Part shown: piece by piece, positions 1 through 64,000 of the stretch | How positions within the stretch are numbered: the first letter of the stretch is position 1 | Layout: each line of letters opens with the position of its first letter | Assembly: GCA_036399915.1 (NCBI GenBank) | Contig: DASWME010000127.1 | Coordinates: forward strand, 14,305-78,304 | Source: Thermoanaerobaculia bacterium | GTDB lineage: Bacteria; Acidobacteriota; Thermoanaerobaculia; Multivoradales; UBA5704 | Direction of reading: 5' to 3' | DNA: 64,000 nucleotides | Notes under the pieces: model-generated | What the model saw: the letters and a program-made list of their open reading frames with translations, nothing else | Told to the model about the DNA's origin: nothing | Databases searched by the model: none | Made by a program: the position numbers and the translations under genes

Positions 1-80
1 GACCACTTCGTGACGAGGTTGGGTGCGGTCATAATGCCTCCTGTGGAGTTCTTTGTCGCGCGGCCAGCATACCGCTCGGA

Positions 81-494
81 TCAGCTCTCCTTCTCGCAGT
101 TGACCATCCATGGTGTGCCGAACCGGTCGACGAGCATGCCGAAGCCACCGGCGGCCCAGAAGGTCTTCTCGAACGGCATCTTCACCGTTCCGTTTTCCGC
201 CAGGGCCTTGAAGATCCGTTCCGCGTCCGCCGGCTTGTCGACGTGGATCGACACGTACAGGCCCTGAGGTTTCGCGTAGTGCTCGGGCGGACTGTCGGAC
301 CCCATCAGGACCTGGTCGCCCACGGTGAGGCGGGCGTGCATGATCCGCTCGTGCCAGTCCGGTGGCACCTGGTCCGCGATCGGCGATTCGCCGTGAGTCA
401 TCATGAGTTCGACCTTGCCGCCAAGCACCTGCTCGTAGAGCCGGAACGCTTCCGCGCACTGGCCGTTGAAGTTGAGATACGGAGTGAATTGCAT
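81..494 (-). CDS. VOC/glyoxalase superfamily protein (PhnB-like, about 138 aa). Start is placed at the internal Met (MQFTPYLNFNG...) of the 213-aa track ORF.
   Basis: The C-terminal 138 aa of ORF 81..722 read MQFTPYLNFNGQCAEAFRLYEQVLGG...FGTPWMVNCE, typical of the glyoxalase/bleomycin-resistance (PhnB) fold. The upstream 76 aa are R/S/P-rich GC-artefact sequence. Confidence 0.7.
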   Translation of the reverse strand: MQFTPYLNFNGQCAEAFRLYEQVLGGKVELMMTHGESPIADQVPPDWHERIMHARLTVGDQVLMGSDSPPEHYAKPQGLYVSIHVDKPADAERIFKALAENGTVKMPFEKTFWAAGGFGMLVDRFGTPWMVNCEKES

Positions 495-528
495 GGTGTG
501 CACCTCGCTTGTTGATGTTTGGATTCGG

Positions 529-825
529 CTAGCCGCCGGCCATGGCCCCGATGACGAAGAGGGGTTCCGCTCCCGACGCGACCGCGTCGGGCAGCGGGGA
601 ATCGAGCGGCTCGTGGGAGAGATCCTGCTCGCCGGCGAAGAACCGCAGGAACGGCCGGCGCTGTTGCGTGACATGGTCGCGGATCGTCCCCCGCAGCATC
701 GGATAGCGGGCCTCGAGCGCATCGAGGACCGAGCGCAGCGTCGCCGGACCCTCGACCTGGAGCTCCACGTCGCCCGCGACGCGCGCCAGCGTCCGCAGGT
801 GGGCCGGCAGCACGACTTTTATCAT
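529..825 (-). CDS. MoaD/ThiS family sulfur-carrier protein (ends in Gly-Gly).
   Basis: Protein [26 protein letters not shown]...[11 protein letters not shown] has a ubiquitin-like length and a C-terminal GG. Its start overlaps the upstream gene's stop at 834..837. Confidence 0.7.
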
Positions 826-833
826 GGCAGGCA

Positions 834-1949
834 TCATGGCAGGGTCTGCACCTCGACGGACAGGACGGGCGGAAGATCCCGGACGATGGGCGCCCAGCTA
901 TCCCCGGCGTCGGCCGAGGCGTACACCTGCCCGCCGGTGGTGCCGAAATACACGCCGCACGAATCGAGCGCGTCGACGGCCATGGCGTCGCGCAGCACGT
1001 TGACGTAGCAGTCGCTTTGCGGCAGGCCGTTCGTGAGCGCCTCCCACTCGTTGCCACCCGTGCGGCTGCGGTACACGCGCAGCTTCCCCTCGGGCGGGTA
1101 ATGCTCGGAATCGCTCTTGATGGGGACGACGTAGATGGTTTCCGGCTCGTGCGCGTGAACCTCGATCGGGAACCCGAAGTCGGAAGGCAGGTTGCCGCTG
1201 ACCTCGTTCCACGACTCGCCGGCATCGTCGCTACGCATCACGTCCCAGTGCTTCTGCATGAACAGCACGTCCGGTCGCGACCGGTGCATCGCGATACGGT
1301 GGACGCAGTGGCCGACCTCGGCATCCGGGTCGGGAATGCCTTCGGACTTCAGCCCACGGTTGATCGGCCGCCACGTCTTGCCGGCGTCGTCGGTCCGGAA
1401 CGCGCCGGCAGCCGAGATGGCGATGAAGATGCGCTCGGGATCGCTCGGATCCAGAAGGATCGTGTGCAGGCACATCCCACCGGCGCCCGGCTGCCAGTAG
1501 GCACCTGAGCCGTGGCCGCGCAGTCCGGGGAGCTCCTGCCACGTCTGCCCGCCGTCGGTAGTGCGGAACAGGGCGGCGTCTTCAACCCCGGCGTAGACGG
1601 TGTCCGGATCGGTCAGCGAGGGCTCGAGATGCCAGACGCGCTGGAACTCCCAGGGGTGCGGCGTGCCGTCGTACCACTGGTGAGTGCCGGGGACGCCCTC
1701 GTACACGAACTTGTTGCCCACGGGCTCCCACGTCCTGCCGCCGTCGTCGGAGCGCTGGATCACCTGTCCGTGCCAGCCGGTGGACTGCGACGCATACAAC
1801 CGGTTCGAGTCAGCGGGCGAGCCCTTCAGATGGTAGACCTCCCAGCCTCCGAAGAGGGGGCCGCTGACCTCCCATCGCTCGCGCTTGCCGTCCGCTGTCA
1901 GCACGAACGCGCCCTTGCGTGTACCTACCAGAACCCGTACTCCGCTCAT
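834..1949 (-). CDS. BNR/Asp-box repeat protein (sialidase-like / Ycf48-like beta-propeller), with no signal peptide.
   Basis: Five Asp-box motifs SxDxGxTW are present ([55 protein letters not shown]). The start at internal Met MSGVRVLVG is preceded by a GGAGG ribosome-binding site. Confidence 0.75.
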
Positions 1950-2241
1950 CCCTGCCTCCTTCCCAAGCGTTCCGAAACGCCGCCGCGAGCTCCCGCCTCG
2001 TAATCTAGTCGAACGCACCGGGGCCAGATCGACATCCCCGACCAACAACCGGCCGGGTTCCCCTCCGGCGCGATTATAGTCCGGAACTGCATGCCGCGGG
2101 CCGCCCGCCAGGTGTCCGGAACCGGGAAGCGCTTCTTCGCCGGATCACTTCCTTCGGAATGTAGACCCGTCGAACCGAGCGGCTACGGGCACCGCGGCGG
2201 TGCCCGTAGCCAGTGGACGCTCGGTGCTCGCTGCGGAGGCC

Positions 2242-3252
2242 TCAGCGGGGCTCGCGGGGCTCCTGTGGCTCCCCTCTTCCTGACAGGTCGAGCGGCGGCG
2301 CGCCCGGCGTCCGCAGCGAGTAGGCGAGGACCTGGCGGCGGGACACGACCTGGCGCCCATCCGCTTCAAAAACCCGGGAATGGGAGATCACCTGCAGCGG
2401 CTCGATCAGGGCGGTGTCGACGTTCTCGGGCATCACATACATCAGGCGGCTCCAGGCCGTTCGGGCGTTGGGCACATCGCGCGAGAAACGCCCCTCGACC
2501 TCCGTCCTGGAGACGGCTCGTTGGAACCAGCCGCCGCGCCCCAGGGGCTGCTCCTTCGTGCCTTCCCGCCGCGCAGCGACTTCGGCTCCGCCCACGCGGA
2601 TCGACGCGATCCCACCGGTGCGGTGGACCGAGATGCGGACTCCGGCATTGGCAAAATCGATCCCATTGACCTGGCGCAGGAGGCCGAAGCGATATTCGGT
2701 GATCTCCGGCACCGCCTCCAGGTCGCCGCGCGCCATGCCGAACTTCGTGTATCCGACGTCCACCTTGGCAAGATCGAACTGTTCGGCCTTCACGATTCCC
2801 GCGGCAGCGAGGCGCTCGAAACAGTCCTCGAATCGCTCCCGGGCCGCCGCTTCGCCGATCGCCGGGGCGAACGGGAGCTCGTCTGCAAGGTCGGTGTTCG
2901 CAAGGCGGAGGTCATCGTACCGCGGGTCGTACTCGACGTGGAGATACGGCACAGCGGCACTGGGATGCTCACCCCACGCCTGCGCCGCCTTGGCGTGCCG
3001 CTTGGCGGCAGCCATGAACGAGTTGAGGGAGAGATCCTTGCGCTCCAGGAGGACCTGGGCGACCGCGTGGGCGCGAGTTGCGACTTCGGCAGGCAGCCGC
3101 TTCGGCCAGCGCGCCTCGAAGACACCCAACCTCGCTCCCGCCGGCTCGGCAGCCGCCGGTCCGGCGCCGCCGTCCGCGCGAATCCCGGGCGGCCCGCCGG
3201 CGAGCGCGAGGGCGAAAGAGAAAGTCACGACAAGAGCGGTCTTGGTGTTCAT
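2242..3252 (-). CDS. Secreted hypothetical protein (about 337 aa).
   Basis: Internal Met MNTKTALVVTFSFALALAGG gives a signal peptide. The upstream part of the 488-aa track ORF is R-rich artefact. An ATGA overlap with the upstream gene at 3249..3252 suggests an operon. Confidence 0.55.
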   Translation of the reverse strand: MNTKTALVVTFSFALALAGGPPGIRADGGAGPAAAEPAGARLGVFEARWPKRLPAEVATRAHAVAQVLLERKDLSLNSFMAAAKRHAKAAQAWGEHPSAAVPYLHVEYDPRYDDLRLANTDLADELPFAPAIGEAAARERFEDCFERLAAAGIVKAEQFDLAKVDVGYTKFGMARGDLEAVPEITEYRFGLLRQVNGIDFANAGVRISVHRTGGIASIRVGGAEVAARREGTKEQPLGRGGWFQRAVSRTEVEGRFSRDVPNARTAWSRLMYVMPENVDTALIEPLQVISHSRVFEADGRQVVSRRQVLAYSLRTPGAPPLDLSGRGEPQEPREPR

Positions 3253-4079
3253 CGGCAACCTCCGTCTCCATGGTCGTAGAAGGTGTAGACGTAGTAGAAC
3301 AAGGGTTGGCCACCGCCGCAGCCGGGACCGCCCGGCCGCGGTGACGTGTAGATCTGGCGCTTGAGCGCGGCGTCGTTGTGCACCGCTAGGGCCTCGCTCG
3401 CCGTGGCGCCGTAGCTGACCACGATGGGCGAGTTGTCGCCCGTGAACCAGCCGGGCCGGTCTTCCATCGCCCCCAGCCACGAGTTCTTGTTGGATTTCGA
3501 GCCGGTGCCGTTGAAGAAGTTCTTGGCCCCATCGCCATGCACCGATGGCGAGTTGTGGTAGCCGAACTGCTGTCGCAGCCATTGCCAGTTGCCTCCGTCC
3601 ACCAGCGAGCTGGTGTGGAGCGTGCAGCTCGTGATGTATATCCCAAAGCCGCTCGCCGCGCCGCTCATCGCGCCCAGACGCATGTTTTTCGAGAAATCGA
3701 TGGTGCACACGCCGTCACGGGGATATCCCCACTGCAGGAGCCCCTTGTTGCCGTGTCCGGCGTATACCGACAACAGGGCGGCGTCGGCGTAGATGCTGTC
3801 CAGGCCGCCAGCGCCGTACAAAGGAGAGCAGGACTCGATGAAGTCCTGCGGCCAAGCGTTCGCGTCGACCCAGCGCGTGCCCGCCCACCCGGCGCTCCTG
3901 AGCGCATCGCAGAGCTGGCTCGTGACGTCGTTGAGATCGGCGTTCTGGCACCCGTTGCCGGAAAAATCGAGCGATTCGTCGATATAGAACGTGCTGGCAG
4001 CTCCTGCGGGTAGACTCCCCATCAGGCACAGCCAGACGATCCACTGCAGACAGAGTCGAAAACGCTGTGTGTTCTTCAT
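3249..4079 (-). CDS. Secreted protein with a possible caspase-like (clan CD) peptidase fold.
   Basis: Signal peptide MKNTQRFRLCLQWIVWLCLMGSLPAGAAS. A hydrophobic strand is followed by a His-Gly (LLSVYAGHGNKG), and about 44 aa later a hydrophobic strand is followed by a Cys (GFGIYITSCTLH), matching the His/Cys dyad spacing of caspase-fold peptidases. An AGGAGG ribosome-binding site lies upstream. Calling it a peptidase is an inference. Confidence 0.5.
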   Translation of the reverse strand: MKNTQRFRLCLQWIVWLCLMGSLPAGAASTFYIDESLDFSGNGCQNADLNDVTSQLCDALRSAGWAGTRWVDANAWPQDFIESCSPLYGAGGLDSIYADAALLSVYAGHGNKGLLQWGYPRDGVCTIDFSKNMRLGAMSGAASGFGIYITSCTLHTSSLVDGGNWQWLRQQFGYHNSPSVHGDGAKNFFNGTGSKSNKNSWLGAMEDRPGWFTGDNSPIVVSYGATASEALAVHNDAALKRQIYTSPRPGGPGCGGGQPLFYYVYTFYDHGDGGCR

Positions 4080-4112
4080 GTCTTTCCTCCTTCGTTGGAT
4101 GGTCCAAACTCC

Positions 4113-5573
4113 TCAGTACTGCGAAGAGGTCCAGTAGCCGTGAATGTCGTGGTCCGTCGAGCTCCAGAAGTGCTCGTACACCCACAAGGCGCAGCGCGAG
4201 CCCGGCGCCCCGGTGCAGGCGAGCGGGCTCGCGAAGCTGGTGGTGAGGGGATCGATCCTCGTGACCGCAAGCTGGACGTAGCGGTCGTTCTTCGCGTCAT
4301 CGGTCAGACGGGTGGTGGAGCCGAGCGTGCCACTGGCGAAAATTTTGCGGGTGTACACCTCGCCATTCCCACTTCCTCTGACGTAGGCCAACTCGAAGAC
4401 GCCCTCATAAGGCCAGTACTCTGTCGCTGTATGGGAGCCGGCGAGCGAGTACTCGGGAAGGGCGCTCGCGGGAGTCGCGAACTCGCTCAGCGGTACTGAT
4501 ACGGCGGTCACCAACGACCCGACCGGGACGAGAGGTTCGAGTCCCGGGCTGCCGGCGAAGAGCTGCCCGCGGAGCGCCGCCGAGGTCCCATAGGGATTGG
4601 AGATGATGGTACGCCAGAACACCGCCCAGCGATCGCTGGCGTAGCTGTAGGCGAGCACCGGCGGGCCGTTGGACGACGAGGTGACGACAATTTTGTCCTC
4701 GTCCTTGTCGGGCGTGCCCCCCACGACACTGACCTTGCGCACGACGATCTGGCCATTAGGACGGCGGTAGGCCAGGACATAGTAGTCGTCGTTGTAGCCG
4801 TCGCTGTTGCTGGCGCTGTGCCCATAGGCGATCTGCGGCGCGGATAGCGGCTGATCGCCGGCGCCCAGCGATTCGACCAGCTTCTCGCTCCATGCGCCGC
4901 TCGCGTCGTTGACCATCGCCAGCCGGATGGATGAGAAAGGGTCCGTGGTGGTACCAAAGCTGGTGGCGCGATAGGCCAGGAGGTGCGGGTACGGACAGGC
5001 AACGGTCAAGCCGCACGAAAAGCCGACGTCAGGTTTGGTAGCCGCCGAAGGATCCCGCAGGGTGAGGCCTGAGAGGGCGATCTTCCGGGGAGCCATCGTC
5101 GGGTTGCCCGCCCGATCGAGGATGCGAAAGCCGAGCGCGCCGTCGGAGCGCTGCCAGGCGACAAAGTAGCTCCGCCGCGGCGCCGTGATACTCCCGAACT
5201 TGAACGCGACGGTCGGCTTGGTGTGAGCCACCGCGCCGTCGGCGGAGATGTTGAGCGCCCAGTCGTAGACGGAATCACCAGACGGTATTTCGATCCTTTC
5301 TCCGTCCCACTGGATGAGCTTGCCCCAGACCTGCTTGGCAACCGGGAACGTGTCTGCCTCGAAGGCGACGAGGTAGCGGGCGTGCGTCGCGCCCGGCACG
5401 CTCGGGCTGCCGCCGAAGTCGAACGCTGCGGCAGGACGGCCCTGGAAGTATCCGTTGGTCTCGATGGCCGGGGGGTCGCCGGCTTCTCCCGTTACCGGGA
5501 GCACCAGCGCCAGCAGCGCGGCCACGATGGCCGCGCGCCTGAGAGGGTACCCATGCGACTTGCTCTGGTTCAT
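4113..5573 (-). CDS. Secreted hypothetical protein (about 486 aa), possibly a beta-propeller.
   Basis: Internal Met MNQSKSHGYPLRRAAIVAALLALVLPVTGEAG has a strong AAGGAGA ribosome-binding site and a signal peptide. Strand-like motifs recur (YLVAFE, YFVAWQ, YYVLAYRR, WAVFW). The upstream 233 aa of the track ORF is artefact. Confidence 0.6.
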   Translation of the reverse strand: MNQSKSHGYPLRRAAIVAALLALVLPVTGEAGDPPAIETNGYFQGRPAAAFDFGGSPSVPGATHARYLVAFEADTFPVAKQVWGKLIQWDGERIEIPSGDSVYDWALNISADGAVAHTKPTVAFKFGSITAPRRSYFVAWQRSDGALGFRILDRAGNPTMAPRKIALSGLTLRDPSAATKPDVGFSCGLTVACPYPHLLAYRATSFGTTTDPFSSIRLAMVNDASGAWSEKLVESLGAGDQPLSAPQIAYGHSASNSDGYNDDYYVLAYRRPNGQIVVRKVSVVGGTPDKDEDKIVVTSSSNGPPVLAYSYASDRWAVFWRTIISNPYGTSAALRGQLFAGSPGLEPLVPVGSLVTAVSVPLSEFATPASALPEYSLAGSHTATEYWPYEGVFELAYVRGSGNGEVYTRKIFASGTLGSTTRLTDDAKNDRYVQLAVTRIDPLTTSFASPLACTGAPGSRCALWVYEHFWSSTDHDIHGYWTSSQY

Positions 5574-5729
5574 ATGTTTTCTCCTTTCACCGGGTAAGGC
5601 GCAGGCGGAAGGAAAACCGGCTGACGACGAAGTGACGGCGCCTCTGCGCTGAGGAGAAAGGCGTACAATGGCTGAAACGCCTTCGCCCTTGACGCCACTC
5701 ATGGGTGCGGTCTGTCTCGTGGACGTCCG

Positions 5730-6287
5730 ATGCCAACCCCTGTGACCGAGCTCCTCCGCGACTGGCATGGCGGCGATGAAGCCGCCCGCGACCGGCTCAT
5801 CTCGCTCGTCTATGACGAGTTGCGCCGGCTCGCCAGCGGCCAGCTCGCGGGCGAGCGCGGCGGCCATACGCTGCAGCCGACGGCCCTGGTCCACGAGGCC
5901 TATCTGCGGCTGGCCGACCACCAACGGCTGGATTGGCAGGGCCGGACCCACTTCTTTGCCATTGCGGCCATGACCATGCGGCGGATCCTGGTCAGCCACG
6001 CCCGCAAGCACCGAGCAGCCAAGCGCGGCCAGGGCGGGATCGCCGTGACCCTCTGCGAGGACCAGGCGGTCGACGCGGGCCGGAGCGTCGATCTGCTGGC
6101 TCTCGACGAGGCTCTCGCGGCGCTGGAGCGGATCGATCCCCGCCAGTGCCGCATCATCGAGCTGCGCTATTTCGGCGGGCTCACGATCGAGGAGACGGCC
6201 GAGGCGCTGGGGATCTCCCCCGCCACGGTCAAGCTCGACTGGAGCCTGGCCCGCGCGTGGCTGTTCCGGCAACTCTCAAGGAGGTAG
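5730..6287 (+). CDS. ECF-type RNA polymerase sigma factor of the Ser/Thr-kinase-associated subfamily.
   Basis: N-terminus TELLRDWHGGDEAARDRLISLVYDELRRLA and C-terminal region-4 sequence ELRYFGGLTIEETAEALGISPATVKLDW. It lies immediately upstream of a protein kinase gene. Confidence 0.9.
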   Translation: MPTPVTELLRDWHGGDEAARDRLISLVYDELRRLASGQLAGERGGHTLQPTALVHEAYLRLADHQRLDWQGRTHFFAIAAMTMRRILVSHARKHRAAKRGQGGIAVTLCEDQAVDAGRSVDLLALDEALAALERIDPRQCRIIELRYFGGLTIEETAEALGISPATVKLDWSLARAWLFRQLSRR

Positions 6288-6290
6288 CCT

Positions 6291-9083
6291 ATGAACGGCG
6301 ATCGCTGGCAGCGGGTGCGGGAGATCTTCCAGACCGCTCTCGAGCACGATGCCATGGAATGGCCGGCCGTCGTGGCGGAAGCCTGCGGCGGCGACGCCGA
6401 CCTGCGGGTCGAGGTGGAGTCGCTCCTGGCGGCGCACCGCGCGGCGGAGGACTTCCTGGCCGGTCCGCAAGGAGACGACCTGGAGATCCGTTCCCTCGTC
6501 GGGCAGAGGATCGGACCCTACCAGGTCGCGCAAAGGCTGGGCAGCGGCGGCATGGGAGTGGTCTACCTGGCGTTCCGCGCCGACCGGGAGTATCGGCGCC
6601 GGGTGGCCCTCAAGGTGCTCAAGCCCGGCCTCGATTCTGAAGAGGTGATCCGGCGCTTCCGCGCCGAGCGCCAGATCCTGGCGGCCCTGGATCATCCCAA
6701 TATCGCCCGGCTGCTCGACGGCGGCACCACGGAACAGGGCCTCCCCTACTTCGCCATGGAGTACGTGGAGGGCCAGCCGATCGATGTCTACTGCGCCGAG
6801 CGCCACCTTTCTGTGGACGAACGGCTGGAGCTGTTGCGCACCGTCTGCGCGGCGGTGGAGCACGCCCATCGCAATCTGGTGGTCCACCGCGACCTCAAGC
6901 CGAGCAACATCCTGGTGAGCGCGGACGGGACGCCCAAGCTCCTCGACTTCGGCATCGCGAAGCTCGTCAATCCGGAGATCTCGTCCGCGACGCTGGCGAT
7001 AACGGCCCTGGGCCTTCAGCCTATGACACCCGACTATGCCAGCCCGGAGCAGGTCCAGGGGGAGCACGTCACCACGGCCAGCGACGTCTATTCTCTCGGG
7101 GTCCTGCTCTACGAGCTGCTCACCGGCCGCCACCCCTATCGCTCGCGGGCCTCGAGCCTCGCCGAGATGCGGCGGCTCATCAGCGAGGAGGAGCCCGAGC
7201 GGCCGAGCCTCGCCGTGATGCGCCGTGACGAAGACGCCGGGGAAGCCTCCGGCGCGGCTGCGGCCCGCGGCCCGGCGCCAGCCGGCGACCGCGGCCGGCT
7301 GCGCCGCCAGCTCGCCGGCGACCTCGACAACATCGTGCTCAAGGCCCTGCAGAAAGATCCGCGGCGGCGGTACGGCTCGGTGGAGCAGCTCTCCGAGGAT
7401 CTCCGGCGCCATCGGGAACGGTTGCCGGTCACGGCGCGGCGGAGCACTCTCGCCTACCGCGCCGGCAGGTTCATCCACCGCCACCGCGTCGGGGTGGCCG
7501 CCGCGGCGGGCCTGCTCGTGGCGATCCTCGGCTTCGGTATCGCCATGGGAGCGCTCGCCGTCCAGCTCTCCCGCGAGCGGGACCGCGCCGAGCAGGTGAC
7601 CTCCTTTCTCACCTCGATCTTCGAGGTCTCGGATCCCTGGCGCTCCAACGGCGAGACGATCTCCGCCCGCGAGATCCTCGACGCCGGCGCCGCCCGGCTG
7701 CGCACCGAGCTGGCGAACGAGCCGCTCGTCCGCTCGAGCCTGATGGAGACCATCGGGACCATCTACCAGCGCCTGGGGCTCCTGGACCGCGCGCAGCCTC
7801 TGCTCGAAGCCACCCTCGCGACTCGCCGGCAGTTGCTGGGAGAGGAGGCTCCCGAAGTGGCCGACGCGCTGAGTGCCCTCGCCACGGTGCGGGACGAGAA
7901 GGGCGAGACCCAGGCGGCAATCGACCTGGTTTCCAAGGCGCTGGCGATTCGCCGACGCGTTTACGGGCCCCGGCACCAAACGGTAGCGAGTAGCCTGCAC
8001 GAGCTCGGCCTTCTGCTGCGGCGGCAGGGAGATCTGGCGGCAGCGGAGGGCAAGCTGCGCGAAGCGCTGACCTTGCGCCGCGCGCTGTCGCCACCGGCCC
8101 GGCGCGATGTGGCCGACAGCCTGAACGGTCTCGGCATCGTGCTCTGGGAGCGGGGAAGATATCAAGAGGCGGAGCTGGCGACTCGCGAAGCCCTGGCCAT
8201 CCGCCGAGAGGTGCTGGGTCGCAACCGCGTCGAGGTCGCCGGGACCCTCAACCTGCTGGCGGTGATCGCGGTCGCCAAGGGCGATCTGGACCAGGCCGAG
8301 TCCCTGCTGCGCGAGGCCCTTGCCCTGCGCCGCAGGATCTTTGGCAGCGAGCATCCGAGGACCGCGGAAAGCCTCAACAACCTGGGAGCCCTGCTCAAGG
8401 ACCGGGGGAAGCTGGACGAAGCGGAAGGTTTTTTGAGGGAGGCACTCACGATGCGCCGCAAGCTCCTGGGTGAGCAGCATTTGAGTGTGGCGACGACCCT
8501 GGAGAACCTCGGATGGCTCGCGCTCGAACGCCAGGATTATTCGACCGCCGCGCGCCTGCAGCAGCAGAGCCTGGCCATTCGCACCAGAATGCTGGGCCGG
8601 AACCATGGGCTGGTGGCCGACAGCCTCGTGGCCCTTGCCATTGTCCTGGAGCGGCAGGAGAGCTTCGACGAGGCCGAGGAGGCGCTGCGGGAATCGCTCC
8701 GGATCCGGCGGGAGGCGCTCGGAGACCAGCACGTCCTGGTGGCCGTGAGCCTTCAAAGTCTCGCGAGCCTGTTGGCACGTCGAGGCAGGTCCGCGGAAGC
8801 GGAGAGGCTGGCGGTCGAAGCCGTGAACCTCGTTCGCCGCATGCAGCCGGTCATTCCGGCACGCCTCGCTGAGGCCGAGCGCGTCCTCGCCAACTGCCTC
8901 GCCGCCCAGCGCCGGTACGCCGCGGCGGAACCGCTTCTGCTGAAGAGCCTGGAAACGCTGAGGTCCGAGCTCGGCGAGGCGGCTCCCACCAGCCGGGAAG
9001 CACTCGCCGATCTCGTCGCCCTCTACGAATCCTGGGGAAAACCCAAGCAGGCGGCGGAGTGGCGCCGAAAGCTCGTGCGGTAG
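6291..9083 (+). CDS. Ser/Thr protein kinase with a TM segment and C-terminal TPR repeats, partner of the ECF sigma.
   Basis: Kinase motifs RLGSGGMGVVY, VALKVLK, HRDLKPSNILV, DFGIAKL and SPEQ are present. A hydrophobic segment VGVAAAAGLLVAILGFGIAMGAL follows. The C-terminal approximately 450 aa are tetratricopeptide-like repeats (ALAIRRRVYGPRH..., ALTLRRAL...). Confidence 0.9.
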   Translation: MNGDRWQRVREIFQTALEHDAMEWPAVVAEACGGDADLRVEVESLLAAHRAAEDFLAGPQGDDLEIRSLVGQRIGPYQVAQRLGSGGMGVVYLAFRADREYRRRVALKVLKPGLDSEEVIRRFRAERQILAALDHPNIARLLDGGTTEQGLPYFAMEYVEGQPIDVYCAERHLSVDERLELLRTVCAAVEHAHRNLVVHRDLKPSNILVSADGTPKLLDFGIAKLVNPEISSATLAITALGLQPMTPDYASPEQVQGEHVTTASDVYSLGVLLYELLTGRHPYRSRASSLAEMRRLISEEEPERPSLAVMRRDEDAGEASGAAAARGPAPAGDRGRLRRQLAGDLDNIVLKALQKDPRRRYGSVEQLSEDLRRHRERLPVTARRSTLAYRAGRFIHRHRVGVAAAAGLLVAILGFGIAMGALAVQLSRERDRAEQVTSFLTSIFEVSDPWRSNGETISAREILDAGAARLRTELANEPLVRSSLMETIGTIYQRLGLLDRAQPLLEATLATRRQLLGEEAPEVADALSALATVRDEKGETQAAIDLVSKALAIRRRVYGPRHQTVASSLHELGLLLRRQGDLAAAEGKLREALTLRRALSPPARRDVADSLNGLGIVLWERGRYQEAELATREALAIRREVLGRNRVEVAGTLNLLAVIAVAKGDLDQAESLLREALALRRRIFGSEHPRTAESLNNLGALLKDRGKLDEAEGFLREALTMRRKLLGEQHLSVATTLENLGWLALERQDYSTAARLQQQSLAIRTRMLGRNHGLVADSLVALAIVLERQESFDEAEEALRESLRIRREALGDQHVLVAVSLQSLASLLARRGRSAEAERLAVEAVNLVRRMQPVIPARLAEAERVLANCLAAQRRYAAAEPLLLKSLETLRSELGEAAPTSREALADLVALYESWGKPKQAAEWRRKLVR

Positions 9084-9174
9084 CGCCCCGTCAGCGCATC
9101 CTCACTCCCGGTATCTATGGTTCGCCCGCGGATTCCATTTCAGGACCGGACACGTTCCAGCCTAAGATAGGGGC

Positions 9175-10413
9175 ATGGCAACGATCCGACCTTTCCAGGC
9201 GTTGCGCCCGGCGCCCGAGGTGGCGGCCCGCGTCTCTTCCGTCCCTTACGACGTGGTCAGCACCGAGGAAGCCCGGGCGCAGGCGGACGGCAACCCGCTC
9301 AGCTTCCTCCGCGTCACCCGGCCCGAGATCGACCTGCCCCCCGGCACCGATCTCTACGCGGGCCAGGTCTACGCGCAGGCGGTGCGCAACTTCGAGGAGC
9401 TCAAGCGCGCGGCGCCACTCCTGATCGAGCCCGAGCCGAGCCTCTACTTCTATCGCCTCCGCGCCGGCGGACACGAGCAGACCGGACTCGCGGCCTGCTA
9501 CTCGCTCGACGAGTACGAGCAGGGCCTGATCAAGAAGCACGAGCACACCCGGCGCGACAAGGAGGACGACCGCACGCGGCACATGATCGAGCTGCGGGCG
9601 CAGACCGGGGTCGTGTTCCTGACCTATCGCGCCTCGGCCGAGGTCAACGCGATCGCGCGGCGCGTCTGCGCGGCACCCCCGCTCTACGACTTCACGGCCG
9701 AGGACGGAGTGACGCACACCCTCTGGCGCGTCGGCCGGGACGACGGAGCCGCCCTCGCCGCCGCCTTCGGCCGCGTCCCCGCGCTCTACATCGCCGACGG
9801 CCATCACCGGGCGGCGAGCGCCGCGCGGGCGCGGGCGGTGCTCCGGGGAGAGGGCGGCGCCACGGGGGAGTTCGACACTATGCTCGCGGTCGCCTTCCCC
9901 GACGAGCAGGTGCGGATCCTGCCGTACAACCGCGTCGTCAAGGACCTGGCGGGCCTCTCGCCCGAGGCCTTCCTCGCGGCGGTCGAGGCGAGGCTGCCGG
10001 TGCGCCCGGGCGGGCCGTCGCCGTCGCGCAAGGGCGAGGCCTCGATGTACCTCGCCGGCCACTGGTACACTCTCGACCTCGGCGCGGCGCGGCCTGCCGG
10101 CGGAGACCGCGACGACCGCGCTGACCGCATCGAGGGGCTCGACGTGTCGATCCTGCAGCGGGCCGTGCTCGCGGACCTGCTGAAGATCGGCGACGTGCGC
10201 TCCGACCCGCGCATCGACTTCGTCGGCGGCGCGCGCGGCACGGCAGCGCTCGAGCAGGCCGTCGACGGCGGCCGCGCGACGGTCGCGTTCTCGCTGTACC
10301 CGGTGACCGTGGACGACCTGCTGGCGATCGCCGACGCCGGCGGCATCATGCCGCCCAAGTCGACGTGGTTCGAGCCCAAGCTCCGCGACGGCCTGATCGT
10401 GCATTTGATCTAG
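9175..10413 (+). CDS. DUF1015 family protein.
   Basis: 412-aa protein with motifs ADGHHRAASA and GVVFLTYRA. It sits in a conserved position upstream of serA-serC. Confidence 0.8.
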   Translation: MATIRPFQALRPAPEVAARVSSVPYDVVSTEEARAQADGNPLSFLRVTRPEIDLPPGTDLYAGQVYAQAVRNFEELKRAAPLLIEPEPSLYFYRLRAGGHEQTGLAACYSLDEYEQGLIKKHEHTRRDKEDDRTRHMIELRAQTGVVFLTYRASAEVNAIARRVCAAPPLYDFTAEDGVTHTLWRVGRDDGAALAAAFGRVPALYIADGHHRAASAARARAVLRGEGGATGEFDTMLAVAFPDEQVRILPYNRVVKDLAGLSPEAFLAAVEARLPVRPGGPSPSRKGEASMYLAGHWYTLDLGAARPAGGDRDDRADRIEGLDVSILQRAVLADLLKIGDVRSDPRIDFVGGARGTAALEQAVDGGRATVAFSLYPVTVDDLLAIADAGGIMPPKSTWFEPKLRDGLIVHLI

Positions 10414-10429
10414 TGGGGGGAGTCATGCG

Positions 10430-11671
10430 ATGAAAGTGCTGATCGCCGACAAGTTCGAGAAGAGCGGGGTCGAAGGCTTGAAGGCCGCCGGATGCGAGGT
10501 GGTCCACGAGCCCGATCTCAAGGACGAAGCGCTGACGCGGGCGATCGCCGAGACTCAGGCCGACGTCCTGGTGGTGCGCAGCACCAGGGTCACCGAGGCG
10601 ATGCTCGACGCCGGCCGGCTCTCGCTCGTCGTGCGCGCTGGCGCGGGTTACAACACGATCGACGTGGCGGCGGCGTCGCGCTGCGGCATCTACGTGTCGA
10701 ACTGTCCCGGCAAGAACTCGATCGCGGTCGCCGAGCTGACGATGGCGCTGATCCTCTCGCTCGACCGCCGGGTGCCGGACAACGTGGCCGAGCTGCGCGC
10801 CGGCCGGTGGAACAAGAAGGAGTACTCGAAGGCGCGCGGGCTCCATGGCCAGACCCTCGGCCTGCTCGGCGTCGGCAGCATCGCCCGCGAGGTGATCCGC
10901 CGCGGCATCGCTTTCGGCCTCGACGTGGTCCTCTGGAGCCGGCGCTTCGACGGCGAGGACCGGCCGCTCGCCGAGGAGGAGGCGCAGGCGCTGGGGCTCG
11001 ACCCGGCCGCGCCGATCGCCCTGGCGCCCTCGCCCGCCGAGGTGGCGGCGCGCTGCGACATCCTGAGCGTGCACCTGGCGCTCAAGCCCGAGACCAGGGG
11101 CCTCCTCGACGCCGCGCTGCTCGGCAGGTTGAAACCGGGCGCGATGGTGATCAATACCTCCCGCGGCGAGGTGGTCGACCACGAGGCACTGGCCGCCGCG
11201 ATCAAGGAGAAGGGGCTGCGCGTGGGCCTCGATGTCTACGCCTCCGAGCCGCCGGCCGCGACCGGCGAGATGGAAGACCCCATCCTCGGCCTGCCCAACG
11301 TCTACGGCACGCACCACATCGGCGCCTCGACCGACCAGGCGCAGGAGGCGATCGCCGCCGAGACGGTGCGCATCGTGCGCACCTACATCGAGACGGGCAA
11401 GGTCCCCAACGTCGTCAACCTGTGCAGGAAGACGCCCGCCTCGCACATGCTGGTGGTGCGGCACCGCGACCGCCCGGGCGTGCTGGCGCACGTGTTCGAG
11501 CACCTGCGCGAGGGGAACCTGAACGTCCAAGAGACCGAGAACGTCGTCTTCGAGGGGGCCGAGGCCGCCGTGGCGCGCATCAACCTCGACGACGCGCCCG
11601 CGCCGGCGCTCCTCGACAAGATCCGCGGCGGCAACGCCGACGTGCTCGACCTGCAACTGATCGCGCTCTAG
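10430..11671 (+). CDS. serA: D-3-phosphoglycerate dehydrogenase with a C-terminal ACT domain.
   Basis: Rossmann motif GLLGVGSIAREV, 2-hydroxyacid dehydrogenase signature and a C-terminal ACT-like region. It is followed by serC. Confidence 0.9.
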   Translation: MKVLIADKFEKSGVEGLKAAGCEVVHEPDLKDEALTRAIAETQADVLVVRSTRVTEAMLDAGRLSLVVRAGAGYNTIDVAAASRCGIYVSNCPGKNSIAVAELTMALILSLDRRVPDNVAELRAGRWNKKEYSKARGLHGQTLGLLGVGSIAREVIRRGIAFGLDVVLWSRRFDGEDRPLAEEEAQALGLDPAAPIALAPSPAEVAARCDILSVHLALKPETRGLLDAALLGRLKPGAMVINTSRGEVVDHEALAAAIKEKGLRVGLDVYASEPPAATGEMEDPILGLPNVYGTHHIGASTDQAQEAIAAETVRIVRTYIETGKVPNVVNLCRKTPASHMLVVRHRDRPGVLAHVFEHLREGNLNVQETENVVFEGAEAAVARINLDDAPAPALLDKIRGGNADVLDLQLIAL

Positions 11672-11702
11672 CAGCTCTATCCTTTCGCAGAGGAGATCCG
11701 CG

Positions 11703-12812
11703 ATGACCACCCTGTCGACCATCAACACCAGCGCTCGCATCTACAACTTCTCGGCCGGGCCGGCGATGCTGCCCCTGCCGGTGCTCGAGGAGGCCCAGCG
11801 CGACCTCGTCAGCCTGCCGGGCGTCGGCATGTCGGTGCTCGAGATCAGCCATCGCTCGAAACCTTTCGACGAGATCATCCAGGGCGCCGAGGCCGACTTC
11901 CGCGCCCTGGCGCGCATCCCCGAGGGCTACCACGTGCTGTTCCTGCAGGGCGGCGCGAGCACCCAGTTCTCGATGGTGCCGATGAACCTGTTACCCCCCG
12001 GCGCGACCGCCGATTACATCGTCACCGGCTCGTGGTCGAAGAAGGCGCTCAAGGAAGCCAAGAAGGTCGGCGCGGTCAACGTCGCCGCGACCACCGAGCC
12101 GGAAAACTTCGCCCGCATCCCGCGCCAGGACGAACTCGCGCTGACGCCCGGCGCCGCCTACGTCCACTTCACCTCGAACAACACGATCTTCGGTACCGAG
12201 TGGCCCTCGGAGCCTGAGGTCGGCGACGTGCCGCTCGTCTGCGACGCCTCCTCCGACATCTTCTCGCGGCCGCTCGACGTCGGCCGCTACGGCCTCATCT
12301 ACGCCGGCGCGCAGAAAAACCTCGGGCCGTCCGGCCTCACGGTCGCGGTGATCCGCGACGACCTAGCGAAGCAGGGCGCCGAGTCGCTGCCGACCATGCT
12401 GCGCTATGCGACGCACGTCGAGAACAAATCGCTTTACAACACACCGCCGGTCTTCGCCATCTACATCCTGCGCCTGGTGCTCCGGTGGCTCATCGCCAAC
12501 GGCGGGCTCAAGGCGATGGCGGCGGCGAACCAGCGCAAGGCGGGCAAGCTCTACGCCGAGATCGATCGCACCGGCTTCTACCGCGGCCACGCCGCCCGGG
12601 ACAGCCGGTCGCTGATGAATGTGACCTTCCGGCTGCCCTCCGAGGACCTCGAGAAGCAGTTCGTCCAAGAGGCGACCGCGGCCGGCTTCGACGGCCTCAA
12701 GGGTCACCGCTCGGTCGGCGGTCTCCGCGCCTCGATCTACAACGCCTTCCCCGAAGAGGGAGCCGAGGCCCTGGTGGAGTTCATGCGGGAGTTCGAGAAG
12801 CGGCGCGGCTGA
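11703..12812 (+). CDS. serC: Phosphoserine aminotransferase.
   Basis: N-terminus YNFSAGPAMLP and a class-V aminotransferase lysine region. 369 aa. Confidence 0.9.
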   Translation: MTTLSTINTSARIYNFSAGPAMLPLPVLEEAQRDLVSLPGVGMSVLEISHRSKPFDEIIQGAEADFRALARIPEGYHVLFLQGGASTQFSMVPMNLLPPGATADYIVTGSWSKKALKEAKKVGAVNVAATTEPENFARIPRQDELALTPGAAYVHFTSNNTIFGTEWPSEPEVGDVPLVCDASSDIFSRPLDVGRYGLIYAGAQKNLGPSGLTVAVIRDDLAKQGAESLPTMLRYATHVENKSLYNTPPVFAIYILRLVLRWLIANGGLKAMAAANQRKAGKLYAEIDRTGFYRGHAARDSRSLMNVTFRLPSEDLEKQFVQEATAAGFDGLKGHRSVGGLRASIYNAFPEEGAEALVEFMREFEKRRG

Positions 12813-12962
12813 GGGCGGCGGGTCTGACCGGCCGATCCTCGCCCCCGAGCGCGACGCGTGACCTCATCGAACCACGCGCGGCAGGAGAACCTCGCCGAAG
12901 AGGGTCGGGAGGAGTTCGAGCTGGCCGATTCGAGCCAGCGAGATCAGCGGACCTGAAGTGAA

Positions 12963-13550
12963 ATGAACCTCCGTCCAGAACAAGAGCGAGCTCTCGCCTA
13001 CGCTCGTCGACGTGGGACCGAGGCTTCGCTCGCCGATATCAAGTCTCGGGTGTCGAGCACATACAGCGATTTCGAGGCTCTGGTTCGGCCCATCCCGCCA
13101 GGCATCGCCCGCACAAGGCCCTCTCCTTCCTCGTGGTCCGTGCAAGAGGTGGTCGACCATCTCGTGGTCAGTGATCGGCGTGCTGTCGACCAGCTCACCG
13201 AGCTGATCGCCGGCGAGTCCAGCGAAATTCCGACTCCCGCCTCTCTTCAATCGCCTACTCCGCTTGACGCCGACTGGCACGCCCTGGTTGCTGATTTCGC
13301 GCTTGTCCACCAGCGCGTCCTCGCCTTGCTCGACGCTGCCTCTGACGACATTCCTCTGCTTGCCACTGCTCGCGTCGAAATGGTCGTTAAGTGTGCGACC
13401 AGTGAGGGCACCGTCACAACGGTTCACTGGGTTCAGCGTTTTGACTGGAAAGCCTATGCCATTCTTCTCCATGCGCACAACCGCCAACACATCGCACAGG
13501 TCCAGCGCACTCTCACCTCCCTTGCCAACGCTGAACGGGGTGTCGGCTAG
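12963..13550 (+). CDS. DinB/DinB_2 superfamily protein (about 195 aa).
   Basis: Motif WSVQEVVDHLVVSDRRAVDQL resembles the four-helix metal-dependent DinB fold. GC content is locally reduced. Confidence 0.55.
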   Translation: MNLRPEQERALAYARRRGTEASLADIKSRVSSTYSDFEALVRPIPPGIARTRPSPSSWSVQEVVDHLVVSDRRAVDQLTELIAGESSEIPTPASLQSPTPLDADWHALVADFALVHQRVLALLDAASDDIPLLATARVEMVVKCATSEGTVTTVHWVQRFDWKAYAILLHAHNRQHIAQVQRTLTSLANAERGVG

Positions 13551-13944
13551 CCCCCTTGCGGTGGAGGTAACTGAATGAAGACTATCTGCATCACTACGTG
13601 GTTACTTGGTTCCGTCTTTCTCAGCATTGACACCGCTGAAGCTCGTAGTTATGGCGACATCTCACGGAGAGATCCTCGATCGCTCAGCGAGGCCGAGCGC
13701 CGCCAGGACCAGCTCGGGAGTCATCTCGACGACCGGCACTTCGCGAACGCGGTGAAGCAGCTCGGCAACGCCGTGACGCCGCCGCCGATGAGCTGGCTCA
13801 TCATGCGATGCGTGACGAGCCTCCACCGGAGGCTGCCTAGAGGCGGAGAGCGGCTGACGTCTTTTCCCAGTTTGTCCCGGTGCCCGCTTTCGTTTTCCCA
13901 CTCAACTACGGGAGAGCCGGAAGTGCTTTCTTTTCAGCGGAAAT

Positions 13945-14021
13945 TGGTCGGGACGCCGGGATTTGAACCCGGGACCCCCTGAACCCCATTCAGGTACGCT
14001 ACCAGACTGCGCCACGTCCCG
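13945..14021 (-). tRNA. tRNA-Pro (anticodon GGG).
   Basis: The reverse complement folds as a cloverleaf: CGGGACG/CGTCCCG acceptor stem with a C1:G72 pair (typical of bacterial tRNA-Pro), GCGC/GCGT D-stem, CCTGA/TCAGG anticodon stem with loop ATGGGGT (anticodon GGG), CCGGG/CCCGG T-stem with a TTCAAAT loop, and A73 plus an encoded CCA. Confidence 0.85.
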
Positions 14022-14033
14022 ACCGGAAAGCTG

Positions 14034-14501
14034 TCACGGAGACTTCGGCCCCAGAAGCGCGAGAATCTCGCGGGCCTCCTGGAGGGCTTCCTCGATCCCC
14101 GAGACGAGACGTTGTACCCGCTCGCCGCCGTCCGTGTCAAGCGCGGCGGGCCTTGACGCCAAGGGAGGCGGGGGCTCCGGCGGCGGGGGCGCCTCGACCC
14201 GGGGCTCCGCGGTGGCGGCTTGCTCCTCCTCACCGAGGCCGCCAGCCGCCAGTTCCGCCTCGAGCTTCTTCTTCGCGCCGGCGATCGTGTACCCCTCCTC
14301 GTAGAGGAGCTCCTTGATCCGCCGGATGACCTCCAGCTCCTTCTCGCTGTAGACGCGCTGGCCGGAGCGGCTTTTGCTGGGCGTGAGCGCTGGGAACTCG
14401 GTCTCCCAGTAGCGCAGCACGTAGGGCTGGATACCGAGGGCCTTGCAGGCCTCGCCGATCTTGTAGTAGAGCCGCTTCTGGACCCGGGCCTTCGACACCA
14501 T
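14034..14501 (-). CDS. MerR family transcriptional regulator.
   Basis: N-terminal [27 protein letters not shown], followed by a coiled coil and a Pro-rich tail. It lies directly downstream of the IHF/HU-like gene. Confidence 0.8.
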
Positions 14502-14507
14502 CCGGGC

Positions 14508-14819
14508 TTACTCGGGCTTCCTGACCATGGAGTTGCGTAGCCGCCGCGCCGGCTTGAAGCTCAGCCCATTGTGCGGCCGGATGAACATCTTCTCGCCGCT
14601 CATCGGGTTCACCCCCATCCGCCCTGGACGGCGGGTGACCTCGAAACAGCCGAAGTTCTTGATGCGGACCGAGCGGCCGTCGGCGAGCGAGGTCTTCACG
14701 GTCTTGAAGATGGCGTCGACGATCTCCGCCGCCTCGTCCTTGGTCAGACCGCCGTGGCGGTCGTAGACCACGTCGACGAGATCGGCCTTGGTGACACCGG
14801 GACGGGGAGTTTTTTTCAT
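14508..14819 (-). CDS. Integration host factor / HU family DNA-binding protein.
   Basis: Sequence GVTKADLVDVVYDRHGGLTKDEAAEIVDAIFKTVKTSLADGRSVRIKNFGCFEV...GVNPMSGEKMFIRPHNGLSFKPARRLR matches the IHF/HU fold. Confidence 0.85.
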   Translation of the reverse strand: MKKTPRPGVTKADLVDVVYDRHGGLTKDEAAEIVDAIFKTVKTSLADGRSVRIKNFGCFEVTRRPGRMGVNPMSGEKMFIRPHNGLSFKPARRLRNSMVRKPE

Positions 14820-14895
14820 GGCCATGGGCATCGCGAGAAAGAGGATCCGTTTTTCAGCAGCCCGGGGGCTGGAGCGGTGCCTGAAGTATATGGAA

Positions 14896-16167
14896 TCAAG
14901 CCGGCACCGGCAAGGGCGGAACGGGGGCGGTCAACGCCGTCGCATACCCCTCCCGGTGCCGCGCCGCCACCGCGTCCCAGGTCAGCTCGCTCTCCGCCTT
15001 CCGCCGCCCTCGCTCCCCCATCGCCCTCGCCGCGGCGGGGTCCGCCAGCATCCGCCGCAGCGCGCCGAGGAGCGCCTCGGGGTCACCCTCGGGGACGAGC
15101 AGCCCGGTCGCGCCGTCGTCCACGGCCAGGGGGATGCCGGAGATCCGGGAGGAGACCACCGGCAGGCCGCTCGCCATGGCTTCCAGGATGACGTTCGGCA
15201 GGCCGTCCACGTTCCCCCTGCCGTCGTGCACGGCGGGAAGCACGAAGACGTCCGCCGCCCGGTAGAGGTCCGGCAGGGCGTCCCGCAGCACCGGGCCGGG
15301 GAGGTGTACCCGGCCGCTCCAAAGGTGCACCGCGGCGCGGAACCGGTCGAGCAGGTCCCCGCCGCCCGCGAGCACCACCCGCAGGTCTGGCCGCTTCGCG
15401 AGCAGCGCGGGCAGGATCTCGATCAGCACCTGGAACCCCTTCTTGGTGGCCATCCGCCCCACGCCCAGGAGGAGCGGCGCAGCCGCCGGGATGCCGAGGC
15501 GCTCGCGCCAGACCGTCCGCCGCCCGGGCGCCGGAGAGAAGGCCGCCGTATCCACCCCGTAGGGGATCACCCGCGAGCGTTCCGCCGGGAAGCCCAGAGC
15601 CCGCACGCGCTCCACCAGCTCGGGCGAGCAGCCGGTGAGCAGGCGTGTCCGCGCGAGCGCCCGGCGAGCAAGGAGCCGCACGCCACTCTTCTCGGCCAGG
15701 AACACGTCGCTGCCGTGGAGACCGATCGCCAGCGGCACGCCGGTGCCCGCCGGCACCGCCGCGGCGGCCGTGATCCCGTTGGGCACGATCCAGTGGGCGT
15801 GCACGAGATCGAACCGCCGCCTCCGGAGCTGCCGGCGAATCGCCTGGCACCCCGCGAGGAGGTAGAGCGGCGCAGCGAGCGCCGCCCGGCCTTTGATCCG
15901 CTCGTCCGCCTCCAGCGTGCGGCCGTAGCCCAGCACCTCGTGCCGCTCCGGCGCATAGCGGAAGGTGACCACCTCGACGCCGCCGTCGTTCCACGCAGGC
16001 GCCACCCCCTCGGCGTGCGGCGCCAGTACGGTCACCCGGTCACCCCCGCGGACTAGCGCCTGCGCCAGGTCGCGGATGAAGGGCCCCGCGGCGTCGCCCG
16101 CGAAACGGGGATAGGTCTGGGTAAGGAAGAGGAGGCCGAGACCGCGCCCGGCCGTCAATCCAGCCAT
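14896..16167 (-). CDS. Glycosyltransferase family 4 (GT-B fold).
   Basis: Internal Met MAGLTAGRGLGLLFLTQTYPRF. The EX7E-type motif DGLPNVILEAMASGLPVV is present. It overlaps the upstream GT2 gene by 13 nt. Confidence 0.85.
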   Translation of the reverse strand: MAGLTAGRGLGLLFLTQTYPRFAGDAAGPFIRDLAQALVRGGDRVTVLAPHAEGVAPAWNDGGVEVVTFRYAPERHEVLGYGRTLEADERIKGRAALAAPLYLLAGCQAIRRQLRRRRFDLVHAHWIVPNGITAAAAVPAGTGVPLAIGLHGSDVFLAEKSGVRLLARRALARTRLLTGCSPELVERVRALGFPAERSRVIPYGVDTAAFSPAPGRRTVWRERLGIPAAAPLLLGVGRMATKKGFQVLIEILPALLAKRPDLRVVLAGGGDLLDRFRAAVHLWSGRVHLPGPVLRDALPDLYRAADVFVLPAVHDGRGNVDGLPNVILEAMASGLPVVSSRISGIPLAVDDGATGLLVPEGDPEALLGALRRMLADPAAARAMGERGRRKAESELTWDAVAARHREGYATALTAPVPPLPVPA

Positions 16168-17144
16168 TCCTTGATCGAATAGCTGTCGCGACGGCGGAAG
16201 TTCTTGAAGGTGATCATCTCGCCGATCAGGCCGGTCGTGAGCACCTGGATGCCGAGCAGCATCAGCAGGATGCCGAGCAGCAGCAGGGGCCGGTTGGAGA
16301 GGTTCTGCCCCCCGAACCAAATCCAGGCCAGATAGGCGTTGATGCCGAAGCCGGTGGTCAGGAAGAGCAGCCCGAAGGCGCCGAACAGGTGCAGGGGCCG
16401 CCGCGTGTAGCGGGTGATGAAGAGGACCGTGATCAGGTCGAGCAACCCTTTGTAGAAGCGGTCCCAGCCGTACTTGCTCACCCCGTGCCGGCGCGGGTGG
16501 TGGGTCACCTGGATCTCGCCGACCGAAAAGCCGCGGCGGCTCGCCAGCACCGGGATGTAGCGATGCAACTCGCCGTAGACGGCGATCTCGGCCAGCACCT
16601 CTCGGCGGTAGGCCTTGAAGCCGCAGTTGAAATCGTGGATGTCCACCTGCGCGAGCTGCCGGGTCACCCAGTTGAACAGGCGCGAAGGGAGGCGCTTGCT
16701 CGCGGGATCCTGGCGCCGCCGCTTCCAGCCGGAGACGAGGTCGAGGTCCTCCTCCTCCAGAGTGGCGAGGAAGCGCGGGATCTCCTCCGGATCGTCCTGG
16801 AGGTCGCCGTCGATGGTGATGATGACGCGCCCGTTCGAGTGGTCGAAGCCGGCGCACAGGGCCGCGGCCTTGCCGAAGTTGCGCCGCAGCCGCACCAGCT
16901 TAATCCGGGGATCGCGCGCCCGCGCCTCGCGCACCCGCTCGACCGTGCCGTCGCGCGAGCCGTCGTCGACGAAGAGGACCTCGAACGTCTTTCCCAGCCG
17001 GTCGAGCACCGCCGCCACCCGTGCCGCCAGCTCCCCCACCGTGGCCGCCTCGTCGCGCACCGGGATGAGGACGGAGACATCCAGCTCCGCCGGCTCGGGC
17101 GCAGGCTCTACAGACGGCCGGATGGGGATCGGCTGGATGGTCAT
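16155..17144 (-). CDS. GT2 polyprenol-phosphate sugar synthase (ArnC/GtrB/DPM1-like) with C-terminal TM helices.
   Basis: Motifs VSVLIPVRDEA, FVDDGSRDGT and DGDLQDDPEE are followed by two C-terminal hydrophobic helices. The start at Met MTIQPIPIRPS leaves room for a divergent promoter. Confidence 0.85.
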   Translation of the reverse strand: MTIQPIPIRPSVEPAPEPAELDVSVLIPVRDEAATVGELAARVAAVLDRLGKTFEVLFVDDGSRDGTVERVREARARDPRIKLVRLRRNFGKAAALCAGFDHSNGRVIITIDGDLQDDPEEIPRFLATLEEEDLDLVSGWKRRRQDPASKRLPSRLFNWVTRQLAQVDIHDFNCGFKAYRREVLAEIAVYGELHRYIPVLASRRGFSVGEIQVTHHPRRHGVSKYGWDRFYKGLLDLITVLFITRYTRRPLHLFGAFGLLFLTTGFGINAYLAWIWFGGQNLSNRPLLLLGILLMLLGIQVLTTGLIGEMITFKNFRRRDSYSIKEWLD

Positions 17145-17184
17145 CGGGCGGTATTGTAGCAGGCGGGGCCTATAATCCCTCGCC

Positions 17185-18912
17185 ATGCAGCGCTTCGGGA
17201 GCTGGGCCGTGCTCGGCCTGCTCCTGGCGGCGACGCTGGGGGGGGCCCTCACCTTCGACCGGCGGAGCTGGCCGGGGCTGGTCGGCGACGAGGCCACGTA
17301 CCTCATGCAGGCCCAGAGCCTGGCGTGGGATCACGACCTCCGCTACTCGCGGCGGGATTACGACCGCTTCGTCGCGCAGTGGGGCGTCCGGCCCAACGGT
17401 CTGATCCTCCAGAGCGGCGACGGCGGACGCACCCTCGCCTACAGCAAGCCCGCCTCCTACGCCGCCTGGATCGCTCCCTTCTTGCGGCTCTCGCCCATCC
17501 GCGGCGCCGCCGTCGCCAACGCCCTGCTCCTCGCCCTGACGGCCGTGGTCTCGGCGCGCACGCTGGAACGGCGCCTCGGCCCCGCCGCGCCCCTCTGGGT
17601 CGCCGCCTGGATCTTCGCCTCGGTCGCCTTCGCCTACGTCTTCTGGGCGCACTCGGACCTCTTCCTGATGTCGCTCACGGCCCTCGCCCTGGCGCTCACC
17701 TACGGCGCGCCACGAAACGGCGAGCGGGAGGAGAGCCGTCTCCGGGCGGCTCTCCTCTGGCTCGCCGTGGCCGGGCTGCTCCTGCTGGTCACGATGTCAC
17801 GCCCGTTCTACGGCGCCCTGCTCGTGCCGGTCGCACTGGCGGTTCCGCCCTCGCAGCGGAAGCTGGGCCTCTCTGCCCTCGCGCTGGCGGCCGGCGTCTT
17901 CCTGGCGGTCTCCTTCTTCGCCAACCTCGCGGAGGGCGATGCCTGGACGCCCTACGGCGGCGAGCGCCAGAGTTTCGACTCCCACACCGGCTTTCCCGAG
18001 GTCGAGTTGTCCGCGGAGAGCTGGAAGGCCCAGATCGCCACGCACGGGAACCGTATCTGGAAGCCGGCGGACGAGTTCGAGCCCCGGCAGACGGCGTGGA
18101 ACCTCCTCTATTTCCTGATGGGCCGGCACGTGGGGGTCCTGCCCTACTTCCTGCCGCTCCTCCTCGGCCTCGCGGCCTTCCGCCGCGGCGAAGGACGGGG
18201 AGCGCTGATCCTGGCCGTGCTCGCCGCAGCGGCCGCCTTGCTCGTCGCCCGGCCGTTCAACTTCTACGGCGGCGGCGGCGCCATCGCGAACCGCTATTTC
18301 CTTCCCCTGTACCCGGCCTTCTGGTTCGCCGCGGCGCGGCCGGTCCGCGCCTCCTGGGCCCTGCTGGCAACGGCGCTCGCTGCGCCCTTCCTCGCGCCTC
18401 TGTGGACGCACCCCCGCGCCTTCTTCCTCGACGAGCACAGCGGCTACCGGTACGTCTCCGGCGCCGCCCGGCGGCTGCTCCCATACGAGACCACCCAGTC
18501 GCACTTGAAGCCCGGCGGCGCCGAGGACTTCGTCCACAACGGCCTGTGGATCAAGCCGCTGACCACGAGCCTGCGCGCGGAGGGGGACGGCGCCCGCATC
18601 CATCTCGGCCCCCGGGGCAGCGGCCAGATCCTGCTAGGAAGCCCGCAGCCGCTGGACGGCGTCCGGCTGACGCTCCTCCCGCCAGCCCCGTCATCCATCG
18701 AGATCTCCGGCGCCGAGACGGTGACTAGCCTCCCCCGGCCCGGCGGCGGCACCATCCGCCTCCTCCATTTCCGGCGTCCCCGCGCCGTGCACCGGATGTG
18801 GTGGACGCGGGACCTCTGGTATCTGTACCAGCTCGGGTTGGAGGGGGACGGGGGATTCTCGTTCCAGCTTCAGCCGATCGTGCACGAGGCCTCGGAGGAC
18901 AGGGGTGCATGA
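17185..18912 (+). CDS. GT-C fold membrane glycosyltransferase (ArnT/PMT-like).
   Basis: At least ten predicted TM helices, with a DE motif in the first loop (VGDEATYLMQ). It is paired divergently with the ArnC-like GT2 gene. Confidence 0.75.
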   Translation: MQRFGSWAVLGLLLAATLGGALTFDRRSWPGLVGDEATYLMQAQSLAWDHDLRYSRRDYDRFVAQWGVRPNGLILQSGDGGRTLAYSKPASYAAWIAPFLRLSPIRGAAVANALLLALTAVVSARTLERRLGPAAPLWVAAWIFASVAFAYVFWAHSDLFLMSLTALALALTYGAPRNGEREESRLRAALLWLAVAGLLLLVTMSRPFYGALLVPVALAVPPSQRKLGLSALALAAGVFLAVSFFANLAEGDAWTPYGGERQSFDSHTGFPEVELSAESWKAQIATHGNRIWKPADEFEPRQTAWNLLYFLMGRHVGVLPYFLPLLLGLAAFRRGEGRGALILAVLAAAAALLVARPFNFYGGGGAIANRYFLPLYPAFWFAAARPVRASWALLATALAAPFLAPLWTHPRAFFLDEHSGYRYVSGAARRLLPYETTQSHLKPGGAEDFVHNGLWIKPLTTSLRAEGDGARIHLGPRGSGQILLGSPQPLDGVRLTLLPPAPSSIEISGAETVTSLPRPGGGTIRLLHFRRPRAVHRMWWTRDLWYLYQLGLEGDGGFSFQLQPIVHEASEDRGA

Positions 18913-19961
18913 AGAAAAAGCTCGCCCTCTCCGCCGCCTCGGTCCTGCTCACCCTGCTCTTCGCCGAGGCCGCGCTGCGCCTTCTGGGGATCGGGGCCGC
19001 CGGCCGCGGCTCCGCCTGGTTCGCGGGCGGCAACCATCCGCGCTTCCTCTTCCAGCCGGACCCGGAGAGCGGCTACACGCTGCGGCCCGGGTTCCGCGGG
19101 CGGGAGATCGCTCCGGGTGGCGAATTCGACGTGCTCGCCGCCATCGACGCCCGGGGATTGCGCGGCCATCTCCATACGGCGCCGCCCGAGCCATGCGTGC
19201 TCGCTGTGGGCGACTCGATGACCTTCGGCGAGGGGGTGCCGGCGGACCGCTCCTACGCCGCCTGGCTGGAGCGGACGGCGGGCGTGCGGGTCTACAACGC
19301 CGGCGTGCCCGGCTACGGCAGCCGGCAGATGCTCGTCCGCCTGCGCCGGCTCCTCCCCGCGCTGCGGCCGGCCGTGGTGGTGATGACCCTCTCGCCGCTC
19401 TGGGACCGCCAGCGCTGCACCGCCCCCTTCATCTACAAGGACGGCTACATCGTGGCCCAGGGCTACGCCGACCGCCTCGTCCTGCTGGGCGGCAACCTCT
19501 ACTTGAAGGAGACCCGCCTGCCCGTGCTCGGCTCCGCCACCGCTTACGCCAAGCGCTCCTCGGCCCTGATGCGCCTCGCGATCCCGGCCCTGGCCGGCGC
19601 CGCACGGGCCGTCCTCCACCGCTCCAGGCAAGAGGACACGGCGCTCGCGGACCTGGAGCCCACGGCCCGCAACCTCGCCGCGGCCCAGCACCTCGCCGAG
19701 AGCTTCGGAGCGAGCTTCCTCGCCGTGCTCGTCGACGACCGGGGAGAGGAATTCCAGCACGACCGCGCCCTCCTGGAGGCGTGGCTCCGGCAGCTCGGAG
19801 TCCCCTATGCGACCGCCGACGAGCTCCTCCCCCGCGCCGACTGGCCGCGCCTCCGCTTCGCCCGCGACGGCCACTGGAACGCCGCCGGCCACAAGGCGGT
19901 GGGCAAGGCGCTGGCGCCGCGGGTGAGGGCGCTGCTCTGGCCCCCAGGCGCGCGCCGGTGA
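18909..19961 (+). CDS. SGNH/GDSL hydrolase family protein with an N-terminal signal/anchor.
   Basis: Start MKKKLALSAASVLLTLLFAEAAL. GDS motif AVGDSMTFGEG. Catalytic DxxH motif DGHWNAAGH. ATGA overlap with the upstream gene. Confidence 0.7.
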   Translation: MKKKLALSAASVLLTLLFAEAALRLLGIGAAGRGSAWFAGGNHPRFLFQPDPESGYTLRPGFRGREIAPGGEFDVLAAIDARGLRGHLHTAPPEPCVLAVGDSMTFGEGVPADRSYAAWLERTAGVRVYNAGVPGYGSRQMLVRLRRLLPALRPAVVVMTLSPLWDRQRCTAPFIYKDGYIVAQGYADRLVLLGGNLYLKETRLPVLGSATAYAKRSSALMRLAIPALAGAARAVLHRSRQEDTALADLEPTARNLAAAQHLAESFGASFLAVLVDDRGEEFQHDRALLEAWLRQLGVPYATADELLPRADWPRLRFARDGHWNAAGHKAVGKALAPRVRALLWPPGARR

Positions 19962-21604
19962 TGATGGGGGCTCGCCTGGGCTCCGGCCTCGCCAGGCCCT
20001 GGAGCTGGAAGATGGCGGTGGTTGTAGGCGCCCTCGCCTTGCTCGTCCGGGTGCCCAACCTCGGCCAGTTTTCGATGTGGCTCGACGAGGTCCTGGAAAC
20101 GCTCATGGTGCGCGGGTCCTTCGCGGCTTCTCTGGCGGCGCTCGCCAGGGACGCCGTGCATCCGCCCCTCGAAGGGGTCCTCTCGTGGGTCCTCGTTCAT
20201 GCGGGCGCGACCGAGACGCTGCGGCGCTTCGCCAGCGTGGGCTTCGGCATCGGCACGGTCCTCGTGCTCTGTCGCTGGGTCGGCGGGCGCTTCGGCGCTC
20301 CTGAGGCCTGGGTCGCCGGTGTGCTGGCGGCGCTGTCTCCGGTCCATGTCCACTACTCCCAAGAGCTGCGCCCGTACTCCATGGGACTGTTCTTCCTGGT
20401 CCTGGCCTTGTGGCGCTTTGACGTGCTCCTCGCGAAGCCCACATACCGCAACGCGAGCCTTCTCTGGCTGGTCTGCCTGGGGTGCCTCTACAGCCTTTAT
20501 CTCAGCGCCGGGATTCTGCTGGTCCTGGCAGGCGCTGCGATCCTGGCGTCTCTGGCGCGTGACCCGGCCCGGCGTCTCGTGGGCCGTCGGCTGGTCGCCG
20601 GCCTGCCCGGGTTCACGGCGGCGCTCATGGCCGCGTACTCGCCATGGATCGTCGCGGTGTGGTGCCTCGCGAACCAGAAGATTGCGGCCGGGCCTTCCTC
20701 CTGGTCTCTACGGTTCTGGGGAGCGCGCTGGCAGTTCCTTACCGTCGCCGGCAAAGAGGGGGAGGCTCTGCGCATCGGAGCGGAACTGTGGCTCGTCCTA
20801 TGTCTCGTCGGCGCGGTGCTCGCCGTGAGCAGGCCAGCAGCTCGCCTCGTGGTGGCGGGTGCACTGGTGGGAACGCTCGGGATGGAGATCGGCCTGGTCG
20901 TCGCAGGCCACTGGAGCAACGGGCGATACGACCTCACGGGCTGGCCCTTTCTCATCACCCTGGCGGCGCTGGGGATCACGGCCCCGGCAGCGGGACTGGC
21001 GCCGCGCCCTCCACAGCGCCGGGTGCCCCGCCATCGCCTGGCCGTCTCAATCCTTCTGACGGTCGTGGCGGCAGCGGCGGAGGTGCAGGGTCTCGCGCGG
21101 TACTACCGCTCCGGCAGGCCTCATTGGGACCGGGTTGCAGAGTTCGTCCAGAGCCGGCGTCGTGATTACGCCGCCGTCTTCGCGTCCAACGAATGGACCC
21201 GGGCGTGCCTCGACTACTACCTCGACGAGCGGTGGCCGCGCGGTCTGGCAGAGGAGCGGATCGAGCCGGTGAGTCTGAACGGCTCTCCCGCGCGGTTGCG
21301 AGAAGCGGCACGGAAGGGAACTGCCAGCCTTGTGGTCGTCGGCGGCTACCCGCGGTCGAGAGCGCTCCAGGCCGAGCTGCGCAAGCATCCCAGGATCGCA
21401 AGGTTCGGCTCTACGGGAGTCAGAGTGTTCGCCGTCCTCCCGGCATCCCAGCAAGCTCCCCTCAGCCGAGGTTATGGAAGACCTTCTGCACGTCCTCGTC
21501 CTGCTCGAGCCGGTCGACCAGGCGCAGCACCTCGGTGGCCTGGTTCTCGGGCAGCTCGACCGGCGTCAGGGGGAGGTACTCCGACTCGGCGGAGAGGGGC
21601 GTGA
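19961..21604 (+). CDS. Second GT-C fold membrane glycosyltransferase (PMT_2/ArnT-like paralogue). The 3' end is uncertain.
   Basis: Start MMGARLGS overlaps the SGNH stop. The protein is polytopic. The last approximately 60 aa are R/P/A-rich and overlap the convergent yebC gene by about 143 nt. Confidence 0.65.
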
Positions 21605-22184
21605 TGCCGCGGTCTTCGAGCGCCTTCTGCAACTGGCCGAAGTCGGCGAAGGCGCAGCGCACCAGGAGCTGCGGCTCGCCCTTCTCGCCGGTGCTCTCGC
21701 CCATCTCCTCGAGCCCGTGGTCGATCAGCTCGAGCTCGAGCTCGTCGGGCTCGATGCCCGCCGGATTCAGGCGGAAGACGCCCACCCGCTTGAACAGGAA
21801 GCCGACGCTGCCGGGGCCCCCGAGGTTGCCGCCGCCCTTGTTGAAGTGGGAGCGCAAGTTCGAGACGGTGCGCGTCGGGTTGTCGGTCGCGGTCTCGATC
21901 AGGACGGCGACGCCGTGCGGGGCGTAGCCCTCGTAGAGGATCTCCTCGAAGCTCTCCGCCTCCTTGCCCGAGGCGCGCCGGATCGCCGCCTCGACCTTGT
22001 CCTTCGGCATGTTGACGGCGCGCGCGTTCTGCACGACCCGCCGCAACTGCGGATTGTTCGCGGGATCGGGCCCGCCCGACTTGACGGCGATGGTGATCTC
22101 CTTGCCGATCCGGGCGAACTGCTTGGCCATCCGGTCCCAGCGGGCGAACATCGTGTGCTTTCTGGTCTCGAAGATGCGTCCCAT
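21462..22184 (-). CDS. yebC: YebC/PmpR family DNA-binding transcriptional regulator.
   Basis: Start [70 protein letters not shown] aligns with YebC N-termini. Confidence 0.85.
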
Positions 22185-22312
22185 GGGGGTGAATCTAGCC
22201 CGTCCCTGGAGGTCAAGTAAAGGGACGTCTGGCGAGGGCGCCCAGGCCGGCACGGGTCCTGCAAGTTTCCTGGTCGAGAGGGGGGAACGGACCCCAACAG
22301 GAGGATACGACG

Positions 22313-23032
22313 ATGAGAACGATCCGATGGACCCTCTTCCTGACCGCGCTCGCCGCCGCCGCCATCCTCGCCGGCTGCGGCTCGACCGGCCTCGACGACG
22401 TGCTCGGCGGCGGCCGCGGTTCCGACAACACCACCTACAAGAGCGTGGGCGACGTGCAGGGCACCGTGGCGCGCGTGGACACCCTCGACCGGCGCATCGT
22501 CGTGGATCTTGAGGGCACCGGCTATCGCAGCAACCTGCGCAACGGCGACGACGACCAGGTCTCCCTCTACTACGACGACAGCACGCGGGTGGAGTTCCAG
22601 GGCCGCAACTACCGGCCGCAGGACCTCGAGCGGGGCGACCGCATCCGCGCCGACGTGGAGCGCTCGGGCGACCGCCTGCTCGCCGAAGAGATCGAGGTGC
22701 TCTACGACGTGAGCGGCGGCACCGGCACCACTCGGGACGACGACTATCTCGGCACCTCCGAGCTGCGGGGGACCGTCCGCTACGTCGACACCCGCGACCG
22801 CACCCTGGAGATCGAGCCCTCGCGGAACGACTCCCGCTACTCGACCGGCCGCTCCGGCGTGGTCGTGGTGCACTACGACACCAGCACCACGGTCGAGTAC
22901 CAGGGGCGCCGCTACCAGCCCGAGAACCTGGAGCGGGGGGACGTGGTGGAGATCGAGCTGCGCGACCGCGGCGGGCAACTGACGGCCGAAGAGATCCTGG
23001 TGGTCGGCGAGGGCGGCTCGATCACCCGCTGA
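22313..23032 (+). CDS. Lipoprotein with an internal tandem duplication (two approximately 90-aa repeats).
   Basis: Lipobox LAGC. The two repeats read [19 protein letters not shown]...[31 protein letters not shown] and [17 protein letters not shown]...[31 protein letters not shown]. Confidence 0.7.
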
Positions 23033-23072
23033 AGCCGTCCGCAGCGCCTCCCTCTTTCCGCCATGACGGCCC

Positions 23073-23100
23073 GCCCGGCCGGGGACAACCCCGGCCGGGC
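23073..23100. terminator. Bidirectional rho-independent terminator hairpin between convergent genes.
   Basis: Perfect 12-bp stem GCCCGGCCGGGG-ACAA-CCCCGGCCGGGC. Confidence 0.6.
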
Positions 23101-23123
23101 GACTCGCCTGCGCCCCAGCCCTC

Positions 23124-23996
23124 TCAATAGGGCGGGAACTGCTGATCCTTGGCCACCGGGACGCAGAGCTTCTCGGTGTCCGTGACGTAGACGTACTCCG
23201 GGGGCAACCCCATCTCGCGCAGCACGGGATTGAGGTGATCCAGCCGCAGGTTCGCGTTGAGCGGCTGGCCTCTCAGCCGGTAGCAGAGGACGTCTGAGTA
23301 CTGGATGTGGCGCAGGACCTCATCCGGAGGGTACTTCTTGTTCTTCGCCACGGGAACGCACAACTGCAGGGGCGATGCCCCCTCGATGAAAGCGGCCTCC
23401 GGGGGCAGATGGCTGAAGAGCGGATTGAGGTGGGTCAGCCGGATGGGCCCGCGGTCGACCCGGTAGCACTTGACGTCCAGCCACTCGATGAGCCTCAGGA
23501 TCTCCGGAGGCGGGATCTTCTGGTCCTTGGCCACCGGGACGCAGAGTTGCTGCGGCTCGCGGACGATGACCTGCTCGACCGGGCCGATCATCCTCACGAT
23601 CTCGCGGTTGAGGTGGTCCAGGCGCAACGGCAGATCGAGCGAAGGGCCGTAGATGCCGTAGCACTTCCAGTCCACGAACTCGATGAACGGCAGGACGTCC
23701 GGAGGAACGATCTGGGCGTTCTTCTGCACCGGAACGCAGAGCTGCTGGGGCTCCCGGAGAACGACGTCCTCGTAGGGCAGCCCCTTCGCCACGAAGACCG
23801 GATTGAGGTGATCCAGCCGTAACGGCACGTTGATCGGTGGCTGGTTGGGGATCCTGTAGCAGCGGACGTCGAGATTCTCGACGAAGCTCCGCACCGGCGG
23901 CAGCGGCTGTCCCATGGCCGCTGCCGGGACCATCATGAGAGTCAAGAGGAGAAAGCTCCCCAGAGTCGCCTGGCTGACCAACCGTCTCATATCCAC
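23124..23996 (-). CDS. Secreted protein made of four tandem approximately 62-aa repeats, each with two conserved Cys. Family unknown.
   Basis: Signal peptide, then four units of the form (V/W)(R/K)CY...L(R/P)L(D/T)HLN...(Q/K)LCVPV(A/Q)K(D/N)..PP(D/E)(V/I)L..I(E/Q). Local GC is lower than the flanking sequence. Confidence 0.7.
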   Translation of the reverse strand: MDMRRLVSQATLGSFLLLTLMMVPAAAMGQPLPPVRSFVENLDVRCYRIPNQPPINVPLRLDHLNPVFVAKGLPYEDVVLREPQQLCVPVQKNAQIVPPDVLPFIEFVDWKCYGIYGPSLDLPLRLDHLNREIVRMIGPVEQVIVREPQQLCVPVAKDQKIPPPEILRLIEWLDVKCYRVDRGPIRLTHLNPLFSHLPPEAAFIEGASPLQLCVPVAKNKKYPPDEVLRHIQYSDVLCYRLRGQPLNANLRLDHLNPVLREMGLPPEYVYVTDTEKLCVPVAKDQQFPPY

Positions 23997-24274
23997 CTCC
24001 TTGCTGTGGAAAACGTCGGTTTTCTTGCTCTAGGGGATCCCCAGCCTTATTGCGCGCATCTACTAATATACTGTGTGCGTGATGCGCTTTCCGGGACAGC
24101 GAGGCTCCGCGTCCGCGGCGGCTTCCCCCGCTCTTTCGATGGGGTGCTGTCCGGCCTCTCCCTGAGCTCTCTCAGCCGACGATCGCCGTCATGGGAGAAC
24201 GGGGGGACGCAGCCTCGGGTAACGAAAAGGGCCATTGCCTCGCCCAAAGGTAAGGAATCAGGAGGGACAGCGCT

Positions 24275-25744
24275 ATGCGCTATCTCCAGGACGAGTTCAT
24301 CAGGTATCCGCGCCGCGGCTCTCGGACACTGTACGACCCTTGGGATCCTCTCTCCGGCGAGGCAGCCTTCGAGGTCGAGCCGGAGGTGGCCAGCCGTCCA
24401 ATTCCCGGCCGTTTCTACGCCATCCAGTTCGGCCAGGGAGGCCTGCTGAAGACAGCCGAGCGGGCCTACCAGACGACCAGCAACGCCGAGCGCCTGCAGC
24501 GCGCCCGGGAGATCAACAGCCATCCTCTGAACCGCCGATTCTGGCGGCCACCCGGCAACGACTTCGAGGGCAGGTACTTCCCCGAAGGGATTATCTCGTT
24601 CAACAAGGTCTTCACTTGCGGACCGGACCAGGGATTGGCCCGCGGCAACGAGAGGAGATGCTACGCCACGATCTGGATACCGCCAGAGGCGGCCATCGCC
24701 CACCGTAGCCTCGGCAGGGGAGCGTCTCTCCCGGCCACCGACTTGTCGCTCATGGCCACCTCGGATGATTGGTGTTCCGACCAGCTCCGGGACCGGTGTG
24801 GCATCTTCGGCGAGGACACCAGGGCTCAAGTCCCCGATACGACCCAGGCACCCTACCGGTGGATATGTCATCTCTCTTCCGTTTTCGAGGATGAGATGAG
24901 TCCCGGCTTCGTCATCTTTCGTCCAGCGACCGGCCTACTGATCAGCGATTGGCATGTCGTGACGGCAGCACATGTCCTCTACGATCATATTGAATATAAA
25001 TACATGGAGGAAGGGCAAACGCGGATGCGGGTGTATGAACAACAGGCCATCGCAGTGATCATCACTCCCGGCCGGCAGGGAACTCCCGGTGAGGTGAGCG
25101 AGCCGTTGGACGGCTCGGCTTTTCCTTTTGCAACGTTCATTCCGGATGACACCGACAGCGACGACTCGTCTGGTACCCCAGCCATCTTCAAGGTGCCGAC
25201 GGAGTGGATCAAATCGATTGGGCGTGCAGACCGCAGTCGGTACGACTATGGCCTGATAAAGATCTCCAAGGCAGATCGCTTTTCAACAGACCCTGCTCTG
25301 CCTCGGCCCAAGGGCTTTTGGGGAGCGTCTCACCCTGGCGGCGCGCTCCAGAGCGTCATCCCGGCACGGCTGGGCAAGCGGATCAACTTCTCGAGTTATG
25401 AGAACAAGGCCATCCATGTCGCCGGCTATCCGGAGGATAGATCCTGCACGCAGTGGGAGGCCGAAGGGCGGGCGCTTGAGGTCCTCTATCCCGGCAGGGA
25501 GAGGCACAACGTCTTGACGCATGACATGGATATTGTCGGCGGCATGAGCGGGAGTCCGGTCTGGCACAGGAGAGAGCTCATCGATCGGCGGGGCGTGCCG
25601 GTGACTCGCCTCGAGCTCCTTGGGCTTGTTTCCCACTGTGTTGAGGAAGAGACTGGCGATGGTGTCAAGATCGTCAACGAAGCTACCCTGATCACGCCGG
25701 GGGTGTGGAAGAGGCTCAGCGACTGGATGGCTCAGATGAAGTGA
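24275..25744 (+). CDS. Trypsin-fold (S1 family) serine protease with a 200-aa N-terminal domain of unknown function and no signal peptide.
   Basis: Catalytic motifs: His in WHVVTAAHV, Asp in RYDYGLIKI, Ser in GGMSGSPVW. An AGGAGGG ribosome-binding site lies 7 nt upstream. Lower GC. Confidence 0.8.
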   Translation: MRYLQDEFIRYPRRGSRTLYDPWDPLSGEAAFEVEPEVASRPIPGRFYAIQFGQGGLLKTAERAYQTTSNAERLQRAREINSHPLNRRFWRPPGNDFEGRYFPEGIISFNKVFTCGPDQGLARGNERRCYATIWIPPEAAIAHRSLGRGASLPATDLSLMATSDDWCSDQLRDRCGIFGEDTRAQVPDTTQAPYRWICHLSSVFEDEMSPGFVIFRPATGLLISDWHVVTAAHVLYDHIEYKYMEEGQTRMRVYEQQAIAVIITPGRQGTPGEVSEPLDGSAFPFATFIPDDTDSDDSSGTPAIFKVPTEWIKSIGRADRSRYDYGLIKISKADRFSTDPALPRPKGFWGASHPGGALQSVIPARLGKRINFSSYENKAIHVAGYPEDRSCTQWEAEGRALEVLYPGRERHNVLTHDMDIVGGMSGSPVWHRRELIDRRGVPVTRLELLGLVSHCVEEETGDGVKIVNEATLITPGVWKRLSDWMAQMK

Positions 25745-25782
25745 GAAGCCGGACCGCCTCGCTCCCTACGCGGGGCTTTCGA

Positions 25783-26601
25783 TCAAACCGTGGCGACCAT
25801 GAACAGGCGGCGGAACGGATAGAGCGTGCGGCCGTCGGCCCTGGCGGGATACGCTACATGCAGACGCCGTGCGTATTCCGCGAGGAAGATCTCCCGCTCC
25901 TCGCCGCCGAGACCGTTGAGGATCGGCCGCAACCCCGTCCCCTTCACCCATTCGAGCACGGGATCGTCGCCTTCCAGGACCTGCAGATACTCGGTTTCCC
26001 AGATGTCGAGGCTCCTGGTGGACCCCACGAGCAGGTCATAGTACACCTCGGCATCCGCGACCCAGTTGCGGGCCACCGCTTGCCGGAGCTCTTCGCCGCC
26101 GAGGGGCCCGCCGCCGGGACCGCCGTTTGCCAACGTCTCCCGCATGAGACGGTGCGAAGGGGCGTCCCAGCTCAACGGCATCTGCACCGCAAGGCCTCCT
26201 CCCGGCTGCAGAAATCCGACCAGACACGGGAAGAGCTCATGGTGCTCTTCCACCCAATGCAGCGTCGCGTTGGAGTACAGCAGATCGGGAGGCTCGGCGG
26301 GCTGCCAGTGGCGGACGTCCGCCTCGATCCAGTGGACCCGGCCGGGCTCGGCAGCCGCTCTGGCGAGCATCTCCCGGGAATTGTCGAGCCCGTAGACCGT
26401 TGCGGCAGGCCACCGCTCCGCAAGAAGGCGTGTCACCTCCCCCGCACCGCATCCGAGATCGTAGATCACCCTGGGGGATGCGAGAGGAATGCGGTCGAGC
26501 AGCTCGAGCGCGGGTCGCAGCCGGTGGTCCGAGAACTTGAGATACAGGTCCGGATCCCACCGGGTCCCGGCGATCCGCCCCTGGTGCGCATGCGCTGACA
26601 T
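25783..26601 (-). CDS. tam: Trans-aconitate 2-methyltransferase (class I SAM-dependent methyltransferase).
   Basis: N-terminus WDPDLYLKFSDHRLRPALELLDRIP and SAM motif VIYDLGCGAGEVT. 272 aa. Confidence 0.85.
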   Translation of the reverse strand: MSAHAHQGRIAGTRWDPDLYLKFSDHRLRPALELLDRIPLASPRVIYDLGCGAGEVTRLLAERWPAATVYGLDNSREMLARAAAEPGRVHWIEADVRHWQPAEPPDLLYSNATLHWVEEHHELFPCLVGFLQPGGGLAVQMPLSWDAPSHRLMRETLANGGPGGGPLGGEELRQAVARNWVADAEVYYDLLVGSTRSLDIWETEYLQVLEGDDPVLEWVKGTGLRPILNGLGGEEREIFLAEYARRLHVAYPARADGRTLYPFRRLFMVATV

Positions 26602-26735
26602 CGTTCACCCCTTGCTCTGGCGGCCAGCCTGGCGAATACCCTATGCCGCGCGAGCGGCACGATCAAGGTGCACCGATGCGGTTTCTCCTCTCCTCCTGAG
26701 AGTGCTACCATCTCCGCCAGCTTCGAGGAGCCATT

Positions 26736-27230
26736 ATGCCCAGGACTCGCACCGGCCAGACGGTCGGCGATTGGATGAAGCTGATTCAGGCGGACACCCC
26801 GGAGGCCGTGGCCGGCATTCCCCATCTGGAGCATGCGCGCGAGAAGCTCCGGGGGCATCTCGACGAGATCCAGAGGCTCCTCGCCGAGCGCGACTTCCAC
26901 GAGGCCCGCAAGCAGGAGGCGAGCCAGCGGATCCAGGAAATCCTGGAGGAGGGGCGCCGGGCGGCGACCGCCCTGCGGGTCGTGCTCCGGGAGCATCTCG
27001 GCCCCAGAAACGAGCAACTGGCCGCGGACGGAAACGCCGGCCGAAGCCGGAGTCCGGGGATTCCCCGGAAAGCCGGGATGGGAGCGAGCCGCAACGCTCC
27101 GGCGATCCCTCGGCCTAGCCGCCGTCCCGCTCTTTCACCTCTCCTCCCGAGGGAAAGCCGTCTTCCCTCCTTCCGACGGCCTGGCAATGGAGGGAAAGCC
27201 CTCTTCCCTCCTTATTCAGGACGTTTTTAG
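26736..27230 (+). CDS. Hypothetical protein. The first approximately 120 aa look coding, but the 3' end runs into the palindromic repeat array.
   Basis: A GAGGAG ribosome-binding site precedes ATG 26736. The N-terminal region is helical and charged. The last approximately 40 codons are encoded by the tandem repeats, so the real stop is uncertain. Confidence 0.35.
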   Translation: MPRTRTGQTVGDWMKLIQADTPEAVAGIPHLEHAREKLRGHLDEIQRLLAERDFHEARKQEASQRIQEILEEGRRAATALRVVLREHLGPRNEQLAADGNAGRSRSPGIPRKAGMGASRNAPAIPRPSRRPALSPLLPRESRLPSFRRPGNGGKALFPPYSGRF

Positions 27231-27580
27231 GAGGGAACGTCGCTTTCCCTCCTTCCGTCGGCTCGCCGGAAGAAGGGAAAGCCGTTTTCCCTCCGGAGAC
27301 AAGGTGACGGAAGGAGGGAACGTCGCTTTCCCTGGAACCAACGGCTCGTCGGAAGGAGGGAAAATCGTTTTCCCTCCAGATTCAGGCCGTCCTGAGGAGG
27401 GAAAATGACTTTCCCGCGATCGCCGGGCCGTCGGATGGAGGGAGCGTCGCTTTCCCTCCTTCCGATGAGCCGCCGCAAGGAGGGAAGATGGCTTTCCCCC
27501 GGGATACAGAGCGTCGGAAGGAGGGAAAGCGACGCTCCCTGCGGAGACGAGCCGTCCGAAGGAGAGGAGCGGCACCGTCG
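27140..27580. repeat. Tandem array of about ten imperfect palindromic units of roughly 44 bp each (core GGAGGGAAAG-N4-8-CTTTCCCTCC, flanked by TCGGAAGGA / TCCTTCCGA arms).
   Basis: Ten units are readable directly: gagggaaagccgtcttccctcc, gagggaaagccctcttccctcc, gagggaacgtcgctttccctcc, aagggaaagccgttttccctcc, gagggaacgtcgctttccctgg, gagggaaaatcgttttccctcc, gagggaaaatgactttcccgcg, gagggagcgtcgctttccctcc, gagggaagatggctttcccccg, gagggaaagcgacgctccctgc. The period of 43-44 bp is not a multiple of 3. Loop and spacer sequences vary. Confidence 0.85.
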
Positions 27581-27829
27581 GCGGCGATCGGGTAGACTCT
27601 CTGGGAAGAACCGTGGTGGCAGCATCTGAGAAAAGGGACAGCGTTCAGAAGAATCGTATCTCTGGACGCCGCCTGCCGGCCTACATCGAGTTGGCCAGTC
27701 CGGTCGAGCCGGCCTGGCTGGCCGCGTTGCGCCGGCAGAAGTGCCTGGCACCTGATGAATTTTCTTCTTTGATGCCACATGAGCGAGGGCCCTGTCGCGC
27801 CCAGGAACTGGACGCACGAGGAGGTCTCG

Positions 27830-28180
27830 ATGAGGAAGATCGGCTTTCTGTTGGCTCTCGCTCTCGCTTCATGGACCCGCCCGGCTGTCGCCGAGCCCAC
27901 CCCGCTGGTCGCATTCGACCACGGCGGTGATCTGGTCACCGTCTGGGAAGCCGGAAGCTCTCTCCTGGCCCGCTTCTTCGGCGCTGCGTTGCCGGACACC
28001 GGCTCTCCTCTCAGCTCCCGTCGGCCGCCGCAGACGGCAGGTCCCGTACCCTCGACCCGACGTCCGCTTCTCGGGACAGGGCACCGAGCGCCTGGCCTTC
28101 CCGATTTCGGGAGCGCCACGCCGGCCCGCCAGACCCGAAGGCGCCTCCAGTCTCCGACCCCTCCGCGGCAGCTTATCTGA
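27830..28180 (+). CDS. Possible small secreted protein (weak call).
   Basis: A GAGGAGG ribosome-binding site precedes ATG. MRKIGFLLALALASWTRPAVAEP is signal-peptide-like. The C-terminal half is low complexity. Confidence 0.25.
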   Translation: MRKIGFLLALALASWTRPAVAEPTPLVAFDHGGDLVTVWEAGSSLLARFFGAALPDTGSPLSSRRPPQTAGPVPSTRRPLLGTGHRAPGLPDFGSATPARQTRRRLQSPTPPRQLI

Positions 28181-28413
28181 TAACGCCGTTGAGACATCAG
28201 CTCCCGGCCTTTGCCGCACCCGAGGCAAGCCAACTTTCGGGAAAGCGGGGATTTGGGGACTCCACCCGGCCAGATCCGGCCGTTGCCTCACCGTCGCCTT
28301 TCTGGATCGGATGGGCCTCCAGCCCCGACCGCGAGACGCTCATCTCTCTCTGTCCTTGACGGCGCCAGGGAACCGCCATAAGATCCAGATGGCCAAGAAA
28401 ATGAACGACTTAG

Positions 28414-37657: not shown

Positions 37658-38368
37658 TCAGGATCCGAGCAGGGCCTTGAAATTCCGGGCCACGGTGAGC
37701 AGTGGATCGACGATGCGCTTGCCCGAAAACCTTCCGGGATTCCGGGCGAGGAGCCGCTGGAGCAGATGGAGCTCCGTGCAACCGAAAATGACCCCTCCCG
37801 CCTCGTGTCCGGAAGCGAGCTCCTCCAGCCAGACAAGGAGAGCTTCGTCCGGCTCCTCCCTTTTCAGGAAGTAGAGCCGCTCGTGTAACTCGCGCTGCTC
37901 GCCGCCGTCGGGAAGGACGATCCACCGTTCGATCTCACCCCACCGCTCGTGCTGCTCGAAGATGCGGGCGGTGCGCGTGCCTGTGGTGGCAAGCAGGAGG
38001 TACGGCTCGGGGACGGCGAGCACCTCGTCGATCACCAGGTCGATGAGCGAGATCACCTTCCGCCGCAAGGGCTCCGGCACGCGGGGGAGCACGTGGTGGA
38101 CCGTCACGCAGGCGATCACGATGCGGTCCGCGCCGAGCGACGACAGGTCCTCAAGGGCGCGGGAGAGCCGGGCGAGGAGCTCGTCGGTGGAGCCCTCCAG
38201 GATCGCCCGCGTGCGGTCCGGGATCGAGGGGTCCGACAGCAGCACGCAGGGGGGAGCGTCCTGCTCGAGCTCGGAGATGTGCAGCGCGTAGAGAGTGCGG
38301 AGGAACTCCGCCGAGGCGAGCGGTCCCATGCCGCCCAGGATTCCCAACATCCTCGTCTTCTTACTCAT
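37658..38368 (-). CDS. Aspartate/glutamate racemase family protein.
   Basis: Motif MLGILGGMGPLAS and the second catalytic Cys region GCTELH. Confidence 0.8.
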   Translation of the reverse strand: MSKKTRMLGILGGMGPLASAEFLRTLYALHISELEQDAPPCVLLSDPSIPDRTRAILEGSTDELLARLSRALEDLSSLGADRIVIACVTVHHVLPRVPEPLRRKVISLIDLVIDEVLAVPEPYLLLATTGTRTARIFEQHERWGEIERWIVLPDGGEQRELHERLYFLKREEPDEALLVWLEELASGHEAGGVIFGCTELHLLQRLLARNPGRFSGKRIVDPLLTVARNFKALLGS

Positions 38369-38676
38369 GAGGCCGCCTCACTCCTCCCGCCGCTTGCCTC
38401 GGGCCGGCGTTGCGGGAGCAGGCCGCGCAGCACGGTCCGAAGGGTCTGCAGGGGGCTGATCGAGGATTCCAGGGCGTCGAGAAGCCCCTGGTCGAACCGG
38501 TCCAAGGCATCGTCGTAGGCTTGGCTGGAGACGGAGTCGGGCTCCAGCAAGACCCTCAGCTTCCGGGCGCAGGACGGGCAGCCTTTGACCAGGTGCGCGA
38601 CAACGGCCTTGCTCTCCTCGCGCGAGGCCTTTCCCGTGGCGAAGCGCTTCAGGGTCTCTTCCGAGGGGTGATCCAT
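38365..38676 (-). CDS. Small putative zinc-finger (zf-HC2-like) regulatory protein.
   Basis: Motif HLVKGCPSCARK. 103 aa. It overlaps the racemase start by 4 nt. Confidence 0.45.
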   Translation of the reverse strand: MDHPSEETLKRFATGKASREESKAVVAHLVKGCPSCARKLRVLLEPDSVSSQAYDDALDRFDQGLLDALESSISPLQTLRTVLRGLLPQRRPEASGGRSEAAS

Positions 38677-38713
38677 TGGATGTCCTCCCCGCCCGCCGAG
38701 GGCTCATGCTCTG

Positions 38714-39385
38714 TCACCATAATAAAGGTGACCCCGGAAGGACATCCATTTCAGCTCGGTCGCAAGGACCAGCGATGCCGGACGGCCTCACTGGCACGAA
38801 TAGCCGTAGCCGGAGCAGCAGGCCGTTCCGGTGCAGGAGGTCGTGATCATATTCCGCTGGTCGCGGGAGTAGTCGTTGTTCCTGGCTTCCAGGGCGCCGG
38901 GCTCGCGCAGCTCGTCGGCGCGGCGACTCGATCTGCTCGGGCACGATGTTGGTGGAGGTGTCCGTCTTGTAGACGTCCACCAGGGGGACCGTGGTACTGA
39001 CCGTGATCGTCTCGGTCACCGCAGGGCTCAGCGTGGCGCGCACCTGGACCGTCTGGCCCACCCGCAGCGCGATGCCGTCCTGGCTGACGGGCGAGAACCC
39101 CTGCAGGTCGAACTCGGCCTTGTAGGCGCCGGGCGGCAGCGCCGGCAGGGTCGCCGTGCCCTGCTCGCCGGTCACCTCGGTGCGGGTCAGACCCGTCTCC
39201 GTGTTCTGCAGCGTCACCGTGACCCCGGGTAGGGGCACGCCGTCGGTGCCGGTGACCAGGACCTCGACGCTCGCGGTGCTGACCTGGGCGGCGAGGCGCC
39301 CCGTTCCCACGATGGTCATGACGAGAGCAAGCGCCAGCGCGAGAAAGGCGGCCCGGCCGCGCGACTGAAGCTCCTTCTTGCTCAT
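38714..39385 (-). pseudogene. N-terminal carboxypeptidase-regulatory-like domain of a TonB-dependent-receptor-type protein. It is truncated or frameshifted after about 150 aa.
   Basis: Signal peptide plus QVSTASVEVLVTGTDGVPLPGVTVTLQNTETGLTRTEVTGEQGTATLPALPPGAYKAEFDLQGFSPV... matches the N-terminal domain of acidobacterial TonB receptors. No plug or barrel follows, and after IVPEQIES the frame turns into R/A/P junk. The start overlaps the TetR stop (ATGA). Confidence 0.45.
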
Positions 39386-40065
39386 GATTCTCTCCTCGCG
39401 TCCACAGGGGACGCCGACAATCCATGACTCTGTTCATCCCGCGGATCGAGGCCGCGGCGCAGGATCTTCGCGAACTCGTGGACCGCCTGGCGCGAGTCCA
39501 GGCCGAAGTGCATGGGCACGCCGAAACACTTCTCGACGGTGAAGAAATAGAAGAACCAGCGGTTGGCGAGCATCACGCCCACCAGGGGGTCCACCTCGCC
39601 CAGCTCGCCCGCCTCCTGGCGCGCCTTGAGGCTCTCGGAGCAGGCGGCGGCGAAGCGGTCCGCCATCCGCTGGTAGAAGGCCCGGATGTGCTTGCCCTTG
39701 AACTCGATGACGTCGATGTAGATAAGCAGGATGTGGGCGGAGTTCTCGGCGACGACCTGCTCGATGGCGGCGGCCATCTCCTCCAGGTCTTCCGGGAAAC
39801 GGGCGCGGCTGAAGATCCTGTTGAGCGGCAGCTCCGGATCGAGCAGCACCTCCCAGTACTGGTCGATCAGGCGCTGGAAGATCTCCTCCTTGCCGCCGAA
39901 GTGGTGGTAGAGGTTGCCCACCGAGAGCCCCGACCGCCGGGCGATCTGCCGCATGGTGGTGGCCCGGAAGCCCTGCCGGGAAAACAGCGACAGCGCCGCC
40001 TTCAGGACCTTGCGCGTCGAGGCGCCGGACTTGTCCGCCTGGGTCTTGCGTCTCGGCATGTCCAT
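39382..40065 (-). CDS. TetR/AcrR family transcriptional regulator.
   Basis: HTH STRKVLKAALSLFSRQGFRATTMRQIARRSGLSVGNLYHHF. Start at Met MDMPRRK. Confidence 0.85.
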   Translation of the reverse strand: MDMPRRKTQADKSGASTRKVLKAALSLFSRQGFRATTMRQIARRSGLSVGNLYHHFGGKEEIFQRLIDQYWEVLLDPELPLNRIFSRARFPEDLEEMAAAIEQVVAENSAHILLIYIDVIEFKGKHIRAFYQRMADRFAAACSESLKARQEAGELGEVDPLVGVMLANRWFFYFFTVEKCFGVPMHFGLDSRQAVHEFAKILRRGLDPRDEQSHGLSASPVDARRES

Positions 40066-40302
40066 CCCCAAAACAGAACGACTGTTTACAGAACGTCTGT
40101 TCGGTTTTCGGATGCTAAGACCCAAGACGGGAGAATGTCAAGGGTTGGCGGGCTCCCGCGCTCGATCGACCGCGCCTCGGATTTCGTGTCAGGGTCACGC
40201 TTCCCTTGCCAGCCGGCACCTATAGCCTGGACGGCAAAACTGCAATTGCTGGTGGTAAGAATCTTCGCAGAATTTCACTTTTCCCTTCAAGGAGAAATCC
40301 GT

Positions 40303-43300
40303 ATGCGCCGGACGTTCCCAGGCAAGAGGTCCTTCGTGCTCACCATCGCGGCCGCCTCGCTGGCGGTGCTCGCGCTCGCTCACGGGGCGGCCGCAGCCCC
40401 GGCAGGAAGATCGGAGACGGCCGGCAACTACGACGCGCGGGTGATGGGAGGGCGGGGCCTGGGCGAAGTCCTCGCGGAGAGCTTCGCGGTGCCGCTGAAG
40501 GGCGCGCCCACCCGGACGCAGCTCGCCGGACAGATCAAGACCATGCGGCGGGCGCTCGAGCGCCTGCAGAAGACCGCCCCCGGGGCTTCCGCCCGCTTCT
40601 CGCCGATCACCGCGGCCCCCGAAATGGTGTCGGGCGACCGGGCGCCGCTCTCCGCTCCGGCTTCCGGCCGCCTGGGGATCGACATCGTGCGCGACTTCCT
40701 GCGCGCCAACAGTGCCCTCTATGGGCTGACCGGGGCCGACGTCGACGCGCTGCACTTCCTCGGCGAGAGCGTCAGCTCGAAGAGCGGTCTGCGCATGGTG
40801 CGGGTCGAGCAACGTCTCAACGGCCTGCCCGTGTTCGAGAGCGAGACGCGGTTCATCCTCGACCGTGAGGGCCGGGTCTGGCGCTCGCTGGGTCTCCTGG
40901 TGCCGTCGGGAGCCACGGCCCCCGTGCCTCCCCGGCAGCCGCAGGTCTCCGCTCCGGAAGCCCTGGCGCGGGCCATGAGCTCCGTGGGCATCGATCTCGA
41001 CGTTTCCCGCATGCGGAGCGAGACCAAGAGCGCCGCGCCCGCCGAGGACCGGATCGTGGTCCGCGACGAGCGGATCGCCGGCGAGGTGAGGAGCGATCTC
41101 GTCTACTTCCCGGTGGCGCCCGGCCGATTGGTGCCCGCCTGGAGGCAGATCGCGTTCACGGTCGGCGATGACGACTGGTTCACGCTGGTGGACGCAGCGA
41201 CCGGCGTCGTCCTCTGGCGCAAGGATGTCCGCGAGCACGTCTCGACCCAGCAGGCGCGCTTCAGCGTCTACGTCCAGGGCGACGGCGTCACGCCGGCGGA
41301 CAGTCCGGCGCCGCACTCTCCCACCACCGTGACGCCGGGCGCGGGAACGCAGTTCCCGGGGATCGCCCGCGCCATCGTGGACATGTCGGCCGCCCAGGAC
41401 ATCACCGCCAGCCCCGACGGCTGGATCCCGGACGGCGGCACCACCACGACCGGCAACAACGTCGACGCCTGCGTCGACCGCATCGTCACTCCCGTGGCCA
41501 CGGAGAGGAACGTCTGCGACATCGGCACGATCGACAACAACGGGCGGCCGGTGGGCAACCCGGACGCCAACGGCAAGAATCGCGACTTCCTGGGCGCCAC
41601 CCCGCGCGACTTCAGCTACTCGCCGGCGCCGTTGGGGGGCAACCCGAACGCCGGGGACGAACCCACCGGCACGGGCACGACGCAGGTCAACTTCCGGCGC
41701 GGCAGCGTCACCCAGGCCTTCTACGTCGCCAACTGGTATCACGACCGGCTCTTCAACCTCGGCTTCGACGAGGCCGCCGGCAACTTCCAGAACACCAACT
41801 TCAGCGGCATGGGCGTGGGGAACGACCGCCTCCGGGTCGACGTCCAGGACGGTCAGGGGCAGAACGTCCCCAGCTTCTCGACGCCTCCGGACGGGGCTTC
41901 CGGCCGCCTGACCCTGCACCGCTTCATCGAACCGGTCCCGGACCGCGACAGCGCCCTCGATGCCGACATCATCATCCACGAGCTGACCCACGGCACCACC
42001 AACCGGCTGATCGGCAACGCCGGCGGGCTCACCTGGAGCGTCGGCCGCGCCCTGGGCGAGGGCTGGAGCGACTTCTACGCCCTCGCCCTGCTCAACAACA
42101 CCAATGCCGACGACCCCGACGCCAACTACGCCTTCGGGGCCTACACCAAGTACCAGAGCAACCATCTCACCGACAACTATCTCTACGGCCCGCGCCGCTA
42201 TCCCTACTCGACGGACAACACGGTCAACCCCCTGACCTGGGCGGACACCGACGACGTCACCGCGGACATCTCCGGCGGCATCGCCCCCAGCCCCCTGGGA
42301 GGCTCGATCAACGGCGGCCTCGACATCTTCAACGCCGGCGAGGTCTGGGCCCTATCGCTGTGGGAGGTGAGGAGCCGCATCATTGCCGACCCTGCGGGAG
42401 CCAACGGCGACGTGCCCACCGGCAACGCCACCATGCTCCAGCTCGTCACCGACGCGCTCAAAATGACTCCCTCCCACCCCAGCTTCACCGACGCCCGCGA
42501 CGCCCTGATCCTCGCCGACTGCGCCACCAACGGCTGCGCCAACGAGCGCTCGATCTGGGAAGGCTTCGCCGACCGCGGTCTGGGCTACGGCGCCGTCGCT
42601 CCCCTCGGCCAGGTGGGCTTCCTCAATATCGGCCACATGAGCCTCGGCGAGTCCTTCTCGCTTCCCCATCTCGACGTCGCCGCCAGCACGGCGGATGACG
42701 TCCTGGGCAACAAGAACGGTGCGATCGATCCCGGCGAGATCATCCGGGTTGCGGTCCAGTTGGCCAACCCCTGGCGCAATCCTGCTTACGCCGTGCAGAA
42801 AGCCAAAGCTACCCTGACCTCCTCGACGCTGGGAGTGACGATCCTCGACCGCGTCGCCACCTACCGCGCCCTCCCCGGCCAGGACCTCGCCGCGACCAAC
42901 GGGTTCCTGTTCAAGGTCTCGACCGGCGCCGTCTGCGGTCAGTCGCTGAAGTTCACCCTCACCACCGAGAGCTCGCTCGGCACCGCCACGGCCGATTTCA
43001 CCCTGCGCGTGGGCGCCCCTGCGGGCACCGGCGCGCCGGTAATCTTCACGCGGACGATCTCTCCCGGCCTGGCCATCCCCGACGGCGACCGGCGCGGCGT
43101 CGTCGACACCTTGACGGTCACCGACGACCTCGAGATCGCCGACCTCGACTTCCGGGTGGACGACCTCCAGCACACCTTCACCGGCGATCTCACCGTGCTC
43201 CTGAAAGCCCCCAACGGCTACGGCACCGACCTCATCTGGATGCGCGAGGCCGGCTTGCTGGGCGGCGGCGACGGCGACAACTTCATCGACCCGGTGATCG

Positions 43301-43596
43301 ATGACGAGTCGAGAAACGACCTCAACCAGTCGTCGGATACCGACGCACCCTACACCGGCCATTGGGCGCCAGCCTTCAACTCCCAGATCTGGCGGCTGTT
43401 CGCCAGCCCGGCGATCTTCCCCGACCCCGTCGGCCAGCTCTCACGTCTTGACGGCACGAATACCCAGGGGCCCTGGAAAGTCCTGGTCGCCGACATCTTC
43501 GGCCCCGAAACCGGCACGCTCAACTCATGGTCCCTGATCGTGACCCCGACGGCTTTCACCTGCAAGGCCTTCGCGCCGGGCGCCGACCAGCGATGA
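40303..43596 (+). CDS. Secreted M36 (fungalysin) family zinc metalloprotease with an N-terminal propeptide and a C-terminal proprotein-convertase P-domain (about 1098 aa).
   Basis: An AAGGAGA ribosome-binding site lies 8 nt upstream of ATG 40303. Signal peptide MRRTFPGKRSFVLTIAAASLAVLALAHGAAAAP. Zinc motif IIIHELTHGTTNR with a downstream EGWSD, and a C-terminal P-domain-like region. The 1390-aa track ORF has an artefactual 5' extension. Confidence 0.85.
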   Translation: MRRTFPGKRSFVLTIAAASLAVLALAHGAAAAPAGRSETAGNYDARVMGGRGLGEVLAESFAVPLKGAPTRTQLAGQIKTMRRALERLQKTAPGASARFSPITAAPEMVSGDRAPLSAPASGRLGIDIVRDFLRANSALYGLTGADVDALHFLGESVSSKSGLRMVRVEQRLNGLPVFESETRFILDREGRVWRSLGLLVPSGATAPVPPRQPQVSAPEALARAMSSVGIDLDVSRMRSETKSAAPAEDRIVVRDERIAGEVRSDLVYFPVAPGRLVPAWRQIAFTVGDDDWFTLVDAATGVVLWRKDVREHVSTQQARFSVYVQGDGVTPADSPAPHSPTTVTPGAGTQFPGIARAIVDMSAAQDITASPDGWIPDGGTTTTGNNVDACVDRIVTPVATERNVCDIGTIDNNGRPVGNPDANGKNRDFLGATPRDFSYSPAPLGGNPNAGDEPTGTGTTQVNFRRGSVTQAFYVANWYHDRLFNLGFDEAAGNFQNTNFSGMGVGNDRLRVDVQDGQGQNVPSFSTPPDGASGRLTLHRFIEPVPDRDSALDADIIIHELTHGTTNRLIGNAGGLTWSVGRALGEGWSDFYALALLNNTNADDPDANYAFGAYTKYQSNHLTDNYLYGPRRYPYSTDNTVNPLTWADTDDVTADISGGIAPSPLGGSINGGLDIFNAGEVWALSLWEVRSRIIADPAGANGDVPTGNATMLQLVTDALKMTPSHPSFTDARDALILADCATNGCANERSIWEGFADRGLGYGAVAPLGQVGFLNIGHMSLGESFSLPHLDVAASTADDVLGNKNGAIDPGEIIRVAVQLANPWRNPAYAVQKAKATLTSSTLGVTILDRVATYRALPGQDLAATNGFLFKVSTGAVCGQSLKFTLTTESSLGTATADFTLRVGAPAGTGAPVIFTRTISPGLAIPDGDRRGVVDTLTVTDDLEIADLDFRVDDLQHTFTGDLTVLLKAPNGYGTDLIWMREAGLLGGGDGDNFIDPVIDDESRNDLNQSSDTDAPYTGHWAPAFNSQIWRLFASPAIFPDPVGQLSRLDGTNTQGPWKVLVADIFGPETGTLNSWSLIVTPTAFTCKAFAPGADQR

Positions 43597-43683
43597 GTCG
43601 TCCGACCCAACGAGAGGCTCGCTTCAGCGTCCAGTGGGCACCATTACTGACGTATGCAGTTGCTATCAGAAAGGAGTAGAAGC

Positions 43684-44031
43684 ATGAAGAGAACTGTCCT
43701 GCTGGGTGCCCTGCTGGTGGCCGTCCTTGCCTGTAGCTTGGCGCTCTCCACCCCCACACCCCTCCATGCTCTCCGGTGCTGCGACTACGGCGGTTACAGC
43801 ACCTCGCAGCACTGGGTGATGAAGCCCACGTGCTCAGAGGCCCAGTCGGCCTTCCGGGCTGAAGCACTGCCGGAGGCGCAGGCCTTCTGTAACCCCGACT
43901 TCGCCTGCGCCATCACGATCCCTGGCTGCTACACGTTCACCGATGAAAACGGCGTACTATGGTACGTGGTGGACGGATGGATGTACTTCGGCTGCACGTA
44001 TTACTGCGAGCGCGAACCGTATCTGCAGTAG
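43684..44031 (+). CDS. Small secreted cysteine-rich protein (eight Cys in about 90 mature aa), paralogue A.
   Basis: AAAGGAG ribosome-binding site. Signal peptide MKRTVLLGALLVAVLACSLALSTP. Conserved pattern CCDYGGYSTSQHWVM..TCSEAQSAFR...IPGCY...VVDGWMYFGC..YC. Confidence 0.65.
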   Translation: MKRTVLLGALLVAVLACSLALSTPTPLHALRCCDYGGYSTSQHWVMKPTCSEAQSAFRAEALPEAQAFCNPDFACAITIPGCYTFTDENGVLWYVVDGWMYFGCTYYCEREPYLQ

Positions 44032-44054
44032 CCCTGCAGAGCTGAGGAGCCCCT

Positions 44055-44100
44055 GGGACGCCCCGCTTCGTTGAGCAGCGCGGGCGTCCCCCGCCGGGGC
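44055..44100. terminator. Bidirectional terminator hairpin between convergent genes.
   Basis: Hairpin GGGACGCCCCGC-ttcgttgagca-GCGGGCGTCCC. Confidence 0.55.
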
Positions 44101-44355
44101 TTACTGCTTCTCCGCCACCTTCTCCAGCTTCCGCGGCTTGGCCTTGCCAGGGACGACACCGTCGCCGATGCGGTTCTTGGCCGATACCTGGGCGGAGTAG
44201 TTGGCTTCCACCCGCTTGAGCTCGTCGCTCTTCAGGTGGCACCTCTTGTACTTCTTCCCGCTCCCGCACCAGCAGAGGTCGTTGCGGCCGAGCTCGGCCT
44301 GCGGCCCTCGGGGGCGGGAGGCGAACAGATTGCGAAACCAGCTTGCCAGGGACAC
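44101..44355 (-). CDS. SEC-C metal-binding motif protein (84 aa).
   Basis: Motif NDLCWCGSGKKYKRCH. Confidence 0.7.
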   Translation of the reverse strand: MSLASWFRNLFASRPRGPQAELGRNDLCWCGSGKKYKRCHLKSDELKRVEANYSAQVSAKNRIGDGVVPGKAKPRKLEKVAEKQ

Positions 44356-44415
44356 GACAATCTCCAGTCTTGAAAGGTTCGTTGTGGTAAGGACGCGAAC
44401 GGCCGGACGGTCGGG

Positions 44416-45021
44416 CTACGGCACCTTCAGCAGGTCGACCACCCGCTTGACGCCCGCGGTCTCCCGGGCCGCCCTCAGGGCCAGGGACTTGCGCTCCGGG
44501 TCCGGGAGCGTGCCGCGCAGGCTCACCACCCCCTCGGTCGCCTCGACCTCGAGGTCCAGGGCGTAGCGGCCGATCTCTCCCAACAGATTCTTGCCGACCC
44601 GCATTTCGAGGATCGCGTCGTCCACCTCGCGCTCAGTGTGGCCGACGGCCTTGCCCACGGCGGTGCTCTCGGGAGTCTCTTCGCGCGCGGAGAGCTGGTT
44701 GTCCACGCTCTGGACGCCCGGGACCGCCTTGGCGACCTCCTCGGCCAACTCCTGGGTCGAGCGCTTGTCGACCGCGCCGATCAGGCGGATCCGTCCCGCG
44801 CGCGCATCCACCGTCACCCCGAGCCCGTCATCGCCAAGCTTCTCCAGCAGGGCCATGCGGACGTCGGCCTCCAGCCGGGCGTCCACCACGTCCTGCTCCC
44901 GGATGGCCTCATCCTCCGCCTGCGAGCGGGGGGTAGGGACGGTTGAGGCGCAGGCGCCGGCAAAGAAGGCGAAAGCCAGTGCAGCAGTCAGGATTAGCGA
45001 AGAAATCTTCGTCGCTCTCAT
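44416..45021 (-). CDS. BON-domain (OsmY-like) periplasmic lipoprotein or secreted protein.
   Basis: Start MRATKISSLILTAALAFAFFAGACAS. Two BON-like segments (VDARAGRIRLIGAVDKRSTQELAEEVAKAVPGVQSV, LEVEATEGVVSLRGTLPDPERKSLALRAARETAGVKRV). Confidence 0.75.
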   Translation of the reverse strand: MRATKISSLILTAALAFAFFAGACASTVPTPRSQAEDEAIREQDVVDARLEADVRMALLEKLGDDGLGVTVDARAGRIRLIGAVDKRSTQELAEEVAKAVPGVQSVDNQLSAREETPESTAVGKAVGHTEREVDDAILEMRVGKNLLGEIGRYALDLEVEATEGVVSLRGTLPDPERKSLALRAARETAGVKRVVDLLKVP

Positions 45022-45131
45022 CAACGAGCCTCGATCCGTTCCGAAGACTACCATGGCCCGGGCACGACTCGCCGAGGCTCCGCACAAGCACATTGATTTA
45101 TGGAGGAAGGTTATAGAGAAAGGAGAAGACA

Positions 45132-45455
45132 ATGAACAGAACCGCTCGCCTAGGTGCTCTGCTGGTGGCTGTCCTCGCGTGCACGCTGGCGCTCTCGACG
45201 CCTAGACCGGCCTATACTTTCCAGTGCTGCGAAGGTTTCTACAGCACTAGCCAGTATTGGGTCATGGAGGCTACCTGCTCGGAGGCCCAGACGGCTTTCC
45301 GGGTTGCGGCGATGCCGGAGGCCGAGGCCAATTGCGGCGGCGGAGACGTCTGTGGGGTCTCGATTCCCGGCTGCTATGCCTCGGGCAACATGTGGGTGGT
45401 GGACGGGTTCATGTACCATGGCTGCATCGAGCGGTGCGGCCCGCCGCCGGTGTAG
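45132..45455 (+). CDS. Small secreted cysteine-rich protein, paralogue B of the protein at 43684..44031.
   Basis: AAAGGAGAAG ribosome-binding site. Signal peptide MNRTARLGALLVAVLACTLALSTP. The motifs CCEGFYSTSQYWVM..TCSEAQTAFR...IPGCY..VVDGFMYHGC..C are shared with paralogue A. Confidence 0.65.
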   Translation: MNRTARLGALLVAVLACTLALSTPRPAYTFQCCEGFYSTSQYWVMEATCSEAQTAFRVAAMPEAEANCGGGDVCGVSIPGCYASGNMWVVDGFMYHGCIERCGPPPV

Positions 45456-45483
45456 GCCCTCCCCCGTAGCGCGGGACCTGGAG

Positions 45484-45514
45484 AAAGCCTGCCTCCGAAG
45501 CGGGCTTTCTTTTC
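45484..45514 (+). terminator. Rho-independent terminator after paralogue B.
   Basis: Hairpin GAAAGCC...GGCTTTC followed by TTTT. Confidence 0.5.
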
Positions 45515-45523
45515 CCGCCGCCG

Positions 45524-46837
45524 TCAGGCTCCCGGCACCCAGCACACCACGGCCGTCCCCCCGCCCTCCCGGCGCTCGATGCGGAGGCGGCCGCCGTGGG
45601 CCTCGACGATCTCGCGGCAGAGCGGTAGGCCGAGGCCGGAGCCTCCCGGCTTCGAGGTATAGAAGGGCAGGAGCGCCTTCCGCATCACCTCGTCGGTCAT
45701 GCCGGCGCCACGGTCAAGAACGCGGAAGCGGACGCCGCCGTCGCCGAGGGCGTCCACGGCCAGCCTCACCTCCCCGGGCGGGCTTCCGGACTCGTGGGCG
45801 TTCTTGAGCAGGTTGATGAGGGCCTGCTGCATCTGGACCGGATCGAAGCGGCCGGGGAGAGTCGGCGGCTCTCCCTCCAGCTCGAAGGGGACGACCTGCC
45901 GCAGTCCGGCCAGGAAGCCGTCCCACTCCACCTCCCGCAGGTTCGGCTGCGGCAGGCGGGCGAAGCGGGCGTAGCCCTCCAGGAACTCCTTGAGGTGGCT
46001 GGAGCGCTCCTCGATGACGTCGAGGACCGAGGCGAGGCGGTCCGCGTGCTCGGGGCTCCCGGCCATCAGGCGCACGGAGCGGGCGAGCGAGGCGATGGGA
46101 GCGAGCGAGTTGTTGATCTCGTGCGAGAGGGTGCGGATGGCCCGTTTCCAGACGTCCACCTCCTGACGCCGCAGCTCGGGAGTGAGGCGCTTGACGAGAG
46201 TGAGGTCGTGCCGCCGGCCGTTCAGCTCGAAGGCGCGGCGGGCGAGGTGGAAGACCTCCTCCTCGCCGCCGCTCTCCAGGGAGAAGAGCGAGTCGCGCCC
46301 GCTCGCCAGCGCCTCGCGCAGCCCCTCCGGGCACTCCTCCAGGATCTCTCCGAACACCCGGCCTTCGAGGCGCCCGCGGGTGAAGAACACCTCCCGCGCC
46401 GCCCGGTTGGCGAAGACCACGCGGTCGCGTTCGTTGGTCAGCACGATGGCCATGGGGGTGGCCTCGAACACGGTCTGGAGCAGCATCTCCCGCTGGAGGA
46501 TGGCGCTGCGCTCGTCGCGCAGCACGTCGCCCACAGAGTTGTAGAGCCCCACCAGCTCGCCCAGCTCGTCCCCGCGGTCCACCGCCAGGTTCAGGCTGAA
46601 GTCGTGGTCGCGGAACCCCTGGACGCCGTCGCGCAGGGCCTGGAGCACCCGCGACGCCGGATGGAGGACCCGGTCGAGGATCCACCATCCCACCGGCAGG
46701 CCGAGGCAGACGGCGGCCAGGAGAACGGTCCAGGGGGAGGGAAACCAGTAGGCGGCCGCTACCGCGAAAGTGATCGCGGCGGCGAGCGCCGCGAGGAAGG
46801 CGAGGCGGACGCGGGTGGCAAAGCGGAGGGGCTTCAT
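45524..46837 (-). CDS. Sensor histidine kinase (TM, PAS-like, HisKA, HATPase).
   Basis: Start [26 protein letters not shown] overlaps the ntrC-like stop (ATGA). H-box LSHEINNSLAPI. N/G boxes LINLLKNAHES...DRGAGM...GGSGLGL. Confidence 0.85.
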   Translation of the reverse strand: MKPLRFATRVRLAFLAALAAAITFAVAAAYWFPSPWTVLLAAVCLGLPVGWWILDRVLHPASRVLQALRDGVQGFRDHDFSLNLAVDRGDELGELVGLYNSVGDVLRDERSAILQREMLLQTVFEATPMAIVLTNERDRVVFANRAAREVFFTRGRLEGRVFGEILEECPEGLREALASGRDSLFSLESGGEEEVFHLARRAFELNGRRHDLTLVKRLTPELRRQEVDVWKRAIRTLSHEINNSLAPIASLARSVRLMAGSPEHADRLASVLDVIEERSSHLKEFLEGYARFARLPQPNLREVEWDGFLAGLRQVVPFELEGEPPTLPGRFDPVQMQQALINLLKNAHESGSPPGEVRLAVDALGDGGVRFRVLDRGAGMTDEVMRKALLPFYTSKPGGSGLGLPLCREIVEAHGGRLRIERREGGGTAVVCWVPGA

Positions 46838-48240
46838 CCGCGCAGCCGCCGCTCGACGGCGAGGCCGTGCTTCTCCATCTTGCGGTAGAGCGCCTGGCGG
46901 GAGAGGCCGAGGGCCTCGGCGGCCTTGGAGACCACGCCGCCCGCCCCTTCCAGGGCGCGCTCGATGCGGACCCGCTCGGCCAGGCTGAGCCCGTCCGCCT
47001 CCGCGGCGAGGGCGGGACCGGCCGCGAACGGCGCGCTGCCGAGCCCGAGGTCCTCGGCGCGGATCGTATCCCCCGAAGCCACGAGGACGGCCCGTCGCAG
47101 GGTGTTCTCCAGCTCCCGCACGTTGCCTGGCCAGGGATAGCGGACGAGCCGCTCGCGGGCTTCCGGGGAGAGGCGCCAGACCGCCCCGGTGGGCGACGGC
47201 GAGAGGTCGCGCAGGAACCGCTCGGCGAGCGGGACCACGTCCTCCGGCCGCTCGGCGAGGGGCGGCACCTGCAGCTCGATGACGTTCAGCCGGTAGAAGA
47301 GGTCCTCGCGGAAGCGGCCGGCGGCGATCTCCCTGCGCAGGTCGGCGTTGGTGGCGCAGATCAGGCGCACGTCCACCCGGCGGGTCTCGCTGCTGCCGAG
47401 CCGTTCGAACTGCCCGCTCTGGAGCACGCGCAAGAGCTTCGCCTGCCCCGAGGCCGAGAGGTTGCCGATCTCGTCGAGGAAGAGCGTGCCGCCGTCCGCC
47501 GCCTCGAAGCGGCCGATCCGCCGGCGGGTGGCCCCGGTGTAGGCCCCCACCTCGACGCCGAACAGCTCGCTCTCCAGCAGCTCGTCCGGCAGCGCGCCGG
47601 CGTTCACGCGGACGAAGGGTCTGTCCTTGCGCCGCGAATTGGCCTGGACGATCTCCGCCAGCTTCTCCTTGCCCGCGCCGGAGGGACCGGTGATGAGCAC
47701 AGGCACGTCCCCGCGGGCCACCTGGAGGGCGAGGGTGACGACGGCGTGCATCTTCTCGCTCGCCCATACGGCGCCGCTGAGCTCGTGCCGCTCGGCCAGA
47801 TCCTCCCAGCTCCGCCGCGCCCGGCCGCGCAGCCGGGCGTTCTCGAGCTGCAGCTCGCGCAGCCGCAGGAGGTTGCGCACCGAGGCGAGGAGCTTCTCGT
47901 CGTCCCAGGGCTTGGCCAGGTAGTCGGCGGCCCCCTCCTTGACGAGCTGGACGGCGGTCTCGAGAGAGGTCCAGGCCGTGATCAGCAGCACCGGCAGGCC
48001 CGGGTCCCGCCGCTTGATCTCCCGGAACAACGCCACCCCCTCCTCGCCGGAGGTGGCTTCCGGGCTGAAGTTCATGTCCTGGACGACGACGCCGATCTCC
48101 TGGGGGCGATCGGCGTCCAGGGCCCGCAACGCCTCTCCGGGCGAGCGGGCGATGACACAGGGGGTCCCGCGGATCTCGAAGAGGACCTGGAGAGCCGTCA
48201 CCACGGCCGGCTGGTCTTCGACGATGAGGACCTTGAGCAT
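46834..48240 (-). CDS. Sigma-54-dependent response regulator (NtrC/Fis family).
   Basis: Receiver domain [13 protein letters not shown]...D. AAA+ region with Walker A GPSGAGKE and the GAYTGA variant of the GAFTGA motif. C-terminal Fis HTH. Confidence 0.9.
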
Positions 48241-48271
48241 GGGGTATTTATATACCCCCCCTGCCCGAACC

Positions 48272-48787
48272 CTACCGCCCGATCCTCTCCCGCAGGCGCT
48301 CCAGGGGGATCTCACCCCGCTTGCTCACGGGCACCGTGACCGCGCCCAAAACCGGGACGTCGAACTGGAAGTCCGCGTCCAGGTTGTAGTCGGGCCGCTC
48401 GCGCCCGCTGAAGCTCCGGATGACGCGGTAGACGTCCTCGTACTTGATGGTCACCGGCAGCTCGACGACGCTCTGGCCGTTGGCGGCGACCCGCGTCCGC
48501 TCGTTGCGCCGGCCGCTCAAGAGAGGCTCGCCGTTGAGGCGCAGGCGGTAGCCGATCTCGTCCAGCACGAGGGACACGGCGTTCGGGTTGTCCACCCGGA
48601 ACTGGAAGAGCAGATCGGCCCCGGTGAGGGTGGTGCCGAGGAGCTTGACGTCGGTCACATCCACCTCGGGCTGGACGATCCGGGCGAGGCCGCCCAACCC
48701 TGAGCAGGCGGCGAGGGCCAGGGCCGCGGAGAGCGCGACGGCGAGGATGCCGGCCGCGCGGAAGGATCGCTGAAGAGGTCGATTCAT
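48272..48787 (-). CDS. LEA_2 (late-embryogenesis-abundant type 2 / NDR1-HIN1-like) domain lipoprotein.
   Basis: Start MNRPLQRSFRAAGILAVALSAALALAACSG (lipobox). LEA14-like sequence VDVTDVKLLGTTLTGADLLFQFRVDNPN. It lies 31 bp upstream of the ntrC-like gene, consistent with an operon. Confidence 0.7.
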   Translation of the reverse strand: MNRPLQRSFRAAGILAVALSAALALAACSGLGGLARIVQPEVDVTDVKLLGTTLTGADLLFQFRVDNPNAVSLVLDEIGYRLRLNGEPLLSGRRNERTRVAANGQSVVELPVTIKYEDVYRVIRSFSGRERPDYNLDADFQFDVPVLGAVTVPVSKRGEIPLERLRERIGR

Positions 48788-48925
48788 GTCCGGCTCCTTT
48801 CCGGACCGCTCCAAGCGGCCCGCAGAGCTCTGGGAGCGCAAGATCCGTGCCGTTGGGTCGCACCGTTGCACGCGAGGCGTCCTGCCCTCTGCCGTCCTCC
48901 TAAGAGGACGGTCAGCGTGCGCCGT

Positions 48926-49453
48926 TCACCACTCGACGCGCAGCTTCAGCCGCACGTCCCGCCTGCGGTCACGGTAGAGGAGGAAGCCCTCGCGCCGGCC
49001 GTGCAGATAGAGGTCGCGCAGGATCTCGACGTCCCGCCGGCAGTACTGCTCCACCAGGTCGAGCCGCCCCTGGCGCACCCATTCCAGGGACTGGAGACCG
49101 TCCGCGGACTTGCTGCAACCGAGGGTCTCCTGGGCGAGGTGACCCATGCCGACGCGGAACCCGAGCCGCGCGTGGACGTCCTCCAGGAGGTCGTGGGTAG
49201 GCAGCAGGCGGGCGTAATCCTCCCCGGTGTAGCCGGAGAGGACCTGGTAGTCGAACCGCCGGATGTTGTAGCCCACCACCAGAGTGGCCGAGCGCAGGGC
49301 ATCCACCAGGGCGCGCACCTGGTTCTCGAAGAAGACCTCGAAACGCCCCTCCTCCAGGTGGCAGACGACCCCGATCGCGACCCCCATGCGGTGGGCGTAC
49401 CCCCAGCCGCCCACGTCGGCCGCGGAGCGCAGGGTCTCGAGGTCGAAGAGCAT
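48926..49453 (-). CDS. DEDD-family (DnaQ/RNase H-like) 3'-5' exonuclease, MrfB-like. This is the C-terminal part of the 1074-aa track ORF.
   Basis: Internal Met MLFDLETLRS carries the Exo I motif FDLET. Later acidic and His/Tyr motifs (GYNIRRFDYQVL, H..D) follow. It immediately follows the DUF1998 helicase. Confidence 0.65.
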   Translation of the reverse strand: MLFDLETLRSAADVGGWGYAHRMGVAIGVVCHLEEGRFEVFFENQVRALVDALRSATLVVGYNIRRFDYQVLSGYTGEDYARLLPTHDLLEDVHARLGFRVGMGHLAQETLGCSKSADGLQSLEWVRQGRLDLVEQYCRRDVEILRDLYLHGRREGFLLYRDRRRDVRLKLRVEW

Positions 49454-52150
49454 GGTATGGGGTTCGCGCTCCGGCTCCCGTCGCCGCTCCCGCCGGGTGA
49501 AGAACGAGATGGCCCGCTGGAGGATCGAGGGCTCGGCCCGGATGGGAGCGGCCGGGGCCGCGGGACCGGATCGGAGATTCTGGTGACGGCGGTTCGGGGA
49601 GTCGACACCGGGAGGCCCTCCTCCTAGCCTCCCCCCTTGCGTCCACCCCCCTCCCAGGGGGGAGGAATCTTCCTCGCCGTCGTGGTCACGTTCCCCCTCT
49701 CCCGCGGCGCGGGAGAGGGGACCAGGGGGTGAGGGCTCCCGGGCGGGGGCGCCCGGCCGGGTCAGGAACCCCCTCGCCGTCATCTCCGCCGCCATCTCCT
49801 CGATCGGCTCCACCGCCATCGCGAGATTCACGCAGACCGGCTCGCTCCAGGCCACCGCCGGCTCTTCCAGCCCCAGCAGCAGCCGCAGCGCCCGCGCCGC
49901 GCCCAATTTGTCCAGAGGCCGGTTGCCGTTGCCGCACTTGGGCGACTGCACGCAGGAGGGGCACCCCTTCTCGCAGGGGCAGCCCTCGATCAGCGCCAGG
50001 ACGCGGCCGAGCAGGTCCTTCAAATCCGCGAAGCCACGGGCGGCGATGCCCACGCCGCCGGGGTGGCCGTCGTAGATGAAGACCGCGCCGCTGCCGATCT
50101 GGGGGTGGAGCGGATAGGAGATGCCGCCGATGTCCCCGCGGTCGCACAGGGCGAGGATGGGAAAGAGGGAAATGCCGGCGTGCTCGGAGGCATGGAGGGA
50201 GCCCAGGAAGTGCTCCCCCTGGCGGCGCAGCGTCTCCTCGACCGGCCGCGGCGCCGCCCACCAGAGCCCCACCGTCTCGAACTCCACCGGCGGCAGGTCG
50301 AGCGGCGTCTGGTCGATCGTCTCCTGGCCGTGGATGCGCTTGCGCTCGAAGCCCACCACGCGCTCGGTGACCTTGAGCCGGCCGAGCCAGGCCTGGAGCG
50401 GGCCGTCGCTCTTCTCCTCCAGCACCTCCAGGATCTCGGTCTCCTTCTCGGTCAGAGGCGTCGTGAAGTAGTCGAGGTCGGCCGCCACGGCCTTCACCCG
50501 GCGCTCCTCGCGCTCCAGCGCCTCCACCAGATACTGCCGGCCGGCGTGGAGGTAGACTGCCCCCGGGTGGCACTCGTGAAGCACGCGGACGCCGTCCACC
50601 GTGCCGATCGTCCGTCCGTCCACGAGGATGGCGAACGTCTCCCCCGTCCCCCGCAGGTTGACGTAGCGCTGAGGCCTGCGGCGCAGGCAGAAGATCTCGT
50701 CCCCCTCGGCCGCGGCCAGCAGGTGCCCCTGGTCGAGGAGCTTCTCCACTCTCGTCCCATGCCGCTCGAGGTAGGGCCGGTCCTCGCCGCAGAGGGGCAT
50801 CTCGGAGGCGGCGCAGACGAGGTGGGCCCGCGACACGGGATCGTTCTCCGGGTCCACGATGAGCCGCTCGCAGGGGCGCTCCAGGAACTCCTCCGGATGA
50901 TCGAGAAAGTACTGGTCGAGCGCGTCGGGCAGGGCCACCAGGGCGGTGATGGACTCGCGGCCGGCGCGGCCCACCCGGCCCGAGCGCTGCCAGGTGGCCA
51001 TCATGCTCCCGGGATAGCCCACCAGGATGCAGGCGTCGAGACCGCCGACGTCGATCCCCATCTCCAGGGCCGACGTGGAGATCACGCCGTCCAGCCGCCC
51101 CTCGAAGAGGGAGCGCTCGATGCGCCGCCGCTCCTCGGCCAGGAAGCCGGCGCGGTAGCTCGCGACGCGCGCGGCCAGGGCCGGCTCCTGGCGGCGCAGC
51201 CAGGAGTAGAGCAGCTCGGTGATGCGCCGCGCCTTGGTGAAGACGATGGTCTTCAAGCCCGCGTTGAGCAGGCGGACGAAGAGCTGGAGGGCGGTCGTGT
51301 ACGGGCTCGCCTCCGGCCGGTAGAGCAGCAGATGCCGTCCTTCCCGCGGCGCGCCCGACTCAGAGATCCAGCGGAAGGGGCGGCCGGTCAAGGTCTCGGC
51401 GAACTCGCCAGCGTTGGCGGCGGTAGCCGAAGAGGCGATGAGCACGGGCTCGCTGCCCACGGAGCGGCAGAGCCGCAGGAAGCGCTGGAGCACGTGATGG
51501 AAGTGGCTGCCGAAGATGCCGCGGTAGGTGTGCAGCTCGTCGAGCACGATCCAGCGCAGGTCCGCCAGGAACGGCCCCCAGGCCGTCCAGTGGCCGAGGA
51601 CGCCCAAATGGAGCATGTCGGGGTTGGAGATCACCACCCGCGGGAAGTTCTTGCGGATGGCCGTGCGCTTCGCCCCCGGCGTGTCGCCGTCGTAAATCTC
51701 GCAGCCGGCGATCTCGGGCGGCAGCCCGGCCTCTTCGGCCAGGCGGCAGAACTTCCCCCGCTGATCCTGCCCCAGAGCCTTCAAGGGGAAGAGGAAGAGC
51801 CCGTGCCCCGGGCCGCCCCGCACCGCCTCCTCCAGCGCCGGCACCTGGAAGATCAGCGACTTGCCGGACGCCGTGGGGGTGGTGACCAGCACGTTCTCGC
51901 CGCGGCGCACGGCCGCGATCCCCGCCGTCTGATGGCTCCAGAGATGGGGGACGCCCCCCTTGCCGAGCGCCCGGGCAATGGGTTCCGGCAGCGGCGGGTC
52001 GAGCTCGCCATAGACCACATCGCTTCCCGGCAGGTGCGCGGCGTAGAGGAGCTGCGGGCCGAGCTTCGCGTCGAGGCGTAGCTCCTCGACCAGGGGGCCC
52101 AGCTCGGAGGACGGCGGGGGGACAGCGGAAGCGATTGCGTTACGGGGCAT
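49454..52150 (-). CDS. DEAD/DEAH-box helicase with a C-terminal DUF1998 zinc-ribbon domain (MrfA/YprA-like). The 3' boundary is uncertain because the frame stays open into the exonuclease gene.
   Basis: Walker A TPTASGKS, DExH motif VLDELH, helicase C-terminal motifs, and DUF1998 Cys cluster CPCEKGCPSCVQSPKCGNGN. A low-complexity linker of about 135 aa contains palindromes and no stop codon. Confidence 0.8.
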
Positions 52151-52222
52151 TACCGCCCCATGGTAGCACGGAGGAGCCGCCTCGGATCTTCCAGCGGGGC
52201 GGCTCCGGGATTGGGTCTAGTT

Positions 52223-52414
52223 TCAGGAACAGACGGGCCTGTCGGAGCAGATCAGGACGCCGTTTCTCTCGCAGCACCTGTCGCAGCAGGTCACGCCTCC
52301 CTCGGTGGTGCACCGGTCGATGCACCGGCCGGCTTCCGCGCTCCGTACCCCGATTGACAGCGCGCCCGCGGTGCTCAGGAGCGCGAGGGCCAGCAAGGCC
52401 AGTTTTCTCTTCAT
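52223..52414 (-). CDS. Small secreted cysteine-rich peptide (63 aa precursor, eight Cys in about 35 mature residues).
   Basis: A strong AAAGGAGA ribosome-binding site lies 7 nt upstream. Signal peptide MKRKLALLALALLSTAGALSIG, then GRCIDRCTTEGGVTCCDRCCERNGVLICSDRPVCS. Confidence 0.5.
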   Translation of the reverse strand: MKRKLALLALALLSTAGALSIGVRSAEAGRCIDRCTTEGGVTCCDRCCERNGVLICSDRPVCS

Positions 52415-52499
52415 CTGGAAATCTCCTTTCCGAGGGCACGCTTCATACAGCCCCTCATAAAGGAACGTGCTCCGGCCCCGCCCGCGCGAGACCGGCCGG

Positions 52500-53111
52500 T
52501 CAGAGCTCGGAGAGGAGCTGCTGGCGCTTGGCCTCGTACTCGTCGCGGGAGATGAGGCCGTCGTCGAGGAGCGCCTTGAGCTGGCGCAGCCGCTCGGCGC
52601 CGGAGGGTCCGGCGGGCGCGGGCATGTAGCCGCGGCCGGCCGAGCGGTACTGCTCGGCCGCGGCGATGATGGCGCGCTTGAACTCGAGAGGGTGCGAGAT
52701 GTTGCGGAACACGGCCGCCCCGGTCTCGCTCGCGGTGTCGATCTCGACGTCCCCGTAGTTGAGGAGGCGGCCCCAGAGGCTCTGCCGGTGCTCGATGTTG
52801 TTGACCTTGTCGAGCCGCGAGTCCATGGACTGCCGGCTCAGGATCCCCCAGCTCTGGATCACCCGGTGGTTGGTGAGCACGTACTCGTAGGAGCGGAGCA
52901 CGAAGAGCTTCCAGGCGAGCACGAGCCCGACCAGCGCGGCCAAGGCGAGCGCCGTCAGGGCCAGCGGCACGCTCTGCATCCCGAACCAGGCGTACGCCGC
53001 GACGGCGAGGGCGAGCGCCAGCAACGCCATCAGCGGCGCCAGGGTGAGGCGGGTGACCCGCGCCTGATAGAGGATCTCCTCGCCGGACTGGAGGTGGTCC
53101 TGGAGGCTCAT
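52500..53111 (-). CDS. Membrane protein with a bacterial PH (bPH_2/YdbT-like) domain and a C-terminal SHOCT domain.
   Basis: Start MSLQDHLQSGEEILYQARV. Two TM helices. C-terminal SHOCT-like sequence ERLRQLKALLDDGLISRDEYEAKRQQLLSEL. Confidence 0.7.
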   Translation of the reverse strand: MSLQDHLQSGEEILYQARVTRLTLAPLMALLALALAVAAYAWFGMQSVPLALTALALAALVGLVLAWKLFVLRSYEYVLTNHRVIQSWGILSRQSMDSRLDKVNNIEHRQSLWGRLLNYGDVEIDTASETGAAVFRNISHPLEFKRAIIAAAEQYRSAGRGYMPAPAGPSGAERLRQLKALLDDGLISRDEYEAKRQQLLSEL

Positions 53112-53140
53112 GGCGTCCCCGGATGCTACCTCAAGCCGGC

Positions 53141-55381
53141 TCAGCGCTGGAAGGCGTAGGAGACCTTGAGGAACAGCTCGCGGCGGGTGGGCTCCAGCCG
53201 GTCCTCGGGCGAGAGGGCGCGCTCGTCGCCGTAGCCCAAGAAGAGCACGGTCTGCCAGTTGAGCTTGTAGGCGAACAGGGCCGAGCCGCTGAAGGACTCG
53301 TCGCGCCCGCCCTGCTCGAACGTCACCCGCTGCCCGATCAGCCGCAAGAAGGAGCGGGCGTTGAAGGTGTAGGTCGCCTTCAGCCGCGCCACCTCGGCCG
53401 TGAACAGCCGCAGGCTCTTCGGTCCCTCTCCGGTGGGCGAGACGTCGAGCCGCCGCCGGCTGCCGTTGAGCTGCAAGGCCAGGTGGTCCGTGGGCCGGAC
53501 GGTGGCCCGCAGCCCCACCGTGGCCCCGCGCCCCGGCCGCTCGCCGGCGAAATCCACGTCGTCGCCGATCGTCAGGTCGAGCCCGAGGCCGCCGAGGACC
53601 TGGGACGGGCTCATCTCGACCGAGGCTACCCAATAATCGGAGTCGAAGAGGTGGCTTCCTGCCCGCACCTCCTCGGTGCGGTGCTCGACGTTGATGAAGC
53701 TGCTCCAGAAGCCCTCGACGAAGAAGCCGGGGATGACCCGGCGCAGGATGAGGTCCCCATCCCTGTCCTCGACGTTGCGCAGCCGGACGAAGGGGCGGAT
53801 GCGGCGGAAGATCCCCTTCTCGGGGTAGAACGAGCGGCCGAGCGCGAAGAAGCCGTCCCGCACCCCCACCTGCGGGAGGAAGCCCACATCCGCTCGGAAC
53901 TCCTCGCCGATGTCGAAGTACTCGAAGTACCAGTCCCAGGTCCGCGTCGAGTGGTTCCAGTTGGCGTAGGCGGCGTGCGAGTTGAGGTCCTGGCCCCGCC
54001 AGTCCGGGAAGAGGTCCGGCCGGGCGGGGTTCCGCGAGTCGCTCAACAGGAACTGGCCCCGGACCGAGTCCGTGCCGGTCGGCCGCCACTCGAAGTCGGG
54101 TCCGAGGACCCGGTTGTGCCCAGCCCCCTCGATCTCGCGGTCGGTCAACAGGAAGCTCACGAAAGAGCTTCCGAAATCCCGCCGTCCCCGGCCGATAGCC
54201 ACCCGGGAAGAGAAATCCTGGGGAGCCAGGTCCGAGAATTGGGGCCCGGGCAGGATGACGCTCCCGCCGCCCCGGTCCTCGGTGATCAGCAAGGTGTAGA
54301 GGGTGTTCGCGAACTGGCCCGTGGACCGCAGGCCCCAACTCGGAGAGGTGATGGTGCGGGTGTAGACCGCCTGGATCGGCGTCGAGAAGAGGTCCAGACC
54401 TTCGAGGAAGAACGGCCGCTTCTCGGGGACGAACAGGGCGAAACGCTCGTTGGCCGTGATCTGCGCCACGTCCGACTCGACCTGCGAGAAGTCGGGGTTC
54501 AAGGTAGCGTCGATGGCCGTGTCGGCGTTGGGAGTCCACTTGGCGTCGAGACCGCCGTCCCAGTCCTGCCCCTGGCTCTCCAGGCGGCTCCCGGGATCCC
54601 CCAGGGCCTGCTCCGTCCGCCGGCCCGAGGAGTAGGGGGCGAGCACGGCGTGACGGCCGGACGGCAGGCCCTCCAGGCCCACGATCTTCCGCGAATGGCA
54701 GATGAAGCAGTTCGTGCCGCGCGGCAGCCTGCTGCTGAACATCTGGTAGCGGAACTCGCGCGGGCGGTTGCGGTAGAGCAGGACGCCCCAGGTCTGGGCA
54801 GCAGCCGAGTCGTAGCGCAGGGAGGAGAAGGGGATGCGGATCTCCAGCGTCCAGCCGTCAGGGCCGATGCGCGTCGCCGAATCCCAGTAGAAGTCCGGCG
54901 AGGAGTCCTCGCCGCTCGTGTCGCTGGTGATGGCGTCGTACTGGATGTTGTGCGGATTGACCAGGAACATCGCGGCGGTCTTGCCGTCGTTCCGGGTATC
55001 GAGGATCACGCCCCCGTAGTCGGTATAGCCCGGCACCGCGTCGTGGTCGCCGAACGGGGCGCGAATGCCCTTCGGGTCAGGATCGGAAAACTCGAAGGCG
55101 GCGTAGAAGAAGCGCTCGTCGTAGGTGAGCCAGGCGACCGTCTTCACCTTGGGCTCCACGTTGTCGCCGGGATTGGTCTCGTAGAAGGTCTCCTCCCGGG
55201 CCGCGCCGCTCCAGCCCGGATCGCCCAGGGCGCCGTCCACCTCGATGGGGCCGGACGCCCGGGAGACGCGGATCTCCGCCTCCGGCGGCTCCGCCACCGC
55301 CTGCTGGGCCGCCAGCGGTGCCGCGAAGGCGAGGGCGAGCCGAGGGAGAACCCTCAGGAGCTTCCAAGAGGATCGTGGCAT
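53141..55381 (-). CDS. Outer-membrane/secreted protein with an N-terminal CBM9-like (carbohydrate-binding family 9 / DOMON-like) domain and a large C-terminal beta-rich DUF5916-like domain.
   Basis: Signal peptide MPRSSWKLLRVLPRLALAFAAPLAAQQ. N-terminal IEVDGALGDPGWSGA...FYAAFEF. The protein ends in an aromatic residue (...SYAFQR). Confidence 0.75.
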   Translation of the reverse strand: MPRSSWKLLRVLPRLALAFAAPLAAQQAVAEPPEAEIRVSRASGPIEVDGALGDPGWSGAAREETFYETNPGDNVEPKVKTVAWLTYDERFFYAAFEFSDPDPKGIRAPFGDHDAVPGYTDYGGVILDTRNDGKTAAMFLVNPHNIQYDAITSDTSGEDSSPDFYWDSATRIGPDGWTLEIRIPFSSLRYDSAAAQTWGVLLYRNRPREFRYQMFSSRLPRGTNCFICHSRKIVGLEGLPSGRHAVLAPYSSGRRTEQALGDPGSRLESQGQDWDGGLDAKWTPNADTAIDATLNPDFSQVESDVAQITANERFALFVPEKRPFFLEGLDLFSTPIQAVYTRTITSPSWGLRSTGQFANTLYTLLITEDRGGGSVILPGPQFSDLAPQDFSSRVAIGRGRRDFGSSFVSFLLTDREIEGAGHNRVLGPDFEWRPTGTDSVRGQFLLSDSRNPARPDLFPDWRGQDLNSHAAYANWNHSTRTWDWYFEYFDIGEEFRADVGFLPQVGVRDGFFALGRSFYPEKGIFRRIRPFVRLRNVEDRDGDLILRRVIPGFFVEGFWSSFINVEHRTEEVRAGSHLFDSDYWVASVEMSPSQVLGGLGLDLTIGDDVDFAGERPGRGATVGLRATVRPTDHLALQLNGSRRRLDVSPTGEGPKSLRLFTAEVARLKATYTFNARSFLRLIGQRVTFEQGGRDESFSGSALFAYKLNWQTVLFLGYGDERALSPEDRLEPTRRELFLKVSYAFQR

Positions 55382-55482
55382 CGGCTTAGTGTACGGACGA
55401 GGCGGGAAGGATGTTGCGGTAAAAAGTGTAAAAAAAGGCCGCGAGAGCGGGACGGGATCGCCTCTCGCACGGCTCCCGAGGC

Positions 55483-57066
<1,584 letters not shown>

Positions 57067-57067
57067 G

Positions 57068-57862
57068 ATGCCTCCCTCCGCCCTCGACCGCTGGGACGAG
57101 ATCGCCGCTCGCCTGGACGGCCGGCGCCCCGCCCTCTTCCTCGACTACGACGGCACCCTCTCGCCCATCGCGCCGCGCCCCGAGCTGGCGACCCTGCCCG
57201 CGGAGACCCGCGAGGTGCTGCAACGGCTCGCCGCGCAATTCCCCGTGGTGATCGTCTCGGGCCGGGCGCGGGAGGACACGGCCGCCCTCGTCGGTCTCCC
57301 CGATCTCGTCTACGCGGGCAGCCACGGCTTCGACATCGCGGGTCCGCCGCCGATGGACGGCGCGCCGCCGCTCCGACTGGAGGTGGGCGAAGGCATCCCC
57401 GAGCGGATCGACCGCGCGGCCGAGCGGCTCCGGCGCGACCTCGAAGGCCTCCCGGGCGTCCTCGTCGAGCCCAAGCGCTTCGCCGTCTCCGTCCACTTCC
57501 GTCTGGCGGACGAGCGCGACATCCCCCGCATCGAGCGGGCGGTGGACGAGGCCGTCGCCGCCGTCCCCGGCCTGCGCAAGGCCCACGGCAAGATGCTCTT
57601 CGAGCTGCGCCCCGACCTCGACTGGGACAAGGGCCGCGCCCTCCTCTGGCTCCTCGACGCCCTCGGCCTCGACCGCCCCGAGGTCCTCCCTGTCTACATA
57701 GGAGATGACCTCACAGACGAGGACGCCTTCCGCGCCCTGAGGGGCCGGGGAATCGGCATCCTGGTGGCCGAAGAGCCGCGGCAGACGGCCGCGGCGTACC
57801 GGCTGCGCGACACGGAGGAAGTCCGGGAGCTCCTGGAGCGGCTGGCGGCGACGGTGCCCTGA
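57068..57862 (+). CDS. otsB: Trehalose-6-phosphate phosphatase (HAD superfamily).
   Basis: HAD motif I LFLDYDGTL. 264 aa. The start is 2 nt after the otsA stop. Confidence 0.9.
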   Translation: MPPSALDRWDEIAARLDGRRPALFLDYDGTLSPIAPRPELATLPAETREVLQRLAAQFPVVIVSGRAREDTAALVGLPDLVYAGSHGFDIAGPPPMDGAPPLRLEVGEGIPERIDRAAERLRRDLEGLPGVLVEPKRFAVSVHFRLADERDIPRIERAVDEAVAAVPGLRKAHGKMLFELRPDLDWDKGRALLWLLDALGLDRPEVLPVYIGDDLTDEDAFRALRGRGIGILVAEEPRQTAAAYRLRDTEEVRELLERLAATVP

Positions 57863-57938
57863 GAAACACCCGAAGGCGCGGAGAGACCGCAAAGATTGGG
57901 GCGCGAACCGCCTCGGATTGCCCACCGGCCGCTCCAGG

Positions 57939-58083
57939 CAGGTCGCCAAGCCGCGCGGTTTCTCGACCTGTCCGGGGCGTCTGGCGACCTGCCTGCGCCA
58001 TTTTGCGACCTATCGGCTCCGTTTCGCGGCCAGCCGCTCCCGTTTCTCGACCTACCCGTGTAAGCTGGTCGCCAATTCCGGCC
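57939..58083 (+). repeat. Seven tandem imperfect direct repeats of about 21 bp (iteron-like; consensus GTTTCnCGACCTnnCnGnnCC).
   Basis: Units: caggtcgccaagccgcgcg, gtttctcgacctgtccggggc, tctggcgacctgcctgcgcc, ttttgcgacctatcggctcc, gtttcgcggccagccgctcc, gtttctcgacctacccgtgtaa, gctggtcgccaattccggcc. The period of about 21 bp corresponds to roughly two helical turns. Confidence 0.75.
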
Positions 58084-58183
58084 GGCGGTAGGACTTTTTC
58101 TCCCGGCTAGTCGAGAATCCGCGGTCTGTTCCAGGGCTGAGCGGCGGCGCGAAGCGGACCTTCGCCCTTGCAAGGAGGACCTC

Positions 58184-58519
58184 ATGTTACGGAACGAATC
58201 GGTGGCGGATCTGCTCACCCGATTCCAATCACAGCTCCGCCACATCGGGAGCAGGCGCTCCACGCCGAGGAGGCGTTCCACCGCGAGCAGCGGATCCGCC
58301 ACGCCGCCGAGTTGGAGGCGCTTAGGCTTCATTCTAAGCGCTCCAGGCCGCGGTCAACACCGCAGGGACTCTGCAGGACGTGGAGCTAGCGCCAACGGAG
58401 TCCGTTGCGGAGCCCCCGATCTCGCTCGCCTGCGGGAGGGCCAACGCGGCCTCGACATTGTCGAGGAACTCTCCGGCCTCTCGCTGGCGAGGCTTACACG
58501 ACCGATCCGCCCGCATTGA
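58184..58519 (+). CDS. Hypothetical ORF immediately downstream of the iteron-like array (weak call).
   Basis: An AAGGAGG ribosome-binding site lies 6 nt upstream of the ATG, but the protein is R/S/P-rich and may not be real. Confidence 0.3.
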   Translation: MLRNESVADLLTRFQSQLRHIGSRRSTPRRRSTASSGSATPPSWRRLGFILSAPGRGQHRRDSAGRGASANGVRCGAPDLARLREGQRGLDIVEELSGLSLARLTRPIRPH

Positions 58520-58781
58520 CGAGGAGTAGAGACCGGGGTAGAATTACTATGGTCCGTAGAATGAATGACATAGGTATCTTCCGTGACTGTTCGAGGAGGG
58601 ACTTTCAAGCCCCGTCGGTGAGCACGCCAGGGGAACCGTGGCAGATGGAGATGGAGGTTCAGATTAGCGGCACTCGGACCTATATGGCCCTCCGGCTACT
58701 GCTCTGAGGTCTTCCATATTGAGACCGCCTGCGACCCGTACTACACTGACCAGGAGTGTCGAGGAGGAGGACACACCCGAA

Positions 58782-59450
58782 ATGCCGACTGAACTTCGCA
58801 TCCCGGACAGCCAAAGGCCCGCATTCCAGGCGCTTCTGGGCTACGATGAGGCTATGCTTACCTCCCTCCAGGACGCTTTCGCCACTCTCCGCCCCACCAT
58901 TTTCATCCGCGACTCCGCCGCTCATGTCGCTGAAGCTACTGGTTTGGAAGAGACTGAGGTCGGGATCATTCTGCTGATGATCTCCAACTTGTTCGCGCTT
59001 CGCGAGCAGCCAGACATGGGCCGAGATCAACTCCTTGATCAATTGGCTGCCGCGATCAAGGCCGACAGCGAGTTCTCCTCTGCCGCTCCCAAGCTCGAAG
59101 CACTTGTGTCGTTTCTGCGGGCGGTTCTTTCACTTGACGACACGCTCGGAGTCACCTCAAAGGCATGGACCGTGGTGCGCGACTTCGAACGAACGTACTG
59201 CTTTTCGAGAATACTCACGGATATTCGGGCTGTCTTTCGCCCGAATTCAGACGACCCTGCTGCTGCTGTCATCGTCCATAATTTGAAACTGGCCTATCAC
59301 GAGGGCGATGAATTGTGTGAGTTCTTTGTTGGAATGACCTCAAGAGACCTAGAGAAGCTGAAAAAGGTAATTGAGCGTGCAGAGCGCAAAGAAGCCAGCC
59401 TAAGAGCGGGCTTAAAGAGTAGCCAACTTCCCATACTTGAGGTCGAATGA
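58782..59450 (+). CDS. Hypothetical protein (about 222 aa) in a lower-GC island.
   Basis: A GAGGAGGAGG ribosome-binding site lies upstream of ATG 58782. Balanced helical composition. ATGA overlap with the next gene. Confidence 0.5.
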   Translation: MPTELRIPDSQRPAFQALLGYDEAMLTSLQDAFATLRPTIFIRDSAAHVAEATGLEETEVGIILLMISNLFALREQPDMGRDQLLDQLAAAIKADSEFSSAAPKLEALVSFLRAVLSLDDTLGVTSKAWTVVRDFERTYCFSRILTDIRAVFRPNSDDPAAAVIVHNLKLAYHEGDELCEFFVGMTSRDLEKLKKVIERAERKEASLRAGLKSSQLPILEVE

Positions 59451-59785
59451 TGGGTGAGCCACTCCGAAACTGGAACTTGACGGAATCGTGCCACTGGGTT
59501 CGCCACACCATTCGTCCGATCGAATGGGCCAGACCTTCTAGGGTGCTCGCCCCGAGAGACTGGCGCCGGCTGGACCACGCTGCTGAGCCAGCCGATGCTC
59601 CGGATGACCTTGACGACTCAGCCCTTGCCAGTCTTCTAGAGTCGTTCAAGCGTCTTCTCGGGCAAATTGAGGCGACCGATGCCTTCCTGGATAGAGCCTT
59701 CGCACAGTTGGCACAAACCAGACGGCGACTCGACGCGCAACAGGAAGATATTGCCGCTCTCAAGCGGGAGCTTCGTCGTGCCTGA
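59447..59785 (+). CDS. Hypothetical protein (112 aa).
   Basis: Translationally coupled (ATGA) to the upstream gene. The C-terminal half is predicted coiled coil (LLESFKRLLGQIEATDAFLDRAFAQLAQTRRRLDAQQEDIAALKRELRRA). Confidence 0.45.
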   Translation: MMGEPLRNWNLTESCHWVRHTIRPIEWARPSRVLAPRDWRRLDHAAEPADAPDDLDDSALASLLESFKRLLGQIEATDAFLDRAFAQLAQTRRRLDAQQEDIAALKRELRRA

Positions 59786-60092
59786 CGATAAGATCGGTGC
59801 GATTCGACAGCTCCTTCAAGACCTAATTGCACCGGCGGTTGGCCGTATTGAAGAACGCGTCGGTAGCCTCGCCGGTGAATGTGTGAGGCTCGGCGGCGAC
59901 CTTGAGACCAACAGAGGTGAAATCAAGGAGCTCTGGCAAGCGCTCTCCGAAGATCGCGAGCGCATTGCGCGAGTCGAAGGTAGGTTCGACAGCGTCAAGG
60001 AAGAACTGGTTGCCAAAGTGCAACTAGAGTTGGCTCGGCGCTTGCCACCTCCCTCCGGCGCTACGGCCCTTCCAGACTCCAACGAACGTTAG
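59779..60092 (+). CDS. Hypothetical coiled-coil protein (about 104 aa, probable GTG start overlapping the upstream stop).
   Basis: Sequence VPDDKIGAIRQLLQDLIAPAVGRIEERVGSLAGECVRLGGDLETNRGEIKELWQALSEDRERIARVEGRFDSVKEELVAKVQLELARR. It forms an overlapping three-gene series with 58782 and 59447. Confidence 0.4.
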
Positions 60093-60312
60093 CGCGGCAC
60101 TTGGAAGGCTTTCACGAAGCTAGAGTATCCCTAGTAAGAAGCCCCCAAAAGGGATCCCTAATCTTGGGAGATCCCATAGCTGGAGAGAGGCTTATCTCCA
60201 GATTTCGGTTATCAGGAGAGTCGGGAGAGCCCGCGGAGCCAACACTGAGACCCCTTCCGCGCACCTCTCTCCCCGAAGCTCGGAGCCGCGGCCGGCGCGA
60301 CCTGTGCCTGTC

Positions 60313-60370
60313 TGGGGGAGAAGGGGAATCCACTATACTAGGCCCCATAAAATATTCGCGCGGCTCATTC
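60313..60370 (+). repeat. Left copy of a direct repeat: a 28-bp perfect core CCCATAAAATATTCGCGCGGCTCATTCG preceded by a GGGGAGAARGGG motif.
   Basis: The core at 60343..60370 is identical to 61843..61870, an exact 1500-bp offset. The upstream G-rich motif is also shared (60313..60325 and 61819..61831). Confidence 0.85.
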
Positions 60371-60464
60371 GGAGCCACCCTAATCTTGGATCGCATTCAA
60401 GGCTTCACCCCCCCTCCCCCCTCTCCAGCTCCGCTGGGGAGGGGGGCAAAGGCGGTAGGAGCCT

Positions 60465-61385
60465 TTAGAGCGGGCAGAGTCTTGAAGGGGTCGGGCAGGA
60501 GGTCTGCACCCCGTCGCACTCGACGTAGCAGCCGTCGACCGAGAAGCAGGTGCCGGCGCTCCCCGTGCAGGAGACCGATCCGCCGCCTTCGCAGCTCGCG
60601 ACGGCGCTGCAGAGGCACGTATCGGCCTGCGTCGGGGCGGGACAGGTGTCGCTACAGGTGAAGTAGAGCCCGCCGCAGATGTCGTTGCTGACGCAGTTGG
60701 GGTGGTTCTGGAAGTAGCACGGATAGTTGGCGACCAGCTCGGAGCAGACCGAGCAGCCGGTGCCGCGGCAGCCGGCCCACTGCCCCGGCGTGCCCTGACA
60801 CAGGTGACGCCACTGGCGCGAAGAGGTCTTGTCGTTCATGGAGCCCACCGACGAACAATTCGGCCGGCAGGTGAGCTTCGCGCCCACAAAGTTCTGATGT
60901 TCCCAGAGGATGTTCTTGGAGCAATCGGAAAAGCCCCGGGTGGAGCTCAGCCGGTCGTTCCACCCGGAGGGCATGTTGGCCGCGGAGTATCCGATATCCA
61001 CCGTGCAGGCGGTGTCGGCGGTCCAGGTCAAGGTAGACCCACCGAAGTTGATGTGCTCGTAGTCGATCGCCAGGACGAAACTCGCGGCCTTGGTCAGCTC
61101 GTCTTGCCGAGTCCGGAGCTCCTGCTCCAGGATGTCCAGTTGCTCGTCGAAAGACCTCTTCGGCAGGAGGACCCTCCCCTTCGTGGCGAAAAAGACCGCG
61201 TCCCGGAAGGTGGAGAAACACTTGGGTGGCTGGGCTTTAGGCTGAGTTGGATCGATGCCAAGCGGCAGGAGCTTGGCCACGCAGTGTCTGCCGGCCTCTC
61301 TCCCAGGCGGCGCTGCCGTGGCGGTAGAGACGAACGTGATCAGGCCGAGGACGAACAGGACGCTAGTCAGCCTACACTTGTTCAT
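60465..61385 (-). CDS. Secreted protein with a beta/gamma-crystallin-type double Greek-key domain (Streptomyces killer-toxin-like) and a Cys-rich C-terminal region.
   Basis: Signal peptide MNKCRLTSVLFVLGLITFVSTATAAP. Greek-key signatures YEHINFGG (Y-x4-F-x-G), WNDRLSS and WEHQNFVG. The C-terminal approximately 110 aa contain about 24 Cys (CSVCSEL..CYFQNHPNCVSNDICGGLYFTCSDTCP...). Confidence 0.65.
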   Translation of the reverse strand: MNKCRLTSVLFVLGLITFVSTATAAPPGREAGRHCVAKLLPLGIDPTQPKAQPPKCFSTFRDAVFFATKGRVLLPKRSFDEQLDILEQELRTRQDELTKAASFVLAIDYEHINFGGSTLTWTADTACTVDIGYSAANMPSGWNDRLSSTRGFSDCSKNILWEHQNFVGAKLTCRPNCSSVGSMNDKTSSRQWRHLCQGTPGQWAGCRGTGCSVCSELVANYPCYFQNHPNCVSNDICGGLYFTCSDTCPAPTQADTCLCSAVASCEGGGSVSCTGSAGTCFSVDGCYVECDGVQTSCPTPSRLCPL

Positions 61386-61818
61386 GGCAGTCTCCTTTGT
61401 CGAGTCCGCGTGCCGGCCGGCTTTCGCACCCTACACATACCAGATTTTGATATTTGTGTCGATAGGCAGCCTAGCGACTTTAATTTTTTCGAGGTGCGCG
61501 CGTACCAGGAAAGACCAGGGGGCGGGGGACCGCTCCTGGGCTTCCCGCTCCGGCCAGCTCCGCTTTCACCACCCGGCCCACCACGAGCGTCAGGTCGTCC
61601 TCGAAGGCGCCCGCGCGTTTGCTCGAGCTTCATGCCCTGATCTGGGGACTCCTCGCCGCGCTCTGATCCCGGCTCCTCGCAGGTCGGCAGCACTGGGGAG
61701 GCGCTTCTCTGCGGGATGGAGGGGTTCCCGCGCAGGGAGATGACAACGCCCTGCCAGGGAAAGGGCTCGCCCGGTCGGGGAAAGCCCCTCTCCCCACGGG
61801 GAAGGCCTCTTCCCCAGT

Positions 61819-61870
61819 GGGGGGAGAAAGGGAGCCACCAGGCCCATAAAATATTCGCGCGGCTCATTCG
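61819..61870 (+). repeat. Right copy of the direct repeat, immediately upstream of the ECF sigma start.
   Basis: Identical 28-bp core, which ends 13 nt before ATG 61884. Confidence 0.85.
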
Positions 61871-61883
61871 TCTACACTAGTAG

Positions 61884-62456
61884 ATGAACGAGACGCTCAC
61901 CATCGACGAGATGACCGAAGAGCAGGACCGGCGCATCTCCCAAGCGGTTGCCCGCGAGGGATCCCGCCTGCGGGCATTCATCCGCCGGCGCGTGGCCGAC
62001 GCGAGGGATGCCGAGGACATCCTGCAGGAGGTCTTCTACGAGCTCGTCGAGGCGGTCCGGCTGATGACGCCGATCGACCAGGTGGGCGCATGGTTGTTCC
62101 GCATCGCCCGCAATCGCATCACCGATCTCCTTCGCAAACGGGCGCCGGAAGCGCCGCGCGACGTCTCTGTCGAGGACGAAGCCTTCGCGCTCGGGGACCT
62201 TCTCCCCTCCCCCGACGGCGGGCCTGAGGCGGAGCTCGCGCGCGGCGTGCTGCTGGAGGAGCTCGCGGCCGCGCTCGACGAGCTGCCGGACGAGCAGCGC
62301 GAGGTCTTCATCGCCCACGAGCTGGAGGGGCGCAGCTTCAGAGAGCTCGCCGCGGAGACGGGATTGAGCATCAACACTCTGCTGTCGCGCAAGCACTACG
62401 CAGTCCTTCACCTGCGCCGGCGGCTGCGCGACATCTATGACGAATTCAAAGACTAG
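61884..62456 (+). CDS. ECF-type RNA polymerase sigma factor.
   Basis: Region 2 DAEDILQEVFYELVEAVRLMTPIDQVGAWLFRIARNRITDLLRKR. Region 4 REVFIAHELEGRSFRELAAETGLSINTLLSRKHYAVLHLRRRL. Confidence 0.9.
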   Translation: MNETLTIDEMTEEQDRRISQAVAREGSRLRAFIRRRVADARDAEDILQEVFYELVEAVRLMTPIDQVGAWLFRIARNRITDLLRKRAPEAPRDVSVEDEAFALGDLLPSPDGGPEAELARGVLLEELAAALDELPDEQREVFIAHELEGRSFRELAAETGLSINTLLSRKHYAVLHLRRRLRDIYDEFKD

Positions 62457-62467
62457 GAGCCAGTGCC

Positions 62468-62824
62468 ATGAAACGTAAACGGCCGTTGCGCGTATTGACA
62501 ATCGCGGTATTCGCACTCATGGGCATAGCAGTATTCGGGCTGTTGTTCGGGCTGGTGGTGATGAGCCTCTGGAACTGGCTGATGCCGGCGCTGTTCGGCG
62601 TGCGCTCGATCACGTTCTGGCAGGCCCTCGGGGTGCTGATCCTCAGCCGCATTCTCCTCGGCGGCTTCAGCGGCGGCCGCGGCCACCGGCACGACAGGCG
62701 CTGGCGGGCACGCCTGATCGACCGCTGGGAGCAGATGTCTCCCGAGGAACGGGCGAAGTTCCGCGAGCGGCTGCGTCACCGCTGGGGACGGTTCGAAGAG
62801 GAGGCGCCGGAGACGGAGATCTGA
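62468..62824 (+). CDS. Small membrane protein downstream of the ECF sigma (candidate anti-sigma or accessory factor).
   Basis: Two TM helices (LRVLTIAVFALMGIAVFGLLFGLVVMSL, ITFWQALGVLILSRILLGGF), then an Arg-rich cytoplasmic tail. It starts 9 nt after the sigma stop. Confidence 0.55.
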   Translation: MKRKRPLRVLTIAVFALMGIAVFGLLFGLVVMSLWNWLMPALFGVRSITFWQALGVLILSRILLGGFSGGRGHRHDRRWRARLIDRWEQMSPEERAKFRERLRHRWGRFEEEAPETEI

Positions 62825-62825
62825 C

Positions 62826-63074
62826 GGTACCCGGCGCCCACAATTCGTCCTGAACGAGGGGAAAGGTGCCCATGAAAGCGGCAACGAGCAACTCTTCGCC
62901 GCGACCGTGCCGGCGATCGTCGCCTGGAGAACCGTGCTGATCATCCTGCCCGTGGGCCTCGCCTTTGGCTGGCTCTATATACGCCGCGGCCTCGCGGCGG
63001 TGATCCTCTCCCATTTTGTGATCGACATCATCGTGCACGTCGTGCGGCCCATAGTCGAGCAGGGGCTCGCATGA
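62826..63074 (+). pseudogene. C-terminal remnant of a CPBP (CAAX-protease-like) intramembrane metalloprotease.
   Basis: Reads ...EQLFAATVPAIVAWRTVLIILPVGLAFGWLYIRRGLAAVILSHFVIDIIVHVVRPIVEQGLA* with the C-terminal HxxxD/N-type motif. The upstream motifs (EExxxR, FxxxH) are absent, and the frame runs into the preceding gene. Confidence 0.4.
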
Positions 63075-63156
63075 GGCGCAGGGTGGTCAAGGCTTGGCGA
63101 GACGGGCGGAACCTCACACAGGTCCTGTGTTACGCTGATCCTGTGGAGGAGACGAC

Positions 63157-63387
63157 GTGCGGAACTTGACCCTGGCGATCGAGGACGAGGTGCTCGAGGC
63201 GGCGCGCCGGTTGGCGCTCGAGCGGGGCACGACTGTCAACCAGCTCGTGCGCGACCATCTGGCAGACCTGGTGGCGCGAGAGGGCCGGCGCCGTGCCGCA
63301 GCCGAGCGCCTCAGGCGCGCAATGCGGGAGGAGTTGGTCGAGGTCGGCCCCCGCACTTGGACGCGCGAGGATCTATATGAACGATGA
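63157..63387 (+). CDS. Type II antitoxin (ribbon-helix-helix / VapB-like).
   Basis: 76 aa, MRNLTLAIEDEVLEAARRLALERGTTVNQLVRDHLADL. Its 3' end overlaps the PIN gene start. Confidence 0.75.
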   Translation: MRNLTLAIEDEVLEAARRLALERGTTVNQLVRDHLADLVAREGRRRAAAERLRRAMREELVEVGPRTWTREDLYER

Positions 63388-63831
63388 GGCTCCAGCCTTC
63401 GTCGACACCAACATCCTCGCCTACGCCTTCGACAGTACCGACCGCACCCGCCAGCGCTCCGCAGCACAACTGCTTTCCCACCTGATGGACGAGGACCGGT
63501 TGCGCCTGAGCACTCAGGTACTCCAAGAGTTCTCGTCACGATGACGCGAAAGGTCCGGCCCCGGTGGTCTCCAGACCGCGCCCTCGCGAAGCTCGATGAC
63601 TTCGCTGCCTGGCCGGTGATCGCTGCCGATCTCTCTCTCATCCGAGAGGCGGTCCTGCTATCGCGCGACGCCGTCCTCTCGTTCTGGGATGCCCTGATCG
63701 TGGTCACAGCCGTCCGCAGTGGCGCAGGCATCCTCTATACTGAAGATCTCAACGACGGTCAGGTCCTCCGCGGGGTGCGAGTCGTCAATCCCTTCAGCAC
63801 CGGGGCTTCTGGTTTGAGGGATCAGACCTAG
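63377..63831 (+). pseudogene. vapC: PIN-domain VapC toxin interrupted by a frameshift near 63535.
   Basis: N-terminal part MNDEAPAFVDTNILAYAFDSTDRTRQRSAAQLLSHLMDEDRLRLSTQVLQEFSSR* (ORF 63293..63544). The C-terminal part (ORF 63541..63831) TRKVRP...SFWDALIVVTAVRSGAGILYTEDLN is in the -1 frame. Together they give the PIN acidic residues (D..E..D..D). Confidence 0.7.
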
Positions 63832-64000
63832 ACCAGACCGCTCGCGGAGGCGAACCTACAGAGAGCTGGCGGAGCTGGCGACGGCTGGAGGCGTTGGAGC
63901 GAGCGGTGCCGTCTGCGCGTCGCGAGTGATGCTGCGCTGCGTGCAGCGGACGGCTTCGCCGGTCGCGGAGGCGCCCCGACCCGCCGCATGCCTGCCGAAT

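Follow-up and report, generated by a model that had tools for sequence, protein, structure and literature searches.

The locus described here raises the question whether three adjoining genes for secreted proteins, termed A, B, and C, form one regulatory unit with the divergently oriented ECF sigma factor and Ser/Thr kinase next to them, as a first-pass annotation had proposed, or whether genes of different origin have come to lie side by side. The genes are located in a 64,000-nucleotide stretch of DNA from a Thermoanaerobaculia bacterium, in the following called the window (Table 1).

Locus Organization

The gene coordinates of the first-pass annotation were confirmed on the sequence, as were the ribosome-binding sites, the spacer of 33 bp between A and B, the ATGA overlap between B and C, and the distance of 156 bp between the ATG of A and that of the divergent sigma factor gene. 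The ribosome-binding sites of A, B, and C (AAAGGAG, GAAGGAGGA, GGAGACGGAGG) are purine-rich and lie 6–9 nt 5′ of the starts. Each of the three proteins begins with a basic n-region and a subsequent hydrophobic stretch, which we judged by eye to be signal peptides. Neither a σ70-like promoter nor a terminator was found inside the A-B-C cluster. The A-B spacer is unstructured (folding against shuffled sequences, z = 0.08), and C is followed by a strong hairpin (minimum free energy −45.4 kcal/mol; z = −4.0 relative to shuffled sequences), which likely represents the 3′ end or a stabilizer of the A-B-C transcript. Spacer and hairpin fit a single transcript, and A, B, and C are probably co-transcribed in this genome.

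Table 1. Genes and sequence features of the locus, with positions counted from the first nucleotide of the window.
Feature	Position	Strand	Description
Gene A	4113..5573	-	486-aa ORF
Gene B	3249..4079	-	276-aa ORF
Gene C	2242..3252	-	336-aa ORF
ECF sigma factor gene	5730..6287	+	185 aa; ATG at 5730
Ser/Thr kinase gene	6291..9083	+	930 aa; begins 3 nt past the sigma factor stop codon
Bipartite promoter-like motif	5595..5624	-	TCAGCCGGTTTTCCT-N6-TGCGCCTTA; ends 21 nt upstream of the A ATG
Hairpin 3′ of C	2182..2210 (about)	-	11 bp, perfect, GC-rich; 32 nt past the C stop codon; no T-tract

The Sigma Factor, the Kinase, and Gene A

The sigma factor matches the family models PF07638 (E = 5.5e-59) and TIGR02999 (E = 1.3e-67; 227 bits, the cut-off being 126). 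Its region 2.2 reads Q49-P50-T51-A52, followed by LVHE, in place of the canonical DAED (Thr51 codon, 5880–5882). ECF43 sigma factors have the consensus QTTA in this region, and 88% of the members carry the Thr (PMC13147305); the third position of the motif is the phosphorylated Thr (PMC13147305; PMC8999054). By its family models, its region 2.2, and the adjacent kinase, the protein is an ECF43-type sigma factor. The kinase is of the Hanks type, with a Pkinase domain at approximately residues 77–366 (Pfam, E = 6.3e-47) and an array of about eight TPR_12 repeats (Pfam, E = 7.3e-87), and the family matches thus bear out the earlier reading of an ECF sigma factor closely followed by a TPR-containing kinase. 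The TPR array is located C-terminal to the one hydrophobic segment read from the sequence (residues ~403–427), so that it would lie outside the cytoplasm. A Pfam scan found no anti-sigma domain beside the sigma factor, whose other neighbor is gene A.

Protein A is without match in Pfam, NCBIfam, PADLOC, and PDB sequences. Its 12 homologs, all from Thermoanaerobaculia/Acidobacteria, are 51–60% identical, and most of them possess an N-terminal domain of ~190 aa that is absent from the protein in the window. Weak internal repeats of ~65–70 aa were detected (self-hhalign, E = 0.0015–0.008), and the fold of A is possibly a β-propeller. In five of the six A loci with upstream sequence (the window, L004, L032, L033, and L035), the gene lies head-to-head with an orthologous sigma factor/kinase pair, the sigma factors being 65–68% identical; the sixth (L036) has kept A and the motif described below without an adjacent sigma factor.

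The first-pass annotation had suggested a search of the region between A and the sigma factor gene for a promoter pair, and a conserved bipartite promoter-like motif was found there. Its consensus, TCAGCCGGTTTTCCT-N6-TGCGCYTTA, is unlike the common ECF GGAAC/CGT pattern and is present upstream of A at all six loci, amid flanking intergenic sequence that is itself not conserved; at L032 it lies 31 nt farther from the start codon. The motif occurs once in the window, with a chance expectation of 0 even if three mismatches are allowed. As the A loci all stem from related organisms, part of this conservation could be due to shared ancestry. On these comparative grounds, A is likely a direct target of the ECF43-type sigma factor. 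The membrane-bound kinase would phosphorylate Thr51 and thereby activate the sigma factor, which in turn would direct divergent transcription of A from the motif. The product of this first unit would be a secreted protein with internal repeats, which is confined to Thermoanaerobaculia-like Acidobacteria.

B and C as an Independent Cassette

All 29 B-C loci have C directly 3′ of B. They belong to Acidobacteriota, Myxococcota, Proteobacteria, Bacteroidota, and Thermodesulfobacteriota, and the junctions range from a 4-nt overlap to a 30-bp gap. The B protein of the window is 44–46% identical to other Thermoanaerobaculia copies, which are thus not closer to it than the copies from Burkholderiales (50%) or Polyangia (47%). 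A is absent from all 28 other B-C loci, and B-C are in turn missing at the five other A loci with sequence downstream of A (L004, L032, L033, L035, and L036). Judged from these distributions, B-C appears to have spread horizontally as a two-gene cassette that is autonomous of A and of the sigma factor/kinase pair, and the apparent trio is composite, with a lineage-specific A and its sigma factor/kinase pair on one side and the independent cassette, joined to them in this genome, on the other.

That A, B, and C encode secreted effectors and constitute a conserved regulon dedicated to the ECF sigma factor and the kinase is accordingly highly improbable, even though the three genes are co-directional and tightly spaced and probably share a transcript in the window. 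The proposed co-occurrence of B-C with such a pair was not borne out: a combination of ECF sigma factor and kinase lies within 10 kb of B-C at only one of the 28 other loci (L026, 3.4 kb downstream), and the remaining 27 have no ECF43-type sigma factor within that distance. Ser/Thr kinases were also encountered within 10 kb of B-C at L005, L020, and L027, but most of the kinases near B-C are from Acidobacteriota or Myxococcota, in which such kinases are assumed to be common, and the apparent kinase at L019 is an adenylate cyclase-TPR protein. Since B-C mostly occur without the pair, the link to the regulon is refuted for them as a conserved feature, whereas for A it stands, given its divergent position in five of six loci and the motif in all six.

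Protein B: A Predicted Caspase-Fold Peptidase

The first-pass annotation had recognized no family for any of the three proteins. This holds for A and, as far as Pfam is concerned, for C, but by profile comparison B is a member of DUF6345 (PF19872). The score of B itself is 26.8 bits with a cut-off of 26.9, and the alignment covers only positions 26–86 of the 221 profile positions, which places B in a peripheral subfamily. A database protein identical to B (P0001), however, carries a precomputed PF19872.5 assignment, and 114 of 120 B homologs match the profile (best E = 1.2e-11). In total, B has at least 196 homologs.

As had been noted earlier, B contains a His-Gly and Cys arrangement with caspase-fold spacing (YAGHGN...IYITSC): His109 (codon 3755–3753) and Cys152 (codon 3626–3624) are 43 residues apart, compared with 42 residues in caspase-3. 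Among 120 B homologs, G108 and H109 are invariant, and at least 90% of the sequences retain G110 and C152. The AlphaFold2 model of B (pLDDT 93.7) retrieved exclusively caspases among its top 50 Foldseek matches in the PDB (E = 6.9e-4 to 8.4e-3, probability 0.82–0.99, TM 0.31–0.51), a support that, with a best E of 6.9e-4 and TM values of this size, is marginal in absolute terms. Strands E103–107 and E145–149 of the model directly precede His109-Gly and Cys152, respectively. Clan CD peptidases have a central sheet of strand order 2-1-3-4-5-6 flanked by helices, in which the His with its adjacent Gly ends β3 and the Cys ends β4, and a comparison of element order showed that the secondary structure of B fits this description, including the small three-stranded sheet after β3 (PMC4357240). 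Hhalign paired H109 with His121 of caspase-3 in a non-significant alignment. Neither Pfam nor NCBIfam gave a match of B to the clan CD families C11, C13, C14, C25, C50, C80, or C84, and PDB sequences yielded none; one of the 120 homologs matched Peptidase_C25 (E = 0.028). The invariant His-Gly and the near-invariant Cys argue for catalysis. As far as prediction goes, the earlier interpretation of B as a peptidase is thus upheld by the caspase-type model and by the conserved residues at its strand ends, and B is probably a Sec-exported cysteine peptidase of the caspase fold with His109 and Cys152 as the putative dyad.

Protein C: A Putative Propeptide-Like Partner

The C family comprises 296 representatives at 50% clustering. 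Most C homologs are lipoproteins with a lipobox Cys. C of the window has no Pfam match at E ≤ 1, FTP (PF07504) and PepSY included, while single-sequence scans of 97 family members gave weak matches, to FTP in 19 (best E = 1e-3) and to DUF4901 in 29 (best E = 1.1e-5). In its AlphaFold2 model (pLDDT 91.6), C consists of tandem FTP/PepSY-like α/β modules. The best structural matches belong to 5coz and the YycH/YycI group (E = 2e-6 to 6e-5; YycI 2o3o, E = 6e-6), and the propeptides of fungalysin (4k90_B, E = 3.7e-4) and vibriolysin (3nqz_A and 3nqy_A, E = 8e-3 and 1.2e-2) were also retrieved. Neither of the two top matches, 5coz and YycI, is a protease inhibitor.

In one natural protein (P0259, locus L041), a single reading frame encodes a C-like module followed by a B-like domain. 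This sole fusion that we found is encoded on a single metagenome contig of 1.9 kb, on which its N-terminus is cut off.

The match to YycI suggests that C might be a YycH/YycI-like extracytoplasmic regulator or scaffold of a membrane sensor, possibly of the TPR kinase, with B as a non-proteolytic or processing accessory. The position of B-C next to a membrane kinase whose TPR domain would lie outside the cytoplasm agrees with such a role, as do two other loci, L020, where B-C have a Ser/Thr kinase on one side and an FHA-σ54 activator on the other, and L002, with a histidine kinase/LytTR pair upstream. Across the 29 loci, however, B-C have no conserved sensor family as a neighbor; moreover, the invariant His-Gly and the Cys of B point to catalysis and the fusion protein to a direct relationship between B and C. 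We regard this role in signaling as quite improbable. Based on the models and the gene association, the most likely role of C is that of a prodomain encoded apart from its enzyme, which binds B and serves as inhibitor and/or folding chaperone. At all 29 loci C is a gene of its own and is not N-terminal to the protease; as a separate downstream gene it may act like a propeptide, yet it is not one.

A toxin-antitoxin-like function is also conceivable, with B as an exported toxic protease directed against competitors or hosts and C as a protective periplasmic lipoprotein. B and C are tightly coupled and strictly co-inherited, the lipobox Cys is found in most C homologs, and the patchy distribution across phyla resembles that of horizontally transferred genes. 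In addition, a Rhs/Tc-toxin gene lies downstream of B-C at one locus, and a fragment of an IS256-like transposase adjoins the closest homolog. Yet C resembles protease propeptides in fold and not known immunity families, the parts of the fusion are ordered as in a zymogen, and conserved secretion-system genes near B-C, PADLOC matches, and plasmid matches were all absent. An effector/immunity pair appears unlikely, although it overlaps mechanistically with the prodomain function proposed above, because C would inhibit B in both.

Proposed Function of the Locus

Taken together, the arrangement of the genes, their families, the co-occurrence counts, the conserved residues, and the predicted folds lead us to consider it fairly probable that the locus consists of two units, a sigma factor/kinase pair controlling A and a captured cassette for a protease and its prodomain-like partner; from these data we infer the peptidase activity of B, its interaction with C, the sigma dependence of the motif, and the co-transcription of the genes. 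In the second unit, B would be exported via Sec and act as a clan-CD-like cysteine peptidase using His109 and Cys152. C, translationally coupled to B and in most cases a lipoprotein, would bind B and could also anchor it to the membrane. As B-C follow A at such short distance without an intervening terminator, read-through from the A promoter is probable and would place them under control of the kinase and the sigma factor in this genome.

We more tentatively propose, as a possibility that is still rather doubtful, that DUF6345 proteins and their obligate partner represent a new bacterial family of caspase-fold cysteine peptidases under zymogen control by a separate, membrane-anchored FTP/PepSY-type prodomain, and that this mobile cassette was captured here by a phospho-regulated ECF43 circuit. 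If so, a prodomain type so far known only as propeptide of zinc metalloproteases would serve a caspase-fold peptidase, and the primary target (A) and promoter motif of an ECF43 circuit would be defined for the first time in Acidobacteria. The B-C gene pair is widespread and unstudied.

Comparison with Known Systems

The sigma factor and the kinase resemble EcfP-PknT of Vibrio parahaemolyticus and EcfK-PknS of Xanthomonas citri in several respects: they match the sigma family models, a membrane Ser/Thr kinase adjoins the sigma factor, an anti-sigma factor is lacking, and region 2.2 is uncharged and has Thr as the phospho-acceptor residue (here QPTA). Those systems, however, are known to control polymyxin resistance genes and a T6SS, whereas the conserved neighbor here is the orphan secreted protein A, and the kinase differs by its long predicted extracytoplasmic TPR array.

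With the clan CD peptidases, such as caspases (C14), legumain (C13), gingipains (C25), clostripain (C11), and MARTX-CPD (C80), B shares a predicted α/β fold, a His at the end of β3 beside a conserved Gly, a Cys at the end of β4, and a hydrophobic strand before each of them (LSVYAGHG and GIYITSC). Sequence or profile similarity to C11, C13, C14, C25, and C80 is not detectable. Unlike these peptidases, B is small (~245 aa in its mature form) and Sec-exported, has conserved N- and C-terminal cysteines, and has its partner encoded by a separate gene, and no internal cleavage linker of the caspase type was identified in it.

The FTP-PepSY propeptides of M4 and M36 peptidases (vibriolysin MCP-02 and Aspergillus fungalysin) are like C in that the C model matches their structures and that the natural fusion has zymogen order, the C-like module preceding the protease-like domain. 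The likeness is at the level of the fold only (TM 0.2–0.4). In contrast to these propeptides, C is separate, translationally coupled, usually lipidated, and encoded 3′ of the enzyme, and its partner is a predicted caspase-fold Cys enzyme instead of a zinc metalloprotease. C further shares an extracytoplasmic location and tandem PepSY-like modules with the WalK regulators YycH/YycI, with the uncharacterized EUBREC_2869 (PDB 5coz), and with the YcdB-YcdC repeats of DUF4901. YycI, however, has a transmembrane anchor and a histidine kinase as partner, whereas C pairs strictly with DUF6345 and has no kinase conserved nearby.

In the staphopain-staphostatin and SpeB-Spi operons, a cysteine protease gene has a small gene for its dedicated partner immediately after it, and B-C share this gene order. 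Spi, like C, is related to propeptides, being homologous to one. Staphostatins, however, are β-barrel proteins of the cytoplasm that guard against mis-activated protease; B and C, by comparison, are both exported, and the folds are unrelated.

Gene Organization

All three minus-strand genes of the cluster, A, B, and C, were recovered as ORFs at the positions assigned by the first-pass annotation. Database entries identical to the encoded proteins belong to a metagenome-assembled genome of Thermoanaerobaculia (Acidobacteriota). Each of the three genes is preceded by a good Shine-Dalgarno sequence and encodes an N-terminus that, judged by eye, resembles a Sec signal peptide. A and B are 33 bp apart, B and C overlap in an ATGA, and 156 bp lie between the start of A and the divergent gene for an ECF43-type sigma factor. 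Neither a σ70-like promoter nor a terminator-like site was found in the spacers within the cluster, the A-B spacer lacks structure, and an 11-bp GC-rich hairpin is present 3' of C (-45 kcal/mol, z = -4.0). These features make it likely that A, B, and C are transcribed as one unit. GC3 equals 0.82–0.83 in each of the three genes, in a window of ~68% G+C, so that composition marks no insertion, and the idea that B-C differs from A in this respect was set aside.

The serA-like and serC-like housekeeping genes just past the kinase gene have a higher GC3 (0.93–0.96) than the block of A-B-C, sigma factor, and kinase (0.82–0.89). A gene for a BNR/Asp-box, sortilin-Vps10-like β-propeller protein, ~190 bp past the 3' hairpin, probably forms a separate transcription unit. 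The sole tRNA in the window is a tRNA-Pro (GGG).

Features of the locus (positions in the window), of the model of protein B (residues), and of homologous loci (L numbers)
Feature	Position	Strand	Description
A	4113–5573	minus	ORF, 486 aa
B	3249–4079	minus	ORF, 276 aa
C	2242–3252	minus	ORF, 336 aa
Sigma factor	5730–6287	plus	Divergent from A; PF07638 and TIGR02999 matches
Kinase	6291–9083	plus	Starts 3 nt after sigma gene; Pkinase, one hydrophobic segment, ~8 TPR_12 repeats
Motif upstream of A	5595–5624	minus	Candidate promoter
Inverted repeat	5660–5681	minus	GGCGTTTCAGCCATTGTACGCC
BNR/Asp-box gene	834–2048	minus	
serA-like and serC-like genes	10430–12812		
tRNA-Pro (GGG)	13945–14021	minus	
B model, β1	30–35		
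B model, α1	54–62		
B model, β2	66–71		
B model, β3	103–107		Directly followed by His109, glycine on either side
B model, three short strands	109–128		Correspond to clan CD small sheet between β3 and α3
B model, β4	145–149		Followed by Cys152
B model, remaining elements			β5, helices, β6, helix
C-B fusion (P0259)	L041:3–1403		Single metagenomic ORF
Small gene upstream of B	L009:2684–3049; L010:9480–9851; L011:9431–9886; L019:9401–9835; L031:9533–9892	same as B	Secreted or lipoprotein
Tandem sigma/kinase pairs	L004:674–7912		ECF43 type
B-C region with kinase	L020:4600–13762		Another Thermoanaerobaculia genome
Transposase fragment	L038:3–395		IS256 family

Gene A and the Sigma Factor/Kinase Pair

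To our knowledge, targets of kinase-activated sigma factors are known from two or three organisms, none of them outside the Proteobacteria. The sigma factor divergent from A shows the hallmarks of ECF43, being of the PF07638/TIGR02999 type, adjacent to a Hanks-type kinase, and devoid of an anti-sigma factor. Its region 2.2 reads Q49-P50-T51-A52; canonical ECF sigma factors carry an acidic DAED at this site and the ECF43 consensus is QTTA (PMC13147305; PMC8999054). As the Thr in the third position of this motif is phosphorylated in EcfP and EcfK (PMC13147305; PMC8999054), the sigma factor would, by analogy, be expected to be activated through phosphorylation of Thr51.

Twelve homologs of A were found, every one in Thermoanaerobaculia/Acidobacteria, and a scan of metagenomes added three short loci and no more. 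Sequence upstream of A is available for six loci (the window, L004, L032, L033, L035, and L036). In all of these except L036, where a pseudouridine-synthase-like gene takes its place, a sigma factor gene lies head-to-head with A; the sigma factors of the other loci are 65–68% identical to that of the window, and a Ser/Thr kinase gene follows wherever the contig reaches far enough. In the five other loci, all of which extend beyond the 3' end of A, B-C does not follow it. Nor does A occur in any of the 28 other B-C loci, of which a single one (L026) has an ECF sigma factor/kinase pair within 10 kb. Thus, the regulon of secreted proteins under control of the sigma/kinase pair that had been proposed from the layout holds up for A and fails for B-C as a conserved feature: A, not B-C, travels with the pair. 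A conserved regulon of all three genes, which their tight linkage would suggest, is unlikely given these distributions.

In an alignment of the sequences preceding the six A genes, a single conserved block was seen in divergent surroundings, TCAGCCGGTTTTCCT-N6-T(T)GCGCYTTA, which ends ~20 nt short of the start codon and is displaced further upstream by a 31-nt insertion in L032, as would suit a promoter better than a translational element. This motif occurs just once in the 64-kb window, where zero chance matches are expected, and no copy was found upstream of B or, in sigma orientation, upstream of the sigma gene. Transcription of A is predicted to start ~7 nt downstream of TGCGCCTTA. The A/sigma intergenic region also contains an inverted repeat, GGCGTTTCAGCCATTGTACGCC, perhaps an operator or a remnant. 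An exact copy is present in L036, the locus without a sigma gene upstream, and the remaining A loci do not conserve it. L004 encodes two tandem sigma/kinase pairs, the second of which (sigma factor 52% identical) faces an unrelated 291-aa non-secreted gene and is devoid of an A-type motif.

No family, structure, or domain could be assigned to A (the first-pass annotation had recognized no family for any of the three proteins), and its profile search against PDB sequences returned chance matches. Self-comparison revealed weak repeats, and a β-propeller is a guess. Most homologs possess an additional N-terminal domain of ~190 aa, seen in those of 645–665 aa (P0123–P0129) and missing from window A and P0122. 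A conserved C-terminus (…GYWTSSQY) and four conserved cysteines are common to all.

Gene B Encodes a Putative Caspase-Fold Peptidase

For B, the verdict of no recognizable family did not stand. Its Pfam DUF6345 score (26.8 bits) falls just short of the cut-off (26.9), and 114 of the 120 listed homologs, out of at least 196 (43–63% identity), match this family, for which (PF19872) no functional literature was found. Among these 120 sequences G108-H109 is invariant, and G110, N111, T150-S151-C152-T153, and the cysteines C44 on the N-terminal and C275 on the C-terminal side reach at least 90% conservation. AlphaFold2 modeled B with confidence (pLDDT 93.7, pTM 0.89), and the best 50 Foldseek PDB matches of the model are all caspases (caspase-3, -7, -8, -9, -11, and CED-3; E 6.9e-4 to 8.4e-3, probability 0.82–0.99, TM-score 0.31–0.51). 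Since the order of secondary-structure elements agrees with that described for clan CD (PMC4357240), the His-Gly…Cys arrangement with caspase-like spacing, which had been noticed in the bare sequence, is borne out at the level of prediction. The likeness is confined to the fold, as no sequence or profile method linked B to the MEROPS clan CD families; hhalign of the B family with human caspase-3 aligned the His-Gly strand alone, without significance (Prob 0.1), and profile searches of the A, B, and C families against PDB sequences gave chance matches only, such as PP2C "VYDGHGG." On the basis of the model, B is read as a secreted caspase-fold cysteine peptidase with His109 and Cys152 as its putative catalytic dyad.

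Gene C, a Propeptide-Like Partner of B

Three homologs of C were found in a word-indexed search, and 296 when 1.84 billion cluster representatives were searched with a profile. Of the 27 genome loci gathered with B as query, tblastn placed C directly behind B, in the same orientation, in 26; with an HMM of the C family it was found downstream in 29 of 29 loci, window and L034 included. Called genes overlap by up to 4 nt or lie up to 30 bp apart. The lipobox position is occupied by Cys in most homologs. In window C this Cys is replaced by Gly (…LALAGG…), so that the protein may lack a lipid anchor and be soluble.

Neither a Pfam model nor literature was found for the C family. The model of C (pLDDT 91.6) matched 5coz, an uncharacterized protein (E 2e-6), YycI (6e-6), the Aspergillus fungalysin propeptide chain 4k90_B (3.7e-4), and the vibriolysin MCP-02 propeptide (3nqz_A and 3nqy_A, about 1e-2). 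Of 97 family members, 19 weakly match Pfam FTP and 29 match DUF4901, and the conserved core EYRF..LR..NGI..ANAGVR..VH..G….R.GG is located on three strands forming an FTP-like sheet. A YycI-like signaling module, suggested by the YycI match, is a less likely alternative; in light of the propeptide matches and the FTP-like sheet, C is interpreted as a prodomain-like partner of B that has a gene of its own, is usually anchored in the membrane, and would act as inhibitor and/or folding chaperone.

In P0259, a C-like module (37% identical to C residues 184–323) precedes a B-like DUF6345 domain (32% identical to B residues 30–275) in frame, which is the domain order of a zymogen; this is one example, from a short metagenome contig of 43% G+C whose end truncates the N-terminus. 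The constant adjacency of B and C might also be that of an effector and its immunity protein, a less likely reading, while the order in the fusion is that expected of a prodomain-like C. A small Cys-rich lipoprotein-like gene overlaps the 3' end of the fusion ORF. Five alpha- and betaproteobacterial loci have a small gene directly upstream of B, whose mature product of ~90 aa contains ~8 conserved cysteines (…CxVAGGxKGCRC…ERLYCPP…C..G.C) and might represent a third part of the cassette that is specific to these lineages.

Surroundings and Distribution of the B-C Cassette

Window B is 44–46% identical to other Thermoanaerobaculia copies, 50% to Burkholderiales, and 47% to Polyangia copies. That copies of its own class are no closer is consistent with a cassette that spreads horizontally. 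No match for B was obtained among PLSDB plasmids (tblastn). Immediately upstream of the closest B-C homolog (L038; B 63% identical) lies the C-terminal fragment of a transposase. In L020, a TPR-repeat Ser/Thr kinase and an 833-aa protein of unknown function are encoded upstream of B-C and an FHA-domain σ54 activator downstream, a phospho-signaling context different from that of the window. On the contig of P0005 (JGI 3300078620), a 2146-aa Rhs/TcdB/YD-shell toxin gene follows the pair after 300 bp. An apparent enrichment of Ser/Thr kinases near B-C (seven loci) was set aside: it shrank when the L019 gene turned out to code for a cyclase-TPR protein, and the remaining cases, L007 and L026 excepted, are Acidobacteriota or Myxococcota. 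A defense-system reading was dropped because PADLOC returned no matches for A, B, or C.

A Composite Locus

The locus is composite, consisting of the sigma/kinase pair with A and of the autonomous B-C cassette; the functions ascribed to all of these are predictions. In the first unit, the kinase would activate the sigma factor, which would transcribe A through the conserved motif. In the second, B would be a secreted peptidase and C its prodomain-like inhibitor and/or chaperone. With B-C directly behind A in this genome, the cassette would probably be read through from the A promoter, and this would be a lineage-specific recruitment rather than a conserved regulon. As a caution, a tight "operon" can have arisen recently by the joining of two units that are unrelated, so that the neighborhood of genes in one genome is weak evidence of a shared regulon.

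A and its candidate promoter motif offer a concrete, testable candidate target for an ECF43-type sigma factor in Acidobacteria. The widespread DUF6345 and the unnamed C family (some 300 clusters at the 50% identity level) likewise gain a testable function, with DUF6345 proposed to be a caspase-fold protease controlled by a separate propeptide-like (lipo)protein. Neither clan CD folds nor sigma/kinase pairs of the ECF43 type are new. A caspase-fold enzyme combined with an FTP/PepSY-type module from a gene of its own, as predicted from the models, looks like a new pairing.

Follow-up and report, generated by a model that had tools for sequence, protein, structure and literature searches.

A tandem palindrome array behind a small gene of Acidobacteriota, a putative phased DNA-binding platform

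Introduction

The window analysed here, a stretch of 64,000 nucleotides from a Thermoanaerobaculia bacterium, contains ten tandem palindromes directly downstream of a small gene. The question raised by this locus is whether the array acts as DNA, as the folded part of a transcript, as a repeat element that only happens to lie behind the gene, or not at all. An earlier reading of the window, made from the sequence alone (the sequence-only reading), had offered a long multi-hairpin RNA, a DNA structure and an expanded REP-like element as options. The comparison with related loci described below indicates that the gene and the array very probably belong together as a module, and the array is interpreted as a putative phased DNA-binding platform for the adjacent small protein, a reading to which we assign a probability of about 0.5.

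The array in the window

The array and its decayed end were recorded as follows.

27138-27552, no strand assigned: tandem array of ten palindromic units, 41-42 bp long and built around the dyad GGAGGGAA-N7-TTCCCTCC; span 415 bp
27553-27575 (end approximate), no strand assigned: decayed eleventh left arm, CGTCCGAAGGAGAGGAG..., read directly from the sequence

The units, located by TRF, a repeat finder and manual registration, start at positions 27148, 27189, 27230, 27272, 27313, 27355, 27396, 27437, 27479 and 27520, confirming the place and the number of units given before. The period, previously put at about 44 bp, had to be corrected: successive units are spaced by 41, 41, 42, 41, 42, 41, 41, 42 and 41 bp, with a mean of 41.3 bp or 2 x 20.7 bp, and each is composed of two inverted half-units of about 20.7 bp. 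When up to three mismatches were allowed, the core dyad was found 10 times in the 64 kb, always within the array; the same search on shuffled sequence gave a mean of 0.54 copies, and none of 100 shuffles reached 10. Higher-order periods of 83 and 124 bp were also detected by TRF. A degenerate eleventh left arm forms the decayed end of the array.

The palindromic nature of the units and the variability of their centres, both noticed before, are supported by the unit-by-unit comparison. The dyad is perfect in three units and carries one or two mismatches in the remaining ones; these fall mainly at the outer edge of the right arm and are not compensated. Arms of 14 nt, as described earlier, are a property of the consensus only: most units have 8-bp arms around a 7-nt centre, some have arms lengthened to CGTCGGAAGGAGGGAA on the left or TTCCCTCCTTCCGACG on the right, and long left and long right arms mostly lie on separate units, occurring together only in unit 8. 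The GGGA...TCCC core is invariant throughout the array, and the linkers between the 23-bp dyads, 18-19 bp in length, are themselves partly repeated as arm extensions. The unit centres occur in both orientations (the AGCCGTC type and its complement), and the array is 0.56 identical to its own reverse complement, compared with at most 0.45 for the controls.

A protein-coding tandem repeat was rejected on the basis of the periods of 41 and 42 bp (not divisible by 3), the stops in every frame and the lack of coding composition. The array had been taken as non-coding before, on the understanding that every frame was open; the conclusion stands, but each of the six frames holds one or two stops within the array, and no GC3 signal was found there. 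A CRISPR array was likewise rejected, as it had been at first sight, with the variable centre lying inside the 23-bp dyad, the linkers partly repeated and no cas genes nearby; CRISPR repeats measure 23-50 bp, alternate with unique spacers at least about as long, and are accompanied by cas genes or a leader. The region from 27.6 to 28.4 kb, once called gene-poor and high in GC, is indeed poor in coding signal but is not high in GC (0.656, against 0.676 for the window). Three other contigs carrying this locus (L001-L003) are 100% identical to the window.

The protein family

The gene upstream of the array belongs to a family of helical proteins of about 130 aa with a basic tail, for which a full profile scan (E<=1e-3) detected 953 clusters at 50% identity. 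At the same threshold a word-indexed search gave 35 homologues of 118-136 aa, from Thermoanaerobaculia and all labelled 'hypothetical'. Searches of Pfam, NCBIfam, PHROGs and PADLOC with the window protein and with close and distant members returned only sub-threshold coiled-coil noise. The best E-value was 0.19 in a profile search of the PDB and 2 in a Foldseek search of the AlphaFold model against the PDB, and tblastn of the protein against 72,556 plasmids and 50,697 phages gave no match. No recognisable DNA-binding domain was detected in the family protein by the domain-library or structure searches.

In the AlphaFold2 model, built with 31 homologues (mean pLDDT 78), a pair of short helices at the N-terminus is followed by a long helical hairpin (residues 29-54 and 56-88); beyond a conserved motif, E-x-L-A-x-F-G-I-Q-P-F-R-G-R-K-R, the C-terminal tail is disordered. 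The most conserved stretch, RDF(H/Y)EARKQE, is placed at the tip of the hairpin. A ribbon-helix-helix N-terminus was considered and is doubtful, as the model is without a strand and the hydrophobic pattern does not fit. The neighbouring genes vary, and no recurring NTPase, Rep protein or transposase was found in the examined neighbourhoods. Nor was a conserved third gene found: TPR proteins flank four of the modules and are absent at the window and at most other loci, and are not counted as part of the module.

A probable relic of the gene in the window

The coding region preceding the array was divided into three parts.

26736-27020, plus strand: intact N-terminal part of the partner gene (about 95 codons), MPRTRTGQTVGDW...ERDFHEARKQEA...NEQLAA; GC1/2/3 of 0.77/0.42/0.88
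27014-27118, plus strand: out-of-frame remnant of the conserved C-terminal tail, ATGRGRKRRPKPESGDSPESRDGSEPQRSGDPSA, with the RGRKR motif and the ending GDPSA on translation
27119-27230, plus strand: read-through tail of the annotated 164-aa ORF, which continues into array units 1-2 in a wrong frame

The window gene matches the family HMM with E = 1.7e-39, though at profile positions 5-102 only, and the coding signature of the upstream ORF (26736-27118) is strong only across 26736-27020. Translated in the frame from 26736, the protein follows the family as far as NEQLAA and then diverges. The FGIQPF segment, normally located between LAA and RGRKR, is absent, and RGRKR and GDPSA* lie in another frame, where the ending was compared with those of the homologues P0030, P0007 and P0032; a frame-shifting deletion of about 20 nt, by which the RGRKR tail would have been thrown out of frame, is therefore indicated by the sequence. 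Positions 27116-27118 hold the ancestral stop codon, and 20 nt separate it from the array. The frameshifted gene sequence is identical in three other assemblies. Across 27119-27230 the coding signature is lost (GC1/2/3 of 0.72/0.79/0.67 and then 0.65/0.61/0.48) and the homologues stop 30-45 residues earlier, so that the read-through tail is probably not real protein. Gene callers repeatedly run false ORFs through arrays of this type, here as 271-aa and 164-aa calls.

The array units of the window are also more diverged than those of many intact modules (66-70% matches, against 75-93% elsewhere). Given the frameshift, the loss of FGIQPF and the comparatively diverged repeats, the module copy in the window is probably a relic in decay. 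Decay has gone further at the locus L120, where a gene remnant of 28 codons lies beside an intact array.

Association of the gene with the array

For detection of related arrays, one genome per species was scanned for two adjacent GGGAA-N7-TTCCC dyads. Except for unrelated repeats, which were set aside (a 22-bp repeat of Prevotella, a 39-bp repeat of Nostoc and palindromes of Chloroflexaceae), the scan yielded about 26 loci in Thermoanaerobaculia, Holophagales and other Acidobacteriota MAGs, with 4-10 units and periods of 41-42 bp, or at times of 21, 62-63 or 84 bp. These arrays lie between genes, in many cases convergent ones, at a distance of 2-30 nt from the stop codons, and several occur per genome. 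Ten of the roughly 26 arrays adjoin the small gene or a remnant of it, the array lying directly 3' in nine. The window protein matched the loci L095, L012, L096, L107, L055, L033, L049, L120 (the remnant) and L110, and at all of these except L110 the array follows immediately 3' in the same orientation as the gene. At about 16 of the 26 loci no small gene adjoins the array, indicating that this type of array can exist, and perhaps also spread, independently of the gene.

The same association was observed when the search started from the protein. The loci fetched in this way (L123, L124/L125, L126, L127 and L129) all carry arrays, of 5-13 units, 33-139 nt past the stop codon. Scanning metagenomes with the protein profile yielded 71 loci; of these, the 58 distinct ones with at least 250 nt downstream were counted. 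An array, defined by a period that is a multiple of 20.6 +/- 0.8 bp, was present downstream in 48 of these 58, and upstream (700 nt) in 3 of 54. By motif count, L132 is a 49th case with a downstream array. The distant member L128 has no downstream array and carries a plain terminator hairpin in its place. The module was defined by a homologue of the small helical protein whose stop is followed within about 300 nt by an array of 20-21 bp basic period, dyad symmetry and a span of about 370-420 bp. The window conforms to this in the HMM match, the array 20 nt after the ancestral stop, the period of 41.3 bp, the dyad symmetry and the span of 415 bp, although its gene is frameshifted. Altogether, the gene-array module can be regarded with high confidence as established across many Acidobacteriota genomes. 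The earlier placement of the array at the 3' end of the small gene was correct, and the gene is a conserved partner rather than just a landmark.

The occurrence of several arrays per genome at unrelated intergenic sites raises the alternative of REP- or BIME-like elements, that is, selfish or structural palindromes amplified genome-wide at the 3' ends of genes, for which the small gene would merely be a favoured neighbour. Such sites include the one behind an M14 carboxypeptidase gene (L009/L084), L039, and the one behind a PhoD gene (L113); in addition, the window has a second small cluster at 61760-61830, and the gene remnant of L120 stands beside an intact array. Like REPs, the arrays are made of extragenic imperfect palindromes of 20-40 bp at gene 3' ends, sometimes clustered and present at several loci per genome. 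The GTAG/CGTC-tagged REPs, however, carry an unpaired tag at the end of the hairpin, and those with CGTC have an 8-9-bp stem, a 4-5-nt loop and a CCA tail and are mostly arranged as head-to-head dimers (PMC3733652). The long arms of the window units start with CGTC and end with GACG, but this CGTC is base-paired inside the stem and is found in some units only, and the idea of a CGTC-REP was dropped against the definition of that family (PMC3733652).

The arrays have no unpaired GTAG/CGTC tag; with stems of 8-16 bp and a loop of 7 nt, they are head-to-tail tandems of fixed period tied to a single gene family. REPs are typically dispersed at high copy number and accompanied by a RAYT (Y1 transposase) gene with the repeats on both sides. 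No Y1_Tnp gene was found among the called genes within +/-10 kb or in the gene tables of the other loci, and the copy number observed in the 64 kb is two clusters and one isolated core, with several arrays per related MAG. The bias towards the downstream side extends to subfamilies without GGGA-type sequence, and an association spanning subfamilies with unrelated repeats cannot be explained by a single spreading repeat family. A REP-like origin is thus improbable as the explanation and ranks next after the RNA reading discussed below. The sequence-only reading had named a DNA structure and a REP-like element among its options, and in Thermoanaerobaculia and Holophagales each genome does have related arrays at several intergenic sites.

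Conserved geometry and variable sequence

The arrays start about 1-300 nt after the stop codon (median 90 nt) and span about 370 bp in the median. Twenty-five loci have a basic period of 21.0 bp and nine have one of 20.0 bp, with the rest falling at 20.3-20.9 bp. B-DNA has 10.4-10.5 bp per turn, and 20-21 bp thus corresponds to two turns. Dyad symmetry, taken as a reverse-complement identity of at least 0.5, was found in 43 of 52 arrays and in none of 48 control regions. The 42-bp palindromic unit is equivalent to two 21-bp half-units of alternating orientation, which explains the spacings of 21, 63 and 84 bp at other loci. In L175, one half of the array is forward and the other half inverted.

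The sequence of the repeat shifts with the protein subfamily while period, symmetry and length remain constant. The arrays of the close homologues share an invariant GGGA-N9-TCCC, with paired arm variants such as GGGAA/TTCCC, GGGAG/CTCCC (in all 11 units of L126) and GGGAC/GTCCC (in L123). The distant subfamilies have GGAGGGCACG-N3-CGTGCCCTCC, TTGCAAGCTTGCAA, GTACCGGTAC, GAACGCGTTC, GCAAGCTTGC and TCGAAC/GTTCGA units, and GGGCACG-N3-CGTGCCC is a further variant. This co-variation of protein and array could also be expected from vertical co-inheritance alone.

The recurrence of this geometry bears on the simplest alternative, a functionless minisatellite that arose by slipped-strand or unequal-crossover expansion of one palindromic terminator. 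Near-identical copies within the arrays L033, L055 and L048 point to recent expansion or concerted evolution, and the 83- and 124-bp higher-order repeats of the window array also speak for a minisatellite. Against this, the core of the window array has been kept while spacers and centres have diverged, and behind hundreds of diverged homologues an equivalent array is built from different sequences with equal period, symmetry and length. Neutral expansion is accordingly very unlikely.

DNA or RNA

The main rival to a DNA platform is a multi-hairpin RNA, which the sequence-only reading had placed among its options. The array would then be part of a transcript, either the 3' UTR of the small gene or a non-coding RNA of its own, would fold into about ten hairpins, and would serve as a stabiliser or terminator of the mRNA or be bound by the arginine-rich protein, in the manner of a CsrB-like sequestering RNA or a type III antitoxin. 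Both strands of the window array fold far better than shuffled sequences (z = -9.2 and -12.1), a result that is trivial for palindromes. The arm changes GGGAG/CTCCC and GGGAC/GTCCC are compensatory, and the pair 6:12 occurs as A:T, C:G and T:A. The terminator hairpin standing in the place of the array in L128 is also what an RNA function would suggest, as is the basic tail of the protein, which suits RNA binding.

The position of terminators differs between subfamilies. In the GGGA-type subfamily, to which the window belongs, the arrays begin 7-140 nt past the stop, mostly without an intervening terminator, and these arrays are for this reason probably co-transcribed with the gene. In contrast, 10 of 14 distant members, and also L130, have a terminator-like site (a GC hairpin followed by a T-run) past the stop codon and ahead of the array, with no evident promoter after this site in the distant members. 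The array therefore need not belong to the transcript of the gene, which argues for an element acting at the level of DNA.

Three further observations stand against RNA. When stem mismatches were oriented to the gene, G:U pairs (96) were not in excess over A:C (88), and about 20% of the stem positions carried other mismatches; selection for pairing within a single transcript is thus not apparent. Unit centres, and in L175 whole half-arrays, occur in both orientations. The strict basic period of 20-21 nt is maintained across subfamilies of unrelated sequence, with no obvious need for it in an RNA, and a two-turn period in every subfamily favours a DNA-level element, as do the mismatch counts and the inverted orientations. 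Rfam at the gathering threshold detected one tRNA elsewhere in the window and nothing in the array, and at E<=1 the array matched only sub-threshold eukaryotic miRNA-precursor models, on both strands. On these grounds the multi-hairpin RNA is considered unlikely, though it is the strongest of the alternatives.

Two known RNA systems were compared with the module. The sequestering RNAs CsrB and RsmZ are about 350-400 nt long with about 18-22 GGA sites, resembling an array of about 400 nt with about 20 half-units; in the arrays, however, GGA lies in stems rather than loops and is absent from those of other subfamilies, and there is neither a strand signal nor an Rfam match. In type III toxin-antitoxin systems, ToxI consists of 5.5 repeats of 36 nt beside toxN. 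The module likewise has a protein gene directly beside a tandem array with units of about 36-45 nt, but the ToxIN array precedes the gene, from which a terminator separates it, and is built of pseudoknot units, and its toxin is an endoribonuclease, whereas the module protein is predicted to be a helical hairpin. With the array downstream, such a hairpin protein and no match in PADLOC or Pfam, a type III system was rejected.

A putative DNA-binding platform

The reading that we prefer at about even odds, a phased DNA-binding platform for the adjacent protein, would work as follows. The array would be the cis-acting half of the module and the gene directly upstream the other half. Each unit would be a DNA site at which the encoded protein, presumably a helical hairpin with an arginine/lysine tail, binds as a dimer or oligomer. 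Located two or four helical turns apart, the sites would allow the bound proteins to line one face of the duplex and to assemble into a higher-order nucleoprotein complex. It may function like a plasmid centromere (sopC, parC) or an iteron or titration array, though located on the chromosome and lacking a motor or Rep protein. The complex might nucleate chromosome structure, titrate or autoregulate the protein, or act as a roadblock or terminator between convergent genes. Copies of the motif in promoter regions, which might act as upstream operators, were found at chance level only, giving no sign of classical autoregulation. The arginine-rich tail fits RNA binding equally well, and in this respect counts against a DNA platform. 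So do the failure of the domain and structure searches to detect a DNA-binding domain, the probable co-transcription of gene and array in the GGGA-type subfamily, and the arrays that lack a neighbouring small gene.

Comparison with known DNA systems

In geometry, the module appears closest to plasmid centromeres and iteron arrays, while its membership in each of these families fails for want of a partition NTPase, a Rep protein and a plasmid context. The sopC site of the F plasmid, immediately downstream of sopB, consists of twelve tandem repeats of 43 bp that each contain an inverted repeat of 16 bp. The module shares with it units of about 42-43 bp (about four helical turns) that contain an inverted repeat, a copy number of about 10-12, and the position of the array directly 3' of the gene for the binding protein, here a presumed binder. 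It differs in having no SopA/ParA ATPase nearby, in a protein unrelated to ParB (no Pfam or PDB match), and in being chromosomal, without a match in the plasmid and phage collections and with several paralogous modules per genome.

In type II partition systems (ParR/parC), parC consists of 10 x 11-bp iterons in R1 and, in pSK41, of 20-bp tandem repeats to which a small protein binds cooperatively. What the module shares with them is a small protein (about 110-135 aa) whose C-terminal tail is flexible, next to helically phased repeats with about 20 bp as the basic period; the module, however, has no ParM-like actin gene, its array is downstream rather than at the promoter, and no ribbon-helix-helix is predicted. 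Taken as a test for a centromere, phased tandem repeats beside the gene of the presumed binder were found at 48 of the 58 loci, whereas no partition NTPase (ParA, ParM or TubZ) was detected in the examined neighbourhoods and no homologue on a plasmid or phage; partition loci usually lie on plasmids or close to oriC.

The iterons of theta plasmids, such as incA of P1 and incC of F, are repeats of 19-22 bp about two turns apart which lie downstream of rep and titrate Rep. The phased repeats of about 21 bp behind the gene of the presumed binder resemble them, and a titration role is conceivable. In contrast to iterons, which are direct repeats, the units of the module are dyad-symmetric or alternating, and the module has no winged-helix protein of the Rep type, no origin features and no plasmid context. 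Iterons, as direct repeats of 17-22 bp to which a Rep initiator binds at a replication origin, were therefore rejected despite the fitting basic period.

A more far-reaching proposal, which we put forward tentatively and with somewhat less than even confidence, is that the module constitutes an undescribed, widespread chromosomal nucleoprotein system of Acidobacteriota, in which a small, stand-alone hairpin protein with a basic tail would assemble on its own array of about 400 bp with about 20 phased, dyad-symmetric half-sites. Its specificity would co-evolve with the repeat, and it would include paralogous modules and orphan arrays and lack a motor, Rep protein or transposase. If true, it would represent a new kind of centromere-like, chromatin-nucleating or titration locus. 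The linkage of a family of 953 'hypothetical' clusters to a recognisable DNA partner already provides a hypothesis on function in an abundant and little-studied soil phylum. If the protein binds the array, many orthogonal protein-repeat pairs with equal geometry and different sequences would be available, useful for studies of the co-evolution of DNA recognition or as parts for DNA tagging and scaffolding. If the array instead acts as RNA, it would represent a new repeat RNA that is paired with its own protein.

Other palindromes in the window

The second cluster of this palindrome type in the window is an orphan.

61760-61830, no strand assigned: small orphan cluster of the array's palindrome type, GGGAAAGGGCTCGCCC, GGGGAAAGCCCCTCTCCCC and GGGGAAGGCCTCTTCCCC, 21 bp apart

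A period of 21 was detected by TRF at 61776-61816, and no small gene adjoins the cluster. Outside the two clusters, the GGGAA-N7-TTCCC core with at most one mismatch occurs once in the 64 kb, at 2124-2140, a rarity that also weighs against genome-wide REP amplification. Four shorter GC palindromes had been listed as relatives of the array; only the one at 61760-61830 proved to be so, and the other three form a separate family, CCCCTCTCC-loop-GGAGAGGGG.

Gene calls and repeats downstream of the array

The stretch that follows the array of palindromic units carries a public gene call on the minus strand and a low-GC gene enclosed by a direct repeat.

27382-28233, minus strand: public gene call of 271 aa, extending into the array
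28466-28580 and 30463-30577: 115-nt direct repeat, copies 92% identical and 1997 nt apart
28698-30233: low-GC Fic-domain gene, between the two repeat copies

The 271-aa call is probably false, because its sequence is devoid of coding composition and its translation is arginine-rich and junk-like. Within the otherwise non-coding 800 bp (27600-28400), the start of an ORF, short and signal-peptide-like, lies at about 27830, suggesting a truncated gene. The 115-nt repeat codes for the C terminus (...AGFTAVDRLV..FFQPVLVATNP..*) of an ORF resembling SAM methyltransferases. The position of its copies on either side of the Fic-domain gene looks like the outcome of an insertion, or of a duplication, in a region undergoing decay.

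Neighbours of the modules

Toxin-antitoxin or defence-like genes, including BrnT/BrnA, Uma2, DUF4160/DUF2442, CHAT, Fic and GNAT, often lie just past the modules, each consisting of a small-gene homologue and its adjacent array. The arrays may be borders of variable islands.

L124, 5355-6731: toxin-antitoxin or defence-like neighbours
L095, 5056-6348: the same
L127, 3211-3748: the same
Window, 28698-31232: the same

The small-gene homologue in L128 is a distant one and lacks a downstream array. About 300 nt upstream of this homologue is a 21-bp direct repeat of 18.7 copies (2275-2701), just ahead of a promoter-like site, TTGACA...TATTCT. It shares sequence positions with a called ORF of 184 aa that gives no Pfam hit; this ORF may encode a protein of heptad repeats, or may be an array miscalled as a gene.

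Orphan arrays and other palindromes

Arrays of GGGGAAYG...CRTTCCCC type are present in two different Acidobacteriota MAGs (L009, 913-1243; L084, 3365-3670), both at the same syntenic position immediately after an M14 carboxypeptidase gene, and orthologous sites can thus retain orphan arrays. In the window, a second palindrome family, CCCCTCTCC-loop-GGAGAGGGG, at times nested within CCTCACCCC...GGGGTGAGG, differs from the array and is unrelated to it; its sites look REP-like and dispersed.

34583-34675, 49646-49720 and 60411-60452: palindromes of the second family
60344-60371 and 61843-61870: CCCATAAAATATTCGCGCGGCTCATTCG, a perfect 28-nt direct repeat, two copies 1499 nt apart

Between the copies of CCCATAAAATATTCGCGCGGCTCATTCG, which could be a duplicated promoter or an element boundary, are a minus-strand 306-aa ORF and the small orphan palindrome cluster.

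The GGGAA/TTCCC dyad pattern also matched unrelated repeat families (L004, L006, L015-L016, L023, L105 and other loci). These are 22-bp TTCCCACGTTGGGAATAA arrays of rumen Prevotella, 39-bp GGGAACTATTAGTTCCC repeats of Nostoc, 21-bp GGGAATTGCCGATTCCC arrays of Tannerella and, in a single Chloroflexaceae MAG, GGGGAAACCGGGTTTCCCC palindromes found on dozens of its contigs.

Follow-up and report, generated by a model that had tools for sequence, protein, structure and literature searches.

Bacteria that produce serralysin are protected by AprI/Inh, which serves as the model for a cognate inhibitor of a secreted metalloprotease. AprI/Inh and SmaPI (MEROPS I38), like SMPI of Streptomyces (I36), are small Sec-exported periplasmic inhibitors whose genes lie close to that of a secreted zinc metalloprotease, in the same orientation. 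The I38 inhibitors are eight-stranded beta-barrels, and SMPI has a Greek-key fold. Dodecins are cytoplasmic flavin-binding dodecamers built from a beta-alpha-beta-beta unit of ~68 aa. Tandem families that combine fixed cysteines with a conserved signal peptide are familiar from eukaryotic toxins and effectors, and are seldom described in bacteria. Here we set these systems against a locus from a Thermoanaerobaculia bacterium, using the term window for the whole 64,000-nt stretch of DNA that was analysed.

The locus contains the gene for a secreted zinc metalloprotease of the M36 (fungalysin) type (40303..43596, + strand; 1097 aa, one fewer than an earlier note on this DNA had given), with a signal peptide and a C-terminal P-domain. 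Residues 363-764 matched Peptidase_M36 (PF02128, E 1.9e-84, 284 bits against a cut-off of 23.3), residues 954-1079 matched P_proprotein (E 1.1e-5), and the HExxH zinc motif reads HELTHG, which places the enzyme in M36. Pfam and the sequence thus bear out the protease with HELTHG and P-domain and the TetR gene upstream of it, as first described. A propeptide had also been named. About 330 residues do lie N-terminal to the catalytic domain and show conservation between orthologues, and neither an FTP nor a PepSY propeptide domain was matched in Pfam at E ≤ 0.1. NCBIfam models for M36 proteases that depend on sorting signals (myxosortase/sortase, rhombosortase, T9SS) matched through the catalytic core alone, at 257-296 bits against cut-offs of 885-1700, and membership of those subfamilies was rejected.

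Two genes for exported eight-cysteine proteins, small1 and small2, follow the protease. The start of small1 (43684..44031, +; 115 aa, mature part ~86-93 aa with pI 4.3) lies 87 nt 3' of the M36 stop, a gap previously counted as 88 bp, and has the ribosome-binding site AAAGGAG ahead of it. This protein is acidic, and 19% of its residues are aromatic. Its paralogue small2 (45132..45455, +; 107 aa, mature pI 4.2) has the same signal peptide, cysteine framework and ribosome-binding-site context. Between the two, as reported earlier, are genes for an 84-aa SEC-C zinc-motif protein (44101..44355, −; Pfam SEC-C E 2.6e-11), which is not a family member, and a BON-domain, OsmY-like lipoprotein (44416..45021, −). 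The latter has two BON repeats (Pfam E 9.2e-26), partial matches to the NCBIfam OsmY and DolP models, a likely start at MRATK... and the lipobox FAGAC. The small1 and small2 proteins are 58% identical (BLASTP, E 3e-42) and their genes agree at 218/324 positions, or 67%, close to the ~70% estimated before. Since their dS is ~1.0-1.1 and they fall in different tree clades, each with copies from other genomes (small2 clusters with those of L007 and L005), the duplication is, judged by sequence divergence, old, as the earlier note had held.

Both proteins carry a Sec signal peptide, and their mature cysteines are in register (C32, C33, C50, C69, C75, C82, C104 and C108). Homologue alignments of 23 close and 42 wider sequences retained the signal peptide and all eight cysteines, in the pattern CC-x16-C-x18-C-x5-C-x6-C-x21-C-x3-C, with variable loops and indels between them. 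A ninth cysteine, C17, lies within the signal peptide, where P0006, P0018 and P0020 have V, F or G at this position. Since homologues do not conserve it, C17 is no lipobox cysteine, and we rejected the idea that the family consists of lipoproteins. The conserved small residues A20-x-S22 and A29 fit signal peptidase I. Across the family the mature part spans ~80-93 aa, the residues conserved throughout are cysteines, glycines, alanines and aromatic residues of the scaffold only, and every member examined (29/29) is acidic, with a pI of 4.1-5.2.

AlphaFold2 gave the same topology, b-b-alpha-b-b-b, for small1 (mean pLDDT 85, rising to 94-98 in blocks 41-100) and small2 (mean pLDDT 86). The two independent models agree, with pLDDT >94 in the mature part, which is predicted to be a compact domain of a beta-hairpin, an alpha-helix and three strands, probably locked by four disulfides between the eight invariant cysteines. 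In the structural check proposed in the earlier note, these exported proteins are thus predicted to be well structured, and the note's failure to recognise the family was justified: searches of Pfam, NCBIfam, PHROGs and PADLOC gave no match, a PDB sequence profile search gave nothing relevant (best E 0.76), Foldseek of the PDB returned no significant match for either model, and Foldseek of BFVD returned nothing. We conclude that small1 and small2 are genuine, are predicted to fold well and belong to an exported protein family not described before.

The non-significant best structural matches of small1 were dodecins (3onr, 2ux9; E 0.02), which share one helix packed on a small antiparallel sheet. 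Superpositions covered ~70-76 residues at a TM of ~0.45-0.5 on target length, with an rmsd of 4.6-7.4 Å among the listed matches. For small2 the best match had an E of 0.6, with dodecins lower (E ≥ 2.3). Unlike dodecins, the family adds an N-terminal hairpin, a C-terminal strand, eight cysteines and export. The arrangement of the I38 and I36 inhibitors recurs in the window, L001, L003, L008 and L016. In contrast to those inhibitors, to which it shows no sequence or fold likeness, the family has the b-b-alpha-b-b-b fold and eight cysteines, is multi-copy and occurs mostly without proteases. Hydrophobins were rejected on cysteine order (CC-C-C-C-C-C-C here versus C-CC-C-C-CC-C), as were CS-alpha-beta and plant defensins, since the helix is bounded by C50 and C69, there is no CxxxC and the pI is low.

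The family is rare. We found 22 close clusters; one profile search returned 42, clustered at 50% identity, and another returned 39. Every named record is from Thermoanaerobaculia or Acidobacteriota; wherever records carry names, which a minority do, the family thus appears restricted to this one lineage. Six loci contain an M36 block, and the window protease is 75-84% identical to its orthologues in L001, L003, L005, L007 and L008. The order TetR, M36, SEC-C, BON, histidine kinase, sigma54-activator response regulator, LEA_2, helicase is collinear in related genomes, with SEC-C syntenic in all M36 blocks and the operon of LEA_2 (48272-48790), response regulator (46834-48243) and PAS histidine kinase (45524-46840; all Pfam, − strand; 45524..48790 overall) collinear in L001, L003 and L007. 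Family copies occupy two sites in these blocks, site A between M36 and SEC-C and site B between BON and the histidine kinase. Their numbers at A/B are 1/1 in the window, 2/0 in L001, 1/0 in L003, 0/at least 1 in L005, 0/6 in L007 and 3/0 in L008, and so range over 0-3 and 0-6. Another array slot, with 2 or 8 copies, has a sugar ABC transporter on one side and a PIG-L gene on the other. The eight are distant paralogues in tandem at L013, with no protease nearby; the two are at L023, which is syntenic with L013. The L013 array is in the same assembly as the window (both share the locus_tag prefix VGG03), so this genome has at least ten copies. In arrays of 6-8 copies no other gene stands between family members, and the tree contains four old clades that do not track position.

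Most close family copies have their own conserved upstream element. At small1 this is the bipartite GGCTCGCTT-N13-GCAC (43616..43641, +), a candidate promoter or operator with a single exact match in the window, which aligns at fixed spacing with 11 copies in other loci. All 12 matches in 264 kb sit 62-70 nt upstream of family genes, including those of the non-M36 loci L002 and L006. The small2 element is degenerate (GACTCGCcg-N13-GCAC, one mismatch; 45066..45091, +) and in register with the other copies. No such element was found upstream of M36. Neither small gene is preceded by a sigma54 promoter (TGGCAC-N5-TTGC, GG-N10-GC) at ≤ 2 mismatches, and the conserved motif differs from GG-N10-GC in having a GG-to-GC spacing of 9 and a GC that lacks conservation. 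Downstream, the convergent small1 and SEC-C genes are separated by a GC-rich hairpin (44049..44100; RNA fold dG −38 kcal/mol, z −2.2), probably a bidirectional terminator. An intrinsic-terminator-like hairpin follows small2 and is common to the convergent histidine kinase gene (45469..45521; 13-bp stem then UUUUCC). Its dG is −32.4 kcal/mol (z −3.75), and none of 200 shuffles was as stable.

On balance, we tentatively favour a birth-and-death family of acidic, disulfide-locked, non-enzymatic exported proteins of binder or inhibitor type, whose position beside M36 is mainly inherited gene order, and regard this as a good possibility. Tandem arrays would expand and contract within a few fixed intergenic slots, with most close copies bringing their own upstream element and their own terminator, and small1 and small2 may descend from two ancient clades of one array. 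The products would be binding proteins that resist proteolysis and act in the periplasm or exterior. They are read as non-enzymatic because the conserved residues are scaffold-only, every member is acidic and no evident partner gene adjoins them; the binder or inhibitor reading likewise draws on the type of scaffold, the charge and the absence of conserved catalytic residues. Such proteins might antagonise others as inhibitor- or immunity-type binders, the paralogue arrays would diversify binder specificity, and the leading candidate targets would be hydrolases, metalloproteases included. Orphan immunity arrays of the Tli/Tsi type are similar in comprising small, signal-peptide-bearing, fast-evolving paralogues whose copy number varies between close relatives. 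However, the neighbourhoods examined contained no effector, T6SS or recombinase genes, and the family has no similarity to PADLOC or Pfam immunity families. A four-disulfide scaffold is also atypical for immunity proteins of this type.

A narrower reading, suggested in the earlier note, is that the small proteins are cognate self-protection inhibitors, exported to the periplasm to bind M36 (or the M12B enzyme of L016) when it becomes active prematurely. The position of small1 directly after M36 and on its strand, with RNA folding showing nothing terminator-like in between, is what would be expected, and copies also directly follow M36 in L001, L003 and L008. At least one copy has been retained in 6/6 M36 blocks despite turnover. 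In a separate adjacency, seen in two samples, a distant member lies 84 nt upstream of an unrelated M12B reprolysin protease at L016, on the same strand. A compact, disulfide-rich, acidic scaffold without catalytic residues would suit an inhibitor, and the best conserved mature segment of the M36-linked subfamily is the helix TC[SA]EAQ.AFR..ALPEAQA.C. However, L005 and L007 have no copy beside M36, small1-clade relatives in L002 and L006, as well as L009, occur without M36, and the upstream element of the small genes is not shared by the protease. An adjacent metalloprotease was found in 2 of ~11 independent contexts, and the ~9 without a protease include the eight-copy array of the same genome. 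There is also no likeness to the M36 pro-region or to any known inhibitor fold: the known metalloprotease inhibitor families (I38, I36 and others) gave no Pfam, NCBIfam or PDB match, and no inhibitor was among the top 50 Foldseek/PDB results. Because the whole block is collinear in related genomes, the adjacency carries little information and mainly reflects inherited synteny, not an obligate protease-inhibitor pair. We consider cognate inhibition rather unlikely, and the specific link to M36 is not supported in the form first put: beyond the collinear block, copy number varies and copies occur away from M36, including the L013 array. The looser idea of co-occurrence fares better in that all six blocks keep a copy and M12B is a neighbour elsewhere, although most contexts have no protease. 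Nor is the family widespread and never near proteases, or unstructured, the outcomes that the earlier note had set against its proposal.

A broader version, in which the family as a whole inhibits zinc metalloproteases, as a new bacterial class of disulfide-rich inhibitors, and the arrays supply a repertoire that neutralises secreted proteases of the cell itself and of others, within the periplasm or beyond it, seems quite unlikely to us. If true, M36 fungalysin-type and M12B enzymes would for the first time have a proteinaceous inhibitor scaffold paired with them.

Rates of evolution bear on a further alternative, that the proteins are secreted antagonists, either bacteriocin-like toxins or anti-eukaryote effectors. 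Like conotoxins, defensins, fungal effectors and hydrophobins, the family combines a conserved signal peptide, a cysteine framework, variable loops with indels and tandem arrays with rapid copy-number change. Conservation is greater in the signal peptide than in the mature part (63% versus 46-51%, and 77% versus 53-57% in the L013 array), and dN is 2-3 times as high as in the genes alongside. The small genes also have a higher dS, which suggests that paralogues were paired in some of the comparisons. However, average dN/dS is below 1 (0.3-0.6, similar to the 0.27-0.41 of M36) and gives no demonstration of positive selection. In contrast to those families, this one is bacterial and acidic throughout, unlike cationic membrane-active peptides, and has no CxxxC/CxC defensin signature. 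The arrays of 6-8 copies include no immunity gene, dedicated exporter or double-glycine leader; with a Sec-type signal peptide, no interleaved genes and no adjoining exporter, a class II bacteriocin locus was rejected. Antagonists of this kind are very unlikely.

Least probable among these is a small envelope or extracellular protein with a structural, ligand-binding or signalling role, such as a dodecin-like oligomer binding a cofactor or metal, or a ligand of the adjacent histidine kinase in a locus for envelope stress or desiccation that includes BON and LEA_2. The dodecin matches, which include calcium dodecin, and the strong acidity of the proteins are in its favour, as are the BON, LEA_2 and two-component neighbours and the sensor kinases beside distant members in L014 and L016. 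Against it, the Foldseek matches are poor (E 0.02-0.6, TM 0.45-0.5) and dodecins rank lower for small2, the small genes have no sigma54 promoter although the adjoining regulator is a sigma54 activator, kinases are absent from most contexts, and big arrays of diverged paralogues would be unusual for a signalling ligand. The earlier idea of a prodomain-like chaperone was dismissed, as hhalign against M36 residues 1-363 gave a probability of 2.3% and aligned only the signal peptides.

Whatever its role, this is an uncharacterised family with quick turnover between relatives and a confidently predicted compact fold, which was not recognised in the libraries searched. If its members inhibit hydrolases or proteases, they would provide a new stable inhibitor scaffold and a handle on extracellular proteolysis in the poorly studied Acidobacteriota. 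Otherwise, it remains a marker of fast-evolving extracytoplasmic biology in a class with almost no cultured members.

The TetR-family regulator upstream of M36 is divergently oriented (39382..40065, −; Pfam TetR_N E 2.9e-18), in an ORF that extends up to 40125 with its likely ATG at 40065. A sigma70-like promoter, TTGACA-18-TAGCAT, precedes it on the − strand at 40141-40112, and repeated ACAGAACGnCTGTT palindromes lie at ~40075-40110, between this promoter and the ATG.

The M36 protease gene (40303-43596, + strand) encodes a protein with a signal peptide, the HELTHG motif in its Peptidase_M36 domain (E 1.9e-84), and a P-domain at the C-terminus (E 1.1e-5). Motif and P-domain are as the earlier note described them, and the length is 1097 rather than 1098 amino acids (aa); Pfam detected no FTP propeptide domain. 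The first small gene, small1 (43684-44031, + strand, 115 aa), begins 87 nt past the M36 stop codon with AAAGGAG in front. The second, small2 (45132-45455, + strand, 107 aa), lies beyond a SEC-C gene (44101-44355) convergent with small1 and a likewise convergent BON gene (44416-45021) between SEC-C and small2. This confirms the paired eight-cysteine paralogues that had been described after the protease and around SEC-C and BON: they share 58% protein identity (E 3e-42) and 67% DNA identity, and their eight cysteines after the signal peptide are in register. An extra cysteine within the signal peptide is replaced in several homologues, so we rejected its reading as a lipobox residue and that of the proteins as lipoproteins.

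AlphaFold2, run with homologue alignments, gave confident models of both proteins (mean pLDDT 85-86, with ten-residue blocks in residues 41-100 at 94-98). The predicted topology is common to both mature domains and consists of an N-terminal beta-hairpin, a helix of ~20 residues bounded by two cysteines, and three more strands. The earlier note had not recognised the family, and neither did the libraries. The proteins had no match in Pfam, NCBIfam, PHROGs or PADLOC, the family profile had none among PDB sequences, and Foldseek returned none in the viral structure library BFVD and none of significance in the PDB for either model. The sole resemblance in the PDB was to dodecin-like beta-alpha-beta-beta proteins (E 0.02 for small1; best E 0.6 for small2). 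Nothing on the family was found in the literature either; no source searched, library or publication, describes it.

A small1 query against 5.8 billion proteins recovered 22 clusters at ≥ 50% identity to small1. Profile searching of 1.84 billion representatives raised 42 clusters at E ≤ 1e-3, and a second profile search 39. All named records were Thermoanaerobaculia or Acidobacteriota metagenome-assembled genomes. The framework of the wider family is C-x-C or CC followed by six further cysteines, often with WGxG before the third cysteine and DG[YFW] before the seventh. All 29 extracted members were acidic, at pI 4.1-5.2, with a high content of aromatic residues. One array copy at a related locus (L008:7054-7395) has ten cysteines in its mature part rather than eight, with the motifs CCTDCGY towards the N-terminus and FCC close to the seventh cysteine. 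Two metagenome proteins join the family domain to a 260-aa N-terminal region (P0025, 342 aa) or to a Cys-rich C-terminal extension (P0026, 234 aa); neither fusion has a Pfam domain, and both may be gene-call artefacts.

Related genomes share a collinear block of TetR, M36, SEC-C, BON, histidine kinase, sigma54 response regulator, LEA_2 and Hrq1-like helicase genes, with the neighbouring proteins at 75-95% identity. It has two slots for the small genes, between M36 and SEC-C (site A) and between BON and the kinase (site B). The window has one copy in each. Site A holds two copies in L001, one in L003 and three in L008, all with an empty site B, and is itself empty in L005 and L007, which carry at least one and six copies at site B, respectively. 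A neighbor-joining tree resolved four old clades: that of small1 includes L003 and copies from L002 and L006, outside the M36 block, and that of small2 includes copies from L007 and L005. Clade did not track slot, as the third site A copy of L008 clusters with the fourth and fifth site B copies of L007. Because clades are shared across loci and slots, we take the window pair to be survivors of an ancient multi-copy array rather than a private duplication. The duplication is indeed old, as had been proposed, since the two fall in different clades with copies from other genomes.

Arrays also exist elsewhere. At L013:7746-12107, eight distant paralogues stand in tandem, flanked by a sugar ABC transporter (SBP, permease, ATPase, MFS) on one side and a PIG-L gene on the other; the locus belongs to the same assembly as the window, given the shared locus_tag prefix VGG03. 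The syntenic locus of another sample (L023:7521-8348) has only two. Copies in these two arrays share a conserved leader of another type, in which a GC hairpin immediately precedes the ribosome-binding site. These comparisons show a family evolving through arrays that expand and are lost within fixed slots.

Compared across orthologous blocks, the small genes had a dN 2-3 times that of their neighbors (e.g., 0.15 versus 0.03-0.12 for L003). Their dS was also raised, and dN/dS (0.3-0.6) resembled that of M36 (0.27-0.41). With pairwise dN/dS below 1 on average, we therefore make no case for positive (diversifying) selection and read these rates as rapid turnover with relaxed constraint. Conservation is higher in the signal peptide than in the mature part, where variation with indels is concentrated in the post-helix loop, the C-terminal tail, and the hairpin that joins strands three and four.

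A bipartite element, GGCTCG[CT]nT-N13-[GA][CT]AC (of the type GGCTCGCTT-N13-GCAC), lies at a fixed spacing of 62-70 nt upstream of the ATG in twelve close-subfamily copies, including those at L002 and L006, outside the M36 block. The pattern had no other occurrence in 264 kb of window and loci, a specificity that is partly circular because the pattern was built from the same sequences. Conservation of both boxes around a variable spacer points to selection on a candidate promoter or operator; the -35/-10-like geometry suggests that an alternative sigma factor may read it. Of the two window copies, small1 carries the element and small2 only a degenerate form. No element of this type was present at M36. 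Control of the small genes by the adjacent NtrC-type regulator was rejected, there being no sigma54 consensus upstream, and the element itself has the wrong GG-GC spacing for a sigma54 promoter. Nor does it match the sigma70 consensus, and no sigma70-type promoter was detected on the + strand of 39300-45700. The small-gene leaders had no Rfam match and folded no better than shuffles. Strong hairpins directly follow both small1 and small2, and none of the terminators sought was found between M36 and small1, making read-through from M36 into small1 possible.

The idea that the small proteins are cognate inhibitors of M36 draws on this possible co-transcription and on the retention of at least one copy in all six M36 blocks. 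An independent pairing also exists: a distant member, P0041 (126 aa; L016:2629-4355, also L017), follows a Ser/Thr kinase-TPR gene and precedes, by 84 nt on the same strand, a 420-aa M12B reprolysin-like metalloprotease. However, two M36 blocks have no copy adjacent to the protease, the small genes appear separately regulated, and they resemble neither the M36 pro-region nor known inhibitors. The lack of similarity to the pro-region also speaks against the suggestion that they are prodomain-like chaperones. Most contexts are without a protease. Close relatives sit beside aconitase (L009), an AMP-binding enzyme (L006) or a SIR2-like gene (L002), and distant members beside UbiD and penicillin amidase (L011), a VWA protein and hybrid kinase (L014), an alpha/beta hydrolase (L015), or DUF72 and a methyltransferase (L019). 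Locus retrieval with a narrower family alignment gave five metagenome loci only. In all, a metalloprotease adjoins a family gene in two of ~11 independent contexts, above casual expectation but far from a rule. Overall, we consider the cognate inhibitor unlikely.

Sequence comparison and structure prediction together show a lineage-restricted multigene family of predicted exported, well-folded, acidic proteins with a cysteine framework and its own upstream element. Across the wide family only Cys, Gly, Ala and aromatic residues are conserved, all scaffold positions, with no conserved candidate catalytic residue, and no partner genes are interleaved within the arrays. These features make stable, non-enzymatic binders that would act in the periplasm or outside the cell, as inhibitor- or immunity-type proteins, the most likely reading. 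We hold the whole picture, exported array family and putative binders together, tentatively and at slightly under even confidence. The family is a bacterial variant of the known cysteine-framework secreted multigene families and possibly of protease-inhibitor pairs, and evidence that it inhibits an M36 or M12 enzyme would add greatly to its interest. A toxin or bacteriocin would fit the cysteine framework and signal-peptide pattern but not the acidity or the absence of immunity and export genes, and is distinctly improbable. A dodecin-like binder or signalling ligand, to which the weak fold matches and neighboring kinases could point, is slightly less probable still.

Several observations concern the surroundings. 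At L002:771-1664 and downstream, the DNA turns AT-rich right after the family gene and encodes the SIR2-like protein and PIN/PhD toxin-antitoxin genes; it has the look of a defence or mobile island that was inserted in place of the usual neighbors. In the window, the TetR gene reported upstream of M36 is present in divergent orientation, and its own leader has a sigma70-like promoter (TTGACA-18-TAGCAT, - strand) and palindromic repeats. The repeats are two tandem ACAGAACGnCTGTT palindromes; within 40075-40141 they lie between this promoter and the probable start of TetR (40065) and resemble a candidate auto-operator, with M36 ~200 nt away. Downstream of TetR, a CarboxypepD_reg outer-membrane protein gene (38714-39385, - strand) is truncated: it retains only residues 1-154 of the 928-aa L001/L008 orthologue in recognisable form, after which the sequence is out of frame. 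In L007, another deletion takes out most of TetR. Also on the - strand, a BlaR1-type M56 peptidase sensor bearing HEAT repeats at its C-terminus (34705-36333) comes after a BlaI-type penicillinase repressor (36330-36725). Finally, a sigma54-type site, CGGCACGGATCTTGC (48838-48852, - strand), precedes by ~50-60 nt the gene for the LEA_2 lipoprotein, the first of a LEA_2, sigma54-activator and histidine kinase string. L003 keeps the identical 15-mer at the same position between differing flanks, and this conservation suggests that the string may be an autoregulated sigma54 operon.

Follow-up and report, generated by a model that had tools for sequence, protein, structure and literature searches.

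A predicted MrfA-type helicase–DEDDy exonuclease fusion of Acidobacteriota carrying a REP/MITE-like repeat in its inter-domain linker

The fusion gene and its parts

We analyzed a stretch of 64,000 nucleotides of a Thermoanaerobaculia genome (the 64-kb window below). On the minus strand a single open reading frame carries a helicase, a linker and an exonuclease in one frame:

48926..52150, minus strand: helicase-linker-exonuclease fusion ORF, 1074 codons plus stop
49943..51994, minus strand: MrfA/YprA-type SF2 DExH helicase, aa 53-736 (RecA1, RecA2, winged helix, OB-CON-MZB), from phmmer to 6ZNP and from TIGR03817
51416..51937, minus strand: DEAD/DEAH RecA1 domain, aa 72-245 (Pfam PF00270, E=2.5e-22)
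50960..51283, minus strand: Helicase_C RecA2 domain, aa 290-397 (Pfam PF00271, E=1.7e-14)
50645..50857, minus strand: HRQ1-type winged-helix domain WHD_HRQ1, aa 432-502 (Pfam PF22982, E=6e-9)
49949..50185, minus strand: MZB domain (MrfA Zn-binding, formerly DUF1998), aa 656-734 (Pfam PF09369, E=6.2e-20)
49454..49858, minus strand: inter-domain linker, aa ~765-899, ~135 codons, of low conservation and low pLDDT
48929..49453, minus strand: DEDDy 3'-5' exonuclease domain, aa 900-1074 (AF2, Foldseek, Pfam, PHROG)

The frame of 1074 codons, reported earlier in a reading made from the nucleotide sequence alone (the sequence-only reading), was borne out; its product is identical to protein P0001, annotated in a Thermoanaerobaculia metagenome-assembled genome on a 130-kb contig.

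Helicase and exonuclease parts

Residues 53-736 align to residues 40-732 of Bacillus subtilis YprA (phmmer, PDB 6ZNP, E=4.2e-130), and the helicase scores 679 bits with TIGR03817. Motif I (TPTASGKS) and motif II (DELH) are invariant in the orthologue alignment, as is the cysteine cluster Cys724/726/730/733/739 across 77 orthologues. The match to MrfA (YprA) is collinear over the full length with identical domain order, zinc cysteines included; the difference is that the helicase of the fusion is extended C-terminally by the linker and the exonuclease domain. The earlier claim of a complete MrfA-like DEAD/DEAH helicase with a four-cysteine DUF1998 end thus holds, with its four Pfam domains, its invariant cysteines and its match to 6ZNP. 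By its SF2 core, its MZB cysteines and its full-length collinearity the helicase is assigned to the MrfA/YprA family; 3'-5' activity and a part in mitomycin C repair are putative.

The AF2 model of the exonuclease domain has a pLDDT of 96.3, and its nearest solved folds (Foldseek against PDB) are the proofreading exonuclease domains of PolB, T7 pol and Pol epsilon. Pfam scores are 23.4 bits for PF13482, the YprB-type RNase H-like family, and 19.4 bits for PF01612; PHROG 403, ‘DNA polymerase exonuclease subunit’, matches with E=1.3e-9. The catalytic pentad (D903, E905, D967, Y1036, D1040) is invariant in two orthologue alignments, and the motif Y[CS]xxD is kept in 146 of 149 representatives of the exonuclease family. 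Searches of PDB with the exonuclease domain (phmmer and two profiles) gave only weak matches, to NrnC and Pol delta; MrfB itself (8UN9) was not matched at E<=10 in the two profile searches and was absent among the top 50 Foldseek matches of the model.

The likeness to MrfB (YprB, 8UN9) claimed earlier stands for role and fold, a 3'-5' DEDD exonuclease partnering an MrfA helicase; it does not extend to the catalytic class, to a TPR domain or to a profile match. MrfB is a DEDDh enzyme with catalytic H258 and last Asp D262 (PMC11194089). The spacing of the fifth residue is the same in both proteins (Y1036-x3-D1040 in the fusion, H258-x3-D262 in MrfB), but the fusion has a tyrosine (DEDDy) where MrfB has the catalytic histidine. 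The structural neighbours reported for MrfB (proofreading domains of PolB and Pol epsilon, and NrnC) are also nearest to the exonuclease of the fusion, PolB and Pol epsilon along with T7 polymerase by Foldseek, NrnC weakly and by sequence profile. The exonuclease differs from MrfB further in lacking the C-terminal TPR domain (no TPR match was found in the fusion protein, whose chain stops 34 aa past D1040) and in having the linker in place of a free N-terminal extension. Its partnership with the MrfA-type helicase is a covalent fusion, conserved among relatives. On this comparison the exonuclease is best described as an analogue of MrfB, not a demonstrated orthologue. As the exonuclease partner of an MrfA-type helicase can be DEDDy and without TPR, annotation as ‘MrfB-like’ needs care.

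The linker and its repeat family

The linker had been described as a low-complexity stretch of about 135 codons, which we could confirm: its mean identity among orthologues is 0.19 (helicase, 0.85; exonuclease, 0.81), its length among them ranges from 58 to 295 aa, and residues 797-891 have pLDDT <50 and are predicted to be disordered. Its GC content by codon position is 0.77/0.61/0.82, so that the coding pattern GC3>GC1>GC2 is kept. Within and outside the linker we delineated the following elements:

49694..49720, unstranded: hairpin 1, perfect 13-nt arms and 1-nt loop (CCCCTCTCCCGCG g CGCGGGAGAGGGG), by self-complementarity
49642..49666, unstranded: hairpin 2, arms of 11 nt (one mismatch) and 3-nt loop, by self-complementarity
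49628..49742, minus strand: in-frame REP/MITE-like inverted-repeat copy, ~115 nt, by nhmmer and alignment to intergenic copies
34576..34681, unstranded: intergenic member of this repeat family, complete with its two inverted units (nhmmer E=1.1e-9 and 1.1e-7)
60402..60452, unstranded: single-unit copy of the family (nhmmer E=4.1e-6)

Two perfect palindromes had been claimed here. One has perfect arms, though these span 49694-49720, the bounds 49692..49720 first assigned to it not being self-complementary; the other, placed at 49646..49665, is imperfect (set against its own reverse complement, it mismatches at 6 positions), with a perfect core of 7 bp (49646-49652 / 49656-49662) around the 3-nt loop. 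Each exact hairpin sequence occurs once in the 64-kb window, with no second copy. The repeat family became visible only once linkers were compared across species.

The left unit of the linker element reads CCTCACCCCCTGG-CCCCTCTCC-loop-GGAGAGGGGG-AACG, next to a degenerate right unit; the nhmmer match covers 49689-49742 (E=4.6e-11). The full intergenic copy is flanked by a BlaR1/M56-like gene on one side and a beta-lactamase-fold gene on the other, and the single-unit copy lies in an AT-richer stretch that is apparently non-coding, though ORFs overlap it. These are the three copies in the window; over all relatives’ loci compared there are 50 nhmmer matches. An exact 23-mer of the repeat is present in at least 120 metagenome stretches, where a rough calculation that assumes ~5e11 bases in the collection gives a chance expectation of <1. 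By alignment, the palindromes of the linker are a copy of this multi-copy REP/MITE-like inverted-repeat element.

Among the linkers of 72 relatives, 14 hold the element and 58 are without a copy. Both orientations were seen, mostly one of them; the copy in locus L019 is opposite to most and matches three intergenic copies of its own locus at 86-91% identity. This orientation and identity suggest separate events; taken together, the linker copies may go back to several independent insertions or to a single old one that later decayed.

One could suppose that the hairpins, instead of being passively tolerated selfish repeats, are selected as functional structures, for example to pause translation of the mRNA between the two domains or to serve as a regulatory site in DNA or RNA. 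The arms of hairpin 1 are indeed perfect over 13 bp, and the matches are enriched in linkers ~20-fold over flanking DNA (20 in 24 kb of linkers versus 30 in ~770 kb elsewhere). However, the element is absent from most orthologues, the nearest relative included, while it also occurs between genes and is widespread in metagenomes. In the predicted fold of 49628..49742 outer arms pair around the two hairpins, but the folding energy of the region is unexceptional for its composition (z = -1.37), no T-run was found downstream of the hairpins, and a promoter and terminator scan of the linker gave nothing relevant and no promoter-like site. A search of Rfam returned no family for the hairpins, the sole match in the window being a tRNA. 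The enrichment can be explained by tolerance on the part of a disordered tether, and we consider selected hairpins improbable.

The tolerance itself would follow if only the frame and the flexibility of the linker matter; the consensus repeat unit was found by hand to be free of stop codons in 5 of the 6 frames. Read through in frame, the copy in our sequence would add ~38 disordered residues rich in Pro, Gly, Ser and Glu.

Genomic neighbourhood

Helicases of the DUF1998/YprA group are, in the parts of the literature available to us, central to several defence systems, and the sequence-only reading had pointed to defence islands such as DISARM. The protein might then be an anti-phage effector of that group (DISARM, Druantia, Dpd or related) instead of a repair enzyme. 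Four PADLOC models (BrxHI, SngC, DpdF and DruE) do match the helicase core, but the matches are confined to the generic RecA core (aa ~50-400), and the family-specific models fall below their cut-offs (DrmA, 19 bits versus 999; DpdF, 48.6 versus 550). The best match, over the full length, is the repair helicase MrfA. The neighbouring genes (a histidine kinase, BON, bPH_2/SHOCT, DUF5916 and a glycosyltransferase of the GT20 family, Glyco_transf_20) include no defence gene and lend the island no support; neighbours in relatives include LEA_2 and a sigma-54 regulator. A published tree, as far as it is given in the available part of its source, puts helicases that are associated or fused with MrfB on the repair branch. 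A role in defence is thus quite improbable.

Conservation of the fusion

We found more than 100 orthologues of 1000-1140 aa with 66-91% identity and 100% coverage, and at least 576 species genomes hold a relative of the fusion. In the best 80 loci of these at least 576 genomes, all from Acidobacteriota, the helicase and the exonuclease share one frame in 69 of the 74 species loci that could be judged, a count that includes eight fusions in frame up to the contig edge, assigned by hand from reading frames. Helicase sequence lies upstream in 63 of the 149 top-ranking cluster representatives of the exonuclease family. Fused proteins are also annotated in Desulfobacterales, CSSED10-310 and Krumholzibacteria. 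By this distribution the fusion is an old and conserved one: in Thermoanaerobaculia and Holophagales it is the rule, and it is present in other phyla.

The five remaining loci deviate from a simple fusion: the frame changes in four, and in one no helicase lies upstream. Four of the five come from assemblies named ‘MFD ... contig_’, which, to judge by the naming, are long-read and indel-prone. The split forms in L003 and L029 may be genuine.

The short stand-alone exonuclease calls in close relatives told us little for the most part: in L004 and L005 the helicase is frameshifted and the assembly is a ‘contig_’ one, and L006 looks chimeric at a contig end. For the two distant stand-alone exonucleases L087 and L088, both on short contigs, no helicase lies adjacent. 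No clean two-gene operon of mrfA and an exonuclease of the DEDDy family was found among the relatives’ loci examined.

The closest relative (locus L001, protein P0002) is 91% identical in protein, lacks the palindromes and still has one ORF. The stretch absent from it holds both hairpins:

49606..49719, minus strand: 114 nt (38 codons) absent from L001/P0002, with boundaries that depend on the alignment

The ‘empty’ site of L001 retains the left end of the repeat element, which suggests that L001 lost the element by deletion, rather than that it was inserted in the present sequence.

The exonuclease domain begins with MLFDLET, and its boundary falls right on the codon of Met900, an ATG (49453..49451); exonuclease proteins of 174-226 aa are among the predictions of some gene callers. 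Translation of the long ORF could accordingly yield two proteins, one of them an exonuclease started at Met900. Of the clean, Met-initiated DEDD exonuclease described earlier, the DEDD domain stands, with its proofreading-type fold, but not the conserved start: only ~10% of orthologues have Met at position 900, the others having V, L or I. A ribosome-binding site before 49453 had been proposed as a check, and the nearest GGAG lies 15 nt upstream, which we count against an internal start. A promoter-like site was not found in the region, the short exonuclease calls come mostly from short or frameshifted contigs, and the frame is preserved across linkers of variable length. Separate synthesis from Met900 is therefore very unlikely.

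According to the sequence-only reading, a REP-like insertion had removed the stop between adjacent mrfA-like and mrfB-like genes and so welded them recently. B. subtilis does have MrfAB as two genes, and the linker does hold a REP/MITE-like element, so the insert was rightly called REP-like, being a multi-copy inverted repeat; the removal of a stop is not upheld. The fusion was not made by a recent repeat insertion because the hairpin-less closest relative is fused, as are the 69 loci and the proteins of other phyla, whose linkers are unrelated; moreover, most of the linkers (58 of the 72) are without the element. A recent weld is left with only a remote chance. Of the two things that the earlier reading named as counting against it, continuity in distant genomes and a conserved linker, the first was found and the second was not. 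We also reject the proposal of a misleading long ORF over two genes and retain its alternative, the genuine fusion protein, as one real gene.

That the ORF arose by misassembly or is a pseudogene in decay is barely credible: the source is a metagenome-assembled genome with a repetitive, GC-rich linker, but the identical protein is found on the 130-kb contig, the architecture is repeated in hundreds of independent assemblies, and the catalytic motifs are all intact.

Taken as predicted from sequence, then, 48926..52150 is with high confidence one genuine gene, whose product would be a single chain of ~118 kDa composed of an MrfA/YprA helicase, a disordered tether of ~135 aa and a DEDDy exonuclease, with the repeat copy secondary.

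Discussion

A helicase and a 3'-5' DEDD exonuclease on one chain are known from other families. WRN combines a RecQ helicase with an N-terminal DEDDy exonuclease. The DinG protein of Staphylococcus aureus has an N-terminal 3'-5' exonuclease (PMC12345164). Both differ from the fusion described here in their helicase families, in the N-terminal position of the exonuclease and in their unrelated origins.

Closer to our case, Burby & Simmons (10.1101/426304), in the available part, report an interaction of MrfA with MrfB within a common pathway and note an MrfA-MrfB fusion in one organism (legend to Fig. 6); a survey of the YprA family, in its available part, also mentions such a fusion (10.1101/2025.09.15.676423). 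These share with our protein the order of helicase, then exonuclease, on one polypeptide. Thus, the fusion architecture is itself already known, and the present protein is a further example. In the accessible portions of the two reports the fusions receive a passing mention; the extent in Acidobacteriota, the DEDDy chemistry and the repeat-invaded linker are not described there.

If the analogy with B. subtilis MrfA-MrfB holds, the helicase would load on damaged DNA and unwind the lesion-bearing strand, which the tethered exonuclease would degrade from its 3' end. The activity would amount to excision-type repair in a housekeeping, chromosomal setting. The function of MrfAB is reported to be species-specific in the part of the literature available to us.

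Rickettsia palindromic elements and other MITEs are known to insert in frame within coding genes (review PMC10969869), and the likeness to our case is that a short multi-copy palindrome is read in frame as an extra peptide. The element family and the phylum are different, and in the fusion the element lies within a disordered inter-domain tether. One could speculate that this tether is a recurrent site of landing and retention for a widespread REP/MITE-like element of soil bacteria, which is translated in frame, drives the variation in linker length and at times splits the gene or rearranges it (L003, L029); we hold this tentatively, the odds being somewhat against it. If true, selfish repeats would be mediating the fusion and fission of domains at this locus, which would make it a natural experiment.

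The in-frame repeat illustrates, on a modest scale, that a coding region can tolerate selfish DNA, and its GC-rich hairpins call for caution with gene callers and long-read assemblies. How the MrfA helicase and its nuclease cooperate is stated as an open question for MrfAB (PMC7797055, PMC11194089); a naturally tethered MrfA-exonuclease would be a means to study this cooperation. The question of annotation is settled in favour of one gene, not two, with the fusion ancestral in a large clade of soil bacteria.

A MrfA-type helicase followed by an exonuclease domain

The ORF and the helicase-related domains found in it with Pfam are as follows.

52150..48926, minus strand: helicase-exonuclease ORF, 1074 codons
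aa 72-245: DEAD domain
aa 290-397: Helicase_C domain
aa 432-502: HRQ1-type winged helix
aa 656-734: MZB (MrfA Zn-binding domain, earlier named DUF1998)

With these four domains and an end-to-end alignment to B. subtilis YprA/MrfA (PDB 6ZNP; aa 53-736 versus 40-732, E=4e-130), the N-terminal part is, on all sequence-level criteria, a member of the MrfA/YprA family, as the sequence-only reading had claimed. NCBIfam TIGR03817 (DEAH-box helicase) scored 679 bits on the ORF protein; the Cys cluster and the helicase motifs were invariant among 77 orthologues.

The C-terminal domain opens at MLFDLET after a Pro/Gly/Ala/Glu-rich stretch, its Met being residue 900 (ATG 49453..49451). The model of the C-terminal 175 residues, built from a 63-sequence alignment, had a pLDDT of 96.3; its nearest solved structures were proofreading exonuclease domains of archaeal family-B polymerases, T7 DNA polymerase and Pol epsilon. 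Among profiles, PF13482 (RNase_H_2) passed marginally (23.4 bits, cut-off 22), Pfam PF01612 scored 19.4 bits, and PHROG 403 (‘DNA polymerase exonuclease subunit’) matched with E=1.3e-9. We class the domain as a putative DEDDy exonuclease because the catalytic pentad with its Tyr (D903, E905, D967, Y1036, D1040) is invariant at 5/5 positions and Y[CS]xxD is kept in 146 of the 149 best cluster representatives of the exonuclease family.

B. subtilis MrfB differs in having His258 in place of this Tyr and in carrying a TPR domain, which the window exonuclease lacks. The structural neighbours reported for MrfB are common to both: Foldseek returned PolB and Pol epsilon, and a profile weakly matched NrnC. 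By analogy, the domain would work like MrfB, but it is a candidate rather than an established member of the MrfB family; phmmer and two profile searches gave no match to 8UN9 (MrfB). On a short contig (locus L088, logan SRR20722003, 266-1391) a distant stand-alone DEDDy family member comes directly after a TPR protein of 175 aa, with both encoded on one strand, a pair that recalls the TPR domain fused in B. subtilis MrfB.

One gene or two

The sequence-only reading had proposed that a REP-like insertion removed the stop between MrfA-like and MrfB-like genes, leaving either a fusion or a misleading long ORF. Over 100 orthologues, 1000-1140 aa in length, were returned in a search with the full protein (66-91% identity, 100% coverage), all from Thermoanaerobaculia or Acidobacteriota MAGs; with each species represented by one genome, a scan located a relative in at least 576 genomes. 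The best 80 loci were checked for helicase sequence that lies upstream and shares the exonuclease's frame: 61 had a complete in-frame fusion, in 8 more the open frame ran to the contig edge, and in 6 the upstream DNA was too short for judgement. The frame changed in four (L012, L052, L069 and L076), and one, L029, had no helicase upstream. Three of the four frame-changed loci, and L029 too, bear ‘MFD ... contig_’ names, which we took as a mark of long-read assemblies, prone to indel errors. The frame is preserved although linkers vary from 58 to 295 aa.

Fusion extends beyond close relatives. When 1.84 billion representatives were searched with a profile, 2741 proteins with the window-type exonuclease domain came up; helicase sequence lay upstream in 63 of the top 149, at full length in 32 of the 63, and part of the full-length fused representatives were low-GC and very divergent. 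The fused members that carry a name belong to Desulfobacterales, candidate division CSSED10-310 and Krumholzibacteria; stand-alone family proteins of ∼180-200 aa exist too.

As for a start at Met900, this residue is not conserved (Met in ∼10% of orthologues, otherwise V, L or I), the closest GGAG lies 15 nt upstream of its codon, and a scan of the region found no promoter-like site. The closest relative (protein P0002, 91% identical) is without the 114 nt bearing both hairpins, yet one ORF (1034 aa) encodes it all the same. With distant and close orthologues fused alike, the ORF is a genuine, conserved single helicase-exonuclease fusion gene, and the repeat did not create the fusion. Of the continuous fusion with a conserved linker that the sequence-only reading had set against its own proposal, the fusion is indeed widespread; the linker is not conserved. 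MrfA-MrfB fusions are already mentioned in the literature (10.1101/426304; 10.1101/2025.09.15.676423).

The linker

Mean identity to the window protein over the 77 orthologues was 0.19 for the linker, versus 0.85 for the helicase and 0.81 for the exonuclease. In the full-length AF2 model aa 797-891 had pLDDT <50, with a single weak helix predicted at aa 875-885. GC content by codon position (0.77/0.61/0.82) retained the coding pattern of a GC-rich genome. The linker thus behaves, as modelled, as a translated and probably disordered tether.

That helix lies inside a semi-conserved motif, HxxLRxGP...PIRAEPSxLQRAxSFF, in the exonuclease-proximal linker (window 49478-49620, aa ∼844-891). AlphaFold-Multimer docks the unstructured N-terminus of MrfB onto the MrfA winged helix (PMC11194089), and the motif may be its analogue.

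A repeat element inside the linker

The palindromes of the linker and the three repeat copies of the window are listed here.

49694-49720: hairpin 1, perfect 13-nt arms, 1-nt loop
49642-49666: hairpin 2, 11 bp with one mismatch; perfect core with 7-bp stem, 3-nt loop
about 49628-49742: linker repeat copy, right half degenerate
34576-34681: full repeat copy, two inverted units, between BlaR1/M56-like (BlaR1/M56-HEAT) and beta-lactamase-fold genes
60402-60452: single-unit repeat copy in an AT-richer stretch, probably intergenic

Of two palindromes previously described as perfect, one has perfect arms, at 49694-49720, and 49646-49665 is not self-complementary. Neither hairpin sequence has a second exact copy within the window, and in predicted RNA stability the region did not exceed shuffles of matched composition (z = -1.37). 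Across species, a hairpin recurs in linker DNA (CCCCTCTCC, loop, GGAGAGGGG). Perfect hairpins with stems of at least 9 bp occur at 0.62/kb in linkers, 0.18/kb in helicase-coding and 0.08/kb in exonuclease-coding DNA.

This hairpin makes up the centre of a longer unit, CCGAGACCTCACCCCCTGG-CCCCTCTCC-loop-GGAGAGGGGG-AACG, and the full element consists of two units in inverted orientation (about 105-160 nt). In the copy at 34576-34681, outer arms CCTCACCCC/GGGGTGAGG surround two CCCCTCTC(C)/GGAGAGGGG hairpins; the adjacent BlaR1/M56-HEAT gene ends at 34705 on the minus strand, and on this strand the copy is followed by a terminator-like hairpin that has a T-run. An nhmmer unit model gave 20 matches in 24 kb of linkers versus 30 in about 770 kb of other DNA of the examined loci, with 14 of 72 linkers positive, in both orientations. 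The exact 23-mer CCTCACCCCCTGGYCCCCTCTCC was present in at least 120 metagenome stretches, against an expectation of <1 by a rough base-composition calculation for a collection assumed to hold about 5e11 bases; several stretches had inverted 23-mer pairs 28-95 nt apart. The label ‘REP-like’ was therefore apt, since the palindromes belong to a multi-copy inverted-repeat family.

No Rfam family was found for the element. The sole Rfam match in the window at gathering threshold was a tRNA gene (13948-14021, minus strand). Two other long perfect hairpins, at 2181-2211 and 23072-23101 (15-bp and 13-bp stems), have sequences that differ from the repeat family and show no relation to it.

The proposed order of events is reversed: the linker came first, and the element moved into, or was kept by, this pre-existing linker, where copies lie in at least two orientations. 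The closest relative retains the left end of the element (…GCCCGGGAGCCCTCACCC…); its shorter linker is therefore more likely, judging from the sequence, to reflect partial deletion than an empty site. At another homologous locus, L019, the copy in the linker shares 86-91% identity with three intergenic copies found in the same 10-kb stretch and looks young; it is oriented against the majority of linker copies and leaves the ORF open. The consensus unit, read by eye, has no stop codons in 5/6 frames. Palindromic mobile elements that are read through in frame are known, e.g. the Rickettsia palindromic elements (review PMC10969869).

Two loci may be split or rearranged. In a close relative (L003, ena:ERZ25039606 contig_61936, 8340-8500) the linker holds a different hairpin-rich insert, with GGGAGGGGCTTGTCCCCTCCC, CCTGGGGCGTGAGCCCCAGG and the direct repeat GGGGCGACA. 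It carries a TAG stop codon and shifts the frame; the genes called there are a helicase of 805 aa and, overlapping it, an exonuclease of 250 aa. The gene has either truly undergone fission or been misassembled, the ‘contig_’ name being taken to indicate a long-read assembly. In L029 (CAVXIV010000001.1, 4400-5010) a full repeat copy precedes the exonuclease domain and the end of an unrelated gene, which by eye resembles a PP2C/SpoIIE-type phosphatase, precedes the repeat; no helicase lies within 5 kb upstream of the exonuclease. This suggests that the locus was rearranged, or misassembled, with the break lying at the repeat. A modest interest remains in the in-frame repeat element of the tether and in possible repeat-associated split forms (L003, L029).

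Neighbourhood and function

Window neighbours include a histidine kinase, BON, bPH_2/SHOCT, DUF5916 and a GT20-family glycosyltransferase; LEA_2 and a sigma-54 regulator are further neighbours in relatives. No sign of a defence island was seen among these genes at the window locus or in relatives, and PADLOC matches were confined to the generic helicase core; a defence role, raised earlier, is unlikely. In a published YprA tree, MrfB-associated and MrfB-fused helicases fall in the repair branch (10.1101/2025.09.15.676423).

In B. subtilis, as 10.1101/426304, PMC7797055 and PMC11194089 describe, MrfA is a 3′-5′ DNA helicase and MrfB a 3′-5′ exonuclease; they are interacting partners in a single excision-type pathway for mitomycin C damage. 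Established for the fusion are its domain content, intact catalytic motifs, conserved covalent linkage and disordered tether. By analogy with B. subtilis, the helicase would unwind the damaged strand and the tethered exonuclease would degrade it 3′-5′ in a coupled manner; most likely, then, the fusion would serve to couple damaged-strand unwinding with degradation of that strand.

Follow-up and report, generated by a model that had tools for sequence, protein, structure and literature searches.

A bacterial COMMD-like gene as the constant member of a candidate toxin–antitoxin-like triad

Three overlapping genes in a lower-GC block

The window analysed here is a 64,000-nt stretch of contig DASWME010000127.1 (assembly GCA_036399915.1) from a Thermoanaerobaculia bacterium. 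On its forward strand lie three short overlapping genes, which we call A, B and C, within a block of reduced GC content that has the following features:

58522–60400, no strand assigned: lower-GC block containing the module, marked by a drop in GC and GC3
58522–58776, + strand: 5′ leader, homologous at its left edge to the left terminal inverted repeat of a mobile cassette in a relative (L095); the repeat is degenerate in the window
58719–58747, + strand: likely promoter (TTGAGA, 17-nt spacer, TACACT), from a consensus scan (9/12)
58761–58770, + strand: Shine–Dalgarno-like GAGGAGGAGG, 11 nt before the ATG of A, read from the sequence
[quoted passage not shown]
59447–59785, + strand: gene B, 112 aa, in which a variable linker joins an N-terminal motif to a coiled-coil helix at the C terminus
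59778–60092, + strand: gene C, 104 aa, with a long amphipathic helix and a disordered tail, starting at GTG
60180–60201, + strand: terminator-like hairpin with a T-rich tail, 88 nt past the stop of C, from a pattern scan

Genes A and B meet in an ATGA overlap and genes B and C overlap by 8 nt (GTGCCTGA), with the GTG start codon of C at 59778 rather than at 59779, where the initial annotation had put it. An A/B overlap of 1–4 nt and a B/C overlap of exactly 8 nt are common to seven diverged lineages, a recurrence that excludes chance as their origin. Between lineages, identity follows the order 2 > 1 > 3 by codon position for each of A, B and C, which marks them as genuine coding genes, and all three appear to be under purifying selection. 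As judged from sequence comparison, A–B–C is one translationally coupled unit that has been kept as a set in the seven lineages. This agrees with the initial annotation, which had read translational coupling from the start-to-stop overlaps of the three genes and had proposed gene-neighbourhood conservation as a check; the ribosome-binding site that it assigned to the first gene is the Shine–Dalgarno-like sequence listed above. The public records for this contig leave gene B unannotated, and its exact sequence is missing from the protein collection that we searched.

The block had initially been taken to begin at 58184. That start is not upheld, because the open reading frame at 58184–58519 is called as a gene by no annotation, has no family match and lies outside the region conserved in relatives. 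The frames at 58168–58389 and 58405–58707 were rejected likewise, being uncalled in all sources, without a family match and outside the region that relatives conserve.

The drop in GC content begins at about 58522, with values of 0.665 for 57863–58521, 0.558 for 58522–58781, 0.568 for 58782–60092 and 0.602 for 60093–60464. Overall, GC is 0.54–0.60 in the block compared with about 0.70 in the flanks, and GC3 in the three genes is 0.58–0.60 compared with 0.82–0.93 in neighbouring host genes. The earlier description of an acquired block with GC well below its surroundings is thus borne out, and on composition the block is horizontally acquired.

Upstream of A, local alignment of the leader (58522–58776) with positions 7743–7994 of L095 gives a score of 71, against 32 ± 5.6 for shuffles (z 6.9), and begins at the left inverted repeat (IRL) of L095, GGATAGTGTCC... 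The TTGAG of the −35 element and the CGTACTACACT −10 region of the likely promoter are kept in two further relatives (L103 and L104), in which the surrounding DNA is unalignable. This conservation of the promoter between diverging flanks also speaks for the triad as a unit. The terminator-like hairpin downstream of C is weak evidence, since such sites are no commoner here than in shuffled sequence. Searches against Rfam gave chance-level microRNA matches only, on the palindrome at 60391–60473.

A COMMD-like protein and two helical proteins

None of the three products had been credited with recognisable motifs in the initial annotation, which for A proved incorrect. The family profile of A (A1), run against the PDB with hmmsearch, matched 9q6a_A, 'COMMD-like protein MBK5214510', over query residues 5–210 (E = 3.2e-25). 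In a Foldseek search with the AF2 model of A, 9q6a and 9q6c were the best matches (E = 5e-9 to 2e-7, with 5e-9 for 9q6a), and chains of human COMMD proteins in 8f2r and 8p0w came next (E ~1e-4, probability 1.0). The model contains N-terminal helices at residues 9–20, 23–34, 42–53, 57–74, 81–94 and 96–116, a low-confidence helix at 122–137, and then a COMM part with strands at 143–152, 159–174 and 177–185 and a helix at 187–212. The order of secondary structure is therefore that of an HN domain followed by a COMM domain, with both the six helices of the former and the three strands and long helix of the latter. Within the family, the COMM domain is the best conserved part, at 41–47% identity compared with 21–25% for HN. 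We conclude that the product of gene A is a prokaryotic COMMD-like protein. Pfam COMM_domain gave no match to A at E values up to 1, which is expected because prokaryotic COMMD-like proteins are less than 20% identical to eukaryotic COMMD proteins (PMC13392464). An EAD2 identity for A, sub-threshold at E = 0.025, was abandoned after the COMMD-like match.

COMMD-like ring proteins, which occur in both bacteria and archaea and were described in 2025–26, are likely ancestors of a core part of the eukaryotic Commander trafficking complex; 250 bacterial members were found by structure search, with function unknown and no partners (PMC13392464; Liu et al., Nat Commun 2026). Gene A resembles these proteins in its near full-length alignment (E = 3e-25), its domain order and its length of ~220 aa, but the family is here recovered by sequence profile as 4,873 representatives clustered at 50% identity, compared with 250 by structure. 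No homologue of A was found in 50,697 phage records or in the plasmid record collection. MBK5214510, from a Flavobacteriaceae bacterium (PDB 9q6a, 9q6c and 9q6d), has been solved as ring assemblies, octamer and decamer (PMC13392464). By homology, A should form a homo-octameric or homo-decameric ring through its COMM domain, with the HN domains exposed.

Gene B encodes an invariant N-terminal motif, C15-x-W17-xx-H20-xx-R23-xxx-W27 (alignment A9), and a C-terminal half that is a coiled coil with a helix of about 50 residues, as indicated by its heptad pattern and by PDB profile matches to coiled coils alone. The AF2 model of C is a single 87-residue helix (residues 2–88, pLDDT 87.7) followed by a disordered tail, and its alignment (A8) has 17 invariant positions. 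The earlier statement that both proteins end in coiled coils therefore stands for the C-terminal half of B and fails for C, the helix of which begins at residue 2 and the end of which is disordered. As a soluble, acidic, single-helix protein, C would be unusual as a toxin.

Both proteins belong to a rare clade. A profile of B, built from three sequences, found homologues only beside closely related A genes, a search of 5.8 billion proteins with the C profile returned nine clusters, and neither profile had a match outside its own clade (95 loci). Against all PDB chains at E values up to 10, the A8 and A9 profiles retrieved generic coiled coils only; chains of CCDC22 and CCDC93 were absent from these matches, though CCC entries such as 8f2r were in the PDB copy searched. 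Pfam, PADLOC, PHROGs and NCBIfam gave nothing above threshold for A, B, C or the upstream open reading frames, and no toxin, antitoxin or enzyme signature for B or C. In PADLOC-DB v2, no family matched A or B, and C had a chance-level match only (E = 0.06).

Swappable gene pairs and IS1595-family transposons

To place the window's genes in context, we compared about 90 loci, which are the nearest relatives of A out of the family of 4,873 representatives; a scan of the genome collection with a narrow degenerate pattern gave three loci. In every one of the 50 distinct loci for which 1 kb or more of downstream sequence is available, two tightly coupled genes follow the COMMD-like gene. Two independent gene-called contigs are concordant, one with both downstream genes called and the other with the first only before the contig ends. 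The pairs fall into type I (41 loci, with a DUF7689 third gene), type II (29 loci), type III (the B and C pair; 9 loci) and rarer pairs, and their profiles are mutually unrelated (hhalign, probability < 3%). No locus mixes types: the second and third genes are always exchanged as a pair. In these loci the COMMD-like gene is thus the constant first gene of a coupled triad, in which positions 2 and 3 are occupied by co-inherited, swappable pairs. In the papers on prokaryotic COMMD-like proteins that we consulted, we found no description of a coupled downstream gene pair.

The A–B–C triads of the seven lineages have unrelated flanks, in hosts with a GC content of 0.47 to 0.59. Classical defence genes are not enriched among the genes flanking related loci. 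One relative adjoins the end of a Mu-like prophage.

Some of the other pairs have toxin–antitoxin-like content. In one locus (L051), the third gene encodes a PIN domain (E = 2.4e-11), and the last 24 residues of the second gene product match the VapB antitoxin model NF050009 (E = 1e-4, well below the curated cut-off); the match covers the C-terminal part of the model, and the N-terminal region of the protein is non-standard. The third gene of another locus (L060) has a borderline HEPN match just under the cut-off (E = 4e-4), and for the second gene of type II there is a weak match to the PADLOC candidate PDC-M32A (E = 1.3e-4). This family context, read from sequence, points to toxin–antitoxin or conflict-type logic. 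Clearly toxin-like pairs are rare, and the two commonest pair types are themselves uncharacterised families. The four common pair families have no PDB relatives by sequence-profile search, and in NCBIfam the only match among the pair families other than B and C was the VapB tail of L051. Type II toxin–antitoxin domains were seen only in L051 and, borderline, in L060, and none was found in the B and C pair of the window with Pfam, NCBIfam or PADLOC.

A docking motif shared by the position-2 proteins was considered and rejected: an N-terminal Trp shows no specific enrichment, and the generic pattern C-x(0-6)-W occurs in 38% of them, not significantly more than the 29% seen in shuffles. Clear position-2 motifs are each confined to their own type, namely xCDxxxxW in type I and SCxW in type III.

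An IS1595-family transposase is present in 20 of 86 distinct loci. It lies directly upstream of the triad, in the same orientation, in 10 of the 36 loci with enough upstream DNA; by type, the corresponding count is 9 of 18 for type I, and type II loci have a transposase in none of 11. Siguier, Gagnevin and Chandler (2009, cited in PMC7986276) reportedly described IS1595-family 'transporter' insertion sequences that carry passenger genes, together with transposase-less mobile insertion cassettes. Both arrangements have likenesses here. In three loci (L005, L027 and L082), terminal inverted repeats enclose transposase and triad in the transporter order of IRL, DDE_Tnp_IS1595 transposase, triad and right inverted repeat (IRR), and in L095 A–B–C alone, without a transposase, is framed by a 19-nt inverted repeat with perfectly matching arms and by a duplicated T-run on its flanks (a direct repeat, as in the insertion cassettes). 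By these layouts, triads of the commonest type are passengers in IS1595-family transposons, and one B and C-type triad is a transposase-less cassette. No description of an IS1595 element with a COMMD-like triad as its passenger was found in the literature searched.

The copy in the window differs from such elements and cassettes in having neither a transposase nor intact inverted repeats. Six-frame translation of 57801–61900 revealed no remnant of an IS1595 transposase, and in the window we found no inverted repeat of the L005, L027 or L082 type, no right repeat of the L095 type and no target-site duplication. Its sole end homology is that of the left edge, at 58522, to the IRL of L095 (z 6.9). 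The block is a three-gene operon that now appears to be immobile.

Candidate functions of the triad

We give an even chance to our preferred proposal, that the triad is a mobile tripartite toxin–antitoxin-like module with the COMMD-like ring as its constant hub. In such a module, the ring would hold or regulate a variable pair, consisting of an adaptor or neutraliser at position 2 and an effector at position 3, and a tripartite addiction or conflict module of this kind would help a mobile element to persist. In the triad of the window, B would dock on the ring by its conserved N-terminal Cys/Trp/His motif, its C-terminal helix would pair with the long helix of C to form a heteromeric coiled coil, and C would be the putative effector. 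The initial annotation had named the block as a candidate for a defence or toxin–antitoxin-like function. The pairs found across the family, including a PIN toxin beside a VapB-tailed partner and a third gene with a borderline HEPN match, and the IS1595 linkage lend weight to that suggestion; the lack of a PADLOC match and of any toxin or antitoxin domain in B and C weighs against it. Other points against the hub proposal are the single-helix form of C, the rarity of clearly toxin-like pairs, the lack of A homologues in phage and plasmid records, the absence of classical defence-gene enrichment in the flanks, and the missing transposase remnant and right end in the window. In addition, AlphaFold predicted no partners among the neighbours of other COMMD-like genes (PMC13392464).

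Toxin–antitoxin–chaperone (TAC) systems are tripartite toxin–antitoxin systems with a SecB-like chaperone. Like these, the triads combine a toxin–antitoxin-like pair with a third, oligomeric and non-enzymatic protein in one operon, and in L051 a PIN protein is paired with one that has a VapB-type tail but an N-terminal region of non-standard kind. Unlike in TAC systems, the additional protein adopts a COMMD fold and its gene opens the operon instead of closing it, and one pair can stand in for another of an unrelated family; furthermore, no chaperone-addiction segment was identified here, and B and C fall outside recognisable toxin and antitoxin families.

The eukaryotic CCC/Commander core, in which a ring of COMMD1–10 joins CCDC22 and CCDC93, offers a second comparison. 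There, as here, a COMMD-fold protein goes with two coiled-coil proteins, and the conserved N-terminal segment of B could contact the ring. A specific version, in which the COMMD-like ring binds B through docking of the motif onto the HN domains, and with it a B/C heteromeric coiled coil, as a bacterial counterpart of the CCC core on a mobile element, seems to us distinctly improbable. The bacterial arrangement differs from the eukaryotic core in several respects. The predicted ring is homomeric, from one gene rather than ten paralogues. At about 100 aa each, B and C are short, they lack NN-CH domains, and their profiles detect no resemblance to CCDC22 or CCDC93. In most bacterial relatives, unrelated proteins occur in place of these partners.

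Unlikely, in our assessment, is a purely structural scaffold with no role in conflict, in which the ring would bind a B/C heterodimeric coiled coil, in the way that the eukaryotic ring binds CCDC22 and CCDC93, and organise some cellular process. The COMMD fold of A and the match of its model to human CCC subunits agree with this reading, as do the architectures of B (conserved N-terminal motif and coiled coil) and C (single long helix), and eukaryotic HN domains engage the N-terminal regions of both coiled-coil proteins (bioRxiv 10.64898/2026.02.02.703414). Moreover, the translational coupling of A, B and C favours stoichiometric co-assembly. However, B and C are limited to a rare clade (nine C clusters), and across the larger part of the family unrelated globular proteins take their place; having partners with coiled coils is therefore no general feature of the COMMD-like proteins. 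Their profiles retrieve generic coiled coils and never CCDC22 or CCDC93, and the foreign GC content, variable genomic location and transposon linkage fit an accessory mobile module rather than a housekeeping scaffold.

The transposon linkage could also mean that the triad serves IS1595 transposition itself, for example as a ring-shaped regulator or target-selection factor, an arrangement to which the position of triads inside terminal inverted repeats and the co-oriented upstream transposase in 9 of 18 type I loci would correspond. We regard this as very unlikely: the transposase is missing from most loci, including all 11 of type II, the reading frames of the window's triad are intact with no transposase nearby, and the exchange of unrelated pairs, PIN and borderline HEPN among them, fits a diversity of cargo or effectors rather than a fixed transposition machinery. 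That the genes are three unrelated orphans or prophage structural remnants with no joint function, as their sub-threshold results in Pfam, PHROGs, NCBIfam and PADLOC and the Mu-like prophage beside one relative might suggest, is already contradicted by the conservation data, namely the identical gene set and overlaps in seven lineages whose flanks are unrelated and whose host GC ranges from 0.47 to 0.59, the purifying selection on all three genes and the absence of A homologues from 50,697 phage records.

The triad context, in the window and about 90 related loci, provides a first testable clue to the function of bacterial COMMD-like proteins: positions 2 and 3 behave like interchangeable cassettes of toxin–antitoxin or effector type, often within IS1595-family transposons. 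If the tripartite module with a COMMD-like hub is real, it would assign a biological role to the bacterial COMMD-like proteins, define a new, widespread class of three-component mobile modules and offer candidate partners, in the window the two coiled-coil proteins, with which client binding by COMMD rings could be studied structurally. Binding of B and C by the ring, if it occurs, would further imply that COMMD rings were already associated with coiled-coil adaptors before eukaryotes arose, and that in bacteria such rings act as hubs on which one effector cassette can be exchanged for another.

A conserved, coupled operon of foreign composition

Direct reading of the sequence bore out the three overlapping same-strand open reading frames (ORFs) proposed in the initial annotation, here termed A, B and C:

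58719–58747, promoter-like site TTGAGA-17-TACACT, upstream of A
58782–59450, + strand, gene A, 222 aa, with GAGGAGGAGG 11 nt 5′ of the ATG
59447–59785, + strand, gene B, 112 aa, sharing an ATGA overlap with A
59778–60092, + strand, gene C, 104 aa, with an 8-nt overlap with B

The overlaps are as first described, but the GTG start of C lies at 59778 and not at 59779. The reported drop in GC content also holds (0.54–0.60 in the block versus about 0.70 in the flanks), and GC3 is 0.58–0.60 in the block versus 0.82–0.93 in otsA, otsB, the ECF sigma gene and other neighbours. The fall starts at about 58522, from 0.665 (57863–58521) to 0.558 (58522–58781), and the composition of the A-B-C block is foreign. 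The earlier block start at 58184 had to be abandoned, because it rests on an ORF (58184–58519) that no test judged to be a gene: no source calls it, it matches no family and it lies beyond the region conserved in relatives. The source contig belongs to a metagenome-assembled genome of Thermoanaerobaculia (Acidobacteriota), in which the NCBI annotation has A (VGG03_09185) and C (VGG03_09190) and lacks B. The same omission of B occurs in two Thermoanaerobaculia genomes, that of the window and that of related loci L008/L009, where the locus tags skip it (VGG03_09185 to 09190 and VLF66_04185 to 04190).

A has only seven close homologue clusters. A gene-neighbourhood check of whether the three genes are conserved as a set found A-B-C recurring together in seven lineages, with the same set on the homologue contigs of the L003 and L009 groups and of L103, L104, L095 and L097. 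Across these lineages (host GC 0.47 to 0.59) the A/B overlap is 1–4 nt, and the B/C overlap is exactly 8 nt in all seven, in the form NTG-NC-T-RA. In each gene, codon position 2 is the most and position 3 the least conserved between lineages, which indicates that all three, including the unannotated B, are protein-coding. The promoter-like site is kept in L103 and L104, where the surrounding DNA does not align, and downstream conservation ends a few bases past the stop codon of C. Taken together, these data demonstrate that the three genes constitute a coupled operon that is conserved and of foreign origin.

Several other features surround the block. Short repeats in the otsB 3′ flank (57935–58075), presumably the 'iterons' of the initial annotation, comprise two copies of GTTTCTCGACCT (at 57958 and 58042) together with an inverted repeat that is perfect over 14 nt (CAGGCAGGTCGCCA at 57935 and TGGCGACCTGCCTG at 57982); their GC content is host-like and they lie outside the acquired block. 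On the other side, a long G/C-rich palindrome (60391–60473) between the operon and a convergent gene for a Cys-rich secreted protein (60465–61385, minus strand; weak beta/gamma-crystallin match) is probably a bidirectional terminator, and Rfam gave it only chance-level microRNA matches. A perfect 28-nt direct repeat, CCCATAAAATATTCGCGCGGCTCATTCG, with an imperfect extension to about 55 nt, flanks the Cys-rich gene (60344–60371 and 61843–61870); its second copy ends 13 nt before the ECF sigma gene start (61884), and the repeat thus has the appearance of a promoter region that was duplicated. Further on lie the C-terminal 55 aa of a CAAX/Rce1-like protease (62907–63074), probably a pseudogene remnant, and a VapBC-type pair made up of genes for an RHH-antitoxin-like and a PIN-domain protein (63157–63831).

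Proteins encoded by A, B and C

Family-library scans of the three proteins gave no match. The earlier statement that none has recognisable motifs nevertheless fails for A: a profile of seven A homologues matched PDB 9q6a, 'COMMD-like protein MBK5214510', over residues 5–210 (E 3.2e-25), with human COMMD7 as a weak match. In the AlphaFold model of A (pLDDT 71), six or seven N-terminal helices precede three strands and a long helix, an order that, as modelled, is that of an N-terminal helical (HN) plus C-terminal COMM domain. Foldseek with this model placed bacterial COMMD-like structures at the top (E 5e-9), followed by at least eight human COMMD subunits of CCC/Commander structures (E about 1e-4, probability 1.0). 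These results establish A as COMMD-like, and it is a new member of the prokaryotic family first described in 2025–26 (PMC13392464). In that work a structure search identified 250 members in bacteria and 111 in archaea, rings were shown to be homo-octameric and homo-decameric, neither CCDC22 nor CCDC93 was found in prokaryotes, no partner was predicted among neighbouring genes, and function was stated as unknown (PMC13392464); neither it nor the follow-up preprint (bioRxiv 10.64898/2026.02.02.703414) mentions operons, toxins or antitoxins. Our HMMER scan for the A family returned 4873 representative clusters at E <=1e-3, of which 1225 remained at E <=1e-30, with lengths of 208–264 aa for nearly all of the 150 matches listed.

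B opens with an invariant motif, C15-x-W17-xx-H20-xx-R23-xxx-W27, followed by a variable linker and a heptad-patterned C-terminal helix of about 50 residues. C is modelled with high confidence (pLDDT 88) as a single unbroken helix (residues 2–88) and a disordered tail, and 17 positions of its alignment are invariant. The long coiled-coil ends predicted for both proteins thus stand for B, whereas C ends in its disordered tail. PDB profile matches of both are all generic coiled coils, among them viral fusion cores, GCN4, Jun, Max and mitofusin. C itself is very scarce: a search of 5.8 billion proteins recovered nine clusters; the JGI name 'RmuC', given to an N-terminally extended 137-aa call of C, has no Pfam support.

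Swappable gene pairs and transposon carriage

We sampled 3 genome and 80 metagenome loci for relatives of A. Two same-strand genes directly follow A in every one of the 50 distinct loci whose downstream sequence reaches 1 kb or more, with gaps of −29 to +20 nt (medians about 0 and −4), and two more loci with independent gene calls concur as far as their contigs extend. The downstream proteins group cleanly by position, forming three main pair types and several rarer ones. Type I (41 loci) comprises a 138–231-aa protein whose C-terminal helical domain is conserved, then a DUF7689 protein in which Asn-Cys and His residues are invariant; type II (29 loci) a 'DWDxEG...PGPDGSIDLHW' protein followed by one of about 125 aa that carries 'RVH...GMSTDW...VEHxP...NRAH'; and type III (9 loci in the sampled set) B and C. 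No locus mixes second and third genes of different types, the type profiles are unrelated (hhalign probability <3%), and the pair type is that of the nearest A relative in 65 of 72 cases; the pairs therefore behave like cassettes that are inherited together and now and then exchanged, while the first gene stays constant. These data demonstrate a family architecture in which the COMMD-like gene is fixed and the gene pair that follows it can be swapped, and full-text literature searches found no description of this triad, of cassette swapping or of linkage to IS1595.

Rarer pairs include one (L051) whose third gene encodes a PIN domain (E 2.4e-11) and whose second gene matches, in its last 24 residues, the C-terminal part of VapB model NF050009 (E 1e-4, below the curated cut-off), and another (L060) whose third gene is HEPN-like (E 4e-4, just below cut-off). 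The type II second gene shows a weak likeness to the PADLOC candidate PDC-M32A. In L101 (IMG/VR UViG 2911257185_000004), a contig classed as viral and one of only two viral-contig matches, positions 5983–7584 carry an entire type I triad of COMMD-like gene, cluster-0 protein and DUF7689. A DUF7718 and DUF5647 gene pair lies downstream of the triad in L001–L004, L015 and L016.

A Pfam census of 150 flanking ORFs in 30 long loci found no conserved neighbourhood, the commonest family being the IS1595 transposase. Complete or as a fragment, this transposase occurs in 20 of 86 distinct loci, and it is co-oriented with A, ending <600 nt before it, in 10 of the 36 loci whose upstream sequence spans 1.1 kb or more; the count is 9 of 18 for type I and 0 of 11 for type II. 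Terminal inverted repeats enclose transposase and triad, in two cases with a few small genes, in L005 (41 nt, 88% complementary), L027 (29 nt) and L082 (25 nt), so these triads are passengers of IS1595-family transposons; part of the family is thus transposon cargo. Among type III loci, L097 has a transposase upstream. The L095 triad is a transposase-less cassette adjoining a Mu-like prophage end: A-B-C alone is enclosed by a perfect 19-nt inverted repeat, itself flanked by a T-run direct repeat. An L095-type right-end motif lies 14 nt past the stop of C in the L001 group. In that group, GGGTAATAATGATAC (L001 4716–4731), located upstream of A, is similar to the terminal repeat of IS1595 type seen in L005 and L027. 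At L095 6270–7713, just beyond the cassette and before the repressor end of the prophage (transposase, MuB-like AAA and Gam), lie two paralogous 173/174-aa proteins, each with an N-terminal hydrophobic segment, membrane-spanning in appearance, and a hydrophobic 48-aa protein.

In the window block we found no transposase remnant and no intact terminal repeats. Its leader (58522–58776) aligns to that of L095 (7743–7994; z 6.9), beginning exactly at the L095 left repeat and at the GC break; on this evidence the copy in the window resembles an old insertion of a cassette of this kind, since decayed. The leaders are alike despite A proteins only 42% identical, and the much closer L103 (A 79% identical) has only the promoter in common with the window leader. 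Leader recombination or a conserved regulatory element may account for this likeness.

Proposed function of the triad

We propose that the COMMD-like ring would serve as a hub for a position-2 adaptor or neutraliser and a position-3 effector, the whole triad acting as a toxin–antitoxin-like addiction or conflict module. In the window, B would dock via its N-terminal motif and neutralise or present C through a heteromeric coiled coil. We judge the chances of this joint reading to be about even. Its main weaknesses are the uncharacterised state of the common pair types and the lack of any toxin or antitoxin signature in B or C in family-library scans. Type I position-2 proteins (for example in L027, L034 and L062) carry 'xCDxxxxW' ahead of the conserved domain, and B carries 'SC[HDQ]W..H' (window 59486–59527); the two could be a common ring-docking element, but the generic Cys-Trp pattern showed no significant enrichment across pair types.

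A CCC-like structural scaffold, modelled on the eukaryotic complex whose COMMD subunits resemble A, seems unlikely; the B and C profiles did not retrieve CCDC22 or CCDC93 from the PDB. An accessory role in transposition is more doubtful still: the transposase just upstream of half of the type I loci would favour it, and the lack of one in the type II loci counts against it. That A, B and C are unrelated orphan genes is scarcely credible, being contradicted by their conservation. Within the toxin–antitoxin-like reading, the triad is assigned as a variant of two known kinds, tripartite toxin–antitoxin-like modules and transposon passenger modules, and the component that is conserved is unusually interesting from an evolutionary point of view.
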